Source: Candidatus Giovannonibacteria bacterium
GTDB taxonomy: Bacteria; Patescibacteriota; Minisyncoccia; JACPKW01; UBA11713
Length of the DNA stretch: 64,000 bases
Assembly: GCA_023266875.1 (NCBI GenBank)
Contig: JAHFOJ010000002.1
Location: 3,163-67,162, forward strand
Direction of reading: 5' to 3'
Part shown: positions 1-64,000 of the stretch, piece after piece
Layout: each line of letters opens with the position of its first letter
Position numbering within the stretch: the first letter of the stretch is position 1
Translations under genes and position numbers: made by a program
Notes under the pieces: model-generated
Told to the model about the DNA's origin: nothing
The model's database searches: none
The model's input: only the letters and a program-made list of their open reading frames with translations

Positions 1-1
1 T

Positions 2-847
2 AAAATGAGGCCGCACGTATTTGAGGCAATCCTTCACGACATTATTCATGAATATGGTGACTTCTATAAAGAACTTTTGGAAAAAAATGGAGCTATCCGT
101 TCGGAATTTTCATCCGAGCGCGATAAATTTTCTAAAACGCTATCGCGCGGCCTTAAGGAAATGGATAAGGTTGACATTATTGACGCAAAATATGCCTTAG
201 GCATTTCGACAACACATGGATTGCCCTACGAAATTATAAGAGAAATGGGCGGGGAGAAAGCAAGGGGTTTAAAGAAAGAAGACTTTGATCGTGAGTTTAA
301 AAAACATCAAGAGATTTCGCGAGCCGGAGTTGAAAAAAAATTTGGGGGGCATGGGCTTCTTTTGGATACGGGGGAACTCAAAGCTAAAAACGAGGAAGAG
401 CTTAAAAAAGTAACTCGGCTCCACACAGCCACGCATCTATTGAACGCAGCAATGCATAAGATTCTTGGAGACAGCATAGAACAGCGCGGCTCCGACATAA
501 CAGTTGAACGAACTCGTTTTGATTTTCTTTTTCCGAGAAAACTGACCGCAGACGAGATAAAAAAAATCGAAGAACTGGTAAATTATGTTATTCTTAAAAA
601 TTTTCCGGTTTCTTCTAAAGAGATGCTTCTAGAAGAAGCAAAAAAATCCGGCGCTCTTTTTTTCTCGAAAGGCCGTTATCCCGACAAAGTCAGGGTGTAT
701 ACTGTAGGTATGGGCGAAAAGATATTCTCCCGCGAATTATGCGGCGGGCCTCACGTTTCAAACACGGGGACGATAGGGCATTTTAGAATAATTAAAGAGG
801 AGGCTTCTTCGGCTGGCATCAGAAGGATTCGCGCGATTATAGAATAA
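2..847 (+). CDS. alaS: Alanyl-tRNA synthetase, 3' portion (editing domain); open at the window start
   Basis: The translation carries AlaRS editing-domain hallmarks: HTATHLLNAAMHKILG ... TRFDF and CGGPHVSNTGTIGHFRII...AGIRRIRA. The reading frame is open to the window edge. Confidence 0.8.
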   Translation, partial: KMRPHVFEAILHDIIHEYGDFYKELLEKNGAIRSEFSSERDKFSKTLSRGLKEMDKVDIIDAKYALGISTTHGLPYEIIREMGGEKARGLKKEDFDREFKKHQEISRAGVEKKFGGHGLLLDTGELKAKNEEELKKVTRLHTATHLLNAAMHKILGDSIEQRGSDITVERTRFDFLFPRKLTADEIKKIEELVNYVILKNFPVSSKEMLLEEAKKSGALFFSKGRYPDKVRVYTVGMGEKIFSRELCGGPHVSNTGTIGHFRIIKEEASSAGIRRIRAIIE

Positions 848-866
848 TTTGAAATAAAAGAATTTA

Positions 867-2045
867 ATGAACTTATTCGATAAAAAAAATAAAAGACATA
901 TTGTAATGTTCGATATCAGAACTTCGTCGATAGGAGCATTCGCGTTTAAAAAAGAAAGCGGCAAGTTGCCGGAAGTACTTGCTTTCTCAAAAATACCACT
1001 CCGACTCCTTGATGCCCCGGGATCATCGTCAATGGAAAATTCTGTTCTGAAAACCTTTGAAGACACCTCTAAAGCCCTGACATCCAGCTTTAAAGATGTC
1101 ATTCCTGATATGATTTTTGTTGTTCTATCTTCTCCTTGGTTTCAATCACAAACTCGTTCAGTAAAAATATCGCGAGAATCACCATTCATAGTAACCCAAA
1201 AATTTCTAGACGATATAATTCGGGACGAAACTGATCTTTTTATAAAACGCTCGGAAGAAACTTTCTCGAGCCGCGCAGATCAGCTTGAAGTTCTGGAATG
1301 TGCTATCATGAAAATAACTTTAAATGGATATAGAGTTACCGAGCCGATCAAAAAAAACGCGCGGGAGATGACTATGTCGCTATATTTAAGCGCGTCAAGG
1401 CGCGAGTTTATCGAATTAATTCGCGAATCTCTGATTCACAATTTTGGTCCTGTGAAAATAGAATTGAAGTCCGAACCGCTGGCTCTCTTCCAAATCTTAA
1501 AAGATATGATTGACTGCGAAGAAGGATTTTTGACGATAGATGTCGGAGGGGAAATGACCGAGGTTTCTCTTGTGCGAAACTGCGTCATAGAAGGAGTTGG
1601 AACATTTAACAAGGGAGGGAATTTTATTATCAGGAGGGTGGCTTCGTCCCTTTCAACTGGGCTTGAAGAAGCGCTGTCTTTTATAAAATCAAAAAGCCGC
1701 GGCGATCTGAAAGAAGATATTGACCAGAAAATTTCAAAAATACTCGAAATAGCCGGAAATGAATGGCGGGACGGGTTAGTCGAGGCGCTTAAAATTATCG
1801 GCAAATCAAATACGCTTCCGCAAAATCTTGTGTTGACCGGAGGAGCCTCGGGCATAGAAATGCTTAAACAAAAAAGCCAGTCCGCGGAGCTCACCCCACT
1901 CACAATTTTAGGAAAACCATTTAATGTTATTGTCTTTATGCCGCAAGATTTAGAATCTAGAATAAATCCTGGGGCGCTCGACAAAAAAGATACGCAGTTG
2001 ACACTTCCTTTATTATTGGCAACCGACCTAATCAAAAATGTCTAA
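867..2045 (+). CDS. Actin-like ATPase, FtsA-like cell-division protein (or PilM-like)
   Basis: 392 aa. The N-terminal, central IDVGGEMTEVSLV and C-terminal LVLTGGASGIEML blocks resemble the FtsA/PilM actin-fold phosphate and adenosine motifs. Confidence 0.5.
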   Translation: MNLFDKKNKRHIVMFDIRTSSIGAFAFKKESGKLPEVLAFSKIPLRLLDAPGSSSMENSVLKTFEDTSKALTSSFKDVIPDMIFVVLSSPWFQSQTRSVKISRESPFIVTQKFLDDIIRDETDLFIKRSEETFSSRADQLEVLECAIMKITLNGYRVTEPIKKNAREMTMSLYLSASRREFIELIRESLIHNFGPVKIELKSEPLALFQILKDMIDCEEGFLTIDVGGEMTEVSLVRNCVIEGVGTFNKGGNFIIRRVASSLSTGLEEALSFIKSKSRGDLKEDIDQKISKILEIAGNEWRDGLVEALKIIGKSNTLPQNLVLTGGASGIEMLKQKSQSAELTPLTILGKPFNVIVFMPQDLESRINPGALDKKDTQLTLPLLLATDLIKNV

Positions 2046-3495
2046 CTTAAATAAAAACCAATTAAATACTTCGACCGGGCGGCCACGAATAAGCGACGTT
2101 GTGCCCAAAAGAGCTCCATCCTCAAATGTCCGCGGCCTCGAGGAACAAAAGAAAATTTTGGGAATAGACGAGCGCGAATCAAAGCGCCAAACTGAAAAAG
2201 ATGCCGGAATCAAAATATCGAGATCAAAAACAAAATCAGCGCAAAAAATTTCAGGATCTCCGGTTACTTCAGGTTTTTTTGCAGAATTTAACCCAAAAAG
2301 AACTGTAAGCGAACCAGTTCGAGAAAAAACATCTATTATTTCGCGTATCCCTTGGGCTAGTTTTTTAAGTTCCAAAAAATACTTATACGCCGGCGGAGGA
2401 GTTATTGTAATCTTTGTTGGAGGAATTATCATACTAAATTCCGCATCCAATGTTAAAGTGGTAATTACGCCGCGCCAGATGGACATGAACATCGAGCAGA
2501 CAATCCGCGCCTCTGGGGCAAAGACTGGTGACGTCGCTCTAGATTTAATCAATTTTGAAGATTCTGGAACCGGATCGAGCGAAACAATTTCTGTCGCCAA
2601 AGCCGAGACAAAATCCTCCGGTCGAGTTGTTGTATATAACGCTTTCGACACTAATCCCCAACAACTGATCGCAAGCACGCGCTTGGAAGCGCCGAACGCA
2701 AAAATATATCGCATTCCGAGCGCTATAACTGTTCCCGGAGCCAAGATTGAAAACGGGAAAATAGTTCCGCAGGGCATCGAAATAGAAGTGGTGGCCGATA
2801 GAGCAGGAGCTGAATATAATCTAGGCCTATCCGATTTTACAATCCCTGGATTTAAGGGATCGCCAAAATATAATAAATTTTACGCGCGCTCAAAAACTGA
2901 AATTAGCGGTGGGCTTATTGGTTCCGGGAAAATTGTTACGCAAGATCAAATAAATCAATTGGTAGCCAAGGCCAAGCAAAACTTTATACAAAATTTTGAA
3001 GATAGGGCCGCTAAAGATCTGCCACAAGGGACATATTTGCCCGAAGGGGCTTCAAGCGTGGAAACAAGCGTGGAAAATATAGACCCGCCGATTGGCTCTA
3101 AGGCTGATAGCGTTAACATAAAAATTAAAGGGAAATTTACGGGACTCGCGCTCAAAAAGAGCGAACTTTTCCAATTTCTCGCCAAAATATACGCTAAGCC
3201 CGATCCCGGAGACGAAATAAGCATCTCGAATTGGGAAAGTCTAGGCGTGGAGTTAATTTCAAAGAGCATAAGCGATAAAACTTTAGTCTTAAAAGTCAAA
3301 GGCAAGGCTCACTTTGTTTGGGAATTTTCCGATGATTTATTGATCTCCGATCTTATTTCATCGCGAGCCAACCGCAAAGAAGCATTCAGTAAATATAAAG
3401 CGATAACAAGAGCAGAAATTATTTTCAGCCCGCCTTGGTGGCGAATTTTCCCGGAAGATAAAGAAAAAATTAAAATTGAAAGAGTAATTGATTAA
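2038..3495 (+). CDS. Hypothetical membrane-anchored protein
   Basis: 485-aa ORF that overlaps the FtsA-like gene by 8 nt. It has a single hydrophobic segment (YAGGGVIVIFVGGIIIL). I recognise no family. Confidence 0.45.
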   Translation: MSNLNKNQLNTSTGRPRISDVVPKRAPSSNVRGLEEQKKILGIDERESKRQTEKDAGIKISRSKTKSAQKISGSPVTSGFFAEFNPKRTVSEPVREKTSIISRIPWASFLSSKKYLYAGGGVIVIFVGGIIILNSASNVKVVITPRQMDMNIEQTIRASGAKTGDVALDLINFEDSGTGSSETISVAKAETKSSGRVVVYNAFDTNPQQLIASTRLEAPNAKIYRIPSAITVPGAKIENGKIVPQGIEIEVVADRAGAEYNLGLSDFTIPGFKGSPKYNKFYARSKTEISGGLIGSGKIVTQDQINQLVAKAKQNFIQNFEDRAAKDLPQGTYLPEGASSVETSVENIDPPIGSKADSVNIKIKGKFTGLALKKSELFQFLAKIYAKPDPGDEISISNWESLGVELISKSISDKTLVLKVKGKAHFVWEFSDDLLISDLISSRANRKEAFSKYKAITRAEIIFSPPWWRIFPEDKEKIKIERVID

Positions 3496-3509
3496 TACTG
3501 TACGACCCC

Positions 3510-3538
3510 TTGACGACATAATATCAATTGAATACAAT
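3510..3538 (+). promoter_or_regulatory. Sigma70-like promoter upstream of infA (TTGACG-17 nt-TACAAT)
   Basis: TTGACG at 3510-3515, a 17-nt spacer and TACAAT at 3533-3538. A CCGCC..GCGG hairpin plus T6 (3548-3571) follows before the infA ATG. Confidence 0.45.
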
Positions 3539-3579
3539 GTAATAACTGCCCGCCTGAGCGGACGGTTTTTTACTGGTAA

Positions 3580-3801
3580 ATGCCTGAAAATAAGGATAAA
3601 ATCATACGTCAGGGCAAAATAATAGAAGCCCTACCCAACGCAACTTTCCGAATCCTACTTGATGACGATAACCGTCCAATTCTGGGACATCTGGCGGGAA
3701 AGATGCGCCTTTTTTACATCAGGGTGCTGATAGGTGATAAAGTTAAGGTAGAATTATCGCCATATGACGAGACAAAAGGAAGAATTGTCCAACGGCTTTA
3801 A
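3580..3801 (+). CDS. infA: Translation initiation factor IF-1
   Basis: 73 aa. [59 protein letters not shown] matches the IF-1 S1-like fold sequence. Confidence 0.93.
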
Positions 3802-3818
3802 ATAGCGATTTTTTTATT

Positions 3819-3932
3819 ATGAAAGTTCGATCTTCTGTCAAAAAAATTTGTACTTCCTGTAAAGTCGTGCGCCGAAAGAGACGCCTTTACGTGATTTGCA
3901 AAAATCCGAAGCATAAACAAAGGCAGGGATGA
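3819..3932 (+). CDS. rpmJ: 50S ribosomal protein L36
   Basis: Manual translation gives [37 protein letters not shown], a canonical L36 zinc-ribbon sequence. It is absent from the ORF track because it is under 60 aa. Confidence 0.92.
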
Positions 3933-4048
3933 GCCCCGTTAGAAATCGCGGATGATTAAGTAATGATATATCATGGAAAAATTAGTTTTTATTAATAATA
4001 ATTTAAAGCGTATGGCGCATTTTGCGTCTCCGTCCTATTTCTAACGAG

Positions 4049-4432
4049 ATGAGAATTGCGGGCACAAACATACCGGATAATAAACGCCTCGAAGTGGCGT
4101 TAACATACATTTATGGCATTGGCCCATTTTCCGCATTAAAAGCTTTGGGCACTTCAAAAGTTTCTCCGGATAAGCGCGCCAGAGATATCACACCAGATGA
4201 GATCAACCGCTTGCGCGACGTACTCGAAAAACAATTTAAGATAGAGGGAGAACTTCGCCGAGAAATGATGATGAATATCAAGCGTTTGCGCGACATCGGG
4301 TCATATCGCGGCATGCGGCATTCAAGAGGCCTTCCTACGAGAGGACAGAGAACCAAAACCAATTCCCGCACGCGAAGAGGCAATGTTCGAAAAACTATGG
4401 GATCAGGTAAACGCAAGCTGGATAAAAAATAA
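4049..4432 (+). CDS. rpsM: 30S ribosomal protein S13
   Basis: [25 protein letters not shown]...[19 protein letters not shown]. The true ATG is at 4049; the track's TTG start at 4022 lies inside a conserved RNA element. Confidence 0.93.
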
Positions 4433-4553
4433 TCCCGTTAGAAATCGCGGACGAATAAAATAATAATTATGATATTTATGAAGCAATCGAAATTTATAAA
4501 AACTAATTTAGTACGTAAGGCGTATTTTGCGTCTGCGTTCTATTTCTAATGGG

Positions 4554-4979
4554 GTGGGCAAAAAACGCATAATACAAAAAGGTGGGACAGATGATATCCG
4601 CGCTCGGGCGCTGGCGAAACTCCCGAAGAAAAAACTTTCTTTCGGCATTTTAAACGTTCTTTCGACATACAATAATACTATTATTTCTCTCGCTGATGAA
4701 GCTGGAAACACGATCATATCTTCGTCTTCTGGGGCGATGGGCTTTTCTGGGGCGCGAAAGGGCACTCCATACGCCGCATCAAAAGTGGCAGAGGTTTTGG
4801 CGGAACGAGCGAAACTTATGGGGGTTAAAGATATTGGAATTAAAGTAAAGGGGATAGGCGCCGGCAGGGAATCTGCCATTCGTTCTTTCGCGGCTCATGG
4901 CTTTAACATTCAATTTATTAGAGACATCACGCCGATCCCGCATAACGGACCTAAACCGGAGAAACCGAGGAGAGTCTAA
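4554..4979 (+). CDS. rpsK: 30S ribosomal protein S11 (probable GTG start)
   Basis: The ...NNTIISLADEAGNTIISSSSGAMGFSGARKGTPYAA... S11 signature is present. The in-frame GTG at 4554 sits immediately 3' of the conserved leader stem. Confidence 0.88.
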   Translation: MGKKRIIQKGGTDDIRARALAKLPKKKLSFGILNVLSTYNNTIISLADEAGNTIISSSSGAMGFSGARKGTPYAASKVAEVLAERAKLMGVKDIGIKVKGIGAGRESAIRSFAAHGFNIQFIRDITPIPHNGPKPEKPRRV

Positions 4980-4980
4980 T

Positions 4981-5595
4981 ATGGCGCGAATTCCATGTAA
5001 AATCTGCAGGCGTCTTGGTGTCTCAATTTGTGGACGCGAAAAATGCGCGATGAGGCGCAAACCCTACCCGCCCGGAGAACATGGGAGAGGATCACGCCAT
5101 TCACGCCGTTCTTCTTCAGAATTCGGCGCCCAGCTTAGGGAAAAACAAAAGTTGAAATTTCTTTATGGTCTTCGCGAAACACAATTTAGGAATTATGTCG
5201 TGGAAGCCTCGCAAAGAACAGGGAGCACATCAGAAATTTTATACCAGTTATTGGAATCCAGATTAGATAACGTTGTCTATCGGCTTGGATTTGCTTTTTC
5301 GAGAGCGCGCGCGAGGCAAATTGTGACTCACGGCCATATCTGGGTAAACGGCAGAAGCGTAAACATTCCGTCTTTCAGAACACGCAAAGGAGACATAATT
5401 TCCATTAGGCCCCAAAGCGCCGGCAAAGGGCTATTTAAAGATTTAGATATCCAATTAAAAAAATATAACGCCCCAGCGTGGATTGAATTAGACCGCGAAA
5501 AACGCGAAGGCAAAGTTCTTGGAGCCTCGGCGATAGAGCTCGAAGGCGCACTCGAATTAAACGTGAACGCGATCGTCGAATTCTATTCGCGATAA
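4981..5595 (+). CDS. rpsD: 30S ribosomal protein S4 (zinc-finger type)
   Basis: MARIPCKICRRLGVSICGREKC... and the S4 domain LDNVVYRLGFAFSRARARQIVTHGHIWVNGRSV. The ATG at 4981 is 1 nt after the rpsK stop. Confidence 0.93.
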   Translation: MARIPCKICRRLGVSICGREKCAMRRKPYPPGEHGRGSRHSRRSSSEFGAQLREKQKLKFLYGLRETQFRNYVVEASQRTGSTSEILYQLLESRLDNVVYRLGFAFSRARARQIVTHGHIWVNGRSVNIPSFRTRKGDIISIRPQSAGKGLFKDLDIQLKKYNAPAWIELDREKREGKVLGASAIELEGALELNVNAIVEFYSR

Positions 5596-5625
5596 TTTAT
5601 TATTAGTTTAATTAACGATTGAGTT

Positions 5626-6591
5626 ATGATTTACGATATTATTAAGCCTTTAAAACCGCGAATCGTTTCAGAAGATGATACGAAAGCTGTTTTTGAAATT
5701 GATTCGCTGCATCCAGGATATGGCCACACAATAGGCAACAGCCTAAGGCGAGTGCTTTTATCATCGCTTCCGGGTGCGGCTATTACGTCCGTAAAAATAT
5801 CAGGCGTGCCGCATGAATTTACAACCATACCAAACATAAAAGAGGACATCATTAACTTAATCTTGAATTTAAAACAGGTTCGCTTTGAATTGTATTCCGA
5901 TGGACCATTGACCGGAAAACTTTTAGCATCCGGAATAAAAAAAGTAACAGCAAAAGATTTTGAATTGCCTACGCAAGTTTCCATCATAAATAAAGACCAA
6001 CTAATTGCGACTTTAAACTCAAAGGACGCCACTTTAAATCTTGAAATCACGGTGGAAAAAGGTCTGGGATATGTACCGCGCGAAGTTCTAGAAAAAGACA
6101 AAGTTGGCGTCGGCATACTTACGCTTGATGCGATTTTCACCCCGGTCAGGCGGGTAAACTATGAAGTCGAAAACATGCGTGTTGGAGATAGAACCGACTA
6201 TAACCGCCTGCGCTTAATAATTGAAACCGATGGCTCCATCACTCCAAGAAACGCGCTTAAGAAAAGCATAGAAATATTGATGAGTCAGCTGGGAGCTTTG
6301 ACGTCATTTGACGATGAAATAACGACGACGAGCCGCGAAGAAGTATCGGTAGCCGACGAGGAGGCTCCCAGCGTTGAAACGGAAACTTCAGACCCCCTAA
6401 AAATCAGAATTGACGACCTTAGACTCTCGAGCCGCACTTTTAACGCGCTCTCAAACGCTGGGATTCGGACAGTCGGAGGGATTGTTAAAAAAAGCCGCGA
6501 AGAACTTCTTGGGCTCGCCGGTGTTGGCGAAAAAGCGGTCACAGAGATAGAAGATTCTCTTCACGCCCTCAATTTAGAATTAAAAGTATAA
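5626..6591 (+). CDS. rpoA: DNA-directed RNA polymerase subunit alpha
   Basis: 321 aa. The N-terminal dimerisation domain (GYGHTIGNSLRRVLLSSLPGAAITSVKI) and a C-terminal alpha-CTD (RIDDLRLSSRTFNALSNAGIRTVGGIV) are both present. Confidence 0.93.
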   Translation: MIYDIIKPLKPRIVSEDDTKAVFEIDSLHPGYGHTIGNSLRRVLLSSLPGAAITSVKISGVPHEFTTIPNIKEDIINLILNLKQVRFELYSDGPLTGKLLASGIKKVTAKDFELPTQVSIINKDQLIATLNSKDATLNLEITVEKGLGYVPREVLEKDKVGVGILTLDAIFTPVRRVNYEVENMRVGDRTDYNRLRLIIETDGSITPRNALKKSIEILMSQLGALTSFDDEITTTSREEVSVADEEAPSVETETSDPLKIRIDDLRLSSRTFNALSNAGIRTVGGIVKKSREELLGLAGVGEKAVTEIEDSLHALNLELKV

Positions 6592-6592
6592 G

Positions 6593-6943
6593 ATGAGGCA
6601 TAATAAAACCGGAAGAAAATTTGGAAGAGTAAGAAAAGTCAGGCGCGCTCTCATAAAATCGCTCCTGCGTTCTTTGATTATCAAAGAAAAGATCCGCACG
6701 ACCGAACCGAAGGCAAAAGAAATTCGCCCAAGAATCGAGAAACTTATATCAAAAGGAAAGTCCGGCAATCTTGACCAGCGCCGCCAAATAGCCTCTAGAA
6801 TAGACGTTGAAAGCGCAAATAAGATTGTAAATGTCTTGTCACCTCGATATAAAGAACGCAACGGAGGATATACCAGAATCACGAAACTGCCGCCGCGAAG
6901 ATCGGACAATACTAAAATGGCGCTAATAGAGTTTGTGAAGTAA
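6593..6943 (+). CDS. rplQ: 50S ribosomal protein L17
   Basis: MRHNKTGRKFGRVRKVRRALIKSLLRSLI... is typical L17. It starts 2 nt after rpoA. Confidence 0.93.
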   Translation: MRHNKTGRKFGRVRKVRRALIKSLLRSLIIKEKIRTTEPKAKEIRPRIEKLISKGKSGNLDQRRQIASRIDVESANKIVNVLSPRYKERNGGYTRITKLPPRRSDNTKMALIEFVK

Positions 6944-6944
6944 A

Positions 6945-7319
6945 TTGGCTAAATTTATGAGCACCAAACAAGATATACTAAATCAAATACTTCTGGATGT
7001 CAAAGGCAAATCACTCGGACGCGCTGCGTCTGCGGCCGCTATTTTGCTTCGCGGCAAAGGCAAATCCTCATTTGAGCCCCACATTCGCCCGACTCACAGC
7101 GTCGTAATTCAAAACGTGGGAGATCTTAAGATTTTCCCTGGAAAATTCAATACTAAAACCTATACGCGTTACTCCGGATATCCAAGCGGGCTTAGGACAA
7201 GCACCCTCGGCGATGTTTTTATGAAAAATCCGAAAGAAGTGTTCCGCCGCGCGGTATGGGGGATGCTGCCTAAAAACCGCTCTAGAAAATTCATAATAAA
7301 TAATTTGAAATTCGATTAA
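6945..7319 (+). CDS. rplM: 50S ribosomal protein L13
   Basis: LGRAASAAAILLRGKGK...HSVVIQNVGDLKI... is an L13 pattern. Confidence 0.9.
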   Translation: MAKFMSTKQDILNQILLDVKGKSLGRAASAAAILLRGKGKSSFEPHIRPTHSVVIQNVGDLKIFPGKFNTKTYTRYSGYPSGLRTSTLGDVFMKNPKEVFRRAVWGMLPKNRSRKFIINNLKFD

Positions 7320-7320
7320 T

Positions 7321-7863
7321 ATGCCGCCAAAAAAGACAAAAACAAAGAAACCTGCTAAGCCCGCTGAATTGCCAAAGCGCCATGTAAAAAAATCGTCCGT
7401 TCCTCTGCCAGTAATCCCTAAAAAAATAGCCCCCCCAGTAAAACTCGAGGAAATTCCGCCTGCCGAATTAAATAAAGAATATATAGAAACAATCGGACGA
7501 AGGAAAACTTCCGTTGCTAGAGTTCGAATGAAAAATTCAGGATCGTTTAAGATTGTAATCAATAACCGAGCACTTGAAAATTATTTCCCAACTTTCGAAC
7601 TTCGCGATATTATTGAAGCTCCATTCAAAAAAGGGGGCGTTCCGCCGAAGTTTGATGTGTCGGTTAAGGTAAATGGTGGAGGAATTCACTCACAAGCCGA
7701 AGCAATCAGGCACGGCATCTCGCGCGCGCTTGAAGAACAAACTCCGGAACTTCGCAAAATCTTAAAACCTTTAGGATTCCTGAAGCGCGACCCGAGAATG
7801 AAAGAGCGCCGCAAATTCGGCTTGAAAAAGGCGCGCAAAGCTCCGCAGTGGGCGAAGCGGTAA
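7321..7863 (+). CDS. rpsI: 30S ribosomal protein S9 with a Lys/Pro-rich N-terminal extension of about 55 aa
   Basis: The C-terminal 125 aa are S9 (GRRKTSVARVRMK...GGGIHSQAEAIRHGISRAL...RDPRMKERRKFGLKKARKAPQWAKR). The N-terminus MPPKKTKTKKPAKPAELPKR... is an unusual extension. Confidence 0.9.
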   Translation: MPPKKTKTKKPAKPAELPKRHVKKSSVPLPVIPKKIAPPVKLEEIPPAELNKEYIETIGRRKTSVARVRMKNSGSFKIVINNRALENYFPTFELRDIIEAPFKKGGVPPKFDVSVKVNGGGIHSQAEAIRHGISRALEEQTPELRKILKPLGFLKRDPRMKERRKFGLKKARKAPQWAKR

Positions 7864-7916
7864 ATATAAAAACTTCAAGAACGCTTTAATTAAGGCATTT
7901 TCTGGTGATTATAAAT

Positions 7917-7943
7917 TTAGCACTCTTGACATTAGACTGCTAA
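7917..7943 (+). promoter_or_regulatory. CIRCE operator (HrcA binding site) upstream of hrcA
   Basis: TTAGCACTC-ttgacatta-GACTGCTAA matches the CIRCE consensus TTAGCACTC-N9-GAGTGCTAA with 1 mismatch. It lies 20 nt upstream of the hrcA ATG. Confidence 0.85.
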
Positions 7944-7962
7944 TTGGGATATCATCAGATTA

Positions 7963-8691
7963 ATGGAACGCTTGGCCGAGCGCGAGGAAGAAATTTTGAA
8001 TTTTATATTGCGGGACTATATACGTTCCGCCCAACCGATTTCATCTTCTCGTATTTCGGATGCAGGGCGCGTTGAAGTCAGCCCGGCAACCATACGAAAT
8101 ACAATGCTCGAGCTGGATGAGAAAGGATTTCTTGAAAAACCTCACACCTCCGCCGGACGCGTCCCTACAGATAAAGCTTACCGCTATTTTGTGGATTTTC
8201 TGATGGAACCACGCTCTGCGAATCGCAGGGCTGAACAGACAATTAACGCCGCCGCAAAAAAAATCAGGCAGTCTCACGAATTGATGTTTGAAAATTTAAG
8301 CAAGGCAATTTCTTCCGAATTGAGATTATTTACAGGGATCGCTTCTTTTGGTGACGAGGCGAGAGTTTCTGGCTTTGGCCTCGGTGATGTTTTGGAAGAA
8401 CCCGAATTTTCTTCTCATGACCTATCGGTTGAGTTTGCGAAATTGGTTGATAATTTACACGAGGTTGCCGAAAGCTATTTTGATAAAACCTCGCTTGGGG
8501 CGCGCGCATTTATCGGCAATGAAAATCCGACGCGCGATGCCAAATCTTTCAGCTCGGTTGCGCTGAAGTTTAAAAATGATGAATTAGGCGAATGCGTTGT
8601 GTTCTCTCTCGGGCCGAAGCGGATGAATTATGAGCGCGCCTTTGCGCTTTTGGATTTTGCGGTTGAAGATTTAATGGAATCATTTGATTAA
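7963..8691 (+). CDS. hrcA: Heat-inducible transcription repressor HrcA
   Basis: N-terminal wHTH ...SPATIRNTMLELDEKGFLEKPHTSAGRVPTDKAYRYFVD. A CIRCE element lies upstream and grpE/dnaK/dnaJ downstream. Confidence 0.9.
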   Translation: MERLAEREEEILNFILRDYIRSAQPISSSRISDAGRVEVSPATIRNTMLELDEKGFLEKPHTSAGRVPTDKAYRYFVDFLMEPRSANRRAEQTINAAAKKIRQSHELMFENLSKAISSELRLFTGIASFGDEARVSGFGLGDVLEEPEFSSHDLSVEFAKLVDNLHEVAESYFDKTSLGARAFIGNENPTRDAKSFSSVALKFKNDELGECVVFSLGPKRMNYERAFALLDFAVEDLMESFD

Positions 8692-9322
8692 AATGGATGA
8701 CGACTTAAAAGAAAAAGAAATAGAGGAAGAAACAATCGAGCCGGATGAGCCCGCCCAAAGCGATAGCATTGAGGCGGGCCCGCCTGACTACGAAGTTGTC
8801 GGCGGAGAAGATACAGCTGAAGAGGAGGGGCTTGGTGAGAAACTCAAGAAAGTACGGAAGGAATTGAAGGTTTGCCAAAAAGAGCGCGACGATTATCTCG
8901 CGGGCTGGCAAAGGGCAAAAGCCGATTTCATAAACGCGAGAAAAGATGAGGAAAAAATGCGCGACGAATCTTTTAAAATAATGAAAGAGCATATTTTAAA
9001 AGAATTTCTGGAGGTGGGAGATTCGCTTGAAATGGCGATCAGGGCCGCACCAACGGAAGGTTTGGAGAGGATATATGGTCAGTTTCTGGATTTATTGAAA
9101 CAGCACGGAGTTACGCCTTACGAATCAAGCGGAAAGAAATTCGACCCAATGATGCATGAGGCGATTGAGCGAGAAGAAACTGATGACGAATCCAAAGACG
9201 AGATGATATTGGAAGAATTAGCAAAAGGTTATAAGTTTAATGGGCGGGTCTTGAGACCCGCAAGAGTGAAGGTAGGAGTTCTTTCCGCCAAAGGCGGATC
9301 CGCCTCGGGCGGAAAAAAATAA
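8684..9322 (+). CDS. grpE: Nucleotide exchange factor GrpE
   Basis: An acidic N-terminus, a coiled-coil and a C-terminal domain (...GVTPYESSGKKFDPMMHEAIEREE...). It is positioned between hrcA and dnaK. The start may be the ATG at 8693. Confidence 0.88.
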   Translation: MIKMDDDLKEKEIEEETIEPDEPAQSDSIEAGPPDYEVVGGEDTAEEEGLGEKLKKVRKELKVCQKERDDYLAGWQRAKADFINARKDEEKMRDESFKIMKEHILKEFLEVGDSLEMAIRAAPTEGLERIYGQFLDLLKQHGVTPYESSGKKFDPMMHEAIEREETDDESKDEMILEELAKGYKFNGRVLRPARVKVGVLSAKGGSASGGKK

Positions 9323-9331
9323 AATAAAAAA

Positions 9332-9357
9332 CCGGGACGAGATTGTTCTCGTCCCGG
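9332..9357. terminator. Perfect 10-bp hairpin (CCGGGACGAG/CTCGTCCCGG) with T-runs on both strands
   Basis: Seen directly in the sequence. On the minus strand it is followed by TTTTTTATTTT, so it is a likely terminator for the minus gene 9377..9724, and it also ends the grpE transcript. Confidence 0.6.
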
Positions 9358-9376
9358 GCGATGAACGGAATTAATG

Positions 9377-9724
9377 TTAGATTTCGCGGATACTTGGTCG
9401 GATGCGGATTTGCATGTCAGTCGTATTTACTTCAGTTTCGAGATAGCGCTGTTTTTTGCGAACCTGAGTATCGAGTCTTACTTTTAGCTCCGGGCTGCAA
9501 GCCGGAAGCTGGTAGCGCATAATCGGCATTACAAAAGAGTCGGATGTACCGTACTCTTCCCATGACCGCATGAAGCGGTTAACTATCTTTTTTTGCGCGA
9601 GTTCGATCTTTCTACGCTTTTCTCCGACCTTCATGCCTATAGACTTTCTCAGCCTACCGATGATTTTTTTCCTACAGATCCCATTCTTCCCATTCCGCTT
9701 GTGAAAATTTAATGTTCCCATCAA
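9377..9724 (-). CDS. Hypothetical small basic protein encoded antisense between grpE and dnaK
   Basis: 115-aa ORF that is K/R-rich (KRNGKNGICRKKIIGRLRKSIGMKVGEKRRK...). Its own terminator sits just downstream. There is a weak L34-like N-terminal pattern but no confident family. Confidence 0.4.
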   Translation of the reverse strand: MMGTLNFHKRNGKNGICRKKIIGRLRKSIGMKVGEKRRKIELAQKKIVNRFMRSWEEYGTSDSFVMPIMRYQLPACSPELKVRLDTQVRKKQRYLETEVNTTDMQIRIRPSIREI

Positions 9725-9801
9725 TCCTCCTTCAAAAACGTTAATATACTAACCCAAACCAAGCTTAAAATATTATTAATTTTTAGTCAAAATATAGAAA
9801 T

Positions 9802-11688
9802 ATGCCAAAAATATTAGGAATAGATTTAGGAACAACTAACTCCGCCATGGCTATCGTCGAGGGCGGAGTTCCCCGCGTGCTTGAAAATGACGAGGGCGCG
9901 CGCACAACCCCGTCAGTCGTCGGGCTTTCAAAAGGAGGGGATCGCCTAGTTGGGCTTCTAGCCAAGCGGCAAGCCGTCACAAACCCGCAAAACACAATAT
10001 ATTCGGTAAAGCGTCTCATAGGGCGCAAGTTTACCGATAAGATGGTCGAAAAAGATAAAACGCTGATGCCCTACGAAATTAAAGAATCCGCAAATGGCGG
10101 CGTGCAGATTAAAATGGGAGATAAATCGTACCGGCCAGAGGAAATCTCCGCAATGGTTTTACAAAAATTAAAGAAAGACGCCGAAGCGAAACTTGGCGAG
10201 AAAATCGAAGAGGCGATAATTACGGTGCCTGCGTATTTTGATGACTCTCAAAGGCAAGCGACCAAAAACGCAGGAGAAATTGCCGGATTCAAAGTCAAGC
10301 GAATCTTAAATGAGCCTACGGCTGCAGCTTTGGCTTACGGATTTGATAAGAAAAAAGACGAGCAAATAGTCGTTTATGATTTCGGAGGCGGGACTTTCGA
10401 CGTATCCGTGCTCGAAGTGTCTGCCGACACTATTGAAGTCAAAGCTACAGACGGCGACACGCATCTTGGTGGAGACGATTTTGATCAAAAAATTGTTTAT
10501 TGGATAGCTGCTGAATTTAGAAAAGAAGAGGGGATTGATCTCTCGAAAGACCCGCTTGCACTCCAGCGCCTGCGAGAGGCCGCAGAAAAAGCGAAACATG
10601 AGCTCTCAAGCACCGTTGAAACAGAAATTAATATACCATTCATTTCTTCAACCGATTCCGGACCCAAACATCTCCTGATAAAATTCTCGCGATCAAAACT
10701 GGAGGGACTTGTCTCCGATGAAATTGAGCGGTCGATTGAAATTACGAAACGCGCAGTGGGCGCCGCAGGATTCAAACTTGCGGATATTGATGAAGTTATT
10801 CTTGTCGGAGGCCAAACCCGCATGCCGCTTATTCAGGAAAAAGTGAAGGCGCTTTTCGGCCGCGAGCCGAACCGCTCAATCAATCCGGACGAAGTAGTGG
10901 CCATTGGCGCCGCCGTGCAGGCTGGAATTTTGCAGGGTGATGTAAAAGATGTTTTGCTTTTGGACGTAACGCCATTGTCGCTTGGGCTTGAAACATTGGG
11001 AGGGGTTATGACAAAAATCGTGGAGAAAAATACTACGGTGCCTTATTCAAAATCGCAAGTTTTTTCTACGGCTGCCGACAATCAAACTTCGGTTGAAATC
11101 CACGTCTTGCAGGGCGAACGCGAGATGGCCGCGGACAATAAAACACTCGGCCGCTTTATTCTTGATGGGATACCCCCAGCGCCGCGCGGGTTGCCTCAAG
11201 TTGAAGTCGCCTTCGATATTGATGCGAACGGCATCTTGTCCGTCAAAGCCAAAGACAAAGCTACAAACAAAGAACAGTCGATAAGAATAGAAGCCTCCAC
11301 GGGACTGTCGAAAGAAGAGATTGAGCGTATGAAGCGCGACGCGGAGGTGCATGCAGATGAAGACAAACAAAAAAAGGAACTCATAGAAATTAAAAACCAG
11401 GCGGAATCTATAATTTATACAGCAGAAAAGGCGCTCCGAGACGCGGGCGACAAAGTCCCAGCAGATATCAGAAAAGATATAGAAGAAAAAATAGGATCTC
11501 TTAAGTCTTCCAAAGATTCAGCCACTTCAGCTTCAGATCTTAAATCAAAATTTGAAGAACTTTCATATGCTCTTCAAAAAATCGGTGAAGCGATGTATAA
11601 AGATACTAAAGGGAACGAGTCGCAGCAAGATGAGAAAAAGGCGAAAGATGCCGACTTTGAAGATCTAAGCGGCGATCAAAACAAATAA
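9802..11688 (+). CDS. dnaK: Molecular chaperone DnaK (Hsp70)
   Basis: [18 protein letters not shown]..., [24 protein letters not shown] and the C-terminal lid. Confidence 0.96.
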
Positions 11689-11706
11689 CAGTCCCTTTTG
11701 AAAGCT

Positions 11707-12759
11707 ATGAGAGATTATTATGAAGTTTTAGGAATTGCGAGAAACGCCTCCCAAGACGAGATAAAAAAAGCGTTCAGGAAACTCGCGCATAAGCATCATC
11801 CAGACAAAGGAGGATCAGAAGTGAAATTTAAGGAATTAAACGAAGCATATCAGGTCTTGTCAGATGATAAAAAACGCGCGGAATACGACCGTTATGGGCG
11901 CGTCTTTGGGGCAGGCGGAGGACCCGCAAACCAAGATTTTGATTTTGATTTCAGTCAATTTAACGGCGTCGATTTAGGAGATATATTCGAAGATTTTTTT
12001 GGTATGGGGGGCACTGGCCGTGGGAAAGCGCAAAGAGTCCGGCGTGGCCGCGATATTTCAATTGATGTTGAATTACCCTTCGAAGAATCAATTTTCGGCA
12101 CAGAAAGGCGAGTGCTTATAAATAAATCTATTTATTGTTCGATCTGCAAAGGTTCAGGCGCAGCTCCCGGAACTAAATCAGAAAGCTGCAAGAAATGCAA
12201 TGGGAACGGAACAGTACGCGAGACAAGGCAATCATTTTTAGGAAGCTTTTCATCTATAAAAGAGTGCCCGACATGTCTCGGACGCGGAAACATTCCAGAA
12301 AAAAAATGCGATACTTGCCGAGGCTCCGGGATTGAGCGCGGACAGGAAGAAATTCAAATTGCGATTCCCGCGGGAATTCGCTCAGGCGAGATGATAAAAA
12401 TGTCAGCGAGGGGAGAAGCGGTTTCCGGAGGGCTCGCGGGCGATTTATATGTTAGAATTCATGTTTTGCCGCATGAAATCTTCCGCCGCGAAGACCGTGA
12501 TTTAGTAATGGATCTAGAAATTCCGCTTTCTGATGCGCTCTTAGGCGCTGATAATATTATAAACGCACCCGACGGGCAGATTAAATTAAAAATCCCAGCG
12601 GGGATTGATTCTGGAGAACTTCTGCGCGTTCGCGGCCGCGGCGTTCCGACAGAATCAAAGCGGGGAGATTTGATAATCCACGTCATAGTGAAAACCCCAA
12701 AACGGCTTTCAAAAAAGGCGCGCGAACTTATAGACGAACTCAAAAAAGAGGGGATTTAA
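11707..12759 (+). CDS. dnaJ: Molecular chaperone DnaJ
   Basis: The J-domain (HPD: [12 protein letters not shown]), a G/F-rich region and four CxxCxGxG zinc-finger repeats ([32 protein letters not shown]). Confidence 0.93.
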
Positions 12760-12771
12760 GATATTAAAAAT

Positions 12772-12963
12772 ATGGCAGCTTTTAAAGAAAACATAATAGG
12801 GCGCCTAGATCCGGTCTGCGGGCTTCAAATTGACGCGTCAAAAGCCAAGTTCCAAAGCACATTTGAAGAAACAACCTATTATTTTTGTCCCAAAAATTGC
12901 AAGGATCGTTTTGAAGAAGAGCCTGCAAAATACGACGGAGATTCAAACAACCGCGAGGATTGA
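12772..12963 (+). CDS. YHS/TRASH-like metal-binding domain protein
   Basis: 63 aa. DPVCGLQIDASKAKF...TYYFCPKNCKDRFEEEP resembles the YHS domain pattern. Confidence 0.55.
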   Translation: MAAFKENIIGRLDPVCGLQIDASKAKFQSTFEETTYYFCPKNCKDRFEEEPAKYDGDSNNRED

Positions 12964-12989
12964 TTCGACAACGTCAGAATTTTTCTTGT

Positions 12990-13065
12990 TGGTCCGCCCA
13001 GTAGGAGTTGAACCTACAACCTTGTCCTTAAGAGGGACCTGCTCTGCCAATTGAGCTATGGGCGG
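12990..13065 (-). tRNA. tRNA-Lys (anticodon CTT)
   Basis: Manual cloverleaf: acceptor CCGCCCA/TGGGCGG, D-arm GCTCAATTGGCAGAGC, anticodon loop CTCTTAA, T-arm GTAGG-TTCAACT-CCTAC and an encoded CCA. Confidence 0.8.
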
Positions 13066-13177
13066 ATTTTTATGGAATTATTAACTGGTCGGCGGGTTTG
13101 AGATATTTTAGACATTTTCTTGGCATTTTGCAATTTTTTGACTGGCACTTTTTTAACATCATGTTATAATTAAGTTC

Positions 13178-13852
13178 ATGAAAAAAATGGATTCAAGCGA
13201 CTTTACGCCATGGATTTTTACCGGCATCATCGTCCTTTTAACGGTCGGACTAATTGTTCTGATTTTTGCTTACGGCAACGGCTCTTCAGGCACAGCAAAA
13301 GAAACTACTGTCCCTGCCCTCACTCAAGAGGACTGGACGCATGGTCCTAATGACGCGAAAGTGAGTATAATCGAATACGGCGATTTCCAATGTCCGGCAT
13401 GCGCCGCTTACTATCCTCTGTTCCTCGAACTTGAAAATTATTACAAAGATAAATCGGTTATTTTTGCCTTCCGTAATTTTCCTCTTTATCAAGTACATAA
13501 AAACGCGGAGATCAGCGCAAAAGCTTCCGAAGCCGCGGGGCTCCAGGGAAAATATTGGGAGATGCACGACAAATTATACAAAGACCAAATTTCCTGGGGA
13601 GATGCTCCACAAAAAAAAGCAATGGAACAATTTGACGACTATGCTAAGTCGCTTAACCTTGATCTGGATAAATTACATAAAGACATGGAGTCCGCCAGCG
13701 TAAAAAATAAGATCGAAAAAGATGTTAAAAGCGCGAGCGACGCGTTTGTGGACCACACGCCAACATTTTTTATAAATCTGAAACAAATTAAGAATCCCAC
13801 AAGCCTTGATGAGTTTAAGAAAATTATAGACGATGCCCTCGCCGCTTCCTAA
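13178..13852 (+). CDS. DsbA-family thioredoxin-fold thiol:disulfide oxidoreductase (membrane-anchored)
   Basis: An N-terminal TM segment and a CPAC active site within a thioredoxin-like context (IEYGDFQCPACAAYYP). Confidence 0.8.
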   Translation: MKKMDSSDFTPWIFTGIIVLLTVGLIVLIFAYGNGSSGTAKETTVPALTQEDWTHGPNDAKVSIIEYGDFQCPACAAYYPLFLELENYYKDKSVIFAFRNFPLYQVHKNAEISAKASEAAGLQGKYWEMHDKLYKDQISWGDAPQKKAMEQFDDYAKSLNLDLDKLHKDMESASVKNKIEKDVKSASDAFVDHTPTFFINLKQIKNPTSLDEFKKIIDDALAAS

Positions 13853-14291
13853 ATCAAAGATCTGGGGGCTCGCTATCGCCAGTTTTTTAGGATTTGCTGA
13901 TGCAAGTTATCTTACAGCAGAGCATTATCTGAAATTGCCTCTGCCGTGTTCCATCACGCAAGGATGCGATACTGTTTTAAACAGCAGATACGCAATGCTT
14001 GCCGGGCTCCCGATAGCGTTTTTCGGAGCAATTTACTATTTGCTTTTGCTTTTCTTGGCGGTGAGTTTGCTTACCAACAAGAACAGCTCCGGCGCGCCGC
14101 AAATTAAAGCGGCTCTAGCCCTTAGCTCCTTTGGACTGCTGGTATCAATAATGCTTGTCTATCTGCAATTTTTTGTAATTTACCAGCTTTGCCTTTATTG
14201 CCTCGCTTCAGCCACATTCACGCTAATAGCGTTTGTCCTGTCCATAAGTATTTATAGGGCTCTCAAAAAATCTATTTTAAGCCATGGCTAA
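13833..14291 (+). CDS. Vitamin K epoxide reductase (VKOR) family protein
   Basis: A multi-TM protein with a conserved loop Cys pair (LPCSITQGCDTV) and a CxxC in a TM helix (LCLYCL). It pairs with the upstream DsbA-like gene. Confidence 0.75.
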   Translation: MPSPLPKSKIWGLAIASFLGFADASYLTAEHYLKLPLPCSITQGCDTVLNSRYAMLAGLPIAFFGAIYYLLLLFLAVSLLTNKNSSGAPQIKAALALSSFGLLVSIMLVYLQFFVIYQLCLYCLASATFTLIAFVLSISIYRALKKSILSHG

Positions 14292-15249
14292 AATTAAAAT
14301 AGGCGTTATCCGCGGCGGGCCATCTTTGGAATATGAAATATCCCTCCTCTCCGGCGAAAGTGTGATAAATAATCTTCCGCGCGGAAAATATGACATAACA
14401 GATATCCTCTGGACAAAAGACGGCATATTCCATGAGAACGGTTTTGCAAAGCGGCCAGCGCAAATCTTAAAAAAATTGGATTTGGTTTTCAACGCGCTAC
14501 ACGGAGAATACGGCGAAGACGGGCGGATCCAGCAAATATTCGAGTTAAATTCTATTCCATACACGGGCTCGGGAATCTTCGCTTCAGCCGTCGCAATGAA
14601 AAAACATCTCGCTCTAAACGCGTTAGAAAAGAGAAACATTAAGATGCCAAGATCGATAATAGTATCGAAAGGAGATGATCTTGAAGCGCGCGTATCTGAA
14701 ATTTGCAAAACTCTTTTCCCGTGGTGGGTCATAAAACCGGCCTCGCGGGGATCGTCTGTAGGCGTGACCATAGCAAAAAGCGAAAAAGAAATTCTCGCTG
14801 GATTAAAAGTCGCTCTCAAATTGGATAAAAAGGCTATTGCGCAAGAACATATAAAAGGTAAGGAAGCCACTTGCGCTGTTCTTGAAAATTTCCGCGGCCA
14901 GAAATATTACGCGCTCCCGATAATCGAAATAGTCCCGCCAAAAGGAAAATTTTTTAATTACGAAGTTAAATATGACGGCTCGACTAAAGAAATTTGCCCG
15001 GGCCGTTTTAGTGAAAAAACGGCTCTCGAAATTAAAAATATATCTATTTTGGCGCACGAGGCACTGGGGCTTCGCCATTATTCGCGATCAGATTTTATAG
15101 TAAGTCCGCGCGGCATATTCTTTTTAGAGACAAACACACTGCCGGGGCTCACAAGCCAATCTTTGTTGCCGAAGGCCGCCCAGGCAGCTGGACTTCCGTT
15201 CCCTCTGCTTCTTGACCATATTGCATCTTTGGCTATTAGAGGCGCCTAA
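14284..15249 (+). CDS. ddl: D-alanine--D-alanine ligase
   Basis: An ATP-grasp pattern: [45 protein letters not shown] and a C-terminal ...[11 protein letters not shown]. Confidence 0.9.
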
Positions 15250-15250
15250 T

Positions 15251-15811
15251 ATGTTAAAGAAGTCTTTTTTTAAAAGCCCAACGCTAGATGTTGCGCGTCG
15301 TCTCATTGGCAAAACCCTTATACGTAAATTTAAGGGGAAACTAAATAAAGGAATAATAACAGAGACCGAAGCTTATGTTGGTCCGCAGGACCTGGCCTCT
15401 CATGCCTCACGTGGGCGAACAGCCAGAACCGCAGCGATGTTCGGGGAAGCGGGGCGCATTTATGTTTATCTTATTTACGGCATGCATTTTTGCCTAAATA
15501 TCGTAACGGAGAAAAAAGAATTTCCTGCCGCCGTGTTAATCCGCGCAATCCGCGCTGGGAATCTAGACATAAGAGGACCGGGCAGAATTACAAAATATTT
15601 TCATATCGACAAAAGCCTTAATGCCAAAAAACTTGGGCACGAAAGTGGTTTATGGATAGCCGCCCCTTTGGGACAAGCCTCGCCCAGAAAACTCAGGGCG
15701 CAAAAGCTAAAAATTAAGAGCGGGGCGCGAATCGGGGTCGAATACGCCGGAGCGTGGGCAAGTAAACCCTGGAGGTTTTATGTTAAACTAACCGCATGGC
15801 GCGGCTTGTAA
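15251..15811 (+). CDS. mpg: DNA-3-methyladenine glycosylase (Mpg/AAG family)
   Basis: [10 protein letters not shown]...[50 protein letters not shown] is diagnostic of the MPG family. Confidence 0.85.
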
Positions 15812-16176
15812 AATATTTTGATAAACTTGAAGATAAAGTCCGCCGGGCACTCTCACGGCGCCCTATTGTCTATACCCTAATCGGCGGCATAGGCATTGTG
15901 CTTTTTTGGCGTGGCGTATGGATGACAGCGGATCTTTTCCCATTCTTAAGCGGCCCTGTTTCAATAGCCTTGAGCGTGGCAATACTTATGATAACCGGGC
16001 TTTTCGTTTCTTTTTTTATAGGAGATGAGATCATCATTGAAGGTTTGAAGCAGGAGAAAAAAATCACGGAGAAAACCGAGTCTGAAATAAAAACTGAAGA
16101 AACAACGCTGCGCCAAATTAAAAAAGACCTGGACGCGATAAAAGTAAAATTGGAACAAATGTCGAAGTCAATATGA
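15796..16176 (+). CDS. Hypothetical small membrane protein with a C-terminal coiled-coil
   Basis: 126-aa ORF with two predicted TM helices and a K/E-rich tail. Confidence 0.45.
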
Positions 16177-17207
16177 ATGAATTTTTATTTGTTGTTCTTG
16201 GTATAATTGCCGGCGCCGTAAGCGTTTATTTCGTTCTGCAGAAACACGCCCCGAAAGAATCGGAGGGGATGCTTATGCTTCAAAACCAGATGAATGAGCT
16301 TTCGCGGAAAATGGATCAGAATGTCGGCCAATCAACCGAAGTCTTGCAGCGCCAGCATTCTGAATCCATCAAAGCGGCGCGCGAACTTGCCGAACGCCTG
16401 ACTAAACTCGACGAAACGAACAGACAAGTTGTCGGCTTCGCCGACCAGCTTCAAAATCTTCAGGACATTTTGCAGAACCCAAAACAGCGCGGGGTTTTAG
16501 GCGAATATTATCTTGAAACAGTTTTAAAAAATGTTTTGCCACCTGGTTCGTATGAAGTTCAATATCCGTTTAAAGACGGGACAATTGTGGATGCCATAAT
16601 CCATGTTAAAGATAAAATAATTCCGATTGATTCCAAATTTTCGCTTGAAAATTATAATAGAATTATTGGCGAGCGCGATCCTGCCGAGCGCGAACGATAC
16701 GAAAGACTTTTTCGCCAAGACCTAAAAAATAGGATTGATGAAACCGCAAAATACGTGAAGCCATCCGAAAGCACGCTTGAATTCGCGTTTATGTTCATCC
16801 CATCGGAGGCCATTTATTACGACCTTTTAATCAACCAGGTCGGCGCAGTCAAGGTCGCAACCCAAGACTTGATTGAATACGCTTTTAAGCAAAAGCACGT
16901 CATTATAGTCTCTCCCACGTCATTTTTAGCCTATCTGCAGACGGTTCTTCAAGGTCTTAAAGCCCTCCAAATCGAGGAATCAGCCAAGGAGATGAAGAAG
17001 TTCGTGGAAGCGTTGATGCGCCATTTAATCACCTACGAAGATTATTTCCAAAAACTTGGCAAGAATCTAGGCACGACGGTCGGAATGTATGACAAAGCAT
17101 ATAGCGAATTCCAAAAAATAGACAAAGATATCTATCGCATAACAGGCGAGGGGATTGAATCAGAGCCGGTTTTGATAGCAAAACCCCACGCGGATGAGAT
17201 AGAATAG
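16173..17207 (+). CDS. rmuC: DNA recombination protein RmuC
   Basis: An N-terminal TM segment, a coiled-coil and a RmuC core (GVLGEYYLETVLKNVLPPGSYEVQYPFKDGTIVDAIIHVKDKIIPIDSKF). Confidence 0.8.
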   Translation: MNEFLFVVLGIIAGAVSVYFVLQKHAPKESEGMLMLQNQMNELSRKMDQNVGQSTEVLQRQHSESIKAARELAERLTKLDETNRQVVGFADQLQNLQDILQNPKQRGVLGEYYLETVLKNVLPPGSYEVQYPFKDGTIVDAIIHVKDKIIPIDSKFSLENYNRIIGERDPAERERYERLFRQDLKNRIDETAKYVKPSESTLEFAFMFIPSEAIYYDLLINQVGAVKVATQDLIEYAFKQKHVIIVSPTSFLAYLQTVLQGLKALQIEESAKEMKKFVEALMRHLITYEDYFQKLGKNLGTTVGMYDKAYSEFQKIDKDIYRITGEGIESEPVLIAKPHADEIE

Positions 17208-17250
17208 ACCTTGCTTTAAATTTATAATTTTGATACTATGGTTTTTATCT

Positions 17251-17565
17251 ATGCCACAATTCGCAGTAATCAAAACAGGCGGGAAACAATATCTTGTTAG
17301 TCCCGGGCTTAAATTAAAAATCGAAAAACTTCCTTCCACAGAAGTCAAAATTTTATTTGACGTCTTAGCTCTAGGCGATGAAAGTGTTTTGAACGCAGGA
17401 AAGCCCATCGTGTCCGGCGCTAAAGTTGAAGCAGAGGTTTTACGCGAAGGCAGAGCGGATAAAGTTATTATCCAACATTATCATTCCAAAACTCGTTACA
17501 GAAAGAAAAAAGGCCACCGCCAGCCCTTCACTGAAATTTTGATAAAAGAGATAGTTGTAAAATAG
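17251..17565 (+). CDS. rplU: 50S ribosomal protein L21
   Basis: MPQFAVIKTGGKQYLVSPGLKLKIEKL...HYHSKTRYRKKKGHRQPFTEI. It is not adjacent to rpmA. Confidence 0.9.
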   Translation: MPQFAVIKTGGKQYLVSPGLKLKIEKLPSTEVKILFDVLALGDESVLNAGKPIVSGAKVEAEVLREGRADKVIIQHYHSKTRYRKKKGHRQPFTEILIKEIVVK

Positions 17566-17616
17566 ATTTCTAGTGCTTGAATCGGGAGCGCCTGCTACCC
17601 CCTATTTTTTTGCCAC

Positions 17617-17640
17617 TATTTACATATTCGTACGAGTTAC
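17617..17640. repeat. Copy A of the same motif, CTATTTACATATTCGTACGAGTTACCC, in the rplU/recR convergent spacer
   Basis: It carries the 20-nt stretch shared by copies A, B and D, at a locus 22 kb away from them. Confidence 0.5.
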
Positions 17641-17659
17641 CCTATTATTGTGGAAATTT

Positions 17660-18262
17660 CTACTTTCTATTCTCAAACGCGTGTTTCAGAGTATCTCTGT
17701 CTGAATACTCAAGTTCCGTTCCTGTCGAAAGGCCCCGGCCAAGATTCGAAATTTTAAACTTCCGGCTTTTAATAATCGGCTCAAGAATTTTTTCAATATA
17801 GCGTTTTGTCATATCACCTTCGGTTGTGGCTGATAGCGCTAAAACTATCTCGCCTAATTTTTTATTTGCCTCAACGCGTTTATAGAGTTCCTTCAAACGC
17901 AATTTTTCCTGTATCTCCGGACGCAAGGGGGAAAGAAGCCCGCCTAAAACATGATAGCGTCCGTCGAAAATCTGGTTACGCTCCATATTTTCAAGATCAG
18001 CGTCTTTTTCGATAACTAACAGCTTCGAATCATCGCGGTTGGGATTTGAGCAGACAACGCATTCATTGCTTTTTCCTTCAAAAATTCTAAAGCATGTTGA
18101 GCATCGAGAAACTTCTTTATGAAATCTCACAAGCAATTTTGAAATTTCTTCAAGCGACTTGGGTTCGGATCCTGCCAAATGATATACAAATCTACGAGCC
18201 TGCCTCGGTCCAATCCCGGGAAAGCTTTGAAAAAAATTAATTAAATCGGCGATTATGCTCAT
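17660..18262 (-). CDS. recR: Recombination protein RecR
   Basis: An HhH motif (FPGIGPRQARRF), a C4 zinc finger (CSTCFRIFEGKSNECVVC) and a Toprim domain. Confidence 0.92.
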   Translation of the reverse strand: MSIIADLINFFQSFPGIGPRQARRFVYHLAGSEPKSLEEISKLLVRFHKEVSRCSTCFRIFEGKSNECVVCSNPNRDDSKLLVIEKDADLENMERNQIFDGRYHVLGGLLSPLRPEIQEKLRLKELYKRVEANKKLGEIVLALSATTEGDMTKRYIEKILEPIIKSRKFKISNLGRGLSTGTELEYSDRDTLKHAFENRK

Positions 18263-18313
18263 ACTTAGAAATAGCAGATATTTAGTTAGCTTAGCAAATT
18301 TTAAGCGGGCGGG

Positions 18314-19717
18314 CTAGACTTCAAAAGATTCAAAACCGCTCGACGCTTCCATTGACATAAATGAAACGCTCTCTTGATTGAAATATAATGTGGCCCTGCC
18401 GACAGGCCCGTTTCTATGTTTGGCAATGAGCACATCTGCTTGGTTTTGGCGCTGAGAATTTTCGCGATATCTGTCCTCGCGATATAGAAACATCACAACA
18501 TCAGCGTCTTGCTCAATTGAACCCGACTCACGCAGGTCAGAAAGGCGCGGAATTGGTGGGTGACGCTGTTCAACCGCGCGCGAAAGCTGGGAAATAGCCA
18601 AAACCGGCACATTAAGCTCGCGCGCAAGCTGTTTTAAAGATCGGGAGATCTCTGTTACTTGCTGAACCATGCTGTCAGATGCGCGCTGGGGCATCATTAA
18701 TTGGAGATAGTCGATAATAATCAGCCCGAGGTTTCCGGAATCCGACTGGAGACGGCGCGCCATTGCCCGCATTTGTAGCACAGTGTTAGATGATTCGTCA
18801 TCAATATAGATAGGCGCGTTGGACAATCTGCCCATCGCGTCCCGGATCCGTAAAAAATCGTCGTTACTTTCAGAAAGTCGCCCCGTGCGAAGCTTCCAAA
18901 GCCCAACGCCGGATTCCGAGGCGATTAACCGGTCCACCAATTGCTGGGACGACATTTCGAGCGAAAATATGCCGACGGGCACGTTTTTTTCAACGGCAAC
19001 ATGCCGCGCCACATCAAGCGCGAATGACGTCTTCCCGAATGAAGGGCGCGCGGCCACAATAATTAAATCAGATTTTTGAAGGCCGGCTAAAATGTTGTCG
19101 ATGTCCGCAAAACCTGTCGGAACGCCGCGAAGCTCATTTTTATTTTTATGCAAATGATCGATCCGCTCCCAAGCTTCTTCAAGCTCTTGTCCTAGCACTA
19201 AAAATCGCTGGGAGAGCGAGCGCTGTGAGATCGCAAAAATCCTTTTTTCAGCATTATCCAAAAGCTGGTCAACGTCATCCCCCTCCCGATATCCTAACTC
19301 AGCAATATCGGCAGAGGCCTGAATAAGATCCCGCAATATTCTTTTTTTCCGAACTATCTCCGCATGATAGACAACATGCGAAGATGACGGAGAAGCATTA
19401 ACCAGATCGGCGAGATAGGCGGTGCCTCCAATAGCTTCCAATTTGTTCTGTTCCCGGAGCCGTGAAGACATTGAAATTACGTCAATCGGCTGGGAGCGCG
19501 AAAAAAGCTCAAGGGCCGAGGCGAAAATCACTTGGTGCTGGGGGCGATAAAAATCTTCGGGACGCAAAACGTCGATTATCTTAATTATCGCCTTGCCGTC
19601 AATCATCAACGCTCCGAGCGTCGCGATTTCAGCTTCGATATTTTGCGGAGGCACACGAACGGCAGCAGCAAAAGGAGACGGAGTAAGCGCGTCTTTAATT
19701 AATCTTTCATCAGCCAT
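18314..19717 (-). CDS. dnaB: Replicative DNA helicase DnaB
   Basis: An N-terminal DnaB domain (PQNIEAEIATLGALM), Walker A (RPSFGKTSFALD) and the RecA-like H3/H4 motifs. Confidence 0.93.
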   Translation of the reverse strand: MADERLIKDALTPSPFAAAVRVPPQNIEAEIATLGALMIDGKAIIKIIDVLRPEDFYRPQHQVIFASALELFSRSQPIDVISMSSRLREQNKLEAIGGTAYLADLVNASPSSSHVVYHAEIVRKKRILRDLIQASADIAELGYREGDDVDQLLDNAEKRIFAISQRSLSQRFLVLGQELEEAWERIDHLHKNKNELRGVPTGFADIDNILAGLQKSDLIIVAARPSFGKTSFALDVARHVAVEKNVPVGIFSLEMSSQQLVDRLIASESGVGLWKLRTGRLSESNDDFLRIRDAMGRLSNAPIYIDDESSNTVLQMRAMARRLQSDSGNLGLIIIDYLQLMMPQRASDSMVQQVTEISRSLKQLARELNVPVLAISQLSRAVEQRHPPIPRLSDLRESGSIEQDADVVMFLYREDRYRENSQRQNQADVLIAKHRNGPVGRATLYFNQESVSFMSMEASSGFESFEV

Positions 19718-19765
19718 ACACTAACTATAAAAACTTATTTCAAAATGCGCAAAGGTAAAAGTGAT

Positions 19766-21112
19766 CTATTTGTTACTTAACTGTGATTTAAAAACTCTTG
19801 GACCTTGCTCCGAGTCTGACACTTCAAATCCAAGCGCTTTTATCTCGTCACGCAAACGATCTGCTTGAAGCCAATCATGGGCGCGGCGATATTCTTCTCT
19901 TTTATTGACCAATTCTTCCACCCGGGCGGGTATCTTTAATTTTTCTAACGCAGATATGCCTAGCCCAAAAACTCTATCCGCAAAAATTAAATTATTATAT
20001 GTGGCCTTACCTGATTTTAATAATCTCCAGACAAGATCGAGCGCGCCCGGGATATTTAAATCATTATTAATTTTTGCCGCAAATGCTTTTTTAAACTCCC
20101 CCGATAGAAGTTTGCCTCCCTCGGCCTTCAGCTCAAGCGCCCGCCTTTCCATATTGAGGCGGGCGCTTGAAGCCGCTTCTAGCGAGCGCCAAGAAAATGA
20201 AAGGGGAGAGCGGTAATGAGCGGTTAGCGTAAGATATCTAAAATCAAGCGGAGAAAATCCGCGCTCCGCCATGTCTCGGAGTGTGAAAGTATTTTTAAGC
20301 GACTTGGACATTTTATGTCCCTCTACAGACATCATTTCACCTTCGATAAAAAACCGGGCGAATTTGTCGCCGCGCGCGCCCTCGGACTGGGCAATTTCAT
20401 TTTCATGGTGGGGAAAAATCAAATCGACTCCGCCAGCATGGATGTCTATTGGCATTCCTAAATATTTCACCGACATCGCGGAACATTCTATGTGCCAACC
20501 GGGACGACCGGCGCCGAATGAAGACGGCCACCACGGTTCATCGCCCCGCTTCTTCTTCCACAATACAAAATCTTTTGCCTGGTCTTTATCATATTCATCA
20601 GAGTTCACGCGGGCGCCAATTTTCAGCTCGCGTTTTTTGACTCTTGAAAGCCTCCCATAGTTTTTAAACTTCGAAATATCAAAATATACCCCGTCGTCGG
20701 TTTCGTAGGCCAATTTCTTTTTGACCAAGTTTCTTATCATTTTTACCATGTCGGGAACATGCTCAGTAGCTTTCGCGTATTTGGATGCTGGGAGAATATT
20801 TAATTTTTCTATATCGGAGAAAAATTCTTTAGTGTAACGCTCTGTGAAATCTTTCAGCCCTTCTCCAGATGCCTTGGAATCGCGAATCGTTTTGTCGTCA
20901 ACATCCGTAATATTCATGACTTTCTTCACCTTCAATCCAGCCAAAATAAGCGCCCTATGCAATAAATCTTCAAATATATAAGTACGGAAATTACCTATAT
21001 GCACAAATCCATATACGGTAGGCCCGCAAGCGTAAAAAGTAACGCGGCCCGCGTGTTTAGGCCTGAAAATCTCTTTTTTGCGCGTAAGTGCGTTAAAAAG
21101 CTTAATCGGCAT
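19766..21112 (-). CDS. cysS: Cysteinyl-tRNA synthetase
   Basis: A class I HIGH motif (HIGNFRTY) and KMSKS, with CysRS-specific blocks (YACGPTVY, WHIECSAMS). Confidence 0.93.
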   Translation of the reverse strand: MPIKLFNALTRKKEIFRPKHAGRVTFYACGPTVYGFVHIGNFRTYIFEDLLHRALILAGLKVKKVMNITDVDDKTIRDSKASGEGLKDFTERYTKEFFSDIEKLNILPASKYAKATEHVPDMVKMIRNLVKKKLAYETDDGVYFDISKFKNYGRLSRVKKRELKIGARVNSDEYDKDQAKDFVLWKKKRGDEPWWPSSFGAGRPGWHIECSAMSVKYLGMPIDIHAGGVDLIFPHHENEIAQSEGARGDKFARFFIEGEMMSVEGHKMSKSLKNTFTLRDMAERGFSPLDFRYLTLTAHYRSPLSFSWRSLEAASSARLNMERRALELKAEGGKLLSGEFKKAFAAKINNDLNIPGALDLVWRLLKSGKATYNNLIFADRVFGLGISALEKLKIPARVEELVNKREEYRRAHDWLQADRLRDEIKALGFEVSDSEQGPRVFKSQLSNK

Positions 21113-21149
21113 ATTCAGATTCTATCAACTTCTCAAATAAGCTTCTATC

Positions 21150-22070
21150 TTAAATCCACCTTCTGTATTTGAAGAAGGCGACCATAACCGCGACAACGCC
21201 AGCCATTATTCCTATGATCACCCAAAAATCGTTTGGTTGACCCACAATTGGGCGGGAAACTGCATCGATTGAAAATACCGTGGCGATAAGTGTGAGTGGA
21301 AACGTCAAAAGCGCGAGCATGGTGAACGCTTTGATAATTTCAGAAGAGCGGTGCGTTATCAATGAATTTGTCGTGTCATATAGCGTCTCAAGGGTATCTT
21401 TATTATTTAAGAGCAGGTTCGAAAGCCGGCGATATTGCGCGGCAAGCTCGGGAATTAAGCGCTTGAATGAATTGCCAAAAAAATCCGGGCCAATTTCCGC
21501 AAACGATTCCAAAAGAGAATCGTGCGGGCGGACCGCACGGGAAAAATCAAGCACGTCGCGGCGCAAATAGGAAATGTCTTCAATCAGCTTTTTTTCCTGC
21601 CCCGTAAAAATTCTCTCTTCGATTTGGTCTATTTTCTTTTGCAGAAAATCTATTTCAGCCAATAAATGATCATAAAGTTTTTTCCAAAGCATATAGAGCA
21701 GGGTATCAGTAGAGCCCGATACGCTAAAACAGCGTTCGCGAAGGGCCAAATTGAGCTCACAATGTTTGAAAAATTCTGCCATTGGCTCTATTGGCTCCTG
21801 GTGGACTGTTATTAAAAATTTTTTCCCGACAACTATGTCAAGCTCACGCGCCCGATGCGAACGGCCTTCAGGATCAAAAAGCGGAAGATGCAGTATGAAA
21901 TATAAGTGTGATCCATAATTTTCAGCGCGGGGTCTGAAAGACGGGCGGGAAAGCTCTTCTGCCACAAAATGAGAAAGTTCAAACTCCTTAGTGAGCGCCA
22001 AAATATCTTCAGGAGTCAGGCTCGGCACGTCAACCCACGATATGCCCTTGTAATCAATTCTTGAAATCAT
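21150..22070 (-). CDS. CorA-family divalent cation transporter with a variant pore motif (GMN replaced by SID)
   Basis: The N-terminal CorA cytoplasmic-domain pattern and two C-terminal TM helices are present. The loop reads ...IATVFSIDAVSRP where the canonical YGMNF is expected. The probable ATG is at 22070; the track used an upstream GTG. Confidence 0.65.
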   Translation of the reverse strand: MISRIDYKGISWVDVPSLTPEDILALTKEFELSHFVAEELSRPSFRPRAENYGSHLYFILHLPLFDPEGRSHRARELDIVVGKKFLITVHQEPIEPMAEFFKHCELNLALRERCFSVSGSTDTLLYMLWKKLYDHLLAEIDFLQKKIDQIEERIFTGQEKKLIEDISYLRRDVLDFSRAVRPHDSLLESFAEIGPDFFGNSFKRLIPELAAQYRRLSNLLLNNKDTLETLYDTTNSLITHRSSEIIKAFTMLALLTFPLTLIATVFSIDAVSRPIVGQPNDFWVIIGIMAGVVAVMVAFFKYRRWI

Positions 22071-22169
22071 GATGATTTTATACAGCACCTTTCAGATTAA
22101 TACTTTCCGGGGCTTTCACCCCTTGGAAAGGTGCTAAATTTATCTTACTATAGAAAGACTTAACTACAT

Positions 22170-23390
22170 ATGGAAATCAGAGGACGATCAAGAGCGATAT
22201 TTATAGCAATCACGGTAGCGGTCATCGTGGTTTCTTTTGCGCTTGGAGCATTTTTTGGCTATTCGCACCGCTCCGAACTTGAGAAAATAGGCGGTATAAA
22301 AAATGGCGCGTCAGGCAAACCGGACGATATTGATTTCGAACCGTTTTGGAATGCGTGGGCGATTATCGGAAATAAATTCGCCGGCTCCGACAATATAGAC
22401 AGGCAAAAAATGGTCTGGGGGGCGATTCAAGGCGCGCTCAACTCGCTTGGCGATCCTTATACAACCTTTTTCCCGCCTGAAGAGAAAAAACTATTCGATT
22501 CGGAGATTAAAGGGAGCTTCGCCGGCGTTGGGATGGAAATCGGGGTTAGGAAAGGAATACTGACTGTAATCGCCCCATTAAAAGATACTCCGGCCTATAA
22601 CGCGGGCATTAAGTCTGGAGATGCGGTTCTTAAAATAGACAGCAAAGAAACCGCCGGGATGACCGCAGATGAAGCCGTAAGATTGATCCGAGGAGAGCGC
22701 GGGACAAAGTTGAAATTGATAATACTGCCCTTAAATAAAGACAAAACCCGAGAGTTAACTTTAATCCGCGACATAATAAAAATACCAATCATTGAGACAA
22801 AAAAAGAGAAAAATAAAATATTTGTGATCAAGCTATACAGCTTTGCTGAAAATTCAGCGAACGAATTCAGAAACTCGATGCGCGACATGTATTTTTCCGG
22901 CTCAAATAAATTGATAATTGACCTGCGTGGGAATCCCGGAGGATATTTGGAAGCGGCAGTTGACATCGCTTCATGGTTTCTCGACACCGGGAAAGTGGTA
23001 GTCCGTGAAAAATTTAAGTCCGGCGAAGAACAGCTCTATCGATCACGCGGATATAAACCTTTCAGCAGCCTGATGATTGTCGTTTTAGTCGATAAGGGCT
23101 CGGCTTCTGCATCCGAGATTTTAGCTGGCGCTCTTCAAGATTACGGCGCGGCGAAGCTAGTGGGCGAAAAAACCTTCGGAAAAGGCTCGGTGCAGGAATT
23201 GGTGGATGTGACCAACAATACATCACTTAAAGTTACCATAGCGCGCTGGCTTACTCCGAACGGCCGAAGCATTTCCCAAAACGGCCTCGACCCAGATGTC
23301 AAAGTGGATCAAACTGAAAATGATGATACGAAGGGGATTGACAAGGCAATGGCGCGAGCGCTAGAAATACTAGAATCTTGGAATAAATAA
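22170..23390 (+). CDS. ctpA: Carboxyl-terminal processing protease (S41 family)
   Basis: An N-terminal TM segment, a PDZ domain (GVGMEIGVRKGILTVIAPLKDTPAYNAGIKSGD) and the S41 catalytic region (IIDLRGNPGGYL... VDKGSASASEILAGALQD). Confidence 0.88.
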   Translation: MEIRGRSRAIFIAITVAVIVVSFALGAFFGYSHRSELEKIGGIKNGASGKPDDIDFEPFWNAWAIIGNKFAGSDNIDRQKMVWGAIQGALNSLGDPYTTFFPPEEKKLFDSEIKGSFAGVGMEIGVRKGILTVIAPLKDTPAYNAGIKSGDAVLKIDSKETAGMTADEAVRLIRGERGTKLKLIILPLNKDKTRELTLIRDIIKIPIIETKKEKNKIFVIKLYSFAENSANEFRNSMRDMYFSGSNKLIIDLRGNPGGYLEAAVDIASWFLDTGKVVVREKFKSGEEQLYRSRGYKPFSSLMIVVLVDKGSASASEILAGALQDYGAAKLVGEKTFGKGSVQELVDVTNNTSLKVTIARWLTPNGRSISQNGLDPDVKVDQTENDDTKGIDKAMARALEILESWNK

Positions 23391-23403
23391 TTAATATCAT
23401 AAT

Positions 23404-23883
23404 ATGGCAAAAGTAATACTATTAAAAGACGTAATTAATCTCGGCCAAAAGGGCGACTTAAAGGAAGTAAAAGATGGGTACGTGAGAAATTTTCTTCTGC
23501 CAAGAAAACTAGCGGAACTTGCGACAAAGGCCAATATCCGCACACTTGAAGCAGAACAATCAAAAAGAGAAATTTTGAAAAGTGAGATATCATCTCGAAC
23601 GCAGGACGACTTAGAAAAGCTCGCCCGAGAAAAAATCATTTTCAAAATGCCAGCAAATGAAAAAAGACATCTTTTTGACAGTATTAGCATTTCAGAAATC
23701 GAGGCAAAGCTTCAAGAATTAGGAATTAAGAATATCAAAAAAGAGTGGATCAAACTTGCCTCACCGATAAAAGAAGTAGGGGAGAGCGAATTTGAAATTA
23801 AACCTCCTACGGGCGAAGCCGCAAGTTTCAAGATAACTGTAACCGAGAAAAAAACGCCCAAGAAAAGGTCTAGAAAAAAGTAG
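23404..23883 (+). CDS. rplI: 50S ribosomal protein L9
   Basis: MAKVILLKDVINLGQKGDLKEVKDGYVRNFLLPRKLA... is canonical L9, with a basic C-terminal tail. Confidence 0.9.
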   Translation: MAKVILLKDVINLGQKGDLKEVKDGYVRNFLLPRKLAELATKANIRTLEAEQSKREILKSEISSRTQDDLEKLAREKIIFKMPANEKRHLFDSISISEIEAKLQELGIKNIKKEWIKLASPIKEVGESEFEIKPPTGEAASFKITVTEKKTPKKRSRKK

Positions 23884-23905
23884 GTAGAAAAAAAATGGTA
23901 AGGGT

Positions 23906-24181
23906 TTATGCTACAATGCTTACCTTTTTTATACGTTTCGATCTTCCATCAAATCTCGTTTTTCTGACGTCAGAAAATTTAATAGTCCCAGGTGCGATTG
24001 CAAAAATCGTGTGGTCTTTGCCTATTGATGTGTTTTCTCCGGCAATAAAGTGTGTACCACGCTGGCGGATAATTATTGACCCCTTTTTCGCAGTCTCGCC
24101 CGCAAAAAGTTTAACCCCTAGATATTTAGGGTTAGAATCCCTGTTATTCTGTGTCGATCCTGTGGCTTTTGTATGTGCCAT
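23906..24181 (-). CDS. rpmA: 50S ribosomal protein L27
   Basis: [29 protein letters not shown]...[26 protein letters not shown] is canonical L27. The overlapping plus-strand ORF is spurious. Confidence 0.92.
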
Positions 24182-24225
24182 TTTAAGTTAGAATCTCTGG
24201 ATAAAACTCGTGCTATTATTTAACC

Positions 24226-24672
24226 ATGTTAAACGAGTGGGCGAGGAAAATCAAGTCCTGGTATAAAGACAACGAAAATGAGATCGTTTGGGTCGCGGTT
24301 GTTTTATTCGCTACGGGAGTCGGCTTTGGCGCCGGCCGTGTTGCAATTTTCAATTCAAATAAAACTCCTATAGAGATAAATCCGCCTGCAAGTAATCTTG
24401 GCGCAAACGCGATTAGCTCGCTTAATAGTTCTAGAGACGAAGCCGCCGCAGAAACAGAAAATAACTCTATAACTCAAATCACGGATAAAGAGCCCGTAAT
24501 CATGGAACAATCGCCTAAGATATATGTCGCCTCAAAAAATGGGAGTGTTTTTTATCTGCCAAGTTGCGGTGGCGTTAGATTAATTAAAGAAGCAAACAAA
24601 ATCTGGTTTTCGTCAAAAGAGGAAGCGTCGCGCGCGGGCTACAAACCGGCCGCAAATTGCAAAGGTTTATAG
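24226..24672 (+). CDS. Hypothetical membrane-anchored protein with a C-terminal two-cysteine module
   Basis: An N-terminal TM segment, a low-complexity linker, and a C-terminal KIYVASKNGSVFYLPSCGGVRLIKEANKIWFSSKEEASRAGYKPAANCKG. I cannot confidently place this small cysteine module in a named family. Confidence 0.45.
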   Translation: MLNEWARKIKSWYKDNENEIVWVAVVLFATGVGFGAGRVAIFNSNKTPIEINPPASNLGANAISSLNSSRDEAAAETENNSITQITDKEPVIMEQSPKIYVASKNGSVFYLPSCGGVRLIKEANKIWFSSKEEASRAGYKPAANCKGL

Positions 24673-25839
24673 ATCTTTTTCGATTTGTAATCGTTTGCGG
24701 CTTATGGTCAATGTTGAAACTTTTTTGATATCTTTTACTATGCCGTCAAACTTTTTTTGTTTTTGTTCCGGAAGTGTTTTTAAAATTTTCTCAAGTTTTT
24801 TCTCATCCACCTTCAAAACTTCCTGCCAAAGCCCCAAAGGCTGAAGCATAACGCGCGCGCGTTCCAAATCATAGTTTTTTTTCTCCGCCGTGCGCCGAGT
24901 TATATAACCATCTGGGCCAAATATGCGCTCGAGCCCTTTTTCATCTAAATAATGATGGATCTTAGCTTGAAGCATTTCAATCTTATCATATTGGCCTAGA
25001 ACGCTGTTTTTCGCCTCAAAATAATCCCTGATTATGCTTTTAATCTCTTCGTCTGAAGGCGCGTCTTCTTTTTTATACAAATGCTTCCACATCGGGCATA
25101 TAGGGCGATATGGACAAAATCCGCACCACGGACCCGGAGTAGGGGGAAATTCAGAAGACCTTTCGCGCTCTCTTATGTCTTTAATAGCCAAGAGTATCTG
25201 GTTTTTTGTTGAAGCAAGGTCGTCGCTACTTCTCTTTGAAGAAAGTTTTTCTCCATGCTCGAGAAAATAAAGCGAAAGCGTAACTTGATCCGGACTAATA
25301 TGAGTCCAGCGTTTCACCAAACCGAGATTATAAATGGAAAGTTGAAGATTTTTATCAACAAAATCTTGGCTTGGCATCCGGCGAGATGTTTTATAATCTA
25401 TGATCTCGTACGTATCGTCCGTAGGCTTATCTACCCGATCTATTATTCCCGCCAAAATATGACTTTCTTTCTGGTTTGGATCTTCAATAATCACTTCAAA
25501 TCTTGATTCTAGATCGACGATATTAAAATTCCACGGCTGATTTTTAAGAAAGAATTTCCTTAAAATCTTTTTTCCTTCTTCTAAATAAGAATCGGTTTGG
25601 TTTTCGGGAATTTTCAAAGTCAGTGACTCGCCTGACCAAATATCGGAAAAATAATTCAAAACCTCATCTATGGTAGGGAAGAGGGGATTCTTAGTGAACA
25701 TGAAACGGAGCGCGGAATGTATAACTGAACCAAAAACAGCTTCCTTGGATTTTTCCCCTTTGATCTTATCTATCTGGGAAAATTTATATTTTAGAGGGCA
25801 GATTTTAAATGTTTCGAGCGCGGAATATGATGTTCGCAT
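24667..25839 (-). CDS. PD-(D/E)XK nuclease, Cas4/RecB-like with a 4-Cys Fe-S cluster, plus a C-terminal extension
   Basis: N-terminal SYSALETFKICPLKYKF; motif II IIDRVD; motif III EIIDYKT; QLSIYNLG; and a C-terminal Cys triad WCGFCPYRPICP. Confidence 0.7.
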   Translation of the reverse strand: MRTSYSALETFKICPLKYKFSQIDKIKGEKSKEAVFGSVIHSALRFMFTKNPLFPTIDEVLNYFSDIWSGESLTLKIPENQTDSYLEEGKKILRKFFLKNQPWNFNIVDLESRFEVIIEDPNQKESHILAGIIDRVDKPTDDTYEIIDYKTSRRMPSQDFVDKNLQLSIYNLGLVKRWTHISPDQVTLSLYFLEHGEKLSSKRSSDDLASTKNQILLAIKDIRERERSSEFPPTPGPWCGFCPYRPICPMWKHLYKKEDAPSDEEIKSIIRDYFEAKNSVLGQYDKIEMLQAKIHHYLDEKGLERIFGPDGYITRRTAEKKNYDLERARVMLQPLGLWQEVLKVDEKKLEKILKTLPEQKQKKFDGIVKDIKKVSTLTISRKRLQIEKDL

Positions 25840-25975
25840 TGATAAATTATACTGCAGTTTGACGCACTGCGCTCAAGCGGGGAGACAAAGCCGCATATAA
25901 ATACAATGTCGCACAACATAGATTTTGCGTCATTCTAGCCGTATATAGTTGAAAGCCTTCATAGTATGTGATCTT

Positions 25976-26257
25976 TTAATCGCCCGTAACCGGTTTTAGC
26001 TTGTGTTCCACATTGAGAATCCACTCACCGAATGTATTTCGAAAATTCTTGATTATAAACTCGCGGGCAATCTTAAACCAGCTGGAAATATAATTATTCC
26101 AAACATATTGGATCCCTCGCCATAGAAATGAAAAATTGGACTTGAGGATTGGGTTTGTGACGAAATTAGATATGCTTACACCAAGAAAACTTAATATCAC
26201 CACGGATAAGATCAAAATAATTATGAGTTGTAGAAAACCCTGATTACTTGGGTGCAT
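25976..26257 (-). CDS. Hypothetical small membrane protein
   Basis: 93-aa ORF with one strong TM helix (LQLIIILILSVVILSFLGV). Confidence 0.35.
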   Translation of the reverse strand: MHPSNQGFLQLIIILILSVVILSFLGVSISNFVTNPILKSNFSFLWRGIQYVWNNYISSWFKIAREFIIKNFRNTFGEWILNVEHKLKPVTGD

Positions 26258-26510
26258 AATATATTTCCCTTAATTATAGGCATTTTCTTATGTTTTATAG
26301 GTGTGAATATCTGGCTTGACCAATTAACAATTGAATATGTATCATATAAGTAGCAATTCTCTTGCCGCATAGTTCTTTGTGTCGGGCATGCAACAAGACA
26401 AGCCCAGCAATTTTAAATCTAAATTTCGTTCTTTCTAACAACCAAATAGAATCATTACCGATTCAACAAACCCTTTAATTTGGAGGATCCTCGGTAAGAG
26501 AGCAATAAAA

Positions 26511-26547
26511 GCCCTAGCGGGGCAATCAATCAAAACCTGCCTAGGGC
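26511..26547. terminator. Hairpin GCCCTAG...CTAGGGC, a probable terminator for the M23 peptidase gene
   Basis: A 7-bp perfect stem with a 23-nt loop, flanked by T-rich runs on both strands. It lies 50 nt past the stop of the 26597..27856 minus-strand gene. Confidence 0.5.
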
Positions 26548-26596
26548 ATTTTTGTTTAAAGAATTATTATTCTTTATTAAAGTTATATATCTCAGC

Positions 26597-27856
26597 TTAT
26601 AAGTAAATTTTAGGATCTAAATATCCACCATATGGCAATACCCCGCAGACTCTGGATTTTCTCATTTCTACTGTTCTTGCGTCGTATACTGTGAAATGCA
26701 AATGCGGGCCTGTTGTATACCCGGTATTCCCGGAATATCCTATCAATTGTCCCCTATTCACCGATGCCCCTTGTGGGATACTTTGAAACGAGAGATGCGC
26801 GTATAAAGTTGCCAGATGGTTTGGATGTTCAATCAATATCCATTTTCCATATGATCCTCCTGGGCATACCAAATCGCTATTTCCTTCTGATTTTATAGTC
26901 CCACTCTCTGACGCTAAAATCGGCGTGCCGACTGAAGCCTTAAGATCAATACCGTTGTGGCCGGAATTCCCATAAACATCGCCTACAGATGACAGAGCGA
27001 AAGCTGTTAATCCGAAAGATTGAGTTATGATGGGATTTTGGACTGGCCAAGCTAAAACTCCTGATCTTGCACCCGGCAAGCTGGATGGATCAATTAGCAA
27101 TTTCAATTGATCTTCAATTTTAGAAATTTCCTGCTCAATTTCTGCTCGCTTATTTCGACGGGTACTAACAAGTTTTTGATATTCCGATTCTTTATTTTTA
27201 GTGTCGCGCAAAAGCTGATCCTTAGCTTTACGCGTGGACACCTCAATAGATTGCTCGACTTTCAGTTCAGAAAAATAATTTTGAAGGTCTGCTTTCGTGC
27301 TTTCCTCTTCCCGCTTATTTGACTCTAAATTATCTTTCAACCCCTTCAAGCGATCAAGATTTTCTCTGACTGAAGCTTGTAAATTTTCGATTCTTTCGAC
27401 ATCAGTGAAAAATTCCGAAAACTCGCTTTTTCTCACTAAGATTTCCAAAAGAGACTCCCCGTCTGTTTCACGAAGAGTTCTTATTATCTCCGCAAGAGCG
27501 GTTTTCCTGGAATCAATGTCTGAGGTACTTCTATTTATTTCGAGTGCCAAGCGCTTTAAAATTAGCTGGGATGTATTAATTTTGCTTTGTGTGAGCGTAA
27601 TTTTTGCGGCAAGCTGCTTTATTGAAACATCTCTTTTTTGAATTTCGTTTTTAAGAGTATTTACTTGGTTCTCTGCCGATTCGATTTGGGCTTGATACGC
27701 AGCGATCTCTTGCTCAATTTGCTTTATTTGATTCTGCCTTTCGGCTATGGAATTTTTTAGATCGTCAATAGGCGCGGCGAAACTCACCCGGCCATGGAAA
27801 ACTGCTAACGAGAAAAATAATAAAAAAATAGAAAATAGCTTGGGGCGGTTTTTCAC
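26597..27856 (-). CDS. M23-family metallopeptidase with an N-terminal coiled-coil (EnvC/LytM-like)
   Basis: A signal/TM segment and about 230 aa of coiled-coil. The C-terminal M23 motifs are HNGIDL, the AHLS section and PHLHF. Confidence 0.85.
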   Translation of the reverse strand: MKNRPKLFSIFLLFFSLAVFHGRVSFAAPIDDLKNSIAERQNQIKQIEQEIAAYQAQIESAENQVNTLKNEIQKRDVSIKQLAAKITLTQSKINTSQLILKRLALEINRSTSDIDSRKTALAEIIRTLRETDGESLLEILVRKSEFSEFFTDVERIENLQASVRENLDRLKGLKDNLESNKREEESTKADLQNYFSELKVEQSIEVSTRKAKDQLLRDTKNKESEYQKLVSTRRNKRAEIEQEISKIEDQLKLLIDPSSLPGARSGVLAWPVQNPIITQSFGLTAFALSSVGDVYGNSGHNGIDLKASVGTPILASESGTIKSEGNSDLVCPGGSYGKWILIEHPNHLATLYAHLSFQSIPQGASVNRGQLIGYSGNTGYTTGPHLHFTVYDARTVEMRKSRVCGVLPYGGYLDPKIYL

Positions 27857-27864
27857 TCTTATTA

Positions 27865-29172
27865 TTATACCTTATAGCTTGTGATATTTAGAGCAAAATC
27901 AATCCGCCTTAATGATTCCTCTTTCCCTAAAATTTCTGCGATCTCAAACGGTCCTGGAGATACTTTCCTACCCGTAAGAGCGACGCGAAAAGGCCATAAA
28001 ATTCTACCCTTATCCCCTTCCCCTATAGCCTTCAAGAATATACTCTCTAGTCTTTCCTTATCAAACCCGCCTGCCGAAACATCCTCTACTAATTTCTTAA
28101 TTTTGTTCAGAGCCTCCAAAACTTCGCTTGTGACCATTTGTTTCCAAACTAAAAGATTCTTGTCGTATTTTGGTGCTTCATAAAAATATTGGACTTTGTT
28201 CGGCAATTCGGATAACTTCTTCAGCCGCGGTTTTTCAAGCGCGATTATTTTCTCGTTATCTAGCCCGGATTCAAAAAATTCAATAGGCAGAAAAGGGCTT
28301 GCGATCTCCAATAATGCCTTATTATCTTTCTCTCTAATATACTCCCCGTTCATCCAATCCATTTTTTTATTATCAAATATCGCGCCCGCTTTGCCTACCC
28401 TTTCGAGTGAAAATGACTTAAAAAGTTCATCCTTTGACATAACCTCTTTATCTCCCTCTGGATGCCATCCCAAAAGCGCCAAAAAATTATATAAAGCCTC
28501 CGGCAAATAACCTTGGTTCTTGTATTCCTCTACCGATTCAGCGCTGTGCCGTTTTGATAATTTAGATCGATCTGGACCCAAGATCAAAGGGAGGTGAGCA
28601 TAAATAGGCTGAGGAAAAGTCAACGCGGATTGAAGTAAGATTTGGCGCGGGGTATTGGAAATATGATCCTCACCGCGAATGACATGCGATATTTTCATTT
28701 CCGCGTCATCAACAACCACCGCCAAATGGTAAAGCGGTTCATCTAAGCTCTTCGCCACCACAAAATCCCCGAGATCGGATGTATCAAATTCTATTTTACC
28801 GCGGACAATATCCTCAAACTCGACCCGCTTCTTGGGATTTTTAAATCTTATAACTTCAGATCGCTCGCCTTTCGACTCCTTCGATAAATAAGCATTTCCG
28901 GAATCTATAAGTTTTTTTAAATATTTCTTATGGATCTCTATCCGCTCAGATTGCCGATAAAATTCCCCCCAATTTATGCCGAGCCACGACAAACCATTCG
29001 TGATGCTTTTTTCGTATTGCTCAAGCGACCTCGCTTTATCCGTATCTTCAATGCGCAAAATAAATTTACCCGCAGGCGGCTTTGCGAATAATAAATTAAA
29101 TAAGGCAGTCCGAGCTCCGCCTAAATGAAAAGGCCCTGTGGGGCTCGGTGCGTAACGAGTTCTGATTTCCAT
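27865..29172 (-). CDS. gltX: Glutamyl-tRNA synthetase (short form)
   Basis: A class I HIGH motif (PSPTGPFHLGGARTALFN) and KMSKS (KLSKR), with the GluRS catalytic-domain pattern. It is 435 aa long with a reduced anticodon-binding domain. Confidence 0.88.
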   Translation of the reverse strand: MEIRTRYAPSPTGPFHLGGARTALFNLLFAKPPAGKFILRIEDTDKARSLEQYEKSITNGLSWLGINWGEFYRQSERIEIHKKYLKKLIDSGNAYLSKESKGERSEVIRFKNPKKRVEFEDIVRGKIEFDTSDLGDFVVAKSLDEPLYHLAVVVDDAEMKISHVIRGEDHISNTPRQILLQSALTFPQPIYAHLPLILGPDRSKLSKRHSAESVEEYKNQGYLPEALYNFLALLGWHPEGDKEVMSKDELFKSFSLERVGKAGAIFDNKKMDWMNGEYIREKDNKALLEIASPFLPIEFFESGLDNEKIIALEKPRLKKLSELPNKVQYFYEAPKYDKNLLVWKQMVTSEVLEALNKIKKLVEDVSAGGFDKERLESIFLKAIGEGDKGRILWPFRVALTGRKVSPGPFEIAEILGKEESLRRIDFALNITSYKV

Positions 29173-29174
29173 AA

Positions 29175-30299
29175 TTAATGCGACAATGCTAGTTTAAGTA
29201 TTTCTTCAGCAATCTTATCCGCAGCATCAAGCCGAGCAAATGCAGTCGCGGCCTTACGCATTCGTTCCACGGCCGCCTTATCCGCCTGCAGTTTTTTAAT
29301 TTCAAAAATAAGGAGGTGCGGTGTCAGATTTTTTTCTTCCATAACTATTGCCGCCCCGCATCTTGCATAGGCATAAGCGTTTTCGCGCTGTTCGTCCTGC
29401 GCGGCCGTCGGGAAAGGAATTAATATCGAAGGGAGCCCCCAGGCTGCAATCTCGAAAATAGCCCCCGCTCCCGCTCTTGAAACCACTAACGCGCTAACCA
29501 GCGCGGCATTTCTATACGCACCCTCATCTAAAAATTCGTAAACATGGTAGCGGTTTTTAGCATCCGTATTTTCAAAAACAATAGAGGCTCGCAATTTTGC
29601 TTCGCGAAAATTATTACGACCGGTAACGTGTATTATCTGGAAATCCCTGATTAATTCGGGCGCTATATCCAAGACAAAGTCGTTTAAAGCTTTGGCGCCA
29701 AGCGATCCTCCTAAGAATAAAATAGTGTCAACGCCGCTGTCTAAATTGAAAATTTCATTCGCTTCAACGACATTTCCGCCAATAATTTGTTTGCGCACTG
29801 GGTTCCCGGTAAGCGCAGTTCTTTCGGCCGGAAAATATTTTGCGGTTTCAGGGAAAGAAACCGCGATACGACTAGCGAACTTTGACGCCCATTTAGTGAC
29901 CTTGCCCGGAATTATATCCGACTCATGAATCACAAGCGGAATTTTGAATATTTTAGCCGCGACTAACGCTGGGAAACTATCATATCCGCCTTTCGCAAAA
30001 ATTACGTCCGGAAAATCAAGATAAATCTTAAATATAGCTTTTATAGCCCCCCAGAGCGTTTTAAAAGGATCGATTAAATTCATTATGGAAAAATACCGCC
30101 TAATTTTTCCTGACGGCAATTTCATGAATCTTATTTCCTCTTCAGAAAGCAATTGCGGATCGTATGGCTTGGATGCACCATATATCAGTTCCAGATCAAA
30201 TATCTTATCTCGTTCAGTTTTATCTTTAAGCGCCCGCGCTACGGCGATTAAAGGGTAAAAGTGCCCCCCAGTTCCACCTCCGGTTAAAAAAATTTTCAT
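29175..30299 (-). CDS. murG: Undecaprenyldiphospho-muramoylpentapeptide beta-N-acetylglucosaminyltransferase MurG
   Basis: MKIFLTGGGTGGHFYPLIAVARAL, the GT28 N- and C-domains and a C-terminal ...GAAIV motif region. Confidence 0.9.
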   Translation of the reverse strand: MKIFLTGGGTGGHFYPLIAVARALKDKTERDKIFDLELIYGASKPYDPQLLSEEEIRFMKLPSGKIRRYFSIMNLIDPFKTLWGAIKAIFKIYLDFPDVIFAKGGYDSFPALVAAKIFKIPLVIHESDIIPGKVTKWASKFASRIAVSFPETAKYFPAERTALTGNPVRKQIIGGNVVEANEIFNLDSGVDTILFLGGSLGAKALNDFVLDIAPELIRDFQIIHVTGRNNFREAKLRASIVFENTDAKNRYHVYEFLDEGAYRNAALVSALVVSRAGAGAIFEIAAWGLPSILIPFPTAAQDEQRENAYAYARCGAAIVMEEKNLTPHLLIFEIKKLQADKAAVERMRKAATAFARLDAADKIAEEILKLALSH

Positions 30300-30306
30300 A
30301 GATAAT

Positions 30307-31392
30307 CTATAATCTAGCCCTAGAAATATTCAGTAAAATTCCTATTTCAGCAAGCGTGATCGCGAGAGCCGAACCGCCTTGAGAAACAAACGGCAAAGGT
30401 ATACCCGTGAGCGGCAAAAGTCCGGACAGAGCCGCTATATTCACCAATGCTTGTACAATAATAAGTATAACAATTCCCGACCCAAAAAGTCTACCGAAAG
30501 AATCAGAAGCCTCGAGTGAAACCACAACTCCACGCCAAGCAAATAAAATAAATAAACTAACCAATATCGCGCTGCCCACAAATCCGAATTCTTCAGCGGC
30601 TACCGCGAAAATCGAATCACCCACCGGCTCCGGGAGATACTGAAACTTTTGCCTCGACATGCCAAACCCGCGCCCAAAAATACCGCCTGAACCAATGGCT
30701 ATAAGCGCTTGGCGCAATTGATATCCGGAACCCTGAGGATCGTGCGTCCGATCCGTAAAAACTTTAAAGCGCTCGAGGCGATACGGCTCAAAACGAACTA
30801 AAGCCGAAAAGAGCACTGCCCCAGCGAGAATTATTAAACAAATATGTTTAAGCGAACCACCCGCCGCTAGAAATAAAAAAAGTCCGGAGATGGCCATAAC
30901 TCCAAACGTCCCCACGTCCGGCTCTGATATTATAAGCGTGCCAGCCAAAACGCTGACTAAAATGAATGGCAATAACCCTTCTCTAAAAGTTTTTATGGCG
31001 GCGTATTTGGCTGAAAAGACGGCGGAAAGATAGGCGATATATGCGAATTTAATGAATTCCGATGGCTGAAAATTGACAGGCCCGAAGCCGATCCAGCGCC
31101 TCGCTCCGCCAAAAGATATTCCGATACTCGGGATAAGCACTAAAACTCCTAATATCAACCCTGCGACATATAGAGGAATAGCAAATTTTCGCCAAAATCT
31201 ATAAGGAATCCTTGAAGTTATGGCCATTGAAACAAGCCCCAAAGCTCCTCCCATGGCCAGTTGGCGCAAAACGTAATAGTAAGGAGACAGATCCTTCTTA
31301 GTAGTGAGGCCAATAGACGCTGAAGACAGTATAAAAAACCCAGCGAGCACTAGAATTAAAACAATCCATTTCAAAAGCGCGTCGGATCTCAT
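30307..31392 (-). CDS. ftsW: SEDS-family peptidoglycan glycosyltransferase FtsW/RodA
   Basis: A 10-TM profile with conserved blocks (PSEFIKF, SEPDVGT, AEEFGFVGS, TGIPLPFVSQGGSA). Confidence 0.88.
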   Translation of the reverse strand: MRSDALLKWIVLILVLAGFFILSSASIGLTTKKDLSPYYYVLRQLAMGGALGLVSMAITSRIPYRFWRKFAIPLYVAGLILGVLVLIPSIGISFGGARRWIGFGPVNFQPSEFIKFAYIAYLSAVFSAKYAAIKTFREGLLPFILVSVLAGTLIISEPDVGTFGVMAISGLFLFLAAGGSLKHICLIILAGAVLFSALVRFEPYRLERFKVFTDRTHDPQGSGYQLRQALIAIGSGGIFGRGFGMSRQKFQYLPEPVGDSIFAVAAEEFGFVGSAILVSLFILFAWRGVVVSLEASDSFGRLFGSGIVILIIVQALVNIAALSGLLPLTGIPLPFVSQGGSALAITLAEIGILLNISRARL

Positions 31393-32699
31393 TTAAGTTC
31401 GCGCACCCACCTTTTAAATTTGTTACCGCGGTCCTCATAATTTTTAAATTCATCAAAGCTTGTTGTACTTGGCTCTAATGCGACTGTGTCGCCTGGCTTT
31501 GCCAGTGTCGCTGCAGATTTCAATGCACCTTGAAGAGTTAACGCTACTTTAAAATTTTTCTTGCCCGATTTTTTAAAGTGGCGTGAAAGTTCTCGCCTCG
31601 CTTGCCCAAAGAATATTACGAATTTGACATCCGGATGAGCAAGCCGGCGCGCGAGTTGCCCGAGATTTAGATTTTTATTATGCCCGCCGGAAAGAACGAT
31701 CTTTTGGCCTCCAATAGAATTTATACCTTCGATTGCGGAGCCGACATTCGTCGCTTTCGAATCATTAAAATAATTAACACCATGTAATTCTCGCACAAAT
31801 TCATTTCGATGCGGCAAACCTTTAAAAGTTTTTAGCGCTTTTTGAATTGATTTTATTTTGACACCGAGGGCAATCGCCGCGAGAATCGCCGCCATGGCAT
31901 TTTTCAAATTATGATTTCCTACTAAGTGAAAATCGCTAAGCGGAAAAATCGCCCCCAATTTTTTATGGAAAATGTGATTTTCGCTCACATAGATATCCGC
32001 GTTCTTATTTTTTAGCGAGAATTTATATTTTTTTCCTTTTGAGTAGGAGGAGGCTCTTTGCGAACGGCGGTTGTCCAAATTATATATAACTGTATCCGAC
32101 CTTTCTTGGAACCGAGAAATGTTCGCTTTAGCGGAATAATATTCAGACAAGGTTTTATGCTTATCTAAATGCTCATCGTAAATATCAAGGATAACCGCGA
32201 TTTCCGGAGAAATTTCTAAGTCCTGAAGCTGGAAACTCGAAAGCTCAAGAATCGTAATATCTCTCTTGCTTAATTTACCCAAAAGCGGCAAAGGGTTTAT
32301 TCCAATGTTGCCAGCTAAATTAACACGCTTGCCTGATTCGCGAAGAATTTTGTAAATTAAAGAAACGGTGGTGGTCTTTCCTGCGCTCCCCGTTACGCCC
32401 ACGACCTTGCCAAGTTTTTTTGACATAAAAAGGCGAGTAAGACTAGAAACATTCCCACTTAGTTTATTTAATTGCGGAAGGTTTAACGGGATGCCCGGGC
32501 TTCTATAAACCACATCAAAGCTACCCAAATTATCGAGATAACGACTACCAAGTATGGCGTGCGTCCCTTTAGGCAATTTTATATTTTCATTCTTATCTCG
32601 AATTTCTATATTAACCTCATCTTTTTTCTTCAGATAAGAAAAGAGGGCTTGGCCCTCGAGCCCAAAACCCAGAATCGCGATCTTCTCCTTATTCTTCAT
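31389..32699 (-). CDS. murD: UDP-N-acetylmuramoylalanine--D-glutamate ligase MurD
   Basis: A Mur ligase Walker-like GVTGSAGKTTT and the central and C-terminal Mur ligase domains. It sits in dcw-cluster context. Confidence 0.88.
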   Translation of the reverse strand: MKNKEKIAILGFGLEGQALFSYLKKKDEVNIEIRDKNENIKLPKGTHAILGSRYLDNLGSFDVVYRSPGIPLNLPQLNKLSGNVSSLTRLFMSKKLGKVVGVTGSAGKTTTVSLIYKILRESGKRVNLAGNIGINPLPLLGKLSKRDITILELSSFQLQDLEISPEIAVILDIYDEHLDKHKTLSEYYSAKANISRFQERSDTVIYNLDNRRSQRASSYSKGKKYKFSLKNKNADIYVSENHIFHKKLGAIFPLSDFHLVGNHNLKNAMAAILAAIALGVKIKSIQKALKTFKGLPHRNEFVRELHGVNYFNDSKATNVGSAIEGINSIGGQKIVLSGGHNKNLNLGQLARRLAHPDVKFVIFFGQARRELSRHFKKSGKKNFKVALTLQGALKSAATLAKPGDTVALEPSTTSFDEFKNYEDRGNKFKRWVRELK

Positions 32700-34294
32700 A
32701 ATTTCCTGATTACCCGGCCTGCAAGTTTCCCTGTAACTTCTCCGGATTTCGCCGCAAGTTCTCCATTCACATAAACCGCCTCAACTCCTTCATTTCTTAA
32801 ATAAGGGTCCTTATAATCGGATGGGGCGTGAAGAGACGCCGGATCCAGTATAACCAAATCAGCATAATAGCCCTTCTCTATTTTCCCTCTGTTTTTAATC
32901 CCCAACACATCTGCTGGAAATTCCGTCAATTTATAAATGACTTCTCCAAGAGCTAATTTTGATTTTCCGCTGGCGTAATTCTCAATCGCCTTAATCATCG
33001 CGCCGAGCGATCTTGGATGGGGCGAATCAAAATCCATGCCGGTTTTCGGCCAACTTCGCCCTTCCCCGTCGGTAGCGAACATCGAATAATCTTTAGACGC
33101 GAGCGCGCTTAAATGATCTGAAGAAATTACTTCATTGAAAATGGATACGCCAAGCCCGTTGATTTCGATCATTTTTATCAGGCATTCTTCAGGAGAAATG
33201 CCAGCCCTCGATGCAAGATCAGAAATTGTCTTTCCTAAAACAGTTTTATCTTCAAACGCCGAAGCTACAATTATCTTATCGTAATGAAGCGTGAGCGAGG
33301 AAAGATAATCAATGACCTCTCGGCGTTTTGCCCTGTCGTGAAGTGAAAATAATATTTTTTCCTTGCCGTCTTCTAAGATCCAAGGCGGCAAGAGCTGATA
33401 GAGAAGCGAGCCCGTCTTGGTGTAAGGGAAAAAATCTATGGTCAGACGCGCGCCCTCAGAGCGGGCGCTTTCAATTAGCGCGAGCGCATCATTAAACGAG
33501 TTCCATGACTGTCGTCCCAGCACCTTAAAATGCGAAAATTGCATTTTTCCTCCCGATTCGTGGAAGACGTCTATTAATTCCACGATCGCGGGCATAATAT
33601 TTCGTCCTTCATCTTTCAAGTGATGTTTTGTAATTCCCTCTTCCTTCGATACCACCTTAAAAAGTCGTAGAAGTTCTTCTTTCGCCGTTCCCCGCCCATG
33701 CGCCGCTCCAAGAGCGGTAGACATGCCAAAGGCGCCTTCGTCCATAGACTCGCGGAGCAATATTTCCATCTCTGAAATTTCTTCTCTGTTAGCCGGGCGG
33801 GACTCGTCGCCTACGATGCCCCTCCTTAGAGTGCCATGCCCAACCAAAGCCCCAAAATTTACACCCAATGACCGACGGCTAAGCTCGCTTAAAAGTTCAG
33901 AAACACGACGCCAATTGATATTGATATCTCGAATATTAACCCATTTCTGGATTCCTTCTATATCTTCCCCCTTAACCAGCGGCGCGAGCGACGAACCGCA
34001 ATTCCCGCCAATTATGGTGGTTACCCCTTGAAGAAGCATGCTCTCCTGCCCGGGCGCGTTAAATAAAGTCCAATGCGTATCGGAATGATTTGTGATATCT
34101 ATAAAACCTGGCGTGATGATTTTTCCGGTCGCGTCAATAATTGTTTTAGCATTCGCGCCTGTAAGATCGCCTGTATCCGCGATAGCATCGCCTTTGATAG
34201 CGACATCCATGCGTGAAAATTTTCTATCCTTATGGACATCAGCGTTTTTTATCAATACCGAATATTCCGCCATATAATTATTATAGCAAATCAA
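32696..34294 (-). CDS. N-acyl-D-amino-acid deacylase (D-aminoacylase) family amidohydrolase
   Basis: PGFIDITNHSDTHW...QGVTTIIGGNCGSS is an amidohydrolase metal-binding pattern typical of D-aminoacylases. It is inserted between murD and mraY. Confidence 0.75.
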   Translation of the reverse strand: MICYNNYMAEYSVLIKNADVHKDRKFSRMDVAIKGDAIADTGDLTGANAKTIIDATGKIITPGFIDITNHSDTHWTLFNAPGQESMLLQGVTTIIGGNCGSSLAPLVKGEDIEGIQKWVNIRDININWRRVSELLSELSRRSLGVNFGALVGHGTLRRGIVGDESRPANREEISEMEILLRESMDEGAFGMSTALGAAHGRGTAKEELLRLFKVVSKEEGITKHHLKDEGRNIMPAIVELIDVFHESGGKMQFSHFKVLGRQSWNSFNDALALIESARSEGARLTIDFFPYTKTGSLLYQLLPPWILEDGKEKILFSLHDRAKRREVIDYLSSLTLHYDKIIVASAFEDKTVLGKTISDLASRAGISPEECLIKMIEINGLGVSIFNEVISSDHLSALASKDYSMFATDGEGRSWPKTGMDFDSPHPRSLGAMIKAIENYASGKSKLALGEVIYKLTEFPADVLGIKNRGKIEKGYYADLVILDPASLHAPSDYKDPYLRNEGVEAVYVNGELAAKSGEVTGKLAGRVIRKL

Positions 34295-34324
34295 ATAGAA
34301 AATTCTTGCATATCCAATATCAAG

Positions 34325-35377
34325 TCAGCGCCCCAATAGAGCCGTAACCATGCCGACTATGGCAGAGACAGCGGCGAGAACCCATGTCCTCATTACCACT
34401 TTGTACGAGGGCCATCCCAAAGCCTCAAAATGATGGTGCAGAGGGGCAACCAAAAAAACTTTGCGTCCTAAAAAACGCTTGGAGAAAAGCTGGATTATCA
34501 CAGATGAAGAATCTAGAACAAGGGGCAGGGCGATAATCGGAAGAACTAAAACTGCATCGGTTAAAAATGCTATGACCGTAAGCGCGGCCGTGAGTCCAAT
34601 TATGCCCGTCTCCCCCATATAAAATCTGGCGGGAGGAATGTTAAACCACAAAAAAGCTGAAATGGCGCCCGCGATAACCGCCGAAAGAGTCGCAAGGTCT
34701 ATTTGGTTTTGGAAAAAAGCGATGCCGGCGTAAGCAGAAAAAATCATAGCCATCACTCCCCCAGCAAGCCCGTCAAGCCCGTCAATTACGCCGCCTGAAA
34801 AAGTAGCGAGCATCACGAGCACAAAAAATATCGGGAAAAACCAGCCGAGCGAAAAATCTCCCTGAAATGGAATATAAATATGGTTAATATCGAGCTTCAC
34901 GAAAAACCACCACGCACCCACGAGTGCGATTAAAATAACCAAAAATATGCGCGCCGTTAGCCGCATGCCTCCGCCGGCATAACTTCCCTTGCCGAATACC
35001 TGCTCTAAATCGTCCGCCAAACCGACAAGTGACGCCGCAACAAGAGTGAAAAGCGGAAGCCATGTCTGCGAACGAGAAAGAAAATTCAACTTAGAAAAAA
35101 GCGGGCTGCCGGCGAGCGACAATGCCCAGATCGCAAGTGAAATAACAAGCGTCACTCCCCAAACTAAAATCCCGCCCATTCGGGGAGTCTTTTTTTCTTC
35201 GTCGTTATGCAAACGCTGGGAAATTTGCGCGACCTTGCCATCAATTGTTTTCGGAACGCTATGCTTCTTCCAAAGCTTATATTTGTAAAGATAATGCGTT
35301 AAAATCGGCGTGGTCAAAATGCCAACAATAAACGCCAGCGCCGAGAGTCCAAAAACTTTTAAGACATTTAAGATCAT
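34325..35377 (-). CDS. mraY: Phospho-N-acetylmuramoyl-pentapeptide transferase MraY
   Basis: A 10-TM protein with ...GLADDL..., ...VIDGLDGLAGG... and ...PLHHHFE... motifs. Confidence 0.92.
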   Translation of the reverse strand: MILNVLKVFGLSALAFIVGILTTPILTHYLYKYKLWKKHSVPKTIDGKVAQISQRLHNDEEKKTPRMGGILVWGVTLVISLAIWALSLAGSPLFSKLNFLSRSQTWLPLFTLVAASLVGLADDLEQVFGKGSYAGGGMRLTARIFLVILIALVGAWWFFVKLDINHIYIPFQGDFSLGWFFPIFFVLVMLATFSGGVIDGLDGLAGGVMAMIFSAYAGIAFFQNQIDLATLSAVIAGAISAFLWFNIPPARFYMGETGIIGLTAALTVIAFLTDAVLVLPIIALPLVLDSSSVIIQLFSKRFLGRKVFLVAPLHHHFEALGWPSYKVVMRTWVLAAVSAIVGMVTALLGR

Positions 35378-36429
35378 AATCCTACATTACTTCCATTTTT
35401 TTCTGATGCAAAATAAATTAAGACGGCGTTAGCAATCTGTGCAGCATCAAAAAAACGCCCCTCTTCGCTTGAACCTAAGATTGAAACAACAATGGGATGT
35501 TCAAAACCGGCATCGAAAATAAAAACTAAGTTTCCTCCCGCAAGATCAGTATATCCTGTTTTTGACGCGAGGATACGCGGAACTAAGCTAAATGATTTGT
35601 TCGTGCTTACGCCAGATATGACTCTATTCTTATCTGAAACAATTTTTATACTCTCGGCTCCAGTCGCAAGCATCATGCTGTTATGATTTTGAAACAAGTA
35701 CTCCATAAGTCCCGCAACATCTTTCGCGCTGCCTTCTGCCCCATCCGCATCACCGCCGCCATCTTTAATATCGAGTCCATTTGGATTTGAAAACGACAGG
35801 CTTAAAAAATCTAATTCTCTTGCGCGTTGGTTCATAAGCATTACAAACCTTGCCGGCGTGCTCCCGTTGCCATCAAGGCTAGAACCAACAAATCCGGCAA
35901 GGGCATATGCCGCATCATTTGAAGAGGAGACAAGCATATAGTTTAATAAGTCTTCTTTCTTAAATTTATCCCCGGCCCGGAAGCCATCATCGCCTTCTTC
36001 GCGTATCGCTTCGATTGAAATCGGGACATAAAATCCAGCGGGGATGCGCTCCTCGGATACAAGCGCGGTCATCAGTTTGGTTATGCTCGCAAGCGGCCTT
36101 AAAACATCGCTGTCTTTTTCAAATAAAACTTTATTTTCTTTCAGATCAAAAACATACGCGCTCTTTGCTTCAATATCCAGATTCTTGAAAGGATCAACTG
36201 ACTCTGTGTTTTCACGTTTCGCCCCTTCGCTTCTAGGCACGCTTAAATTAATAGACGAGAATGCACCTGCCTCTTGATCTTTAAATATCTTATAATCTAC
36301 CGCCCTAGCACCAGTGACAATCCCCAATTCTGGCACCGACGTCCTAAAAACGAAAAATGAGAACAAAAAGAAAATCCCGAGAACAATTATTTTCTGTAAC
36401 TTTTCATCCATTGTTTTTCTCTCCATTTT
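35374..36429 (-). CDS. D-alanyl-D-alanine carboxypeptidase (S11 serine peptidase, DacA-like)
   Basis: SxxK (SITKLM), SxN (SSSND) and KTG (KTGYT) motifs. The track start at 36474 overlaps scpB; the internal Met at 36429 or 36414 is more likely. Confidence 0.8.
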   Translation of the reverse strand, partial: KMERKTMDEKLQKIIVLGIFFLFSFFVFRTSVPELGIVTGARAVDYKIFKDQEAGAFSSINLSVPRSEGAKRENTESVDPFKNLDIEAKSAYVFDLKENKVLFEKDSDVLRPLASITKLMTALVSEERIPAGFYVPISIEAIREEGDDGFRAGDKFKKEDLLNYMLVSSSNDAAYALAGFVGSSLDGNGSTPARFVMLMNQRARELDFLSLSFSNPNGLDIKDGGGDADGAEGSAKDVAGLMEYLFQNHNSMMLATGAESIKIVSDKNRVISGVSTNKSFSLVPRILASKTGYTDLAGGNLVFIFDAGFEHPIVVSILGSSEEGRFFDAAQIANAVLIYFASEKNGSNVGL

Positions 36430-36958
36430 TTTCGCTTTTACGCAAATTTTCCATCTCGGTTCTGAATTCTTCAAAGTCCGGCAATTTTTTAATCTCCCCT
36501 ATTCCGACAAATTTAAGAAATTCAAAAGTCGGGCGATATAGCCACGCGCGCGCGTCTTTAGGGTCAGAAACTCGCTCTATAAGCCCGCGTATCATTAAAT
36601 TTCTCACAGTGAAACTCGAATTTACAGCTCTTATATAATCAATTTCGGAACGCGTAAGCGGGCCTTTGTAAACAATAATGGCGAGCGTCTCAAGCACCGC
36701 GCGCGATAAATCTTGCCCGATCTCATCTTTGGCGAAATCAGCTGTAAATTTTGCGAGTTCGGGTGCTGATGCCATCATAAATTCTCCGTCTTTTTTGACA
36801 ATGGCGAGCCCGCGGGATTGAAGCGACTCCTCTAGCTCTTTGATGCCGCGGTTTACCAAATCCTCTTTCACTTTTAGAAATAAGGCGAGACGCGAAAGAG
36901 ACATTGGCTCACCTTTTAGAAATAATATTGCTTCTATTTTTTTAGAAATGTCGCTCAT
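36404..36958 (-). CDS. scpB: Segregation and condensation protein B
   Basis: Tandem wHTH pattern (IEAILFLKGEPMSLSRLA...; LETLAIIVYKGPLTRSEID). It lies downstream of scpA. Confidence 0.88.
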   Translation of the reverse strand: MSDISKKIEAILFLKGEPMSLSRLALFLKVKEDLVNRGIKELEESLQSRGLAIVKKDGEFMMASAPELAKFTADFAKDEIGQDLSRAVLETLAIIVYKGPLTRSEIDYIRAVNSSFTVRNLMIRGLIERVSDPKDARAWLYRPTFEFLKFVGIGEIKKLPDFEEFRTEMENLRKSEKNGEKNNG

Positions 36959-37656
36959 TAATTCGTTTTTTCGAGCTCAATATTTCCAAACCGTTCCTCT
37001 TGGCTGACCAATAGCGCCCCTTCTTTCACAAGCTCGAGAAGCGCTAAAAATCCAATGATCACTTCCGTTTTGTTTTTCGCGCCTACCACATCCTTAAACG
37101 AAGCCTTTAAGCGCTCAGACAATCGCCTAATCAATTCCACCATTTTTTCTTCAATTGAGATTACTTTCTCAAGCGTTTTGGATGGCAATTCTTTTAACTT
37201 TGGGAATCCAGCGACTAAATTTTTCAGAGACAAATTAAGCGACCCAATCGAAACTCCTATTGGCTCAATAAACCCAAAATCCATGCCTTTGAAAGCTTCT
37301 CTTGAAAACATTTGGTTTAGCCCCCAAGCTTCCTTAATATTAAGCCCAAGTTCGCGCAGGCGCTGAAGCAGCTTCAATCTTGTTTCTAAATCATAAATCC
37401 CTTCCGTTTCTTCCTTTGTCAATTCAAGCGTTGGTAAAAGCGATCGGGATTTTATAAGCATCAAAGTGGAAGCAACCACAAGAAAATCAGCGGCTTCAGC
37501 GCGCGGGAAATCAGTCAACTTTCTCATGTGCTTGATATACTCATCCGTAACGGCCGACAAAGAAACAACTGATATCGAAAGCTTTTGCACCTCAATTAAA
37601 TCGAGGAGCAAATCAAGCGGCCCTTCAAATCCGCTAAGTTTTACGTTGAATTTCAT
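36958..37656 (-). CDS. scpA: Segregation and condensation protein A
   Basis: FEGPLDLLLDLIEVQKLSISVVSLSAVTDEY... is a kleisin ScpA pattern. Confidence 0.88.
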   Translation of the reverse strand: MKFNVKLSGFEGPLDLLLDLIEVQKLSISVVSLSAVTDEYIKHMRKLTDFPRAEAADFLVVASTLMLIKSRSLLPTLELTKEETEGIYDLETRLKLLQRLRELGLNIKEAWGLNQMFSREAFKGMDFGFIEPIGVSIGSLNLSLKNLVAGFPKLKELPSKTLEKVISIEEKMVELIRRLSERLKASFKDVVGAKNKTEVIIGFLALLELVKEGALLVSQEERFGNIELEKTN

Positions 37657-39071
37657 TTTTTGTCTTTTTTAATTTCGAGCCCCAATTCTTTCAGCTGCGC
37701 TTCTGATACTTCCGAAGGCGCCCCCATCATCAGATCTCGCCCTTCGCCTGTCTTTGGAAACGCGATCACTTCGCGGATATTCGGCTCATTCATTAAAATC
37801 ATAATGAGCCGGTCTATGCCAGGCGCGATCCCGCCGTGCGGAGGCACGCCAAAGCGAAATGCCTCAAACATATGTCCAAACTGGCGCTTGATATCTTCTT
37901 TTTTGTTGCCAAGTGCTTCAAAAACTGCTTTCAGAAGTTCCGGATCATGAACGCGGATCGACCCGCCTCCAACTTCAAAACCGTTTAGGACAAAATCATA
38001 TTGATCAGCAAGCATCTCCCCGGGGCGTTCCTTAAATTCCTTCCAAAATTCATCTACATTTTCCACTTGCGGTTTCGTGAATGGATGATGTGTCGCATCC
38101 CATCTCTTCTCCATTTCTCTCCATTCAAACGCCGGAAAATCCTCGACGAAAAGAAACGCAAGCTCATCGGGATTATTTTTGTCATTTCGAATATCAGGCT
38201 TGTCAGAACCATATTTTTTCATTGCTTCCTTATAAGTAATCCGCGGAATTTTGCCATCGGGATCGAGCGTAAGTTTTTTTTCTGGATACAGAGACCTGGC
38301 GAGAGCCAGGAACAAACCTTCAGTCAAGCGAAGCACATCTTCCTTTGTTACAAAACTCATTTCCAAATCCAGCTGGGTGAATTCGGGCTGGCGATCGCCC
38401 CGCGTGTCTTCGTCCCTAAAGCAGCGCGCAATCTGAAAATATTTTTCAAAGCCCGCGACCATTAATAGCTGCTTATATTGTTGCGGGGATTGCGGCAAGG
38501 CGTAAAAAGAACCCTGTTCAAGACGCGACGGCACAAGATAGTCTCGCGCGCCTTCCGGAGTTGACTTTGATAGAATTGGAGTTTCTATTTCTATAAAATC
38601 GCGCTCGGTCAAAAAATCTCGAATGAATTTTATTATCCTTGCGCGCTCGCGGAGATTCTTTGAAAGCCGTGGTCTGCGTAAATCTAGATATCGGTATTTC
38701 ATCCGAACATCCTCACCAATGTCATAGCCGGCGCTGGAAAGATCGAATGGCGGAGTATTTGCCTCGGCCAATATTCTTATCTCCGCGACCTTCATCTCAA
38801 TTTTACCCGTCGGGCTTTCAGAATTTATCATATCTGCCGGCCGCTCCTTGATCTCACCTGTAACAGAAACCACCCATTCCGGACGCAATTTCTGCGCTAA
38901 AACGCGCAGTTCTTCCGGTTTCGGAGCAACCACTAACTGGATTTTCCCCAAACTGTCGCGCAGGTCAAAAAAAATAAGCTTGCCGTGATCTCGTCTGACA
39001 TCAATCCATCCGCAAAGCTCTACTTTTTCGCCCAAATGCTCCGCGCTATCTGTGGTATATATCCTTGACAT
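37653..39071 (-). CDS. aspS: Aspartyl-tRNA synthetase (short type lacking the GAD insertion)
   Basis: An N-terminal OB domain and class II motifs (FYALPQSPQQYKQLLMV; FRDEDTRGDRQPEFTQLD; GGGSIRVHDPE...GIAPGIDRL). It is 472 aa. Confidence 0.92.
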   Translation of the reverse strand: MSRIYTTDSAEHLGEKVELCGWIDVRRDHGKLIFFDLRDSLGKIQLVVAPKPEELRVLAQKLRPEWVVSVTGEIKERPADMINSESPTGKIEMKVAEIRILAEANTPPFDLSSAGYDIGEDVRMKYRYLDLRRPRLSKNLRERARIIKFIRDFLTERDFIEIETPILSKSTPEGARDYLVPSRLEQGSFYALPQSPQQYKQLLMVAGFEKYFQIARCFRDEDTRGDRQPEFTQLDLEMSFVTKEDVLRLTEGLFLALARSLYPEKKLTLDPDGKIPRITYKEAMKKYGSDKPDIRNDKNNPDELAFLFVEDFPAFEWREMEKRWDATHHPFTKPQVENVDEFWKEFKERPGEMLADQYDFVLNGFEVGGGSIRVHDPELLKAVFEALGNKKEDIKRQFGHMFEAFRFGVPPHGGIAPGIDRLIMILMNEPNIREVIAFPKTGEGRDLMMGAPSEVSEAQLKELGLEIKKDKK

Positions 39072-39212
39072 AAAAAAATAATAGCATAATTAATTAATTT
39101 TTTACATATGCTAACTTTCTGACAATCATCTTCTTTAACTCATAATTGACTATCTTGCGTATTTCCTGCTAAACCTCAACTATCTTTAAATCATCTTAAT
39201 GCAAAATATTAT

Positions 39213-39239
39213 CTATTTACATATTCGTACGAATACATC
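39213..39239. promoter_or_regulatory. Copy B of the repeated motif CTATTTACATATTCGTACGAATAC (palindromic core ATTCGTACGAAT)
   Basis: A 14-bp perfect palindrome TATTCGTACGAATA lies in the aspS upstream region, downstream of arsR. Confidence 0.5.
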
Positions 39240-39279
39240 ACCAACATTAGCAACTAACAATTACACACAAGCAGTCATA

Positions 39280-39561
39280 TTATAGAATAAACGGAAATAT
39301 TTTCGTCAATACTCTCGGCACACTATCGGCAATCCTATATTCAATAATATTCATCCTTCTTTGATTTTCTAGAACGCCCGCGTTCAGAAGTGTTTTTAAA
39401 TGGTGTGAGGTAGACCGAAACGATAAATCAATCTCATCAGCAATCTCGCCGACAGACAGCTCTTTTTTAGATTTTAATGTTCTAATAATTGCAAGCCGTT
39501 TGTCATTAGCAAGCGCCTTTAAAAGGTTTTCTAGGTTTTTCATAATTGCATTATAGTCCAT
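39280..39561 (-). CDS. ArsR/SmtB-family transcriptional regulator
   Basis: 93 aa with a wHTH (LKALANDKRLAIIRTLKSKKELSVGEIADEIDLSFRSTSHHLKTLLNAGVLE). Confidence 0.85.
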   Translation of the reverse strand: MDYNAIMKNLENLLKALANDKRLAIIRTLKSKKELSVGEIADEIDLSFRSTSHHLKTLLNAGVLENQRRMNIIEYRIADSVPRVLTKIFPFIL

Positions 39562-39570
39562 GAAAGGTTA

Positions 39571-39590
39571 CTTACAAATTCGTACGAATA
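39571..39590. promoter_or_regulatory. Copy C, the palindrome AATTCGTACGAATA, immediately upstream of the arsR start
   Basis: Seen directly. It lies 10-30 nt upstream of the ArsR ATG on the minus strand, between a TATAAG -10-like box and the start codon. Confidence 0.5.
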
Positions 39591-39663
39591 CTTCTTATAA
39601 AATACTTCTACATAAGTTCGGCATCAGATAATTCTAAATCTGTCTGTCGCGCTGCCTCTCAAT

Positions 39664-39690
39664 CTATTTACATATTCGTACGAATTACCC
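39664..39690. promoter_or_regulatory. Copy D of the motif, CTATTTACATATTCGTACGAATTACCC
   Basis: The 20-nt stretch CTATTTACATATTCGTACGA is shared across copies A, B and D; A and D share the flanking TTACCC. It sits between the HK stop and arsR. Confidence 0.5.
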
Positions 39691-39719
39691 GTTTAATTAG
39701 AAGCTGGCTTTATACTAAT

Positions 39720-41354
39720 CTATGCCCCATATGGAGCTGGATTCGGAAGATTTCGGCGTAGCGGCAGTCGGATCAAGAACGTGCTGCCTCTGCCTACGCC
39801 TGGTGATTCTGCCCAAATTTCTCCTCCGTGATCAGATACTATTCGTTTCGCGAGATAAAGCCCAAGCCCTATTCCTTCCGCGTTCGCTTTCGCGCCCGTA
39901 TTTCCTCTGGTAAATCGGCTGAATATTCTTTCAAGATCTTCTTTCACCATGCCAACACCCGAATCGAGGAAAGTAATCAATAAAACCTCCCCCCCGCCGC
40001 TGCTTTTCGTTTCAATTTTTATTTTTACAAAACCTCGCGGGGTGTATTTGAGGTCATTGTCTATAATATTTGTAATAACTTGGCGGAACTTTTCCTTATC
40101 CACCGAAACATCTGGCAAAGTAGAGTCCGGCTTTTCGAAAATAAGTTCAATTTGCTTATCACGTGCTGGTCCTTGAAATTCGTCAACAACATTAGCGATC
40201 ATAGGAGCGATCTGGGTTGATTCAAAATTGTAATTCATGCGCCCCGATTCAATCCGTGACAAATTAAGAAAATCATTCACTAAATTAATTAAGCGCTCAT
40301 TTGAAAGATAAACTTTCGAGAGAGTTTCTCTGACTTTAGAAGATATTTCCCCAAAACTTCCCTCCTGAATCATAGAAATATATCCTTTAATAATTGAAAG
40401 CGGAGTCCGAAGCTGATGAGTGGCAAGCGAAAGAAATTCCGATTTCAGCTGATCAAGTTTCTTTAGTTCCACATTGGCTTTCTCCAAATCCTCCGCCAAC
40501 TTCTGAATCTGTTCTCTGGAGCGAACTTCTTGTAAAACACTGCGTATTAAAAGTAACCCAAAGAGAATAACCAATACCAGAAGGCCACCGTCAAGAAATG
40601 CATCCTGTAAAGTTCTAGCAATAACTGTTCTTACTAAAAGAAATACACAAATTGAAAAAACCAGTAGTTCGGTAGCAATAACACGCACATTAAATAAACG
40701 ATGCTTTATGACAGCATATCCAAGGAAAAAGGGAAAAAAAGAAACTAAAAAATTACCAAATGGCGGGATAGGAACTCCATACCATAAAAAAAAGTTCGTA
40801 GCCCCACCTCCGAATCCAAAAATCGCCCCAAGGACAACATAAGAGATCTGCCCTTTCTTTGATTTATCGGATAGCTTATAAGATTTTGCCAATAAAATGA
40901 AAGCATATAAAACCAGCACAAAATAGAAAAAGATTAGATAAAAAGTATAAAGCGGTCCAGGACTCGGCCAAAATGGGAAAAATAATTTTGGCCCTATGCT
41001 CTTTATAAATAAATTAGAGGTAGAAAAAAGGGTAAGTAAAATCGAAATAATATAAATTAAATATAAAAAACTGCGCTTATTTTTAGACTGACCCAACAGC
41101 TCTAAAACCCAGTGAAAGTAAAAAACTGGGATAAAAATTGATCCTATAGAGAAAAATCTTATCCAGAAAAGCGCTGGTTCAACACTTGCACTCGAAAGCC
41201 ACTGCCAATATCCAAAACTCCAGACTGCTATAGCAGCCGTCATAAGAAAAAACAATTGGTTAATTCTATCCCGGAAGCTTTTATAAATAAGAAGGAACCC
41301 AAAACTTAAAGCAAATATTCCGTTTACTAATCCAGATAAAGCAAAAATATTCAT
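39720..41354 (-). CDS. Sensor histidine kinase with an N-terminal multi-TM sensor domain
   Basis: About 7 predicted TM helices, a coiled-coil, HisKA (LSLATHQLRTPLSII) and HATPase_c (...DSGVGM...GLGLYLAKRIV...). Confidence 0.85.
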   Translation of the reverse strand: MNIFALSGLVNGIFALSFGFLLIYKSFRDRINQLFFLMTAAIAVWSFGYWQWLSSASVEPALFWIRFFSIGSIFIPVFYFHWVLELLGQSKNKRSFLYLIYIISILLTLFSTSNLFIKSIGPKLFFPFWPSPGPLYTFYLIFFYFVLVLYAFILLAKSYKLSDKSKKGQISYVVLGAIFGFGGGATNFFLWYGVPIPPFGNFLVSFFPFFLGYAVIKHRLFNVRVIATELLVFSICVFLLVRTVIARTLQDAFLDGGLLVLVILFGLLLIRSVLQEVRSREQIQKLAEDLEKANVELKKLDQLKSEFLSLATHQLRTPLSIIKGYISMIQEGSFGEISSKVRETLSKVYLSNERLINLVNDFLNLSRIESGRMNYNFESTQIAPMIANVVDEFQGPARDKQIELIFEKPDSTLPDVSVDKEKFRQVITNIIDNDLKYTPRGFVKIKIETKSSGGGEVLLITFLDSGVGMVKEDLERIFSRFTRGNTGAKANAEGIGLGLYLAKRIVSDHGGEIWAESPGVGRGSTFLIRLPLRRNLPNPAPYGA

Positions 41355-42232
41355 ATCTTACTAACCTTAGCAATAATATGGACTTTTAGTGGTTCAAATA
41401 TTATGTCTGGTTCACTCGAAAAACCGGCCTCAACCAATAGCTTCTTTAAATCCTTAGGTTCGCGATAATACATAAAAGGCCATCCTAAATTTGTGACAAA
41501 CGGCATTTCCTCATTTGGATGAACATTCGCCACAATAAAAACACCACCAGGCTTTAATATATTGTAAACACTTCTTATAAGTTCTGCTCCGCTTTCTTCC
41601 GAAAAATAATCTAAGAGCCCAACCATTTCTGCAATATCAAAAAAGTCCCCGCCCGATATTAACGTTTTTAAGTTACGTGCATCACCCCTAATCCAATCAA
41701 AAAGATCTGTGGAATCAAACTCCCCAGCGAGCTTTTTGCCAGCATCAATGGCGCGCTCATCCTTATCTATGTTTAAAACTTTTATATTTAAATGCCTCTC
41801 TTGGGAGATACGGTTTATAGATTGAATAAGAGCTCGCATCGAACCACCCCCAACGCTTATAATTTTGATTAAACGAGTATCGTCTATCCTCGTTAACCTT
41901 AAAATTTCTTCGTCCATATTCATTTCAACCAGCGCAAGCCGATTTCTTAAGGCTTTCGGCTGAGAGAAACAATGATGCCAAAATAAATCCGCCAAGCCCT
42001 GCATAATTCCTCTCGAAAATAAGCCACGTTGGTGTCTGGTATACATTGCATCTAAAGCAGCGGCAGTTCCTGTATTTTGAACTACAGTTTTAGAATCATG
42101 GCTTGTAGATCGCATCATCTTCTTTAGAAATTCCGGAGAAACATGATTCATAATTGGAACGCTAAAAATCCTGATAAACTTTGTCACCAGTCCATGAGTT
42201 TCCATTTCATTAGATATGGTTGTCGTTCCCAT
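41351..42232 (-). CDS. Class I SAM-dependent methyltransferase translationally coupled to the histidine kinase
   Basis: Motif I IISVGGGSMRA, an acidic motif II and motif IV in a Rossmann-fold MTase arrangement. It overlaps the HK gene by 4 nt. Confidence 0.65.
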   Translation of the reverse strand: MGTTTISNEMETHGLVTKFIRIFSVPIMNHVSPEFLKKMMRSTSHDSKTVVQNTGTAAALDAMYTRHQRGLFSRGIMQGLADLFWHHCFSQPKALRNRLALVEMNMDEEILRLTRIDDTRLIKIISVGGGSMRALIQSINRISQERHLNIKVLNIDKDERAIDAGKKLAGEFDSTDLFDWIRGDARNLKTLISGGDFFDIAEMVGLLDYFSEESGAELIRSVYNILKPGGVFIVANVHPNEEMPFVTNLGWPFMYYREPKDLKKLLVEAGFSSEPDIIFEPLKVHIIAKVSKI

Positions 42233-42287
42233 AAATCAAGGATAGATCATTAAGAAGATAAAACCTGACGCGAACTATACCCAAATT

Positions 42288-42325
42288 ATCCCACAAAAAG
42301 CCCTTGGGAATAAGGGATAAAAAAA
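42288..42325. repeat. Direct repeat copy 1, TATCCCACAAAAAGCCCTTGGGAATAAGGGATAAAAA
   Basis: About 38 nt with 34/38 identity to copy 2, 360 nt away. It contains a CCCTT/AAGGG hairpin plus A/T runs. Confidence 0.55.
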
Positions 42326-42352
42326 ATCGCTAGTTGATTTAAAACTTCTAAC

Positions 42353-42604
42353 CTATACCTCAACACCGAGTTTGTCTTTGAGAACTCTTTTTATATGCTC
42401 ATGCTCTATCTTCAGTGTTGTATATTCTAAAACCCTATCTAGCAGCTGGGGGAATTCTTCTCTATCCGGTTTTTTGTTAATTTCTTCGGTTAGTCTCTCA
42501 AATCTCTTATCAATATTAATAAGATCGGGATTTAATTCTTTCCTGATTTGTTTAGCAAATGTCTTCAATTCATCCTTTAGATCCTGCTTTGTGATTTGTT
42601 TCAC
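42353..42604 (-). CDS. Hypothetical small charged protein
   Basis: 83-aa ORF that is K/E-rich and predicted helical. It is flanked by the two direct-repeat copies. Confidence 0.4.
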   Translation of the reverse strand: MKQITKQDLKDELKTFAKQIRKELNPDLINIDKRFERLTEEINKKPDREEFPQLLDRVLEYTTLKIEHEHIKRVLKDKLGVEV

Positions 42605-42647
42605 TTTTTTATTCTATTATTTAAATAAAATTATTGCAAATTTATAA

Positions 42648-42685
42648 TATCCCACAAAAAGCCCGTGGAAATAAGGAATAAAAAT
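42648..42685. repeat. Direct repeat copy 2, TATCCCACAAAAAGCCCGTGGAAATAAGGAATAAAAA
   Basis: See copy 1. Confidence 0.55.
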
Positions 42686-42767
42686 TACATGTTGCGTCGC
42701 ATTTAGACCTGTTATAAAATGGGGACGAATTTAAATTCTTTAATAACCGAAAGGAGAACGGAAGATA

Positions 42768-44687
42768 ATGAAGACGAAGAAAGCACGATGGATAATCGGA
42801 GGTTTAATTTTTTGGATAGTTGGATTGCTTGAGGGAAAAACTGAAGCAAATTTTGGTGGGCTCCATAGGGAATTTTCCCCATGCGCCCCAGGCAACGGCC
42901 GCGCAGTCGCGTTCAGCCCGGAGAGCAAAAATATTTTCTACACGCTCTGGAACGATACGCGAATATTCATAACCGACCCTAACAACACCACTTGCTCGGC
43001 GATTAATACTGGAATTGTTTTCGGAGCGCTCGCATACGACGGAAAACGCAAACGTCTCTGGGGCGCCGGTTATGACTATGGCCACCGCGGCGGAATTTAT
43101 CTGATTGATTCAAATGGTGCGTCCTCGCTCCAATTCAGCTTCATCCCCAACGAAACAACCTGCCTTCAGAACCAATATCATGGATATTTCACCGGACTTT
43201 CATATGATGAAGGCCCGACTTCATCGAACAGCGATGACTCGCTCTGGCTCGTCGACAATGACGGGAAAACAATTTACCACATGAGTCTGCAAGGCAATTT
43301 AATATCAAGTTCGGTAATTCCAAAGGGACCTCGTACCGGTCTCGTCGGCTGTGCAAATGGCATCGCCTCTGACAGGGACTTCTTGTGGATCACACTTATA
43401 TCTGGGTTGCATGCAGACATAAGCGGCATAATGCCTTTTGACATCGTAAAAGTCAGAAAATCTGACCCATCCACGATCGTCGAAAGTTTTTCTGCGGACA
43501 ACATAAACAACAACAGTCCAATAGGAATAGCGATCGAACGAGGAAAAACCATTCCAGGAAGAACCGGCCTATGGGTCAATTTTACCGGCGGAAATAATAT
43601 TAGACTCTTTGAAGCCGATAAAATCACTCCGGTCATTCTCGTAAACGGCTTTAGTGGCAACGCGGAAAGTTTCGGTCAAATGGCAGAATATCTAGCGCTT
43701 GACGGTTTTCCGGTGTATGTATTTGACTACGGAGAATTTACCGGACTAAATAGCGACATCTCAATCGAAGAAATCGCGGCGCTGTTCGCAGGATATGTTA
43801 ACGACGTCTTAAGAGTGACAGGAACCGGTCAAGTTGATATTGTAGTCCACTCAATGGGCGGACTTGTGGCAAGAGCATGGATCGCCGGCCTTGCGACAGT
43901 TCCGGTAAAATACACAGGACAAATTCGACGTATGATAACGCTCGGCACACTTAATTACGGAGCAGTGGCGGCGTCAATCGCAGATTTGATTATGACCAAT
44001 AACTCACCGATTCAGGGAGACGAGATGGCCCTTGGCAGTAACTTTCTATTAAACCTCCACAAGAATTGGATGGCCTTGAAATCATCAGGCGCGATTCTTC
44101 CTGATATTCTTTTTGTTGCAGGAACAAGCGGCATCGAAAATACTATTGATGAATGCGGCGGGATCGGCTGCTCGGATCAGATTGTCGATATCACAAGCGC
44201 CATTATGCCGGATGCCCCAGCAAACATGGTTCGTTACGTCCCATACATCCACGCGCATATCATGCCGTTGCCGTTCTCTCCGACGTCGATCGCTGAAATA
44301 GATTCAAAGGATCACGCCAGTTACAGAATTGCGAAAGCCTTCCTTGACGACGTAGTCTTGGACCAATGCTGCGACTCCGCCTCAATCGGATACACCCCGC
44401 CCCACGAAAGAAATGTGCCTAAAGAAAAAACGGGGACTCTGATTTTCCAGCTGATTGATAAGAAAGCCCTCACCCCGATTCTCGGCAAAAAAATAACAAT
44501 AAAACTCGATCGCGCAGCAAAAGCCGCGCTAATAGACATCAATTCGGGCACAGCCGGTGTGACAATCTTGAATCTGCCGGAGGGTTTACGCAAAGTAACC
44601 GTATCGGTAAAAGGTCGCAAAAACATAATTCTAAACATTGCAATTAAAGCTGCATACCCAATCGTGATATCAGAAATTGCAATGTGA
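42768..44687 (+). CDS. Secreted multi-domain protein with a class-2 (Bacillus LipA-like) alpha/beta-hydrolase lipase domain
   Basis: A signal peptide and an N-terminal domain of about 280 aa, followed by PVILVNGFSGNAESF ... VDIVVHSMGGLVARAW (the lipase GXSXG nucleophile elbow AHSMGG) and a C-terminal domain of about 230 aa. Confidence 0.75.
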   Translation: MKTKKARWIIGGLIFWIVGLLEGKTEANFGGLHREFSPCAPGNGRAVAFSPESKNIFYTLWNDTRIFITDPNNTTCSAINTGIVFGALAYDGKRKRLWGAGYDYGHRGGIYLIDSNGASSLQFSFIPNETTCLQNQYHGYFTGLSYDEGPTSSNSDDSLWLVDNDGKTIYHMSLQGNLISSSVIPKGPRTGLVGCANGIASDRDFLWITLISGLHADISGIMPFDIVKVRKSDPSTIVESFSADNINNNSPIGIAIERGKTIPGRTGLWVNFTGGNNIRLFEADKITPVILVNGFSGNAESFGQMAEYLALDGFPVYVFDYGEFTGLNSDISIEEIAALFAGYVNDVLRVTGTGQVDIVVHSMGGLVARAWIAGLATVPVKYTGQIRRMITLGTLNYGAVAASIADLIMTNNSPIQGDEMALGSNFLLNLHKNWMALKSSGAILPDILFVAGTSGIENTIDECGGIGCSDQIVDITSAIMPDAPANMVRYVPYIHAHIMPLPFSPTSIAEIDSKDHASYRIAKAFLDDVVLDQCCDSASIGYTPPHERNVPKEKTGTLIFQLIDKKALTPILGKKITIKLDRAAKAALIDINSGTAGVTILNLPEGLRKVTVSVKGRKNIILNIAIKAAYPIVISEIAM

Positions 44688-44699
44688 CCCGCAAAGCAA

Positions 44700-44739
44700 A
44701 AGCCTGACTAGAGGACAGTTTACTCCTCTAGTCAGGCTT
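44700..44739. terminator. Perfect 15-bp stem-loop (AGCCTGACTAGAGGA/TCCTCTAGTCAGGCT), a bidirectional terminator
   Basis: Seen directly. It is followed by TTTTCAG on the plus strand and lies between the convergent lipase and plsC-like genes. Confidence 0.7.
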
Positions 44740-44745
44740 TTCAGA

Positions 44746-45378
44746 TTAAGCGCGAATATTTTCAAAAAGCGCAAGTATTTTTTCGTGTATAACCGCCGTC
44801 CCCTCTTCTACCGTAATCGAATTAGAATCGTCAAGCCTAAACGGCTCCCCGACGCAAATTTGAATATTTCGGCCTTGGGCTTTTATTGCGATGGGGATCA
44901 CCGGGACTTTCGCGCCTAGCGCGATTGCAGATGCCCCGTGGCGAAAAACTCCAAGCGCGCCGCTTTTTTGCACTCGTCCCTCTGGGAACATCACAACCGT
45001 CTCGCCTGACCTTAGAATATCGAGCGGGGTTTTTATGGCAGCGTCTATCCCTTCCCCGCGCTTCGACGGGAAAACCCCCATAATTCTGAACAGCAACGGG
45101 ATGAGGCCAATTTTCCGCAAAAAATCAAGAAATCTGTGATTAAATTTTATATATTCCCCCATATAACGAAGCGGAACGAGCGGCGAGAAAAGCGGCAAAG
45201 AAAGTCCGATTAAAAATGAGTCGTAAAACGCAATATGATTTGAAACTATAAGCACCGGCCCTGCGACGCGTTTAAACTCTTCGCGGCCCGAAATTTTGAC
45301 CTTACGAAAAATATGAAATAGCAGCCAAGAGCCGGGTTTTATTATAAAATTCTGACTAAATTTATACCAATATTTCAT
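44746..45378 (-). CDS. Lysophospholipid/glycerol-3-phosphate acyltransferase family protein (PlsC-like)
   Basis: The NHxxxxD motif (VSNHIAFYDS) and FPEGR motif. Confidence 0.8.
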   Translation of the reverse strand: MKYWYKFSQNFIIKPGSWLLFHIFRKVKISGREEFKRVAGPVLIVSNHIAFYDSFLIGLSLPLFSPLVPLRYMGEYIKFNHRFLDFLRKIGLIPLLFRIMGVFPSKRGEGIDAAIKTPLDILRSGETVVMFPEGRVQKSGALGVFRHGASAIALGAKVPVIPIAIKAQGRNIQICVGEPFRLDDSNSITVEEGTAVIHEKILALFENIRA

Positions 45379-45500
45379 TGCGCGACCTAATTGACGATGT
45401 TAGAAATTATTTAATTTTGTCTTTTAAATATGGTGAGTAAAAATTTCTATACTTAGATTGAAATTCAAAGTCTTTCCAACTATTAGAATCTATAATTTTT

Positions 45501-46646
45501 CTACATTTTAAACATTCCGGCTAGTAAATCTCGAACAATCTCCGCCGTGCCGGCCGCCAGTGAAAAAGCCTGAGAATCTTGCCGAACATGCGAAAGCCAA
45601 TGATCTTCTAAAAATCCCTCGGCTCCGTGTAGGTGAACACATTCGCTAATAATTTTTTGACAATTCTCGTAACTAAATATTTTCAGCATTAAAATTTCTT
45701 TATCCACCGGCTTACCTTCTGCAAAAGCATCACATACCAAGTAGGTAAACTGTCTAGCGGCTTCTATGGTGGTACGCAACTCGACCATTCTATGACGAAT
45801 GACCTGTTTTTTACTAAGCGCTTCGTCAAATCGATGGCGGCTTTGAAGAAAATTAAGAGTGTCCTCCCAAATATAAAGAGCCAAAGAATTCAGCGCCACA
45901 GCTCCAATTAAACGTTCTCTTTGTAATCCGCGTAATAAGTATAGAAACCCTCGCGTGGAATCTCCAAGTAAACTACCCTTGGAGATTGAACAATCCTTAA
46001 AGCAGATCGATGCGGTATCACTTGTCTTTAATCCAACAGTAACGAGTTTCTCTCTTTTTATACCCCTTGCATCACCTGGCACTAAAAACAAACCAAGCGC
46101 CCAAATATCTTTTTGAGTTTTAGTTCGCGCTAATACAACTGTATAGTTGGCAATGGATCCATTTGTTATATATCTTTTTTCACCATTCAATATATAATTT
46201 TTACCTTTTAGCAGAGCCACTGTAGTAATAGATGCTAAGTCTGACCCGCTACTAGGATCAGTGGCAGCAAGCGCAAGATAAAATTTCCCGGCAAGTGCGG
46301 GTTTTAATATTTTTTCCTTTTGCTCATTATTTCCTAATTGAAAAATTAAAGGAGCAACCATGTTGCTTTGCACTAAAATAGACAACGCCCAGCCTAGTAC
46401 TCTAGATCGAGCTAATTCTTCGGCCAAGATAACTTCATGCCAAAAATCTTTATTACCACCCCCAACACTTTCAGGCAGGGAAAGACCGATAAATCCATGC
46501 TCGCCGACTTTCTGAAGTAGATTTACAGGAATACTTCTTGTTTTTTCCCATTCGAGCGCGTGAGGAATTACTTCTTTTGCTATAAATTTTCTAACAGTTT
46601 GCCGGAAATTTTTATGTGGTACATCTTCAAAAATAATAGGCTCCAT
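45501..46646 (-). CDS. Acyl-CoA dehydrogenase family protein, a possible acyl/aminoacyl-carrier-protein dehydrogenase
   Basis: 381 aa with the ACAD N/M/C-domain pattern (...YITNGSIANY..., C-terminal ...GAEGFLEDHWLSHVRQDSQAFSLAAGTAEI). An ACP gene lies immediately upstream. Confidence 0.8.
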   Translation of the reverse strand: MEPIIFEDVPHKNFRQTVRKFIAKEVIPHALEWEKTRSIPVNLLQKVGEHGFIGLSLPESVGGGNKDFWHEVILAEELARSRVLGWALSILVQSNMVAPLIFQLGNNEQKEKILKPALAGKFYLALAATDPSSGSDLASITTVALLKGKNYILNGEKRYITNGSIANYTVVLARTKTQKDIWALGLFLVPGDARGIKREKLVTVGLKTSDTASICFKDCSISKGSLLGDSTRGFLYLLRGLQRERLIGAVALNSLALYIWEDTLNFLQSRHRFDEALSKKQVIRHRMVELRTTIEAARQFTYLVCDAFAEGKPVDKEILMLKIFSYENCQKIISECVHLHGAEGFLEDHWLSHVRQDSQAFSLAAGTAEIVRDLLAGMFKM

Positions 46647-46650
46647 AATA

Positions 46651-46908
46651 TTAAAAAGATTCTATTGGTAGCTTACGCTTACTACTACCCTTGTTCTGAA
46701 TTACATAATCCACAATATCGCCAACTGTCTTAATATGATTCATTTTACTAGGCTCTATTGAAACTTTATATTCATCACTCAAAACAGCAATTAATTCGAC
46801 TATATCCATTGAGTCCTTGGCGATATCTTCGAGAAGTGTAGAATCATTAACCTGATTCGGTTCTTTATATAACGTAGCTCTTATTATTTCTATAATTTCA
46901 TCTTTCAT
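46651..46908 (-). CDS. Acyl carrier protein (phosphopantetheine attachment DSMD)
   Basis: 85 aa with LEDIAKDSMDIVELIAVL, a PP-binding serine motif. Confidence 0.75.
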   Translation of the reverse strand: MKDEIIEIIRATLYKEPNQVNDSTLLEDIAKDSMDIVELIAVLSDEYKVSIEPSKMNHIKTVGDIVDYVIQNKGSSKRKLPIESF

Positions 46909-47456
46909 AATAAATCCTTAAAATAAGTCTTGAATGGCTCTGTGTTTGAAAGCTTGTCATAAACCTCCTCGTCCATTTTCTCCAATTTCTGCATAATCGC
47001 ATCCAATTTCCCCTGACCATTTTCCCGGGCATACTTATCTAATTCTTCGCGTATCCATCCGATGTGACCAGTCTCATCATCAATCATTTTTTGTAAGGCC
47101 TCTTTAACCAGAGGATTTGTATCGGGTAGGTTTAGATGTTTGGTGAATTGATTAAGTGTGCGTTTTTCAAAAACTTGGGTCAAGCAAAAAATCTCAAGGG
47201 TATTTTCCGGCATCCCGAATAATTTCCCATACTCAGTTTGATAAGTTTCCGTCACCTTAACTGGTATACGTCCAAGATCCTTAATCACTTTTGTCCAACG
47301 CCAAGCATGCTCGGCCTCCTCGAGGCAGTGTTCGGTTAGTGGAATTCGATATTCACCTATAGTGGTGTGAAAAGCAAGTTTACCAAACAAGATTGAGCCA
47401 GATAGTTCACACGCACGATAGTAACTGAGAATATATAATTCTTGGTCTGACATCAT
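46905..47456 (-). CDS. Ferritin-like or diiron-carboxylate protein (putative oxidase/oxygenase subunit)
   Basis: 183 aa with the paired EEAEHAWRW and DDETGHIGW (E..H) motifs typical of diiron sites. It overlaps its neighbours by 4 nt. Confidence 0.5.
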   Translation of the reverse strand: MMSDQELYILSYYRACELSGSILFGKLAFHTTIGEYRIPLTEHCLEEAEHAWRWTKVIKDLGRIPVKVTETYQTEYGKLFGMPENTLEIFCLTQVFEKRTLNQFTKHLNLPDTNPLVKEALQKMIDDETGHIGWIREELDKYARENGQGKLDAIMQKLEKMDEEVYDKLSNTEPFKTYFKDLL

Positions 47457-47458
47457 AT

Positions 47459-48157
47459 TTATATTTGTTTATCGGCAAGAGCTTCACTCGGTCGTTTGCC
47501 CACTAATCGTCCCACTTTTTCATTAAAACCTTGGATGATTCTTATATTATCTTCTTTTGCCGGTGAAACTTGTGGCATAACGTACTCTCCTATGTGTTGA
47601 TAGTTTAGTGCGTGTTCAAGTACCTGACCCTTAACCTTAGGGTCTGCTTTGATCATTTCTTCAAGTAAATCAAAAGCGAATTGAGAATGACTGACTTCTT
47701 CGGCAGAAAATCTTGGCAGAAGATTTTTTAAAACCGGCTCTTCGGTGAGTTGTATGAGGTCTCTAAAGAATTCGGCGGCAAAATGTTCGGTGCCCATAAA
47801 ATTTACTAACTCACGTACTTTGTCCGTATATCTTTTATCCTTATCTTTTGAACGCACATCTCTAACTTCTTCATCTGTTACTGGATTGTATCCGACAATT
47901 TCAAGGTATCGTCGTAAAATAAAATAATGACCATATGCCTCAAACGCCTCTATTGTAAAAATTGAAGTTGCCGCCACGTTGTCCCAAAATAGTTCGTTCA
48001 TTTTTCCTGTGTAAATGGGGAGGTAGCACTCCACAAGACAAGCTTCGCGCAACAAGTCTAAACATTTAGTGTTCTTTAATGCCAATTCTTTATTGATTGA
48101 TTTCCAATCAACCCTGCTATCAAAAATTTTACTATTAGCGAAGTCAATGGTTGTCAT
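47459..48157 (-). CDS. Diiron oxidase/oxygenase-like protein (ferritin-like or heme-oxygenase-like fold)
   Basis: 232 aa with EAFEAYGHY, TEHFAAEFF and AEEVSHSQF His/Glu helices. Confidence 0.5.
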   Translation of the reverse strand: MTTIDFANSKIFDSRVDWKSINKELALKNTKCLDLLREACLVECYLPIYTGKMNELFWDNVAATSIFTIEAFEAYGHYFILRRYLEIVGYNPVTDEEVRDVRSKDKDKRYTDKVRELVNFMGTEHFAAEFFRDLIQLTEEPVLKNLLPRFSAEEVSHSQFAFDLLEEMIKADPKVKGQVLEHALNYQHIGEYVMPQVSPAKEDNIRIIQGFNEKVGRLVGKRPSEALADKQI

Positions 48158-48158
48158 A

Positions 48159-48989
48159 TTAGTCTTTTACTCCAATTAGTATTGTTTGTAACTCATTTTG
48201 ATAAGCGTGAATTGTATTAAATCCGGCTTGATTAGCAAGGATTTTTAAAAAATCCTCTGAACGATAGTGGGTATAAAGTTCTGCAATATTTTTCATTAGA
48301 TATTCGGAAAATTTATGCGGCATCATTCCTGATGTAAAAAATATCCCACCTTCTTTTAAATTATTGTGGGCAATTTTATAAAAATGCAGAGTATCCTCAT
48401 CGCTTAAGAACTCAGTGAACCCCGTACAGATAATCATATCGTATTTTTTGTTTTTTCGGTAGCTCTCTTCATTAAACGCATCCCCTTGCCAAAAAAACAT
48501 TTGATGCTTGTGATGATCATTTTTCTTTCCTAATACCTCTATGAGTTCACGATCCAAATCAATTCCATGCCATCTGATGCGCTTATAAAATGGGTGACTC
48601 GCGATTTGTAGTTCATGGGCGACTTCAAAAATTTCTCTCCCGAGTCCACATGGCACTGCTAAAATATCAATCGGCTCTTTGTGACGCACGTTATCTATAA
48701 GATTGTAGATTTCTTCTTTAGCGTGAATATATCTTGATCGGAGGGAACGAGACGACTTTAAATTTAAGAGTATGGAATCAAGTATTTTTCCGATAACAAA
48801 TTTACCCTTGGGTTTATTGGCATAGATATGATCAGCAAATTGATAGCTTCCTGAATTTTTAATTCCTTCACGAGCCAGCTCACTTGTTAATAGTAAATAA
48901 TAAATAGGCAAAAGATAGGACTTTCCCTCTCTCAATAATTTTCTAGGGATCGAGGAAGATTGGCGAGTTTTATTGTAACATTTTGGCAT
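48159..48989 (-). CDS. Class I SAM-dependent methyltransferase
   Basis: Motif I ILAVPCGLGREIF and WHGIDLD, with a Rossmann MTase arrangement. Confidence 0.7.
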   Translation of the reverse strand: MPKCYNKTRQSSSIPRKLLREGKSYLLPIYYLLLTSELAREGIKNSGSYQFADHIYANKPKGKFVIGKILDSILLNLKSSRSLRSRYIHAKEEIYNLIDNVRHKEPIDILAVPCGLGREIFEVAHELQIASHPFYKRIRWHGIDLDRELIEVLGKKNDHHKHQMFFWQGDAFNEESYRKNKKYDMIICTGFTEFLSDEDTLHFYKIAHNNLKEGGIFFTSGMMPHKFSEYLMKNIAELYTHYRSEDFLKILANQAGFNTIHAYQNELQTILIGVKD

Positions 48990-49743
48990 ATTTTTTGAAT
49001 TTCTTTGGCCAGGTCTTTTGGTCGCCCCCCCAAACTTTTAAACTATAGGCGGTCAATCTTTCTATACCAAAAGCAACACAGAGAGAGTTTGAAAAAGTCT
49101 TGCCATTTTTTATGTCGAAGCGTTTCCCAAAAAAATCTTCGTGATTGTTTATTGAAGCTAACGCGATTTTTCTTTTTCCATCATGTACTATAAATTCTTG
49201 TTTGAGACCTTTAAGTTGCTGAATCATTTTTGCCCCCTCATCTTGTCCAAGAAAGAAAGCATCTGTGGCATTTTTAAACTCACCATTGAACCCGAAATCA
49301 GTAAGGGTTGTTTTTACTAAATCTTCAATCCTCTTAATTTTTTCGATAATCTCTTTTTCATTTCCAATAATTACCAATTCAACCATATGAAAATCTGGGA
49401 GACGATATGGTGATTGCCAATTTCCATTCTCATATCTTGCGCAATGAGCCATTCCAAATGCGGCGTACTTCTTTACGTCTTTACCTTTTAGTTCGGGATA
49501 TACATGTAGGCAAGCCGCCGGTGTTACAAATTGCTCTGTTGAATTAAGAGTATTCATTGCAGTAAAAAGTTGATTTGGAAAATGTTTAAAATATTTTGCA
49601 TCAAACAAAACCTTTTTCGAAATGAAAAGAGGCGGGTTGAAAACTGAATCATAATGGGGACGGAAAATGTTATGCAAAAATAACACCCACGCTTGGAATA
49701 AGCGTATTTTTTGCAACATCGATTTATTATGAGTTTTAGTCAT
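48970..49743 (-). CDS. Truncated seryl-tRNA-synthetase-like class II catalytic core, a putative amino acid:[carrier-protein] ligase
   Basis: 257 aa lacking the N-terminal tRNA-binding arm. Motif 2-like is ...HCARYENG...YRLPDFHMVELVI (compare SerRS CFRREAG...RVHQFEKVE). Motif 3-like is CVAFGIERL. It overlaps the downstream ACP gene by 8 nt. Confidence 0.65.
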   Translation of the reverse strand: MTKTHNKSMLQKIRLFQAWVLFLHNIFRPHYDSVFNPPLFISKKVLFDAKYFKHFPNQLFTAMNTLNSTEQFVTPAACLHVYPELKGKDVKKYAAFGMAHCARYENGNWQSPYRLPDFHMVELVIIGNEKEIIEKIKRIEDLVKTTLTDFGFNGEFKNATDAFFLGQDEGAKMIQQLKGLKQEFIVHDGKRKIALASINNHEDFFGKRFDIKNGKTFSNSLCVAFGIERLTAYSLKVWGGDQKTWPKKFKKYAKMLQ

Positions 49744-49969
49744 CGCTCTTCAAAAATGTTTCCACTATCTTCCGAACAGATTCAAAATTTGGCATTATAA
49801 CTTCATCGTCTGTTAATTTTCGTCCCAAATGCTTTTCTATATAGCCGATAAGATCGAGAATATTCATTGAATCTAATACTTTATCCTTAAATAGGAGGGT
49901 ATTTGAATCGATGGTTCGACCCTTATCACGACAAATGCTTTTTATAAATTTTAGAAGTTCCTGTTGCAT
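49736..49969 (-). CDS. Acyl/aminoacyl carrier protein (phosphopantetheine attachment DSMN)
   Basis: 77 aa with KVLDSMNILDLIGYIE, a PP-binding serine. Confidence 0.75.
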   Translation of the reverse strand: MQQELLKFIKSICRDKGRTIDSNTLLFKDKVLDSMNILDLIGYIEKHLGRKLTDDEVIMPNFESVRKIVETFLKSDD

Positions 49970-49970
49970 A

Positions 49971-51131
49971 TTATTGAATTTTACCCCATTTAGATTTTAT
50001 GCAGTACTCTATAACTTTTCCGTAGTAATCGCGAATACCCGGCAAATGCTTTTTATAATCTGGGAGCATCGCCAACAGACTGTTTTGGAAAAAGTTTTTT
50101 GGATAGAGAAGTTGATGGGCAAAATGATTAAGAGCGGATAATACGTTTTTTAAAACGGGATTATTTGCGGATACCGCTGAATTCATAAAGAGGTCAAAAG
50201 CCTCTTCTGATACAATAGCTGGTTTAGGATAGTTTTTTTCTACCCAGCTAGAGTCTGCTTCTGCCATGCCCTTAAAACTCTCATCTATGATTTCTTGCAG
50301 GGTTAGTGATCCTGATCCGTGTGTAATATGAAAAGTTTTATTTGGGGAAAAGTTATTCCAAAAGAGGTTAAAAAGAGTACTCGCCGTATAGTCACTCGAA
50401 ATGAGATCAACAGAGTAGTTAGGAGTACCAGGAAACATTGAAGCTAAGCCAAGATACATCATGCGTATTGCTTGGTGGGGTGCAGTAAAATGACTAACCT
50501 TTCCTGTTTTACTATCGCCAATTACCGTAGAAAGGCGGTATATAGCCACAGGAACACTTTTAGCCAAGTTCTTCAAAAATACCTCCGCTTCATATTTGGA
50601 TTGCTCGTATGTATTTACAAAACCAGCCTCATGTTCTAACTCGTTTTCTTTGATAATCCCTATTCTTTTGCCGCTTACGTAAGCTGTGCTTATAAAGCCA
50701 AATTGTTTGAGGTTAGAACACTTTTGACCAAAGTCAGCAACATTTTTTGTGCCGGTAACATTTATTTGTCTTGCTTCACCCAGCGGAAGATCAAATCTCG
50801 TAGAGGCGGCACAGTGAAAAATATGGGTCGTTTTACCAAGTAGATCGTTATAGTCGGAAGAACTTTCTACCCCCATATTCTGTTTTGTGATATCGCCCTT
50901 TATAATTTGTAATCTTTCCATGAATTCTTTTTTATTTTGCAATGCAAAAAATGATTGTAAAATCGTTTTTTTATCACCACCCGATCCCTTGTCATGTACT
51001 AAAAGATAGATATTTGCTTGAGTATTTTTAAACAAAAGAGAAACGAGCTCTCTCCCTACCATCCCCGTGCCACCGGTAATAAAAATTTGTTGCGCCATAT
51101 ACTCTAATGTTGCAAGATTAGACAAGACCAA
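49971..51131 (-). CDS. NAD(P)-dependent thioester reductase (fatty acyl-CoA/ACP reductase-like, NAD_binding_4/SDR fold)
   Basis: Rossmann ITGGTGMVG, catalytic YEQSK (YxxxK), and a length and organisation typical of terminal reductase (R) domains. Confidence 0.7.
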   Translation of the reverse strand: MVLSNLATLEYMAQQIFITGGTGMVGRELVSLLFKNTQANIYLLVHDKGSGGDKKTILQSFFALQNKKEFMERLQIIKGDITKQNMGVESSSDYNDLLGKTTHIFHCAASTRFDLPLGEARQINVTGTKNVADFGQKCSNLKQFGFISTAYVSGKRIGIIKENELEHEAGFVNTYEQSKYEAEVFLKNLAKSVPVAIYRLSTVIGDSKTGKVSHFTAPHQAIRMMYLGLASMFPGTPNYSVDLISSDYTASTLFNLFWNNFSPNKTFHITHGSGSLTLQEIIDESFKGMAEADSSWVEKNYPKPAIVSEEAFDLFMNSAVSANNPVLKNVLSALNHFAHQLLYPKNFFQNSLLAMLPDYKKHLPGIRDYYGKVIEYCIKSKWGKIQ

Positions 51132-52075
51132 TTGGCTCCAAAGCCAAACGTAAATAACGCCAGATAATCTCCTTTTTTAAGATAGCCATCTTTATCCATA
51201 TCTACGAGATTAATAATATGATCACAAGAAACGGTGTGACCAACTCGTGATATATTTTTTGACCAAATCTTTTCCATTGGAGTGTGAAGTAGCTTTGAGA
51301 GTATCTCCCAACTCCTTAAACTCACATTATGAGGTACAAACCATTTAATATCTGACATGGTTAATCCCGCCCCCTTAACTGCGTTTTCAATTGTCCGTTG
51401 TGCCATTGGAAAATAAGAAGCTAATAATTCGTTTTCATGTTGCGGGGTATCCCAGTAGTAGGATTGAAATTCTTGATGAAAATATACTATCCTATTCTTT
51501 TCGGAATTTTTGGTGACTACAAGTGCTGCCGTGGCATCACTCATAATGTTGTACATAATTTCTCTTTTGGTTCCAGCTGGTAATGCATCAACAGCTGCGC
51601 ATAGTATTGATTCTTGTTGCGTGTTTGAGTTAGAAAGCAATTGATCCGCCAGATCAATTGCAGATAACAATCCGCTGCAACCCTGTTGAGATAGACCAAT
51701 TGCGTTCGCATTAAAAAGCCCAAGCTTATGTCGAAGCTCTGCGGCCGGATAACGAAATAAATTCAATGCGTTACCCTCATCTTGGTTATTAGCACTGTTG
51801 ATTCCGGAGTATAAAAAAATTCGAGTAATACTATCACCGGTAGTTTTATTTTCGCGCAAGACTTCTTCGGCGCTATTTAATAAAAGACCCTCAATGCTCT
51901 CGTTGTTGCTTTGAACATAACATTCCCTAAATCCAAAATCGTGCAATACTGATACAGGCGAAGTGATCTTCTTTTCTTCCTCGAGTTGTTCAAGCGACTT
52001 CTTATTTCTGGGAAGCCGATATGCCAGCGCCGCTATACCAATTGATGTTTGGCTTTTGTCTATATTTTTTTTCAT
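51104..52075 (-). CDS. 3-oxoacyl-ACP synthase III (FabH-like) ketosynthase/acyltransferase
   Basis: The active-site Cys block GCSGLLSAIDLA, the His block WFVPHNVS and the C-terminal FGFGANWSCLIL, all in the thiolase fold. Confidence 0.75.
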   Translation of the reverse strand: MKKNIDKSQTSIGIAALAYRLPRNKKSLEQLEEEKKITSPVSVLHDFGFRECYVQSNNESIEGLLLNSAEEVLRENKTTGDSITRIFLYSGINSANNQDEGNALNLFRYPAAELRHKLGLFNANAIGLSQQGCSGLLSAIDLADQLLSNSNTQQESILCAAVDALPAGTKREIMYNIMSDATAALVVTKNSEKNRIVYFHQEFQSYYWDTPQHENELLASYFPMAQRTIENAVKGAGLTMSDIKWFVPHNVSLRSWEILSKLLHTPMEKIWSKNISRVGHTVSCDHIINLVDMDKDGYLKKGDYLALFTFGFGANWSCLILQH

Positions 52076-52694
52076 AAGCTACGCTGATATAAAAATCTTT
52101 TACCTTAAATGGCCAAACATACCAAATAGGCGATTTAAATTTATGCATCTTAACTTTAAAAGTTGTATTTTTAATCTTATCAATAATTTCTGCTTGTTTG
52201 GGAGGTATAGCAAAACCAACCCCGACTCCTTTCATAACTGACTCTTTGATAACCCAGATTAGGCTTATTATATCTGTTCTACTCCCAAAAAAATTTTGCA
52301 CTAAGTCTATCTCATTCTGGTCAGCAACATAGTTAAGAAGAGATTTTTTATGAGGTCTAATCTTCTCTATGTCGATACCTACTTTATATGGAGCGACAAC
52401 TCCAATTCCTCGATCATACGAATGACTCAATGAATAATAAATATTATACCGTCCTTCAATATACGGCAATCCATTTTCGGCATTTTTAATAGTTACATCC
52501 TTATCTAAATCCTCGGCGACATAGTTGGTCAGGGCTTGTTTTAATGCAATGCGTCCTAGCAAAAAATCTTTCTTTCTATTATTGGAGAGTTGGCGATATT
52601 GATGAAGTTCGTTTTTATTTAGCTTCGACTTGGCATTGGAATCGATTTTATTAATGCCGACTATACTGGATGTCATGCTTATATAATCACACAA
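52002..52694 (-). CDS. 4'-phosphopantetheinyl transferase (Sfp type)
   Basis: VGIDIEKI (GxDxE) and WVIKESVMKGVGVG (W..KEA..K motif). Confidence 0.75.
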   Translation of the reverse strand: MCDYISMTSSIVGINKIDSNAKSKLNKNELHQYRQLSNNRKKDFLLGRIALKQALTNYVAEDLDKDVTIKNAENGLPYIEGRYNIYYSLSHSYDRGIGVVAPYKVGIDIEKIRPHKKSLLNYVADQNEIDLVQNFFGSRTDIISLIWVIKESVMKGVGVGFAIPPKQAEIIDKIKNTTFKVKMHKFKSPIWYVWPFKVKDFYISVAYEKKYRQKPNINWYSGAGISASQK

Positions 52695-52713
52695 AATCTG
52701 TTATAATTCAACT

Positions 52714-53214
52714 ATGATTTTAACCTACATTTATTTGGGTTTGGTATTACTTGGACTTTGTTTTATTGCTTTTCGAAATAAGACTTCACTATTAAGGGGC
52801 GATAGATTTTTAAGATTCAACTTATTTTTTTTAATAATATCAGTGGTAATTGTTTTTGTAAGAAAAACATCCCTAGAAGACTTAATCATGATTGGTCTAG
52901 CATTTGTTGTAATAATTTCGTTTTTGTTTAGAAACAAGTGGCTGCTATTTAAATACTCATCTCTTAAAACATCGGCTGTTGTAGAAGACTCATTATCAAG
53001 AGTTTTGATACCATTTCAAAAAACAGAGAGTGGATATATACTTAAACCGACACCAGAAGGAAGTACTTATTTGCGATTGGCGAATTTTTGGCCAAATTGT
53101 GCTATTATTATTTTCGGAGGCGATTGGCATTTAAAAAAGGTCGAGGTGCTAAAAAACCTTCTCAAGAAAAATTTTTCTGGGGTATTCCCCAAACTAGTAA
53201 TTAAATTAAAATAA
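52714..53214 (+). CDS. Hypothetical integral membrane protein
   Basis: 166 aa with about 4 TM helices. It is divergent from the biosynthetic operon. Confidence 0.4.
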   Translation: MILTYIYLGLVLLGLCFIAFRNKTSLLRGDRFLRFNLFFLIISVVIVFVRKTSLEDLIMIGLAFVVIISFLFRNKWLLFKYSSLKTSAVVEDSLSRVLIPFQKTESGYILKPTPEGSTYLRLANFWPNCAIIIFGGDWHLKKVEVLKNLLKKNFSGVFPKLVIKLK

Positions 53215-53218
53215 CCTT

Positions 53219-53656
53219 ATGTCACGAGTTACTAAAGTAGCTTCAATAAAAGCAGAGCCAGCTAAGGTGATAGAGTACATTGCTAATGTAAAAAATCATC
53301 CAGCTTTTATTTCGGCACTAAAATCAATCGACAACCTCAATGGGGATCCAAAGCACATGGGTGAAAGCTGGGATTGGACATTCGTTATGGGCGGAGTTGA
53401 GATCAATGGTAAGGCAGAGACGGCTGACTATGTGGCAGGCAAACACTATTCGTTCAAAACCACCGGTGGTATAGTAAGCGCTTTTAGCTACAGTGTTGAG
53501 CCCGAAGATGGCGGTGCAAGACTGACTATGGATGTGAACTATGAAGTTCCACAAAATGTGCTTGCCAAAGCAATGGACAAAGCTGTTGTTGAGCGATTGA
53601 ACAATCAAGAAGGTGATCGAGCGGTTGAGAATCTTCAAGCTATACTCGGAGTTTAA
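53219..53656 (+). CDS. SRPBCC (START/Bet v1/polyketide cyclase-like) ligand-binding protein
   Basis: 145 aa with ...AEPAKVIEYIANVKNHPAF... and a fold-typical pattern. Confidence 0.65.
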   Translation: MSRVTKVASIKAEPAKVIEYIANVKNHPAFISALKSIDNLNGDPKHMGESWDWTFVMGGVEINGKAETADYVAGKHYSFKTTGGIVSAFSYSVEPEDGGARLTMDVNYEVPQNVLAKAMDKAVVERLNNQEGDRAVENLQAILGV

Positions 53657-53687
53657 TGAATTTCTTGTCCGGCATTGTTCCAATGCT

Positions 53688-54287
53688 ATGGTTGTATTTG
53701 CTCAATATTGCTTTTACCTTATCTCCCATCCTCTATTTAAGATATTTTTTCAACCAAAAATCGTTGGCATCGAACATATACCAACGAGGCCTTTCATTGT
53801 AGCGGCAAATCATACTTCAAAAATAGACCCGTTTCTTTTGTGTCTATTACCTTTTTCAGCAGCTAAACAATTGATGCCAATTTATTTTTTAACCAGTGAA
53901 TATTATTATAAAAAATGGTATCTCAAGCCTATATTAAAATTGTTTGGTTGTTATCCCGTAGCGAAAAGGGCATGGACAATGGAAGAATTTTTGTCCAGCA
54001 GTCTTAAGAAACTAAAGAATGGAAAGGTAATCATGTTTTTCCCTGAGGGGAAAATTATAAATGATGGCAAGAGAGATAAACCTCGGCCAGGGATTGGATA
54101 TTTAATCGAAAAATCAAGTAAGCCGATTTTACCCTTACACATAGAGTGGGGTAAAAACAAAGCCCTCGCTCCTAAAAAATTAAAACTTTCTTTTGGTAAG
54201 TTACTGTCATTCCAAAATGAGAGTGGACAACTAAATTCTTATGGAAAAACAGCAGAAAAAATAATGGCAAATATTTATTCATTATAA
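53688..54287 (+). CDS. Second PlsC-family acyltransferase
   Basis: The NHxxxxD motif (AANHTSKIDP) and FPEGK motif. The ATG at 53688 is more likely than the track start. Confidence 0.75.
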   Translation: MVVFAQYCFYLISHPLFKIFFQPKIVGIEHIPTRPFIVAANHTSKIDPFLLCLLPFSAAKQLMPIYFLTSEYYYKKWYLKPILKLFGCYPVAKRAWTMEEFLSSSLKKLKNGKVIMFFPEGKIINDGKRDKPRPGIGYLIEKSSKPILPLHIEWGKNKALAPKKLKLSFGKLLSFQNESGQLNSYGKTAEKIMANIYSL

Positions 54288-54376
54288 ACTATTAGCTATC
54301 GGAAAATCTCTCATAATTGAGCATATCGGTCGCGCAAGTGGGTTAGCCCACATACTTCCTCGATACAAAATGTTGT

Positions 54377-54454
54377 TGGCGCCCCCGCCGGGATTTGAAC
54401 CCGGGTTACATGGATGAGAACCATGCGTCCTGGACCAGGCTAGACGACAGGGGC
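54377..54454 (-). tRNA. tRNA-Glu (anticodon CTC)
   Basis: Manual cloverleaf: GCCCCTG acceptor, anticodon stem CATGG/CCATG with loop TTCTCAT, T-arm CCGGG-TTCAAAT-CCCGG and 3' GCCA. The 5' half resembles canonical tRNA-Glu. Confidence 0.8.
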
Positions 54455-54552
54455 ATTGTTTTTAAAATAATATCTTTTTCTGATTAAAAATTCAATAAAA
54501 TTATACCTCATAGACCTTTTCGTGCGAAAAGGTCTATGCTGTTTTGATCTAA

Positions 54553-55851
54553 TTAAATCTTCTTCCATTCCTCTTCCTGCCTCACCAAAAGTCCAGATTT
54601 TCGCTCCGGCTCTGCCATAATTTGCTCCACAACTTTTTCCATCCGCATCGATTGCGAGCCTTTCACTAAAATTAGATCGCCGGACTCAAGTTTTCTTTCA
54701 AGATCAATCCCCGCCTCTGCTGAATCGTTAAAATAAAAAATATTCTCCTTTATAAATCCTGAAGCAATCGCGCCCTCCGCGAAAAATTTAGAGCGCACTC
54801 CTACAATAAAAAGAATATTAGTATATTTTGATAGTTTCTCCCCTATCTCGCGGTGCGCTGGAATAGTGAAGCGACCGAGTTCGGTCATATCTCCCAAAAC
54901 AGCGATGCGGCGTTTCGCTTTAAGCGCCCGCAGAACCTCAAGCGACGCTAAAAGTGCCTTAGGCGAAGAATTATATGTGTCGTCCAAAACGTAAGAATCT
55001 TTTAGTCCGCGGATCAAGTTTAAGCGTCCGGGCGGAGATTCGAAACGTGACAATGCGCTTACCGCGTCCTCCAACTTTATTTTCATTGCAAGGCCGCATC
55101 CAAGCGCCGCAAGCGCGGCATATATTTGATGTTTGCCGAACGTATTTAAAATTTTTACAGGATATTCTTCTTCAAGATGCTTAACTTTAAATTCCATACC
55201 CTCAGGAACAGACATCCTCCCCTCTTTTCTTGTGAATATTTCATATTTAGATCCAGAAAAATCGGCTTTTTTTGAAAAACCGAAAGTTAAAATTTTCGCG
55301 CTTATTTTCTCGCGTATTTTCATAATCTCTTCGTCATCTGAATTCAACAGGACTGTATCATCCGGCCCTAAATCTTTAACCAATTCAAATTTTTCACGGA
55401 ACACTTCCTCAGGCCCAGAAAAAAATTCCACATGCACAGGAGTCGGCTGAAGCGCTGTTATGACCGCAATGTCTGGTTTAAGATATGTGCGAATTTTTTG
55501 GATATCGCCGGGGCGATCAGCTCCAATTTCAAGCACAAGCAACTTGGGATATTTCTCGCGAAATAAAATAAGCTTAAGCCCCTTAGCGATCGCATCGAGC
55601 CATTTGGAAACTGAATGCCATCCGGTTTCCGCTCCAATAATCGTAAGCGGAACGCCAAGTTCGCTATTGTAGCTTTTCTGGCTTTTGCGAATTTCTATAG
55701 ATTGGCCAAGCACCAAAGCGATAGCGTCTTTGGCAGAAGTTTTTCCAACCGATCCAGTCACCGCAACAATTTTTGGCTTATATTTCTTGAGAATTAGCCT
55801 CGATTCCCAAGTTAAAATAGCTACGACAATTTTCTTAAGGAAATCCCGCAT
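54553..55851 (-). CDS. murF: UDP-N-acetylmuramoyl-tripeptide--D-alanyl-D-alanine ligase MurF
   Basis: Mur ligase P-loop VTGSVGKTSAKD and the central and C-terminal Mur ligase domains. Confidence 0.88.
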   Translation of the reverse strand: MRDFLKKIVVAILTWESRLILKKYKPKIVAVTGSVGKTSAKDAIALVLGQSIEIRKSQKSYNSELGVPLTIIGAETGWHSVSKWLDAIAKGLKLILFREKYPKLLVLEIGADRPGDIQKIRTYLKPDIAVITALQPTPVHVEFFSGPEEVFREKFELVKDLGPDDTVLLNSDDEEIMKIREKISAKILTFGFSKKADFSGSKYEIFTRKEGRMSVPEGMEFKVKHLEEEYPVKILNTFGKHQIYAALAALGCGLAMKIKLEDAVSALSRFESPPGRLNLIRGLKDSYVLDDTYNSSPKALLASLEVLRALKAKRRIAVLGDMTELGRFTIPAHREIGEKLSKYTNILFIVGVRSKFFAEGAIASGFIKENIFYFNDSAEAGIDLERKLESGDLILVKGSQSMRMEKVVEQIMAEPERKSGLLVRQEEEWKKI

Positions 55852-55867
55852 ATCCCAATTATACCAA

Positions 55868-56374
55868 TTATACCAAGAATGGCTCTCTTTTGCGCTTGCG
55901 CGCGAAAAACCAAATATACAAAATAACAAGTAATATTACGTCGGGAATTAAAATTTCGGGCGAAGCCCAAGGGTGCCCATTTATTTCAAAATGCGAGAAA
56001 GGCCATAAAAATGGAGTTGGAAAAAATTTATAGGAGTGGGTTGGTATGTCCATTAAGATGTGAAGTCCCCAAGCGGAAAATTCCCAAAGCGGCCGCCTTA
56101 AAATAATCCACAAAAGACCGAACAGAAGCACAAAGACGAATAGACTGTGGCTTATATTGTAAACTTGATAGACAAACTGCGGAATAGAATCCGGCACCGG
56201 CGGCTCCGCTGAAAAATTTGGTCTCGGAACAATCCTCAAAAACATTAAAACAAAAAATGGCCCGAAGGCGATGAGGTCTGGCAGGATTCCGAACACAAAA
56301 GAAAGCCAGAAACTTTTTTTTGATTTCCGTCCGAACGCAACGCCTCCCCATAGGCCGTGCGAGATTATATCCAT
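55868..56374 (-). CDS. Membrane-bound metal-dependent hydrolase (YdjM/DUF457-like)
   Basis: 168-aa polytopic membrane protein with conserved His residues (MDIISHGLWG..., ...DIPTHSY...). Confidence 0.5.
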   Translation of the reverse strand: MDIISHGLWGGVAFGRKSKKSFWLSFVFGILPDLIAFGPFFVLMFLRIVPRPNFSAEPPVPDSIPQFVYQVYNISHSLFVFVLLFGLLWIILRRPLWEFSAWGLHILMDIPTHSYKFFPTPFLWPFSHFEINGHPWASPEILIPDVILLVILYIWFFARKRKREPFLV

Positions 56375-56422
56375 GTCTTAATCCTAAAAGTTTGTGACCT
56401 TAAAAAAATTTTAATTATTAGG

Positions 56423-56863
56423 CTAATTATTATTTTCCGGCATCTTTGGCCTAATTTGGATTGACTGGGCATTAATGCTGCCTTCCGAATTTACGCTTCC
56501 GTTTGCTGATACAGTTTCGCCAACAGCCAAATCGGCGATCGAGCCCCCGGCGGATTTTACTATCTGGGTTGAGGCAGATAAGAATACTATTTTTGATCCG
56601 CCGTTATTAGGAAGTTTTATTGTAATTGATTTATCGTCTTTTGCAATAATATCGCCGGCTATAAATCCAACTCCCGCTGTCCCGCCGCCCCTGCCAACGC
56701 GCGCACCGCCTCCTCCATTAGCATTAGGCGCAAACTGGCCATTTGCGAAATTGGCTCTGGAAGCGGCCCGAACGCTATCAGCATATTTCATACCGCAGTA
56801 AAATGAACCTCCGGCAATAACGATTGCTCCTATCACTAACCCTGTAATTATTTTCTTATCCAT
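56423..56863 (-). CDS. Hypothetical membrane-anchored Gly-rich protein, paralogous to 60553..61032
   Basis: An N-terminal TM segment, a G/N-rich linker and a C-terminal domain (...DIIAKDDKSITIKL...GETVSANGSVNSEGSINAQSIQIRP). Confidence 0.45.
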   Translation of the reverse strand: MDKKIITGLVIGAIVIAGGSFYCGMKYADSVRAASRANFANGQFAPNANGGGGARVGRGGGTAGVGFIAGDIIAKDDKSITIKLPNNGGSKIVFLSASTQIVKSAGGSIADLAVGETVSANGSVNSEGSINAQSIQIRPKMPENNN

Positions 56864-56902
56864 AATTAATAATAAATTATATTAATAAATTAACCTTTTC
56901 AA

Positions 56903-58126
56903 TTATTCGTACCTCAAAGCATCTATAGGATTCAGCCCCGCCGCGCGGCGCGCCGGATAAAAGCCGAATATAATTCCTATGGCGGCGGAAACTCCGAATG
57001 CAAGTAAAATCGAAGATATGGATACGCTCGTCTGAATAATTCCAAAATACGTTACCGCATATGATATAGTCCAGCCAAAAACAATCCCGATAAGTCCGCC
57101 AATAAATGTCAGCATGACCGCTTCCGTCAAAAATTGGAGGTTAATATCCCGCTTTGTCGCACCAATTGCTTTTCTAAGCCCGATTTCTTTAGTCCGCTCC
57201 GTTACCGTGGTCAACATCATATTCATGATCCCGATGCCCCCGACCAAAAGCGAGATCCCTGCAACCGCGCCCAAGAGAATCGTAAAAGTTTGAGTGACTG
57301 AAGATGCCGCCTGCACAATATCAGCTTGATTGAGCGTGTTAAAATCGGCCAGCTGTGGATCGGATATGCGATGGCGATCAAGCAGGAGATTTGTAATTTG
57401 TTCTTGAACTGTAGGCATCGACTGCTGATCTTGAGCTTGAATGCTGATCGTAGTTACATACGAGTCTCCCGCTAAAAAACGCTGGGCTGACGTAAGCGGG
57501 ACAAAAATCATATCATCTTGGCTCCCGAAACCAGATCCTCCTTTCGATTTGGTAATCCCGATTATCTTAAACTCGATACTTTTTATCCGAATTGCCTGCC
57601 CTATAGCGCTAGATCCTTCTCCAAAAAGATCATCGCGCGCCGTCGGCCCTAAAATCGCAACCTTTGAAAAGCTGAGCAAATTTTGCTCCGTGATAAACGA
57701 ACCTTCATCAATCTGGACATTCCGAACCTCCGGATAAAGAGAATTAGTTCCGATCACGGAGGTGTTTGTATTTTTTCCTTTGGCGGTTATCTGATAGCGT
57801 CCGGAGATTTCCGGGGCGACAGCACTCACTGAAGTAACATCTTTCGCTACAGCATCAGCATCCGCTTGTGTAAGCGTCCGCGCAGAGCCACGGCCTGAAG
57901 AAACCTGAAATCCAGGCCCCCGCTGAGCCCCCGGCATCACCAAAATGAGATTTGACCCAAGCGACTGTATAGATGATTGGATTGTCCCCTGCGCCCCCTG
58001 GCCGATCGCGACCAATGCGATAACCGAACTTATGCCGATTATGATGCCGAGCATTGTAAGTCCGGAGCGGGCTTTGTTCGCGGATAGCGCAGTATAAGTT
58101 TCCTCTAGAATATCGACAATAGTCAT
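56903..58126 (-). CDS. ABC transporter permease (MacB/FtsX family)
   Basis: An N-terminal TM segment, a periplasmic MacB_PCD-like domain and the C-terminal FtsX 3-TM domain. Confidence 0.85.
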   Translation of the reverse strand: MTIVDILEETYTALSANKARSGLTMLGIIIGISSVIALVAIGQGAQGTIQSSIQSLGSNLILVMPGAQRGPGFQVSSGRGSARTLTQADADAVAKDVTSVSAVAPEISGRYQITAKGKNTNTSVIGTNSLYPEVRNVQIDEGSFITEQNLLSFSKVAILGPTARDDLFGEGSSAIGQAIRIKSIEFKIIGITKSKGGSGFGSQDDMIFVPLTSAQRFLAGDSYVTTISIQAQDQQSMPTVQEQITNLLLDRHRISDPQLADFNTLNQADIVQAASSVTQTFTILLGAVAGISLLVGGIGIMNMMLTTVTERTKEIGLRKAIGATKRDINLQFLTEAVMLTFIGGLIGIVFGWTISYAVTYFGIIQTSVSISSILLAFGVSAAIGIIFGFYPARRAAGLNPIDALRYE

Positions 58127-58128
58127 TG

Positions 58129-58836
58129 TTATGTATGTTTTATGATTCTTTGCGAATGTTTTTTTGAATCACTTAAAATGAGCCCGTCTTTAATTTGGAT
58201 AATCCGATCCGCGTGCTCCGCCAAATCCTGCTCGTGAGTAATTAAAATTATCGTTCTTCCCTCGGTTTGATTCAGCTTTTGGAATGTGCCCATAACAATC
58301 TCTCCGGTTATTGAATCTAAATTTCCTGTCGGTTCATCCGCTAGAATTAGTTTTGGATCGTTAACAAGAGCGCGGGCGATTGCGACGCGCTGGATTTGTC
58401 CTCCAGAAAGCTGGTTCGAAAGATATTGGAAACGATCTTCATCAAGCCCCGCGGCCTTGAGCGCGATTTTCGCGCGTTCTTCGCGCTTCTCACGGTTCAC
58501 CCCGGTATAAACCAGCGGCAAGGTAGTGTTTCGCATTACTGTCGAGCGCGCCAAAAGATTGAAAGTTTGAAACACAAAACCGATCTTATCTTTTCTTATA
58601 TTCGCCAATTCATCATCAGAAAGTTTGGAAACGTCTTCGCCGTCAAGCAGATATGTCCCACTTGTCGGCGTATCGAGCGCGCCTAAAATATGCATCAATG
58701 TCGATTTTCCTGAACCGGACGGGCCCATGATAGCGACAAACTCGCCGTCGTCAATTTCAAAACTCACTCCGCGAAGCGCCCGAAATTCCACATCGCCCGT
58801 CTTATAAATCTTCGTTACGTTTTTAATTTCTATCAT
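58129..58836 (-). CDS. ABC transporter ATP-binding protein (MacB/LolD type)
   Basis: Walker [10 protein letters not shown], signature [15 protein letters not shown] and Walker [12 protein letters not shown]. Confidence 0.9.
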
Positions 58837-58837
58837 A

Positions 58838-60550
58838 CTATCGCCCTCCTCCAGTTGTTGGAATCCGCACGCCGCCGCCACCGATTCGAGCCCCTCCTCC
58901 AAGCAAACTTGGCGCTTGCTGGGTTGTCGTCACGGCCGCCGCAGCAATGATTCTTGTGACCACCTGATCGCCCTCCTTTAATCCGGATACAATTTCCGTG
59001 AAAGTATCATTCGAAAGTCCAATCTCGACTTGAAACTGTTTAGGCGGTATCGTCGATGGAGCGCCCTGAATTCTTTGGCTACCCTGGAGTGGCGCTTCAA
59101 AAATCTCAACATATTTAGTATTTCCTTGTGTCTTGACCGCGCTATTCGGAACCATCAAAACATCTTGTTTTATCTCGGTGATAATAGCTGCATTTACGCT
59201 CATGCCCGATTTCACTCTATCGTCTTGCGTATCAAAATTTATTTTCACGGCATAGGTTACGACACCCTGCGTAACAGCCCCGATAGAATCAATTTCAGAA
59301 ACTTGCCCTGCGATGCTTAAATTTTCGATAGCATCAAAAGTAAGCATAACCTTTTGCCCTGCGTTAATTTTTGCGGCATCGACTTCGTTTAAAGAAATTT
59401 CGGCGATTTTCTGTTTTGTGATAAGGGTCGCGACAATAGTAGCCGAAGAGATCGAGTCGGCTTTTTTAACACTGACTTTTGCCACTGTTCCCGAAAAGGG
59501 AGTACGGATTGAATAGTCAGCAAGTTTTTCTTTGGCGTCCGCTAGGGCATTTTCGCTCCTAGCAACTGAAAGTTCTCCGGATCGTACGTCTAAATCAGCG
59601 TTTAAAATAGAGTCTTTATCCGTTTTTATTTGATTTACGACATTGGCCAAATCAGCTAAGTGTGAATTGTTTTTAGAGGTATAGCTGTTGAGCGCAGTAA
59701 GATGTGTATTTGAAATAGAATTTGCCGCCGAGCCTTTTTGTGATAATTGATCCTGATAAAACTGAATAAAATTATTAGTATTCTTTGTGGCATCAGAAAT
59801 GCCAATCACAGTCGCGTATGTTTCGTTGATCAGTGCTTCAATTGCAGTGGGATCGGCAGCGCGCGAAGCGGATTGGAAATCCGCGAAGTTTTTGTCGTAG
59901 GCGATCCGCACTTTTTGATAGGCTGAAGTCGCAGCATTTCTATAATCAAGAATCTTGGAGTTAAAATTACTCACCGCGTCATTATAATAATCCACATTAT
60001 ACTGGCTCTTATTTAGATCATTTCCATAGAGAATATTCTGGATCCCCGTGATTACGGCCGGCAAATCCAAAAAAGAATTGGCGATAGCGGTATATCCTTC
60101 GTCATATGATTTTTTCAAACTATCTTGGGCATCCTGTTTATTTTTTGGCGTGGTTGCGCCTTCGGCTCCCCTCAATTTTTCAAGCGTGATCTTGGCGCTC
60201 TCGAGATTCGCTTCGGCGTCTCGAACAGCTTTTCTCGCATCAGCTTCGTCAATTTGTAAAATCAGCGCTCCTGCTTGGGCATAATCTCCATCCCTAACTC
60301 CAACAAAAATAACATCGCCGGATACTTTCGGCTTAATGTCAACCTGGCTTGTCGCCGAAACCTGACCCGATCCGGTTACAGAAACCGCGATGGTGCCCTT
60401 TTCTGCCATAGCCGTGACATAGCTCGTGACACTTTTCGCGCCGTATATTTTCTGATAGCCCCAATATGCGATCACGGCGGCAATAAGAATGATGACCGCG
60501 GAAAGTAATTTTCTTTTAGCCATCTTAGCTATAAGTTTTTTCATAAACAC
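58838..60550 (-). CDS. Periplasmic adaptor (membrane fusion protein, MacA/HlyD family) with a long coiled-coil
   Basis: An N-terminal TM segment, a beta-barrel/lipoyl pattern, an extended coiled-coil and a C-terminal Gly-rich tail. It is adjacent to the ABC components. Confidence 0.8.
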   Translation of the reverse strand: MFMKKLIAKMAKRKLLSAVIILIAAVIAYWGYQKIYGAKSVTSYVTAMAEKGTIAVSVTGSGQVSATSQVDIKPKVSGDVIFVGVRDGDYAQAGALILQIDEADARKAVRDAEANLESAKITLEKLRGAEGATTPKNKQDAQDSLKKSYDEGYTAIANSFLDLPAVITGIQNILYGNDLNKSQYNVDYYNDAVSNFNSKILDYRNAATSAYQKVRIAYDKNFADFQSASRAADPTAIEALINETYATVIGISDATKNTNNFIQFYQDQLSQKGSAANSISNTHLTALNSYTSKNNSHLADLANVVNQIKTDKDSILNADLDVRSGELSVARSENALADAKEKLADYSIRTPFSGTVAKVSVKKADSISSATIVATLITKQKIAEISLNEVDAAKINAGQKVMLTFDAIENLSIAGQVSEIDSIGAVTQGVVTYAVKINFDTQDDRVKSGMSVNAAIITEIKQDVLMVPNSAVKTQGNTKYVEIFEAPLQGSQRIQGAPSTIPPKQFQVEIGLSNDTFTEIVSGLKEGDQVVTRIIAAAAVTTTQQAPSLLGGGARIGGGGVRIPTTGGGR

Positions 60551-60552
60551 AG

Positions 60553-61032
60553 CTAACGACCAAATACGCGGATAAATTTCGCTTCAATCTGCCCCTTATC
60601 GTCAGGCGAGCCAATGATTACGATATTTTGGTCTACCTTTAGATCAGCAGGCTTAAGATTTTCCAGTCCGCTCCGGATGGCGGCTAAGTTAGAAACAATT
60701 ATAGTTTGTTCTTTATTGTTGCGTCCTTTAATAACGAGAGTTGTCTCTTGACCTGCTGCCACCGGATCAATTTTTATGATTACTCCAGAAATTCCGTGGG
60801 CGTTCATAAAATCCCCGTCGCCGTCGAGGTCTCCGAACATCATACCCATTGGGCCAATTCTCGGGCCTCCGAAATTACGGTGATAATTTTCCGCAAATCG
60901 ATAAGAAAAACCTGCCTTGCTAAACCCGACAAATTCTCCGGCTTTGAAAACCAAAAGAAATACGACAATAATCCCGATCGCAATAAGAATTTTTATAAAA
61001 AGTTTTGATTCAAAAAATGTTTTTATATCCAT
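60553..61032 (-). CDS. Hypothetical membrane-anchored protein, paralog of 56423..56863
   Basis: It shares an architecture and a C-terminal domain pattern (GISGVIIKIDPVAAGQETTLVIK...) with the gene at 56423. Confidence 0.45.
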   Translation of the reverse strand: MDIKTFFESKLFIKILIAIGIIVVFLLVFKAGEFVGFSKAGFSYRFAENYHRNFGGPRIGPMGMMFGDLDGDGDFMNAHGISGVIIKIDPVAAGQETTLVIKGRNNKEQTIIVSNLAAIRSGLENLKPADLKVDQNIVIIGSPDDKGQIEAKFIRVFGR

Positions 61033-61049
61033 AGTTTAATATGAATGGC

Positions 61050-61457
61050 CTATGCGCTTGCCCCGAACACGGCGTTTATATCGCGAACCAATAATTTAAG
61101 AGACCCTAGAAAAATAAATATTGCCGCAAGAACTCCTGTGACGCTGAAAATCGGAAGAGACTCCAAAGTTAACGACAAAGTGTCCGACCATGCCAGAAAC
61201 ACCTGGTCTAGATCGAAAAAAATAAGCGATAATAACTGCAGTAAACCTGAACGATAAAGCTCCGCCTGCATCAATTTAAAAGCAAGGACAAAAAGAAATA
61301 GCGAAACGGCTGATGTAAGTGAGTAAAGCCATACTCTCTGGCGCGCCGTCTTTCTATACTTTTCAGCCACAATTTTTTCCAAGATTCTCTCAAAAAGCCC
61401 ATTTGGCATTTTTGGCTTTTTAAGGTCTTTGTATGGTTTTGGCATATCTTTGGCCAC
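61050..61457 (-). CDS. Putative anti-sigma factor (membrane protein downstream of the ECF sigma)
   Basis: 135 aa with a short N-terminal cytoplasmic segment and 2-3 TM helices. It lies immediately downstream of the ECF sigma factor gene. Confidence 0.45.
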   Translation of the reverse strand: MAKDMPKPYKDLKKPKMPNGLFERILEKIVAEKYRKTARQRVWLYSLTSAVSLFLFVLAFKLMQAELYRSGLLQLLSLIFFDLDQVFLAWSDTLSLTLESLPIFSVTGVLAAIFIFLGSLKLLVRDINAVFGASA

Positions 61458-61533
61458 ACCTGGCTCTATATACTAATACGAAAGAAAAGGCGTATTTGGT
61501 GCGCTCTTTTGGTATAGCGTCAATTAGGCCTTA

Positions 61534-62094
61534 TTATTCGGACAAAAGACCTCTAAGAGCGGACATGGCTCTTCGGTGCCGGCTTTTAACCGTATGAATT
61601 GATTCGCCGGTTATTTTAGCAATCTCGGCAAAAGAAAGATCGCTATTGTAGCGGAACGCTAAAACATCGCGGTATTTGCGAGAAAGCGATCCGGCAACTT
61701 TACGAACAGAATCCATTAAGCTTTTTCTGTTAGAAACCATATCCGGCATAGGCGCTTCATCAATAAGCGTTTCCGCCAAGACATTTTTGCCAAGAACGTT
61801 TTCAAATGAAGAGAAAGAAACTGATGATTTTTTCTTCAAAAAATCAATCGCTGTATTTTTAGCAATGCTATAAACCCAAGTTTTAAAATTTTTTTCCTTG
61901 TCAAATTTTTTTATGCTTTTCCAGACTTTCACGAACACTTCTTGTGTCACATCTTCCGCTATTTCAGAAGTCCCAACCCAGCGATAAGCGAACCTATATA
62001 TCGGAACTAAATAGCGTTTAATTAAAATTTCAAGCGCCGATTCATCCCCTCTTAAGTATCTAGCCACAAGCTCTTTGTCTATAAATTCATACAT
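61534..62094 (-). CDS. RNA polymerase sigma-70 factor, ECF subfamily
   Basis: Sigma region 2 (YLVPIYRFAYRWVGTSEIAEDVTQEVFVKVWK) and region 4 HTH (LSFAEIAKITGESIHTVKSRHRRA). Confidence 0.85.
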   Translation of the reverse strand: MYEFIDKELVARYLRGDESALEILIKRYLVPIYRFAYRWVGTSEIAEDVTQEVFVKVWKSIKKFDKEKNFKTWVYSIAKNTAIDFLKKKSSVSFSSFENVLGKNVLAETLIDEAPMPDMVSNRKSLMDSVRKVAGSLSRKYRDVLAFRYNSDLSFAEIAKITGESIHTVKSRHRRAMSALRGLLSE

Positions 62095-62113
62095 ATACTG
62101 ATTATAACGTATT

Positions 62114-62710
62114 TTACTGAACTTTGTTTTTATATATTGCCGCACTCATCGCTCTTCGCCTCCAAAAATCGCCAGCGGAGTCGAGAATAAAACTTAAAAT
62201 AAGAACGGCGACCATCCCCGCGCCTATCATTTTAGTAAGATCATCTTCCCTTTTTTCAACTTCGCGCATATTGCGCCCTGAGGCAACAAACCATCCAGAA
62301 TTATCCGGCACAGGCCGAACCACCAGCGCGATGCGAGTGGAAGAATTTGGCTGCCACGTTACCTTATTTTCACCGTAAGATTTAGCATGCTCAAAAACTC
62401 CAGCCGGCGGTTTTGGCAGTGCATTATCAATTATCGCAGAAGATTCTAGAGGATTCCCGTCTTTATCAAAAATAGCTATGAACGGAGCAAGATCTTCTGA
62501 AATGTTAATTATAGTTCCGCGCGGCACAACATCAACCGGTTTTTTACCGGACGCAAGCGCCCTCGCTCCATCCTCTGCTATTTGAATTTGCGGGTCGTTT
62601 AGTGACTGACGGTAATTTTGCTGTACCGTAACATACAAAAGCCCGCATATTCCGATGATTGCGGCCCCTAGGGGTAGCCAGTGAAAAAATAGTCCGTTAA
62701 ATCTATTCAT
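62114..62710 (-). CDS. Hypothetical membrane protein
   Basis: About 199 aa with N- and C-terminal TM helices and no recognisable family. The start is chosen to avoid tRNA-Trp. Confidence 0.4.
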   Translation of the reverse strand: MNRFNGLFFHWLPLGAAIIGICGLLYVTVQQNYRQSLNDPQIQIAEDGARALASGKKPVDVVPRGTIINISEDLAPFIAIFDKDGNPLESSAIIDNALPKPPAGVFEHAKSYGENKVTWQPNSSTRIALVVRPVPDNSGWFVASGRNMREVEKREDDLTKMIGAGMVAVLILSFILDSAGDFWRRRAMSAAIYKNKVQ

Positions 62711-62725
62711 TATAAAGTTTAATTG

Positions 62726-62797
62726 CGGGGGCTGAGGGAATCGGACCCCCAACCGCGGTTTTGGAGACCGCTATTATACCATTTAACTAAGCCCCCC
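62726..62797 (-). tRNA. tRNA-Trp (anticodon CCA); the 3' CCA is not encoded
   Basis: Manual cloverleaf: acceptor GGGGGCT/AGCCCCC, anticodon stem GCGGT/ACCGC with loop CTCCAAA and T-arm GGGGG-TCCGATT-CCCTC. Confidence 0.7.
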
Positions 62798-62905
62798 GAT
62801 TTAAATTTTATTTAATCAACTTTGCTCCTTAATTAAAGCATATTTGTAATTAACCGCAAAAAATAGGCCTCAATATAAGCAATTGTTACAGAACCATAAG
62901 ATAGA

Positions 62906-63064
62906 TTATACCTTTGCTTCTTTGTGAGCTGTGCGTTTATCACACCACTTACAGAATTTTTGAAGCTCAATCTTGCGCTCCACCGTTTTCTTATTTTTGG
63001 TCGTATAATAGTTATCCCTCTTGCAAACCGAGCACCGCAATTTAAAAAGTTTATCCTGTGACAT
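62906..63064 (-). CDS. rpmG: 50S ribosomal protein L33
   Basis: Manual translation gives MSQDKLFKLRCSVCKRDNYYTTKNKKTVERKIELQKFCKWCDKRTAHKEAKV, an L33 zinc ribbon. It is absent from the ORF track because it is under 60 aa. Confidence 0.88.
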   Translation of the reverse strand: MSQDKLFKLRCSVCKRDNYYTTKNKKTVERKIELQKFCKWCDKRTAHKEAKV

Positions 63065-63113
63065 ATTAACAGATGTTAGCAGAGATGCTTTATTATTTCA
63101 AGAATTAAAACGC

Positions 63114-64000
63114 CTACCAAATCTTAGCCCGCGCTTCTGACTCGCGAAACATTTTATCGCCAATTTTTAATCCGAAAGTTTTGTAGAACGGCTCGAAGTT
63201 TGAAAGAGGAATATTGACTCTATAACGAGCCGGGGAATGAGGATCGATTGTAGCAAGCCTTCGCGCCTCTTCCGGGCGCTCGTGCCCGCATTCAGCGACC
63301 GCAAAGCCAAAAAAGAAAAGTTCTTCAGGATTATATTTTCCATGAGAACCGGAAATGTTTTTGCCTGACACCGCTTCCTTGAAAGCGTCATAAGCGATCG
63401 TAAGCCCCGCAAGATCCGCGATATTTTCTCCGAGCGTGAGCTCACCCTTTACATGGGCCTCATCAACCGCCATAAGCTCGTCAAATTGAGACACTAGGAT
63501 GCGCGCTCTATCTTCGAACTTCTTTCTATCTTCCTCGAGCCACCATTCATTCATATTGCCAAATTCATCAAATTTGCTTCCTTTATCATCAAACGCGTGG
63601 GAAAGTTCGTGTCCAATTATCGAACCTATTGCGCCGTAATTTATCGCTTCAAAAGCATCGGGATCAAAAAAAGGCGGCTGCAAAATTCCGGCTGGGAAAA
63701 CAATTTCGTTAAAGGTAAAATTGCAATAGGCATTCACTGTCTGCGGCGTCATCCCCCATTCCGTCCTGTCCACTGGTTTTCCTACTTTCGAAAGCCGGCG
63801 CCTTGATTCAAACTCTGATGCCCTGAAAATATTCTCTGCAAAAGAATCATTCATAATTTCAAGCGCCGAATAATCCCTCCATTTTTCCGGATAACCAAGC
63901 TTCCTCGTAATTGCCCCGAGCTTCAAAAGTGCCCTTTCCTTGGTTTCCGCTGTCATCCATTCGAGGACTTTAATTCTATTCTCAAAGGCATGGGTTATGT
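63114..64000 (-). CDS. M13-family zinc metallopeptidase (PepO/neprilysin-like), C-terminal part; the 5' end lies beyond the window
   Basis: HExxH (IIGHELSHAFD), ENIADLAG and the C-terminal M13 pattern ...NIPLSNFEPFYKTF...W. The frame stays open to the window end. Confidence 0.8.
   Translation of the reverse strand, partial: ITHAFENRIKVLEWMTAETKERALLKLGAITRKLGYPEKWRDYSALEIMNDSFAENIFRASEFESRRRLSKVGKPVDRTEWGMTPQTVNAYCNFTFNEIVFPAGILQPPFFDPDAFEAINYGAIGSIIGHELSHAFDDKGSKFDEFGNMNEWWLEEDRKKFEDRARILVSQFDELMAVDEAHVKGELTLGENIADLAGLTIAYDAFKEAVSGKNISGSHGKYNPEELFFFGFAVAECGHERPEEARRLATIDPHSPARYRVNIPLSNFEPFYKTFGLKIGDKMFRESEARAKIW

Follow-up and report, generated by a model that had tools for sequence, protein, structure and literature searches.

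Evidence for a divergent amino acid:[carrier protein] ligase pair within a conserved gene cluster of a Candidatus Giovannonibacteria bacterium

The window, by which we mean the whole 64,000-nucleotide stretch of DNA analysed here, contains on its minus strand a gene (48970-49743) for a 257-aa class II aaRS-like protein. From its matches to PF00587, NF005479 and the Bradyrhizobium protein Bll0957, we assigned this protein to a short subfamily of amino acid:[carrier protein] ligases (hereafter aa:CP ligases), and it is called the ligase below. The gene for CP1, a 77-aa PCP-like carrier protein with Ser34 in a DSMN site, lies directly upstream on the same strand (49736-49969) and is translationally coupled to it. 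The ATG of the ligase is located within gATGACTAA at the junction ...AGC GAT GAC TAA, and the two genes overlap by exactly 8 nt (49736-49743), as had been described in an earlier reading made from the sequence alone. The motifs named in that reading, CARYE, RLPDFHMVELV and FGIERL in the ligase and DSMN in the carrier, were all found in the translations; in the ligase they occupy residues 101-105, 114-124 and 225-230, respectively, and are preceded by PAAC at residues 75-78.

The Pfam model tRNA-synt_2b (PF00587) matched the ligase with 31.9 bits, above the gathering score of 29.3. All three class II motifs are kept in the ligase family, namely the motif 1 helix with Pro37/38, motif 2 as C-A-R-Y-E...F118...E122, and motif 3 as G-I-E-R229. 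Seven residues (C78, R103, E105, F118, E122, C222 and R229) were invariant in 103 of the 103 full-length family members and aligned to identical residues in Bll0957 and methanogen-type SerRS. Four of them, R103, F118, E122 and R229, are ATP-binding residues, and the other three, C78, E105 and C222, form a putative zinc triad as judged from the alignment. Zinc-site residues were one of the points that the sequence-only reading had asked about, and the Cys/Glu/Cys positions proved to be conserved in the family together with the residues of motifs 1, 2 and 3.

The AF2 model of the ligase (pLDDT 92, pTM 0.89) consists of a single catalytic core that starts at the motif 1 helix (residues 3-30), and neither a tRNA-binding N-terminal domain nor a coiled-coil arm is present, in agreement with the earlier statement that the arm is missing. 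The ligase had also been described as truncated. This holds in so far as it is shorter than SerRS; however, it is also ~60-70 aa shorter than Bll0957, and the lengths of its family members lie between 232 and 288 aa (about 250-290), so the short size is a property of the subfamily. The dN/dS of the ligase against a 78%-identical orthologue was 0.12. Given this purifying selection and a length kept across the family, the ligase is not a decayed SerRS, the pseudogene alternative that the sequence-only reading had raised against itself.

Among curated families, the best match of the ligase was NF005479, amino acid--[ACP] ligase (NCBIfam, E=1.6e-25). The match covered profile positions 122-313 of 318 and reached 89.7 bits against an equivalog cutoff of 357 bits, and the ligase is therefore placed in a separate subfamily. 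Ten more distant relatives also scored below this cutoff (59-206 bits); the NF005479 model takes in the canonical aa:CP ligase subgroup only. The models of bona fide SerRS scored much lower, with 38.7 bits for NF002120 (cutoff 611) and 19 bits for TIGR00415 (cutoff 489.55), and in both profiles only the C-terminal 170-190 residues were matched. The nearest relative with a solved structure was Bll0957 (23% identity), which was matched at E=9e-13 by the ligase sequence alone and at 1e-31 by the profile of its family, well ahead of the methanogen-type SerRS (5.6e-11 and 1.9e-8). The fold gave the same order: Bll0957 filled the first ten places among the PDB matches of the model in Foldseek (E=2e-20, TMq 0.81), and the catalytic domains of M. 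barkeri and M. kandleri SerRS came next. Thus, in the comparison that had been proposed between aa:CP ligases and methanogen-type SerRS, the ligase sides first with the Bll0957 type both by sequence and by fold.

The methanogen-type enzymes (M. barkeri 2cim/2cj9; M. kandleri 3w3s; NF002120) share with the ligase the catalytic fold (TMq 0.78-0.80), the aligned zinc-site positions and the HxE/FG..F segment before motif 3, but the ligase has neither their N-terminal tRNA-binding domain nor the SerRS-specific insertions, and the identity is 16-18%. We found 67 homologues of the ligase and 426 representative relatives at E<=1e-30, and a profile of the ligase family matched 1869 representative clusters in metagenomes. 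The earlier remark that aa:CP ligases are known from very few lineages thus does not hold for the relatives at large, although the ligase's own subfamily is rare, with 8 of 185,579 species genomes.

Mocibob and colleagues reportedly characterised B. japonicum Bll0957 in 2010 and 2013 as glycine:[carrier protein] ligase 1 with a cognate carrier (PDB 3mey, 3mf1, 4h2s), and a helix that lies between motifs 2 and 3 of Bll0957 is said, in their 2013 work, to bind the carrier protein. In entry 4h2w, the engineered Bll0957 departs from the wild type at chain positions 242-252 and nowhere else. This segment aligns to residues 168-178 of the ligase, where the AF2 model predicts a surface helix at 169-178, and Q175, K181 and E183 in this predicted carrier-helix segment are invariant in the ligase family. 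We take helix 169-178 to be the counterpart of the carrier-recognition helix of Bll0957; the putative zinc ligands were likewise placed by comparison with the PDB sequences. The ligase therefore resembles Bll0957 in its class II aaRS core without a tRNA-binding domain, in the conserved Cys/Glu/Cys and motif 2/3 residues, in the carrier helix and in the adjacent carrier gene, but ~60-70 aa of Bll0957 have no counterpart in it, these lying at the N-terminus, within a ~23-aa loop before the first zinc ligand and at the C-terminus. Its carrier is PCP-like, with a relationship to the Bradyrhizobium carrier that lies below detection, and the genomic setting is a different, tightly conserved cluster of 11-13 genes in uncultivated lineages.

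The sequence-only reading had described the neighbour of the ligase as ACP-like. The single CP1 sequence fell just short of the threshold of the Pfam PP-binding model (19.8 vs 20.8, E=1e-3), but a profile of ten CP1 orthologues matched solved carriers with E=1e-8 to 1e-6 (6cxt, 1e-8; PigG and PltL, about 1e-6). D33 and S34 are invariant among the orthologues, the family motif being DS(M/I)N, and the dN/dS of CP1 was 0.19. Weak matches were also obtained to the DltC model (19 bits, cutoff 68) and to the AsbD model. In all intact loci, the archaeal and sister-clade loci included, CP1 is directly upstream of the ligase with a gene overlap of 4-14 nt.

A second carrier, ACP2, is encoded further downstream (46651-46908, minus strand). 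It is an 85-aa FAS-type acyl carrier protein with a DSMD site (PF00550, E=9e-10), which matched NCBIfam acyl carrier protein models with 50-52 bits and AcpP-type ACPs in the PDB at about 1e-8. The two carrier families are related to each other (hhalign E=1.3e-4, with the serines aligned). Neither CP1 nor ACP2 matched the solved partner carriers from Bradyrhizobium and Agrobacterium (Bll0957, Atu2573; 4h2s-4h2y). ACP2 is absent from an Anaerolineaceae variant of the cluster in which the ligase and CP1 remain, and in a sister clade the ligase is fused at its C-terminus to an ACP2-type carrier domain. Since such fusions of a ligase with a PP-binding domain occur naturally among the relatives, the ligase clade works with carrier proteins.

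Upstream of CP1 on the minus strand are three genes. The first of these in transcription order encodes an Sfp-type 4'-phosphopantetheinyl transferase (PPTase; 52002-52694; PF01648, E=4e-14, plus 4PPT_N), with weak NCBIfam matches to AusB/HetI/AcpT-type models, which stands at the operon head in most loci. It is followed by a KASIII (FabH)-like enzyme (51104-52075; PF08541, E=9e-19) whose active site is non-canonical. When aligned to FabH (2ebd), it shows Cys/(His or Ser)/His instead of the canonical Cys-His-Asn: GH(T/S) is invariant among the orthologues where GNT is expected, and PHN is changed to PSN in Dormibacterota. The third gene encodes a stand-alone NAD(P)-dependent thioester reductase (TR; 49971-51131; PF07993 NAD_binding_4, E=2e-52; TIGR01746 thioester-reductase domain, E=2e-30), which has GxxGxxG and YxxxK in its translation and is syntenic in all loci.

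In every locus, the next gene after that of the ligase encodes a SAM-dependent methyltransferase of the Pfam Methyltransf_20 type (48159-48989, minus; PF12147, E=2e-13) with generic PDB matches. The next two minus-strand genes encode dimetal proteins, for which PDB sequence and fold searches returned no close characterised relatives. One is a 232-aa ferritin-like dimetal-carboxylate protein resembling acyl-ACP desaturases and R2lox (47459-48157; Mtb DesA2, E=3e-6; AF2 pLDDT 95.5), with 180 homologues and invariant E/H ligand candidates. In the fold comparison it gave only weak matches (TM 0.5-0.6, best E=2e-3), namely to R2lox, stearoyl-ACP desaturases and ADO-like proteins, so that ADO, desaturase and N-oxygenase roles are all candidates. 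The other is a 183-aa four-helix-bundle protein with two ExxH motifs (46905-47456) and weak Pfam rubrerythrin/ferritin/AurF matches; its EE..H and DE..H motifs are conserved, and its PDB matches were de novo due-ferri proteins and bacterioferritin only.

An acyl-CoA/acyl-ACP dehydrogenase (ACAD) with all three ACAD domains (45501-46646, minus) is an accessory member, present among the compared loci only in the window and in L001, L014 and L016. Its best matches were generic acyl-CoA dehydrogenases, and PigA/RedW were also matched. A prolyl-to-pyrrolyl logic, raised by the likeness of CP1 to PigG/PltL and of the ACAD to PigA/RedW, was rejected, since most clusters have no ACAD and its best matches are generic. 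At the operon end is a loosely associated PlsC-type acyltransferase (44746-45378, minus; PF01553, E=5e-17), which showed no synteny in the other compared loci.

Three genes are transcribed divergently on the plus strand. A 166-aa membrane protein with a hydrophobic N-terminal half (52714-53214) is syntenic in most loci and had no match in the Pfam search. It is followed by an SRPBCC/Polyketide_cyc2 protein of the lipid-binding fold (53219-53656; PF10604, E=2e-13), whose orthologues occur at the same position in other loci and are 51-80% identical, and by another PlsC-type acyltransferase (HX4D; 53613-54287; PF01553, E=7.5e-19; NHTSKID motif), conserved in L001, L012, L014 and the archaeal locus L017. 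A secreted lipase-like protein adjoins the cluster. The Rfam scan of the whole window detected three tRNAs only and no riboswitch hinting at an amino acid, and the counts of promoters (39 vs 30.6±5.6) and terminators (13 vs 8±3) were near those of shuffled sequence.

The ligase was always found within a cluster of a PPTase, a KASIII-like enzyme, a TR, a carrier protein, the ligase, a methyltransferase, two dimetal proteins and a second ACP, to which acyl-CoA dehydrogenase and acyltransferases are added optionally, giving 11-13 genes in total. The synteny of KASIII, TR, CP1, ligase, methyltransferase, dimetal protein(s) and ACP2 holds at protein identities of 29-78%. Apart from one DPANN archaeon, the hosts were all MAGs under the labels Paceibacterota, Dormibacterota, Chloroflexota and Rhodothermales; the CPR MAGs carry the labels Paceibacterota and Minisyncoccota, and the archaeal copy is on a Pacearchaeota contig beside the archaeal PolD. 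In a full-text literature search, we found neither a description of the cluster nor a pathway role for aa:CP ligases.

With these homologue numbers and with the same gene pair in every intact related locus, the pairing of ligase and carrier is far beyond chance. Homology, fold, residues, the carrier protein gene and the Sfp-type PPTase in the operon support the aa:CP ligase pair proposed in the sequence-only reading, and we regard the 257-aa protein and its carrier as a real pair of this kind, in a divergent subfamily of a known enzyme type. It is likely that the ligase is a zinc-dependent aa:CP ligase that feeds a conserved thiotemplated pathway, with CP1 as its most likely acceptor. In the proposed reaction, the arginines of motifs 2 and 3 would hold ATP and the zinc site of Cys78/Glu105/Cys222 would hold a small amino acid via its alpha-amino group. 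An aminoacyl-adenylate would be formed, and the aminoacyl group would then be passed to a carrier protein's phosphopantetheine thiol, bypassing tRNA. The holo-carrier would have been made beforehand by the Sfp-type PPTase of the operon, and the translationally coupled CP1, modified at Ser34, would dock on the exposed helix 169-178.

Since the cluster has two carriers and the sister-clade ligase is fused to the ACP2 type, CP1 is likely but not proven to be the carrier that is loaded. The same ligase chemistry might instead be directed to ACP2 (46651-46908) or to both carriers, with CP1 serving the TR or the KASIII step, which we consider rather unlikely. In favour of it, two sister-clade ligases end in a PP-binding domain that matches ACP2 (E=3e-6, 5e-6) and not CP1, and upstream of the fused gene a CP1-type gene persists separately; the fusion resembles an NRPS A-T didomain, the logic of which points to loading of ACP2, and the CP1 gene directly follows the TR gene. 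However, a fusion indicates a functional linkage and does not identify the thiol that is acylated. CP1 is universal and coupled to the ligase, and the Anaerolineaceae variant keeps these two without ACP2. CP1 also resembles type II PCPs that carry aminoacyl groups (PigG, PltL), whereas ACP2 resembles the housekeeping AcpP.

With CP1 as the preferred acceptor, aminoacyl-S-CP1 would serve as the nitrogen-containing building block of the thiotemplated pathway. The KASIII-like enzyme may couple it, through a C-C or C-N bond, to an acyl or malonyl unit on ACP2, or on the housekeeping ACP where the cluster has no ACP2. Tailoring of the intermediate would fall to the methyltransferase and both dimetal oxidases, joined in some clusters by the acyl-ACP dehydrogenase, and the TR would release it as an aldehyde or alcohol. 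This downstream scheme is drawn from domain content only. The presence of an SRPBCC protein, a membrane protein and acyltransferases of the PlsC type suggests a lipid-like amino compound as the product, destined for the membrane or its surface. More specifically, we tentatively propose, as a possibility rather than an expectation, that glycyl-, alanyl- or seryl-S-CP1 is joined by the KASIII-like enzyme to a fatty acyl-ACP2 and released by the TR, giving without PLP a sphingoid-base-like amino-alcohol or amino-aldehyde lipid that would be N-methylated, oxidised by the dimetal proteins and installed in the membrane by the PlsC-type acyltransferases, a hitherto undescribed route that would use neither tRNA nor NRPS.

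Parts of this scheme have counterparts in known systems. DltA/DltC, PltF/PltL and PigI/PigG are analogous in the ATP-dependent loading of an amino acid onto a small free-standing carrier's phosphopantetheine arm, and PCPs of this kind are the closest solved relatives of CP1, but their activators are ANL-superfamily (class I adenylate-forming) enzymes, whereas the activator in the window has the class II aaRS fold. Tetronate-forming FabH homologues and ChlB3-type KASIII acyltransferases may be compared with the KASIII-like enzyme, as a KASIII-fold enzyme beside two different carriers, by analogy only; ChlB3 (7eqi) was a weak PDB match of this protein (E=5e-5).

Alternatively, aminoacyl-S-CP1 might be no biosynthetic building block but the donor of aminoacyl groups to an envelope lipid or polymer, in an analogue of Dlt (D-alanylation) or MprF that works without tRNA, the transfer falling to the PlsC-type acyltransferases or to the membrane protein of 166 aa. 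That two acyltransferases of the HX4D type are linked to the cluster, together with a membrane protein and a lipid-binding SRPBCC protein, is consistent with such a donor, as are the weak CP1 matches to DltC and AsbD and the adjoining secreted lipase-like protein. Nevertheless, we consider it improbable, as the ligase has the class II aaRS fold and not the ANL type of DltA, the cluster proteins include no homologue of MBOAT/DltB or DltD, and the strictly co-conserved KASIII-like enzyme, TR, methyltransferase and dimetal oxidases would be left unexplained. We know of no PlsC-type acyltransferase that uses an aminoacyl thioester, which also counts against it.

A last reading sees in the ligase a SerRS fragment that has decayed or moonlights, or an adenylate-forming enzyme (AsnA-like or other) without a carrier, next to a carrier gene by coincidence. 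We consider this very improbable: the subthreshold scores of the single CP1 sequence in Pfam and of the ligase in NCBIfam, and the crystallisation of Bll0957 also with CoA (3pzc), which makes small-thiol acceptors conceivable, are outweighed by the invariance of the catalytic and zinc positions (103/103) with a dN/dS of 0.12, the much poorer fit to SerRS models (38.7 bits, cutoff 611) than to the aa:CP ligase model, the absent tRNA-binding domain, and a carrier gene that overlaps the ligase gene, is kept together with it in every locus and has become fused to it in relatives.

To our knowledge, the physiological role of aa:CP ligases has been a question without an answer since 2010. These enzymes are a link between ribosomal-type and thiotemplated amino acid activation, and the conserved cluster gives them a testable biological setting, in which the question of their role becomes one of reconstituting about ten proteins. 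With its 257 aa, the ligase ranks with the smallest class II aaRS catalytic cores that appear to be complete and is relevant to studies of minimal synthetases (urzymes) and to enzyme engineering. The pathway, with a PPTase, two carriers, a KASIII-like enzyme, a TR, a methyltransferase and dimetal oxidases, is kept across bacteria and an archaeon. Ultra-small symbionts have been reported to be without membrane-lipid synthesis (10.1101/465690), and the presence of the cluster in CPR bacteria and Pacearchaeota bears on how such organisms obtain or modify hydrophobic molecules. If the proposed amino-lipid route is true, it would give aa:CP ligases a physiological role for the first time, and it would mean that lipids are built or remodelled in CPR bacteria and in an archaeon of the DPANN group, both from lineages regarded as incapable of their own lipid synthesis.

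The ligase is encoded by a 257-aa ORF at 48970-49743 on the minus strand, and the carrier protein CP1 by a 77-aa ORF at 49736-49969 on the same strand. In the raw sequence, the 3' end of the CP1 gene reads ...AGC GAT GAC TAA and the ligase ATG lies inside gATGACTAA, giving an overlap of 8 nt; the gene of the thioester reductase (TR) upstream stops one base ahead of the CP1 ATG. Such an arrangement of ligase and carrier had been described in a sequence-only reading of this DNA, and the ORFs and the junction confirmed it. Every motif quoted there was found in the translations, including DSMN in CP1, which makes position 34 the candidate phosphopantetheine serine. In the ligase, PAAC is at 75-78, CARYE at 101-105 and FGIERL at 225-230, and a further quoted motif is at 114-124.

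The same reading took the protein for an aa:CP ligase, one that loads an amino acid onto a carrier protein, and this was supported because Bradyrhizobium Bll0957, the prototype aa:CP ligase, came ahead of methanogen SerRS both by sequence and by predicted fold. The ligase falls in the class II core family of Pfam (tRNA-synt_2b, 31.9 against a gathering score of 29.3), and its top NCBIfam model was NF005479, amino acid--[acyl-carrier-protein] ligase (E=1.6e-25), with the methanogen-type SerRS models trailing far behind (E=4.6e-10 and 3.9e-4). Its score against NF005479, 89.7 bits, is far below the equivalog cutoff of 357, and the profile is covered only in its C-terminal two thirds. Among solved structures, the single sequence matched Bll0957 best (E=9e-13); with a 23-member family profile the match reached E=1e-31, the N-terminal motif-1 helix was also aligned, and the SerRS of M. 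kandleri (5.6e-11) and M. barkeri (1.9e-8) stood behind. The AlphaFold2 model built on the family alignment was confident (pLDDT 92, pTM 0.89) and consisted of a single catalytic core with a long helix (residues 3-30) at its start. No coiled-coil arm was found in this model, in agreement with the earlier remark that the N-terminal tRNA-binding coiled-coil is missing. When the model was compared with the PDB by Foldseek, the top ten matches were all Bll0957 entries (E=2e-20, TMq 0.81, 23% identity), followed by the catalytic domains of methanogen SerRS and then by other SerRS. Judged from sequence, the protein is an aa:CP ligase functionally and structurally, with every sequence-testable defining feature in place except the NCBIfam equivalog score, and we consider it quite probable that it aminoacylates a carrier protein.

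The ligase is shorter than the prototype and shares only 23% identity with it: it lacks some 26 residues at the N-terminus, a stretch of some 23 between motif 1 and the first Zn ligand, and some 12 at the C-terminus. Its partner carrier is of another kind and, unlike the prototype, it appears to work in a two-carrier pathway and sits in a constant gene neighbourhood that had not been described before and that occurs in uncultivated lineages, among them an archaeon. Mocibob et al. reportedly found in 2013 that a helix of Bll0957 determines carrier specificity. The "engineered" Bll0957 whose crystals contain a foreign carrier departs from the wild type only in chain segment 242-252, which aligns with ligase residues 168-178, a surface helix predicted by AlphaFold2 at lower model confidence. 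The docking-helix segment bears Q175, K181 and E183, which are invariant in the subfamily, and from this alignment and these residues the ligase keeps a putative carrier-docking element.

The pair lies in a minus-strand operon headed by an Sfp-type 4'-phosphopantetheinyl transferase (PPTase, 52694-52002), followed by a KASIII-like enzyme (52075-51104), the stand-alone TR (51131-49971), CP1, the ligase, a Methyltransf_20 methyltransferase (MT, 48989-48159), a 232-aa ferritin-like dimetal protein (48157-47459), a 183-aa four-helix dimetal protein (47456-46905), the FAS-type acyl carrier protein ACP2 (46908-46651), an acyl-CoA dehydrogenase (ACAD, 46646-45501) and a PlsC-type acyltransferase (45378-44746). 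Divergent from the operon (52714-54287) are the genes of a 166-aa membrane protein, of an SRPBCC protein and of a further PlsC-type acyltransferase. Taken as maximal ORFs, the PPTase and KASIII-like genes overlap by 74 nt (52002-52075) and the ligase and MT genes by 20 nt (48970-48989), so the true starts of the KASIII-like and MT genes may be further inside. The core from the KASIII-like enzyme through TR, CP1, ligase, MT and the 232-aa and 183-aa proteins to ACP2 had an unchanged order in every intact related locus that was readable; in all of these loci the gene of CP1 runs 4-14 nt into that of the ligase, and the cluster proteins are 37-93% identical to those of the window. The PPTase, membrane protein and SRPBCC protein are also present in most intact loci. 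The Anaerolineaceae variant is without the 183-aa protein, ACP2 and ACAD and keeps the remainder.

In alignments, the KASIII-like enzyme keeps the nucleophilic Cys, and the Asn of FabH is replaced by His (invariant GHT/GHS versus GNT in FabH); in the Dormibacterota loci the FabH His is replaced by Ser. With these active-site changes the classical decarboxylative condensation is not assured, suggesting a non-canonical reaction, possibly non-decarboxylative or an acyl transfer. The confident model of the 232-aa protein (pLDDT 95.5) showed a weak likeness to R2lox, stearoyl-ACP desaturases and ADO-like proteins (TM 0.5-0.6), and its sequence matched Mtb DesA2 (E=3e-6). The GC content of the cluster (46000-54000) is 35-39% versus mostly 41-46% elsewhere in the window, and a tRNA-Glu(CTC) gene (54377-54454) lies between the cluster and murF, both of which are compatible with a horizontally acquired island. 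Elsewhere in the window we also observed a second, distant Methyltransf_20-like MT (41351-42232, minus strand; 24% identity to some cluster MTs) directly downstream of a gene for a 7TM-domain histidine kinase (39720-41354, minus strand). Adjoining the terminal acyltransferase is a 639-aa protein (42768-44687, plus strand) whose N-terminus looks like a signal peptide and which has a lipase or alpha-beta hydrolase domain (Lipase_2, E=4e-10); it showed no synteny at the other loci.

As a single sequence CP1 is slightly under the Pfam PP-binding threshold, but a 10-sequence CP1 profile matched type II peptidyl carrier proteins (PCPs) among solved structures (6cxt, 1e-8; PigG/PltL, about 1e-6), and Asp33-Ser34 is invariant in orthologue alignments. 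Together with the PPTase of the operon, this bears out the carrier with a DSMN phosphopantetheine site. The CP1 family and ACP2, the bona fide ACP of the cluster, aligned by hhalign at E=1.3e-4, serine to serine. In a sister clade, ligases with 29-33% identity to the window ligase are surrounded by KASIII, TR, a CP1-type gene, 232-aa-type and 183-aa-type proteins and MT, and the ligase ends in a PP-binding domain (PF00550, E=5.7e-11) whose match is to ACP2, not to CP1. The fusion is strong Rosetta-stone evidence that these ligases act on carrier proteins. At these loci (L019 5578-11713; L020 117-2233), the fused ligase is 345 aa with a separate CP1-type gene upstream, and the MT, extended at its N-terminus, has 453 aa.

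From the fusion it is also possible that aminoacylation falls on the ACP2-type carrier and not on CP1. However, CP1 is universal, translationally coupled to the ligase and retained where ACP2 is missing; it is similar to PCPs that carry aminoacyl groups, and ACP2 to housekeeping AcpP, and AcpP from the cell's own fatty-acid synthase could plausibly replace ACP2. For these reasons we favour CP1 over ACP2, as the somewhat likelier acceptor.

A word-indexed search gave 67 ligase homologues of 219-281 aa, and an exhaustive profile search gave 1869 relatives among 1.84 billion representatives (1398 at E<=1e-10, 426 at E<=1e-30); on re-scoring, the short subfamily was separated by a gap from about 211 to 185 bits. 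Conservation was counted over its 103 full-length members (232-288 aa). The sequence-only reading had proposed a look at the zinc-site residues, and C78, E105 and C222, aligned with the residues that bind Zn in methanogen SerRS and in Bll0957, were invariant (103/103), as were motif-2 Arg103, the adenine-stacking Phe118, Glu122 and motif-3 Arg229. Measured against the 78%-identical orthologue, the ligase has a dN/dS of 0.12 and CP1 one of 0.19. The invariant catalytic positions and the low dN/dS of the ligase indicate a catalytically intact enzyme under selection and not a fragment or remnant of SerRS. Many of the more distant aa:CP-ligase-like proteins in the representative library (P0119-P0207) are 340-417 aa long and have at the N-terminus an additional 100-200 aa or so, for which no Pfam match was found. 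NF005479 was the top NCBIfam model in 10/10 of the distant relatives tested and all ten were below its cutoff; by these scores the superfamily is much wider than the curated model.

The short subfamily was found in 8 of 185,579 species-representative genomes, all of them MAGs, labelled Anaerolineaceae, Chloroflexi, Dormibacterota (3), Paceibacterota (2) and Rhodothermales; the nearest labelled relatives of the ligase are from Paceibacterota MAGs. The window itself may thus be of CPR origin. The more conserved 232-aa protein has 180 homologues and, used as a query, led to two further cases of the cluster. The 221-kb contig JAWCQE010000001.1 of the MAG "Candidatus Pacearchaeota archaeon" carries a full cluster (L017 2992-10494) with acyltransferase, SRPBCC, PPTase, KASIII-like, TR, CP, a 268-aa ligase, MT, both dimetal proteins and ACP, about 4 kb from the genes of the large and small subunits of archaeal PolD and with a phage-type integrase on the opposite side. 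An ACP/PPTase/KASIII pathway is unusual in a DPANN archaeon and implies inter-domain transfer. On a 503-kb Minisyncoccota contig (L016 7346-11666) there is an IS-disrupted remnant, in which an IS element (HTH_Tnp_1 + rve) takes the place of everything upstream of a truncated MT, leaving intact only the pair of dimetal proteins, ACP and ACAD. Genes for DnaK, DnaB, CysRS, GluRS, a class II D/K/N-type synthetase, MurD and MurF mark the window as bacterial chromosomal DNA.

The analysis showed homology and fold, the invariance of the catalytic positions, selection, the coupling of the genes and their synteny; the pathway that we infer is as follows. The ligase would make an aminoacyl-adenylate on its Zn site and load the aminoacyl moiety onto holo-CP1 at its phosphopantetheine thiol, and the KASIII-like enzyme would join that moiety to an acyl or malonyl unit carried by ACP2. 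After tailoring by MT, the dimetal oxidases and ACAD, TR would release the product as an aldehyde or alcohol, and this hydrophobic product would be handled by the SRPBCC protein, the membrane protein and the acyltransferases. The downstream scheme is tentative even in outline. A speculative but coherent version, possible though not probable, is a non-decarboxylative Claisen reaction of glycyl-S-CP1 with a fatty acyl thioester, which, once the product is released by reduction, would yield an amino alcohol that is 3-keto-sphingoid-like and made without PLP.

A 2022 review described the biological role of aa:CP ligases as unknown, and no later answer was found in the literature searched; the main value of the present finding is therefore the conserved cluster around the ligase.
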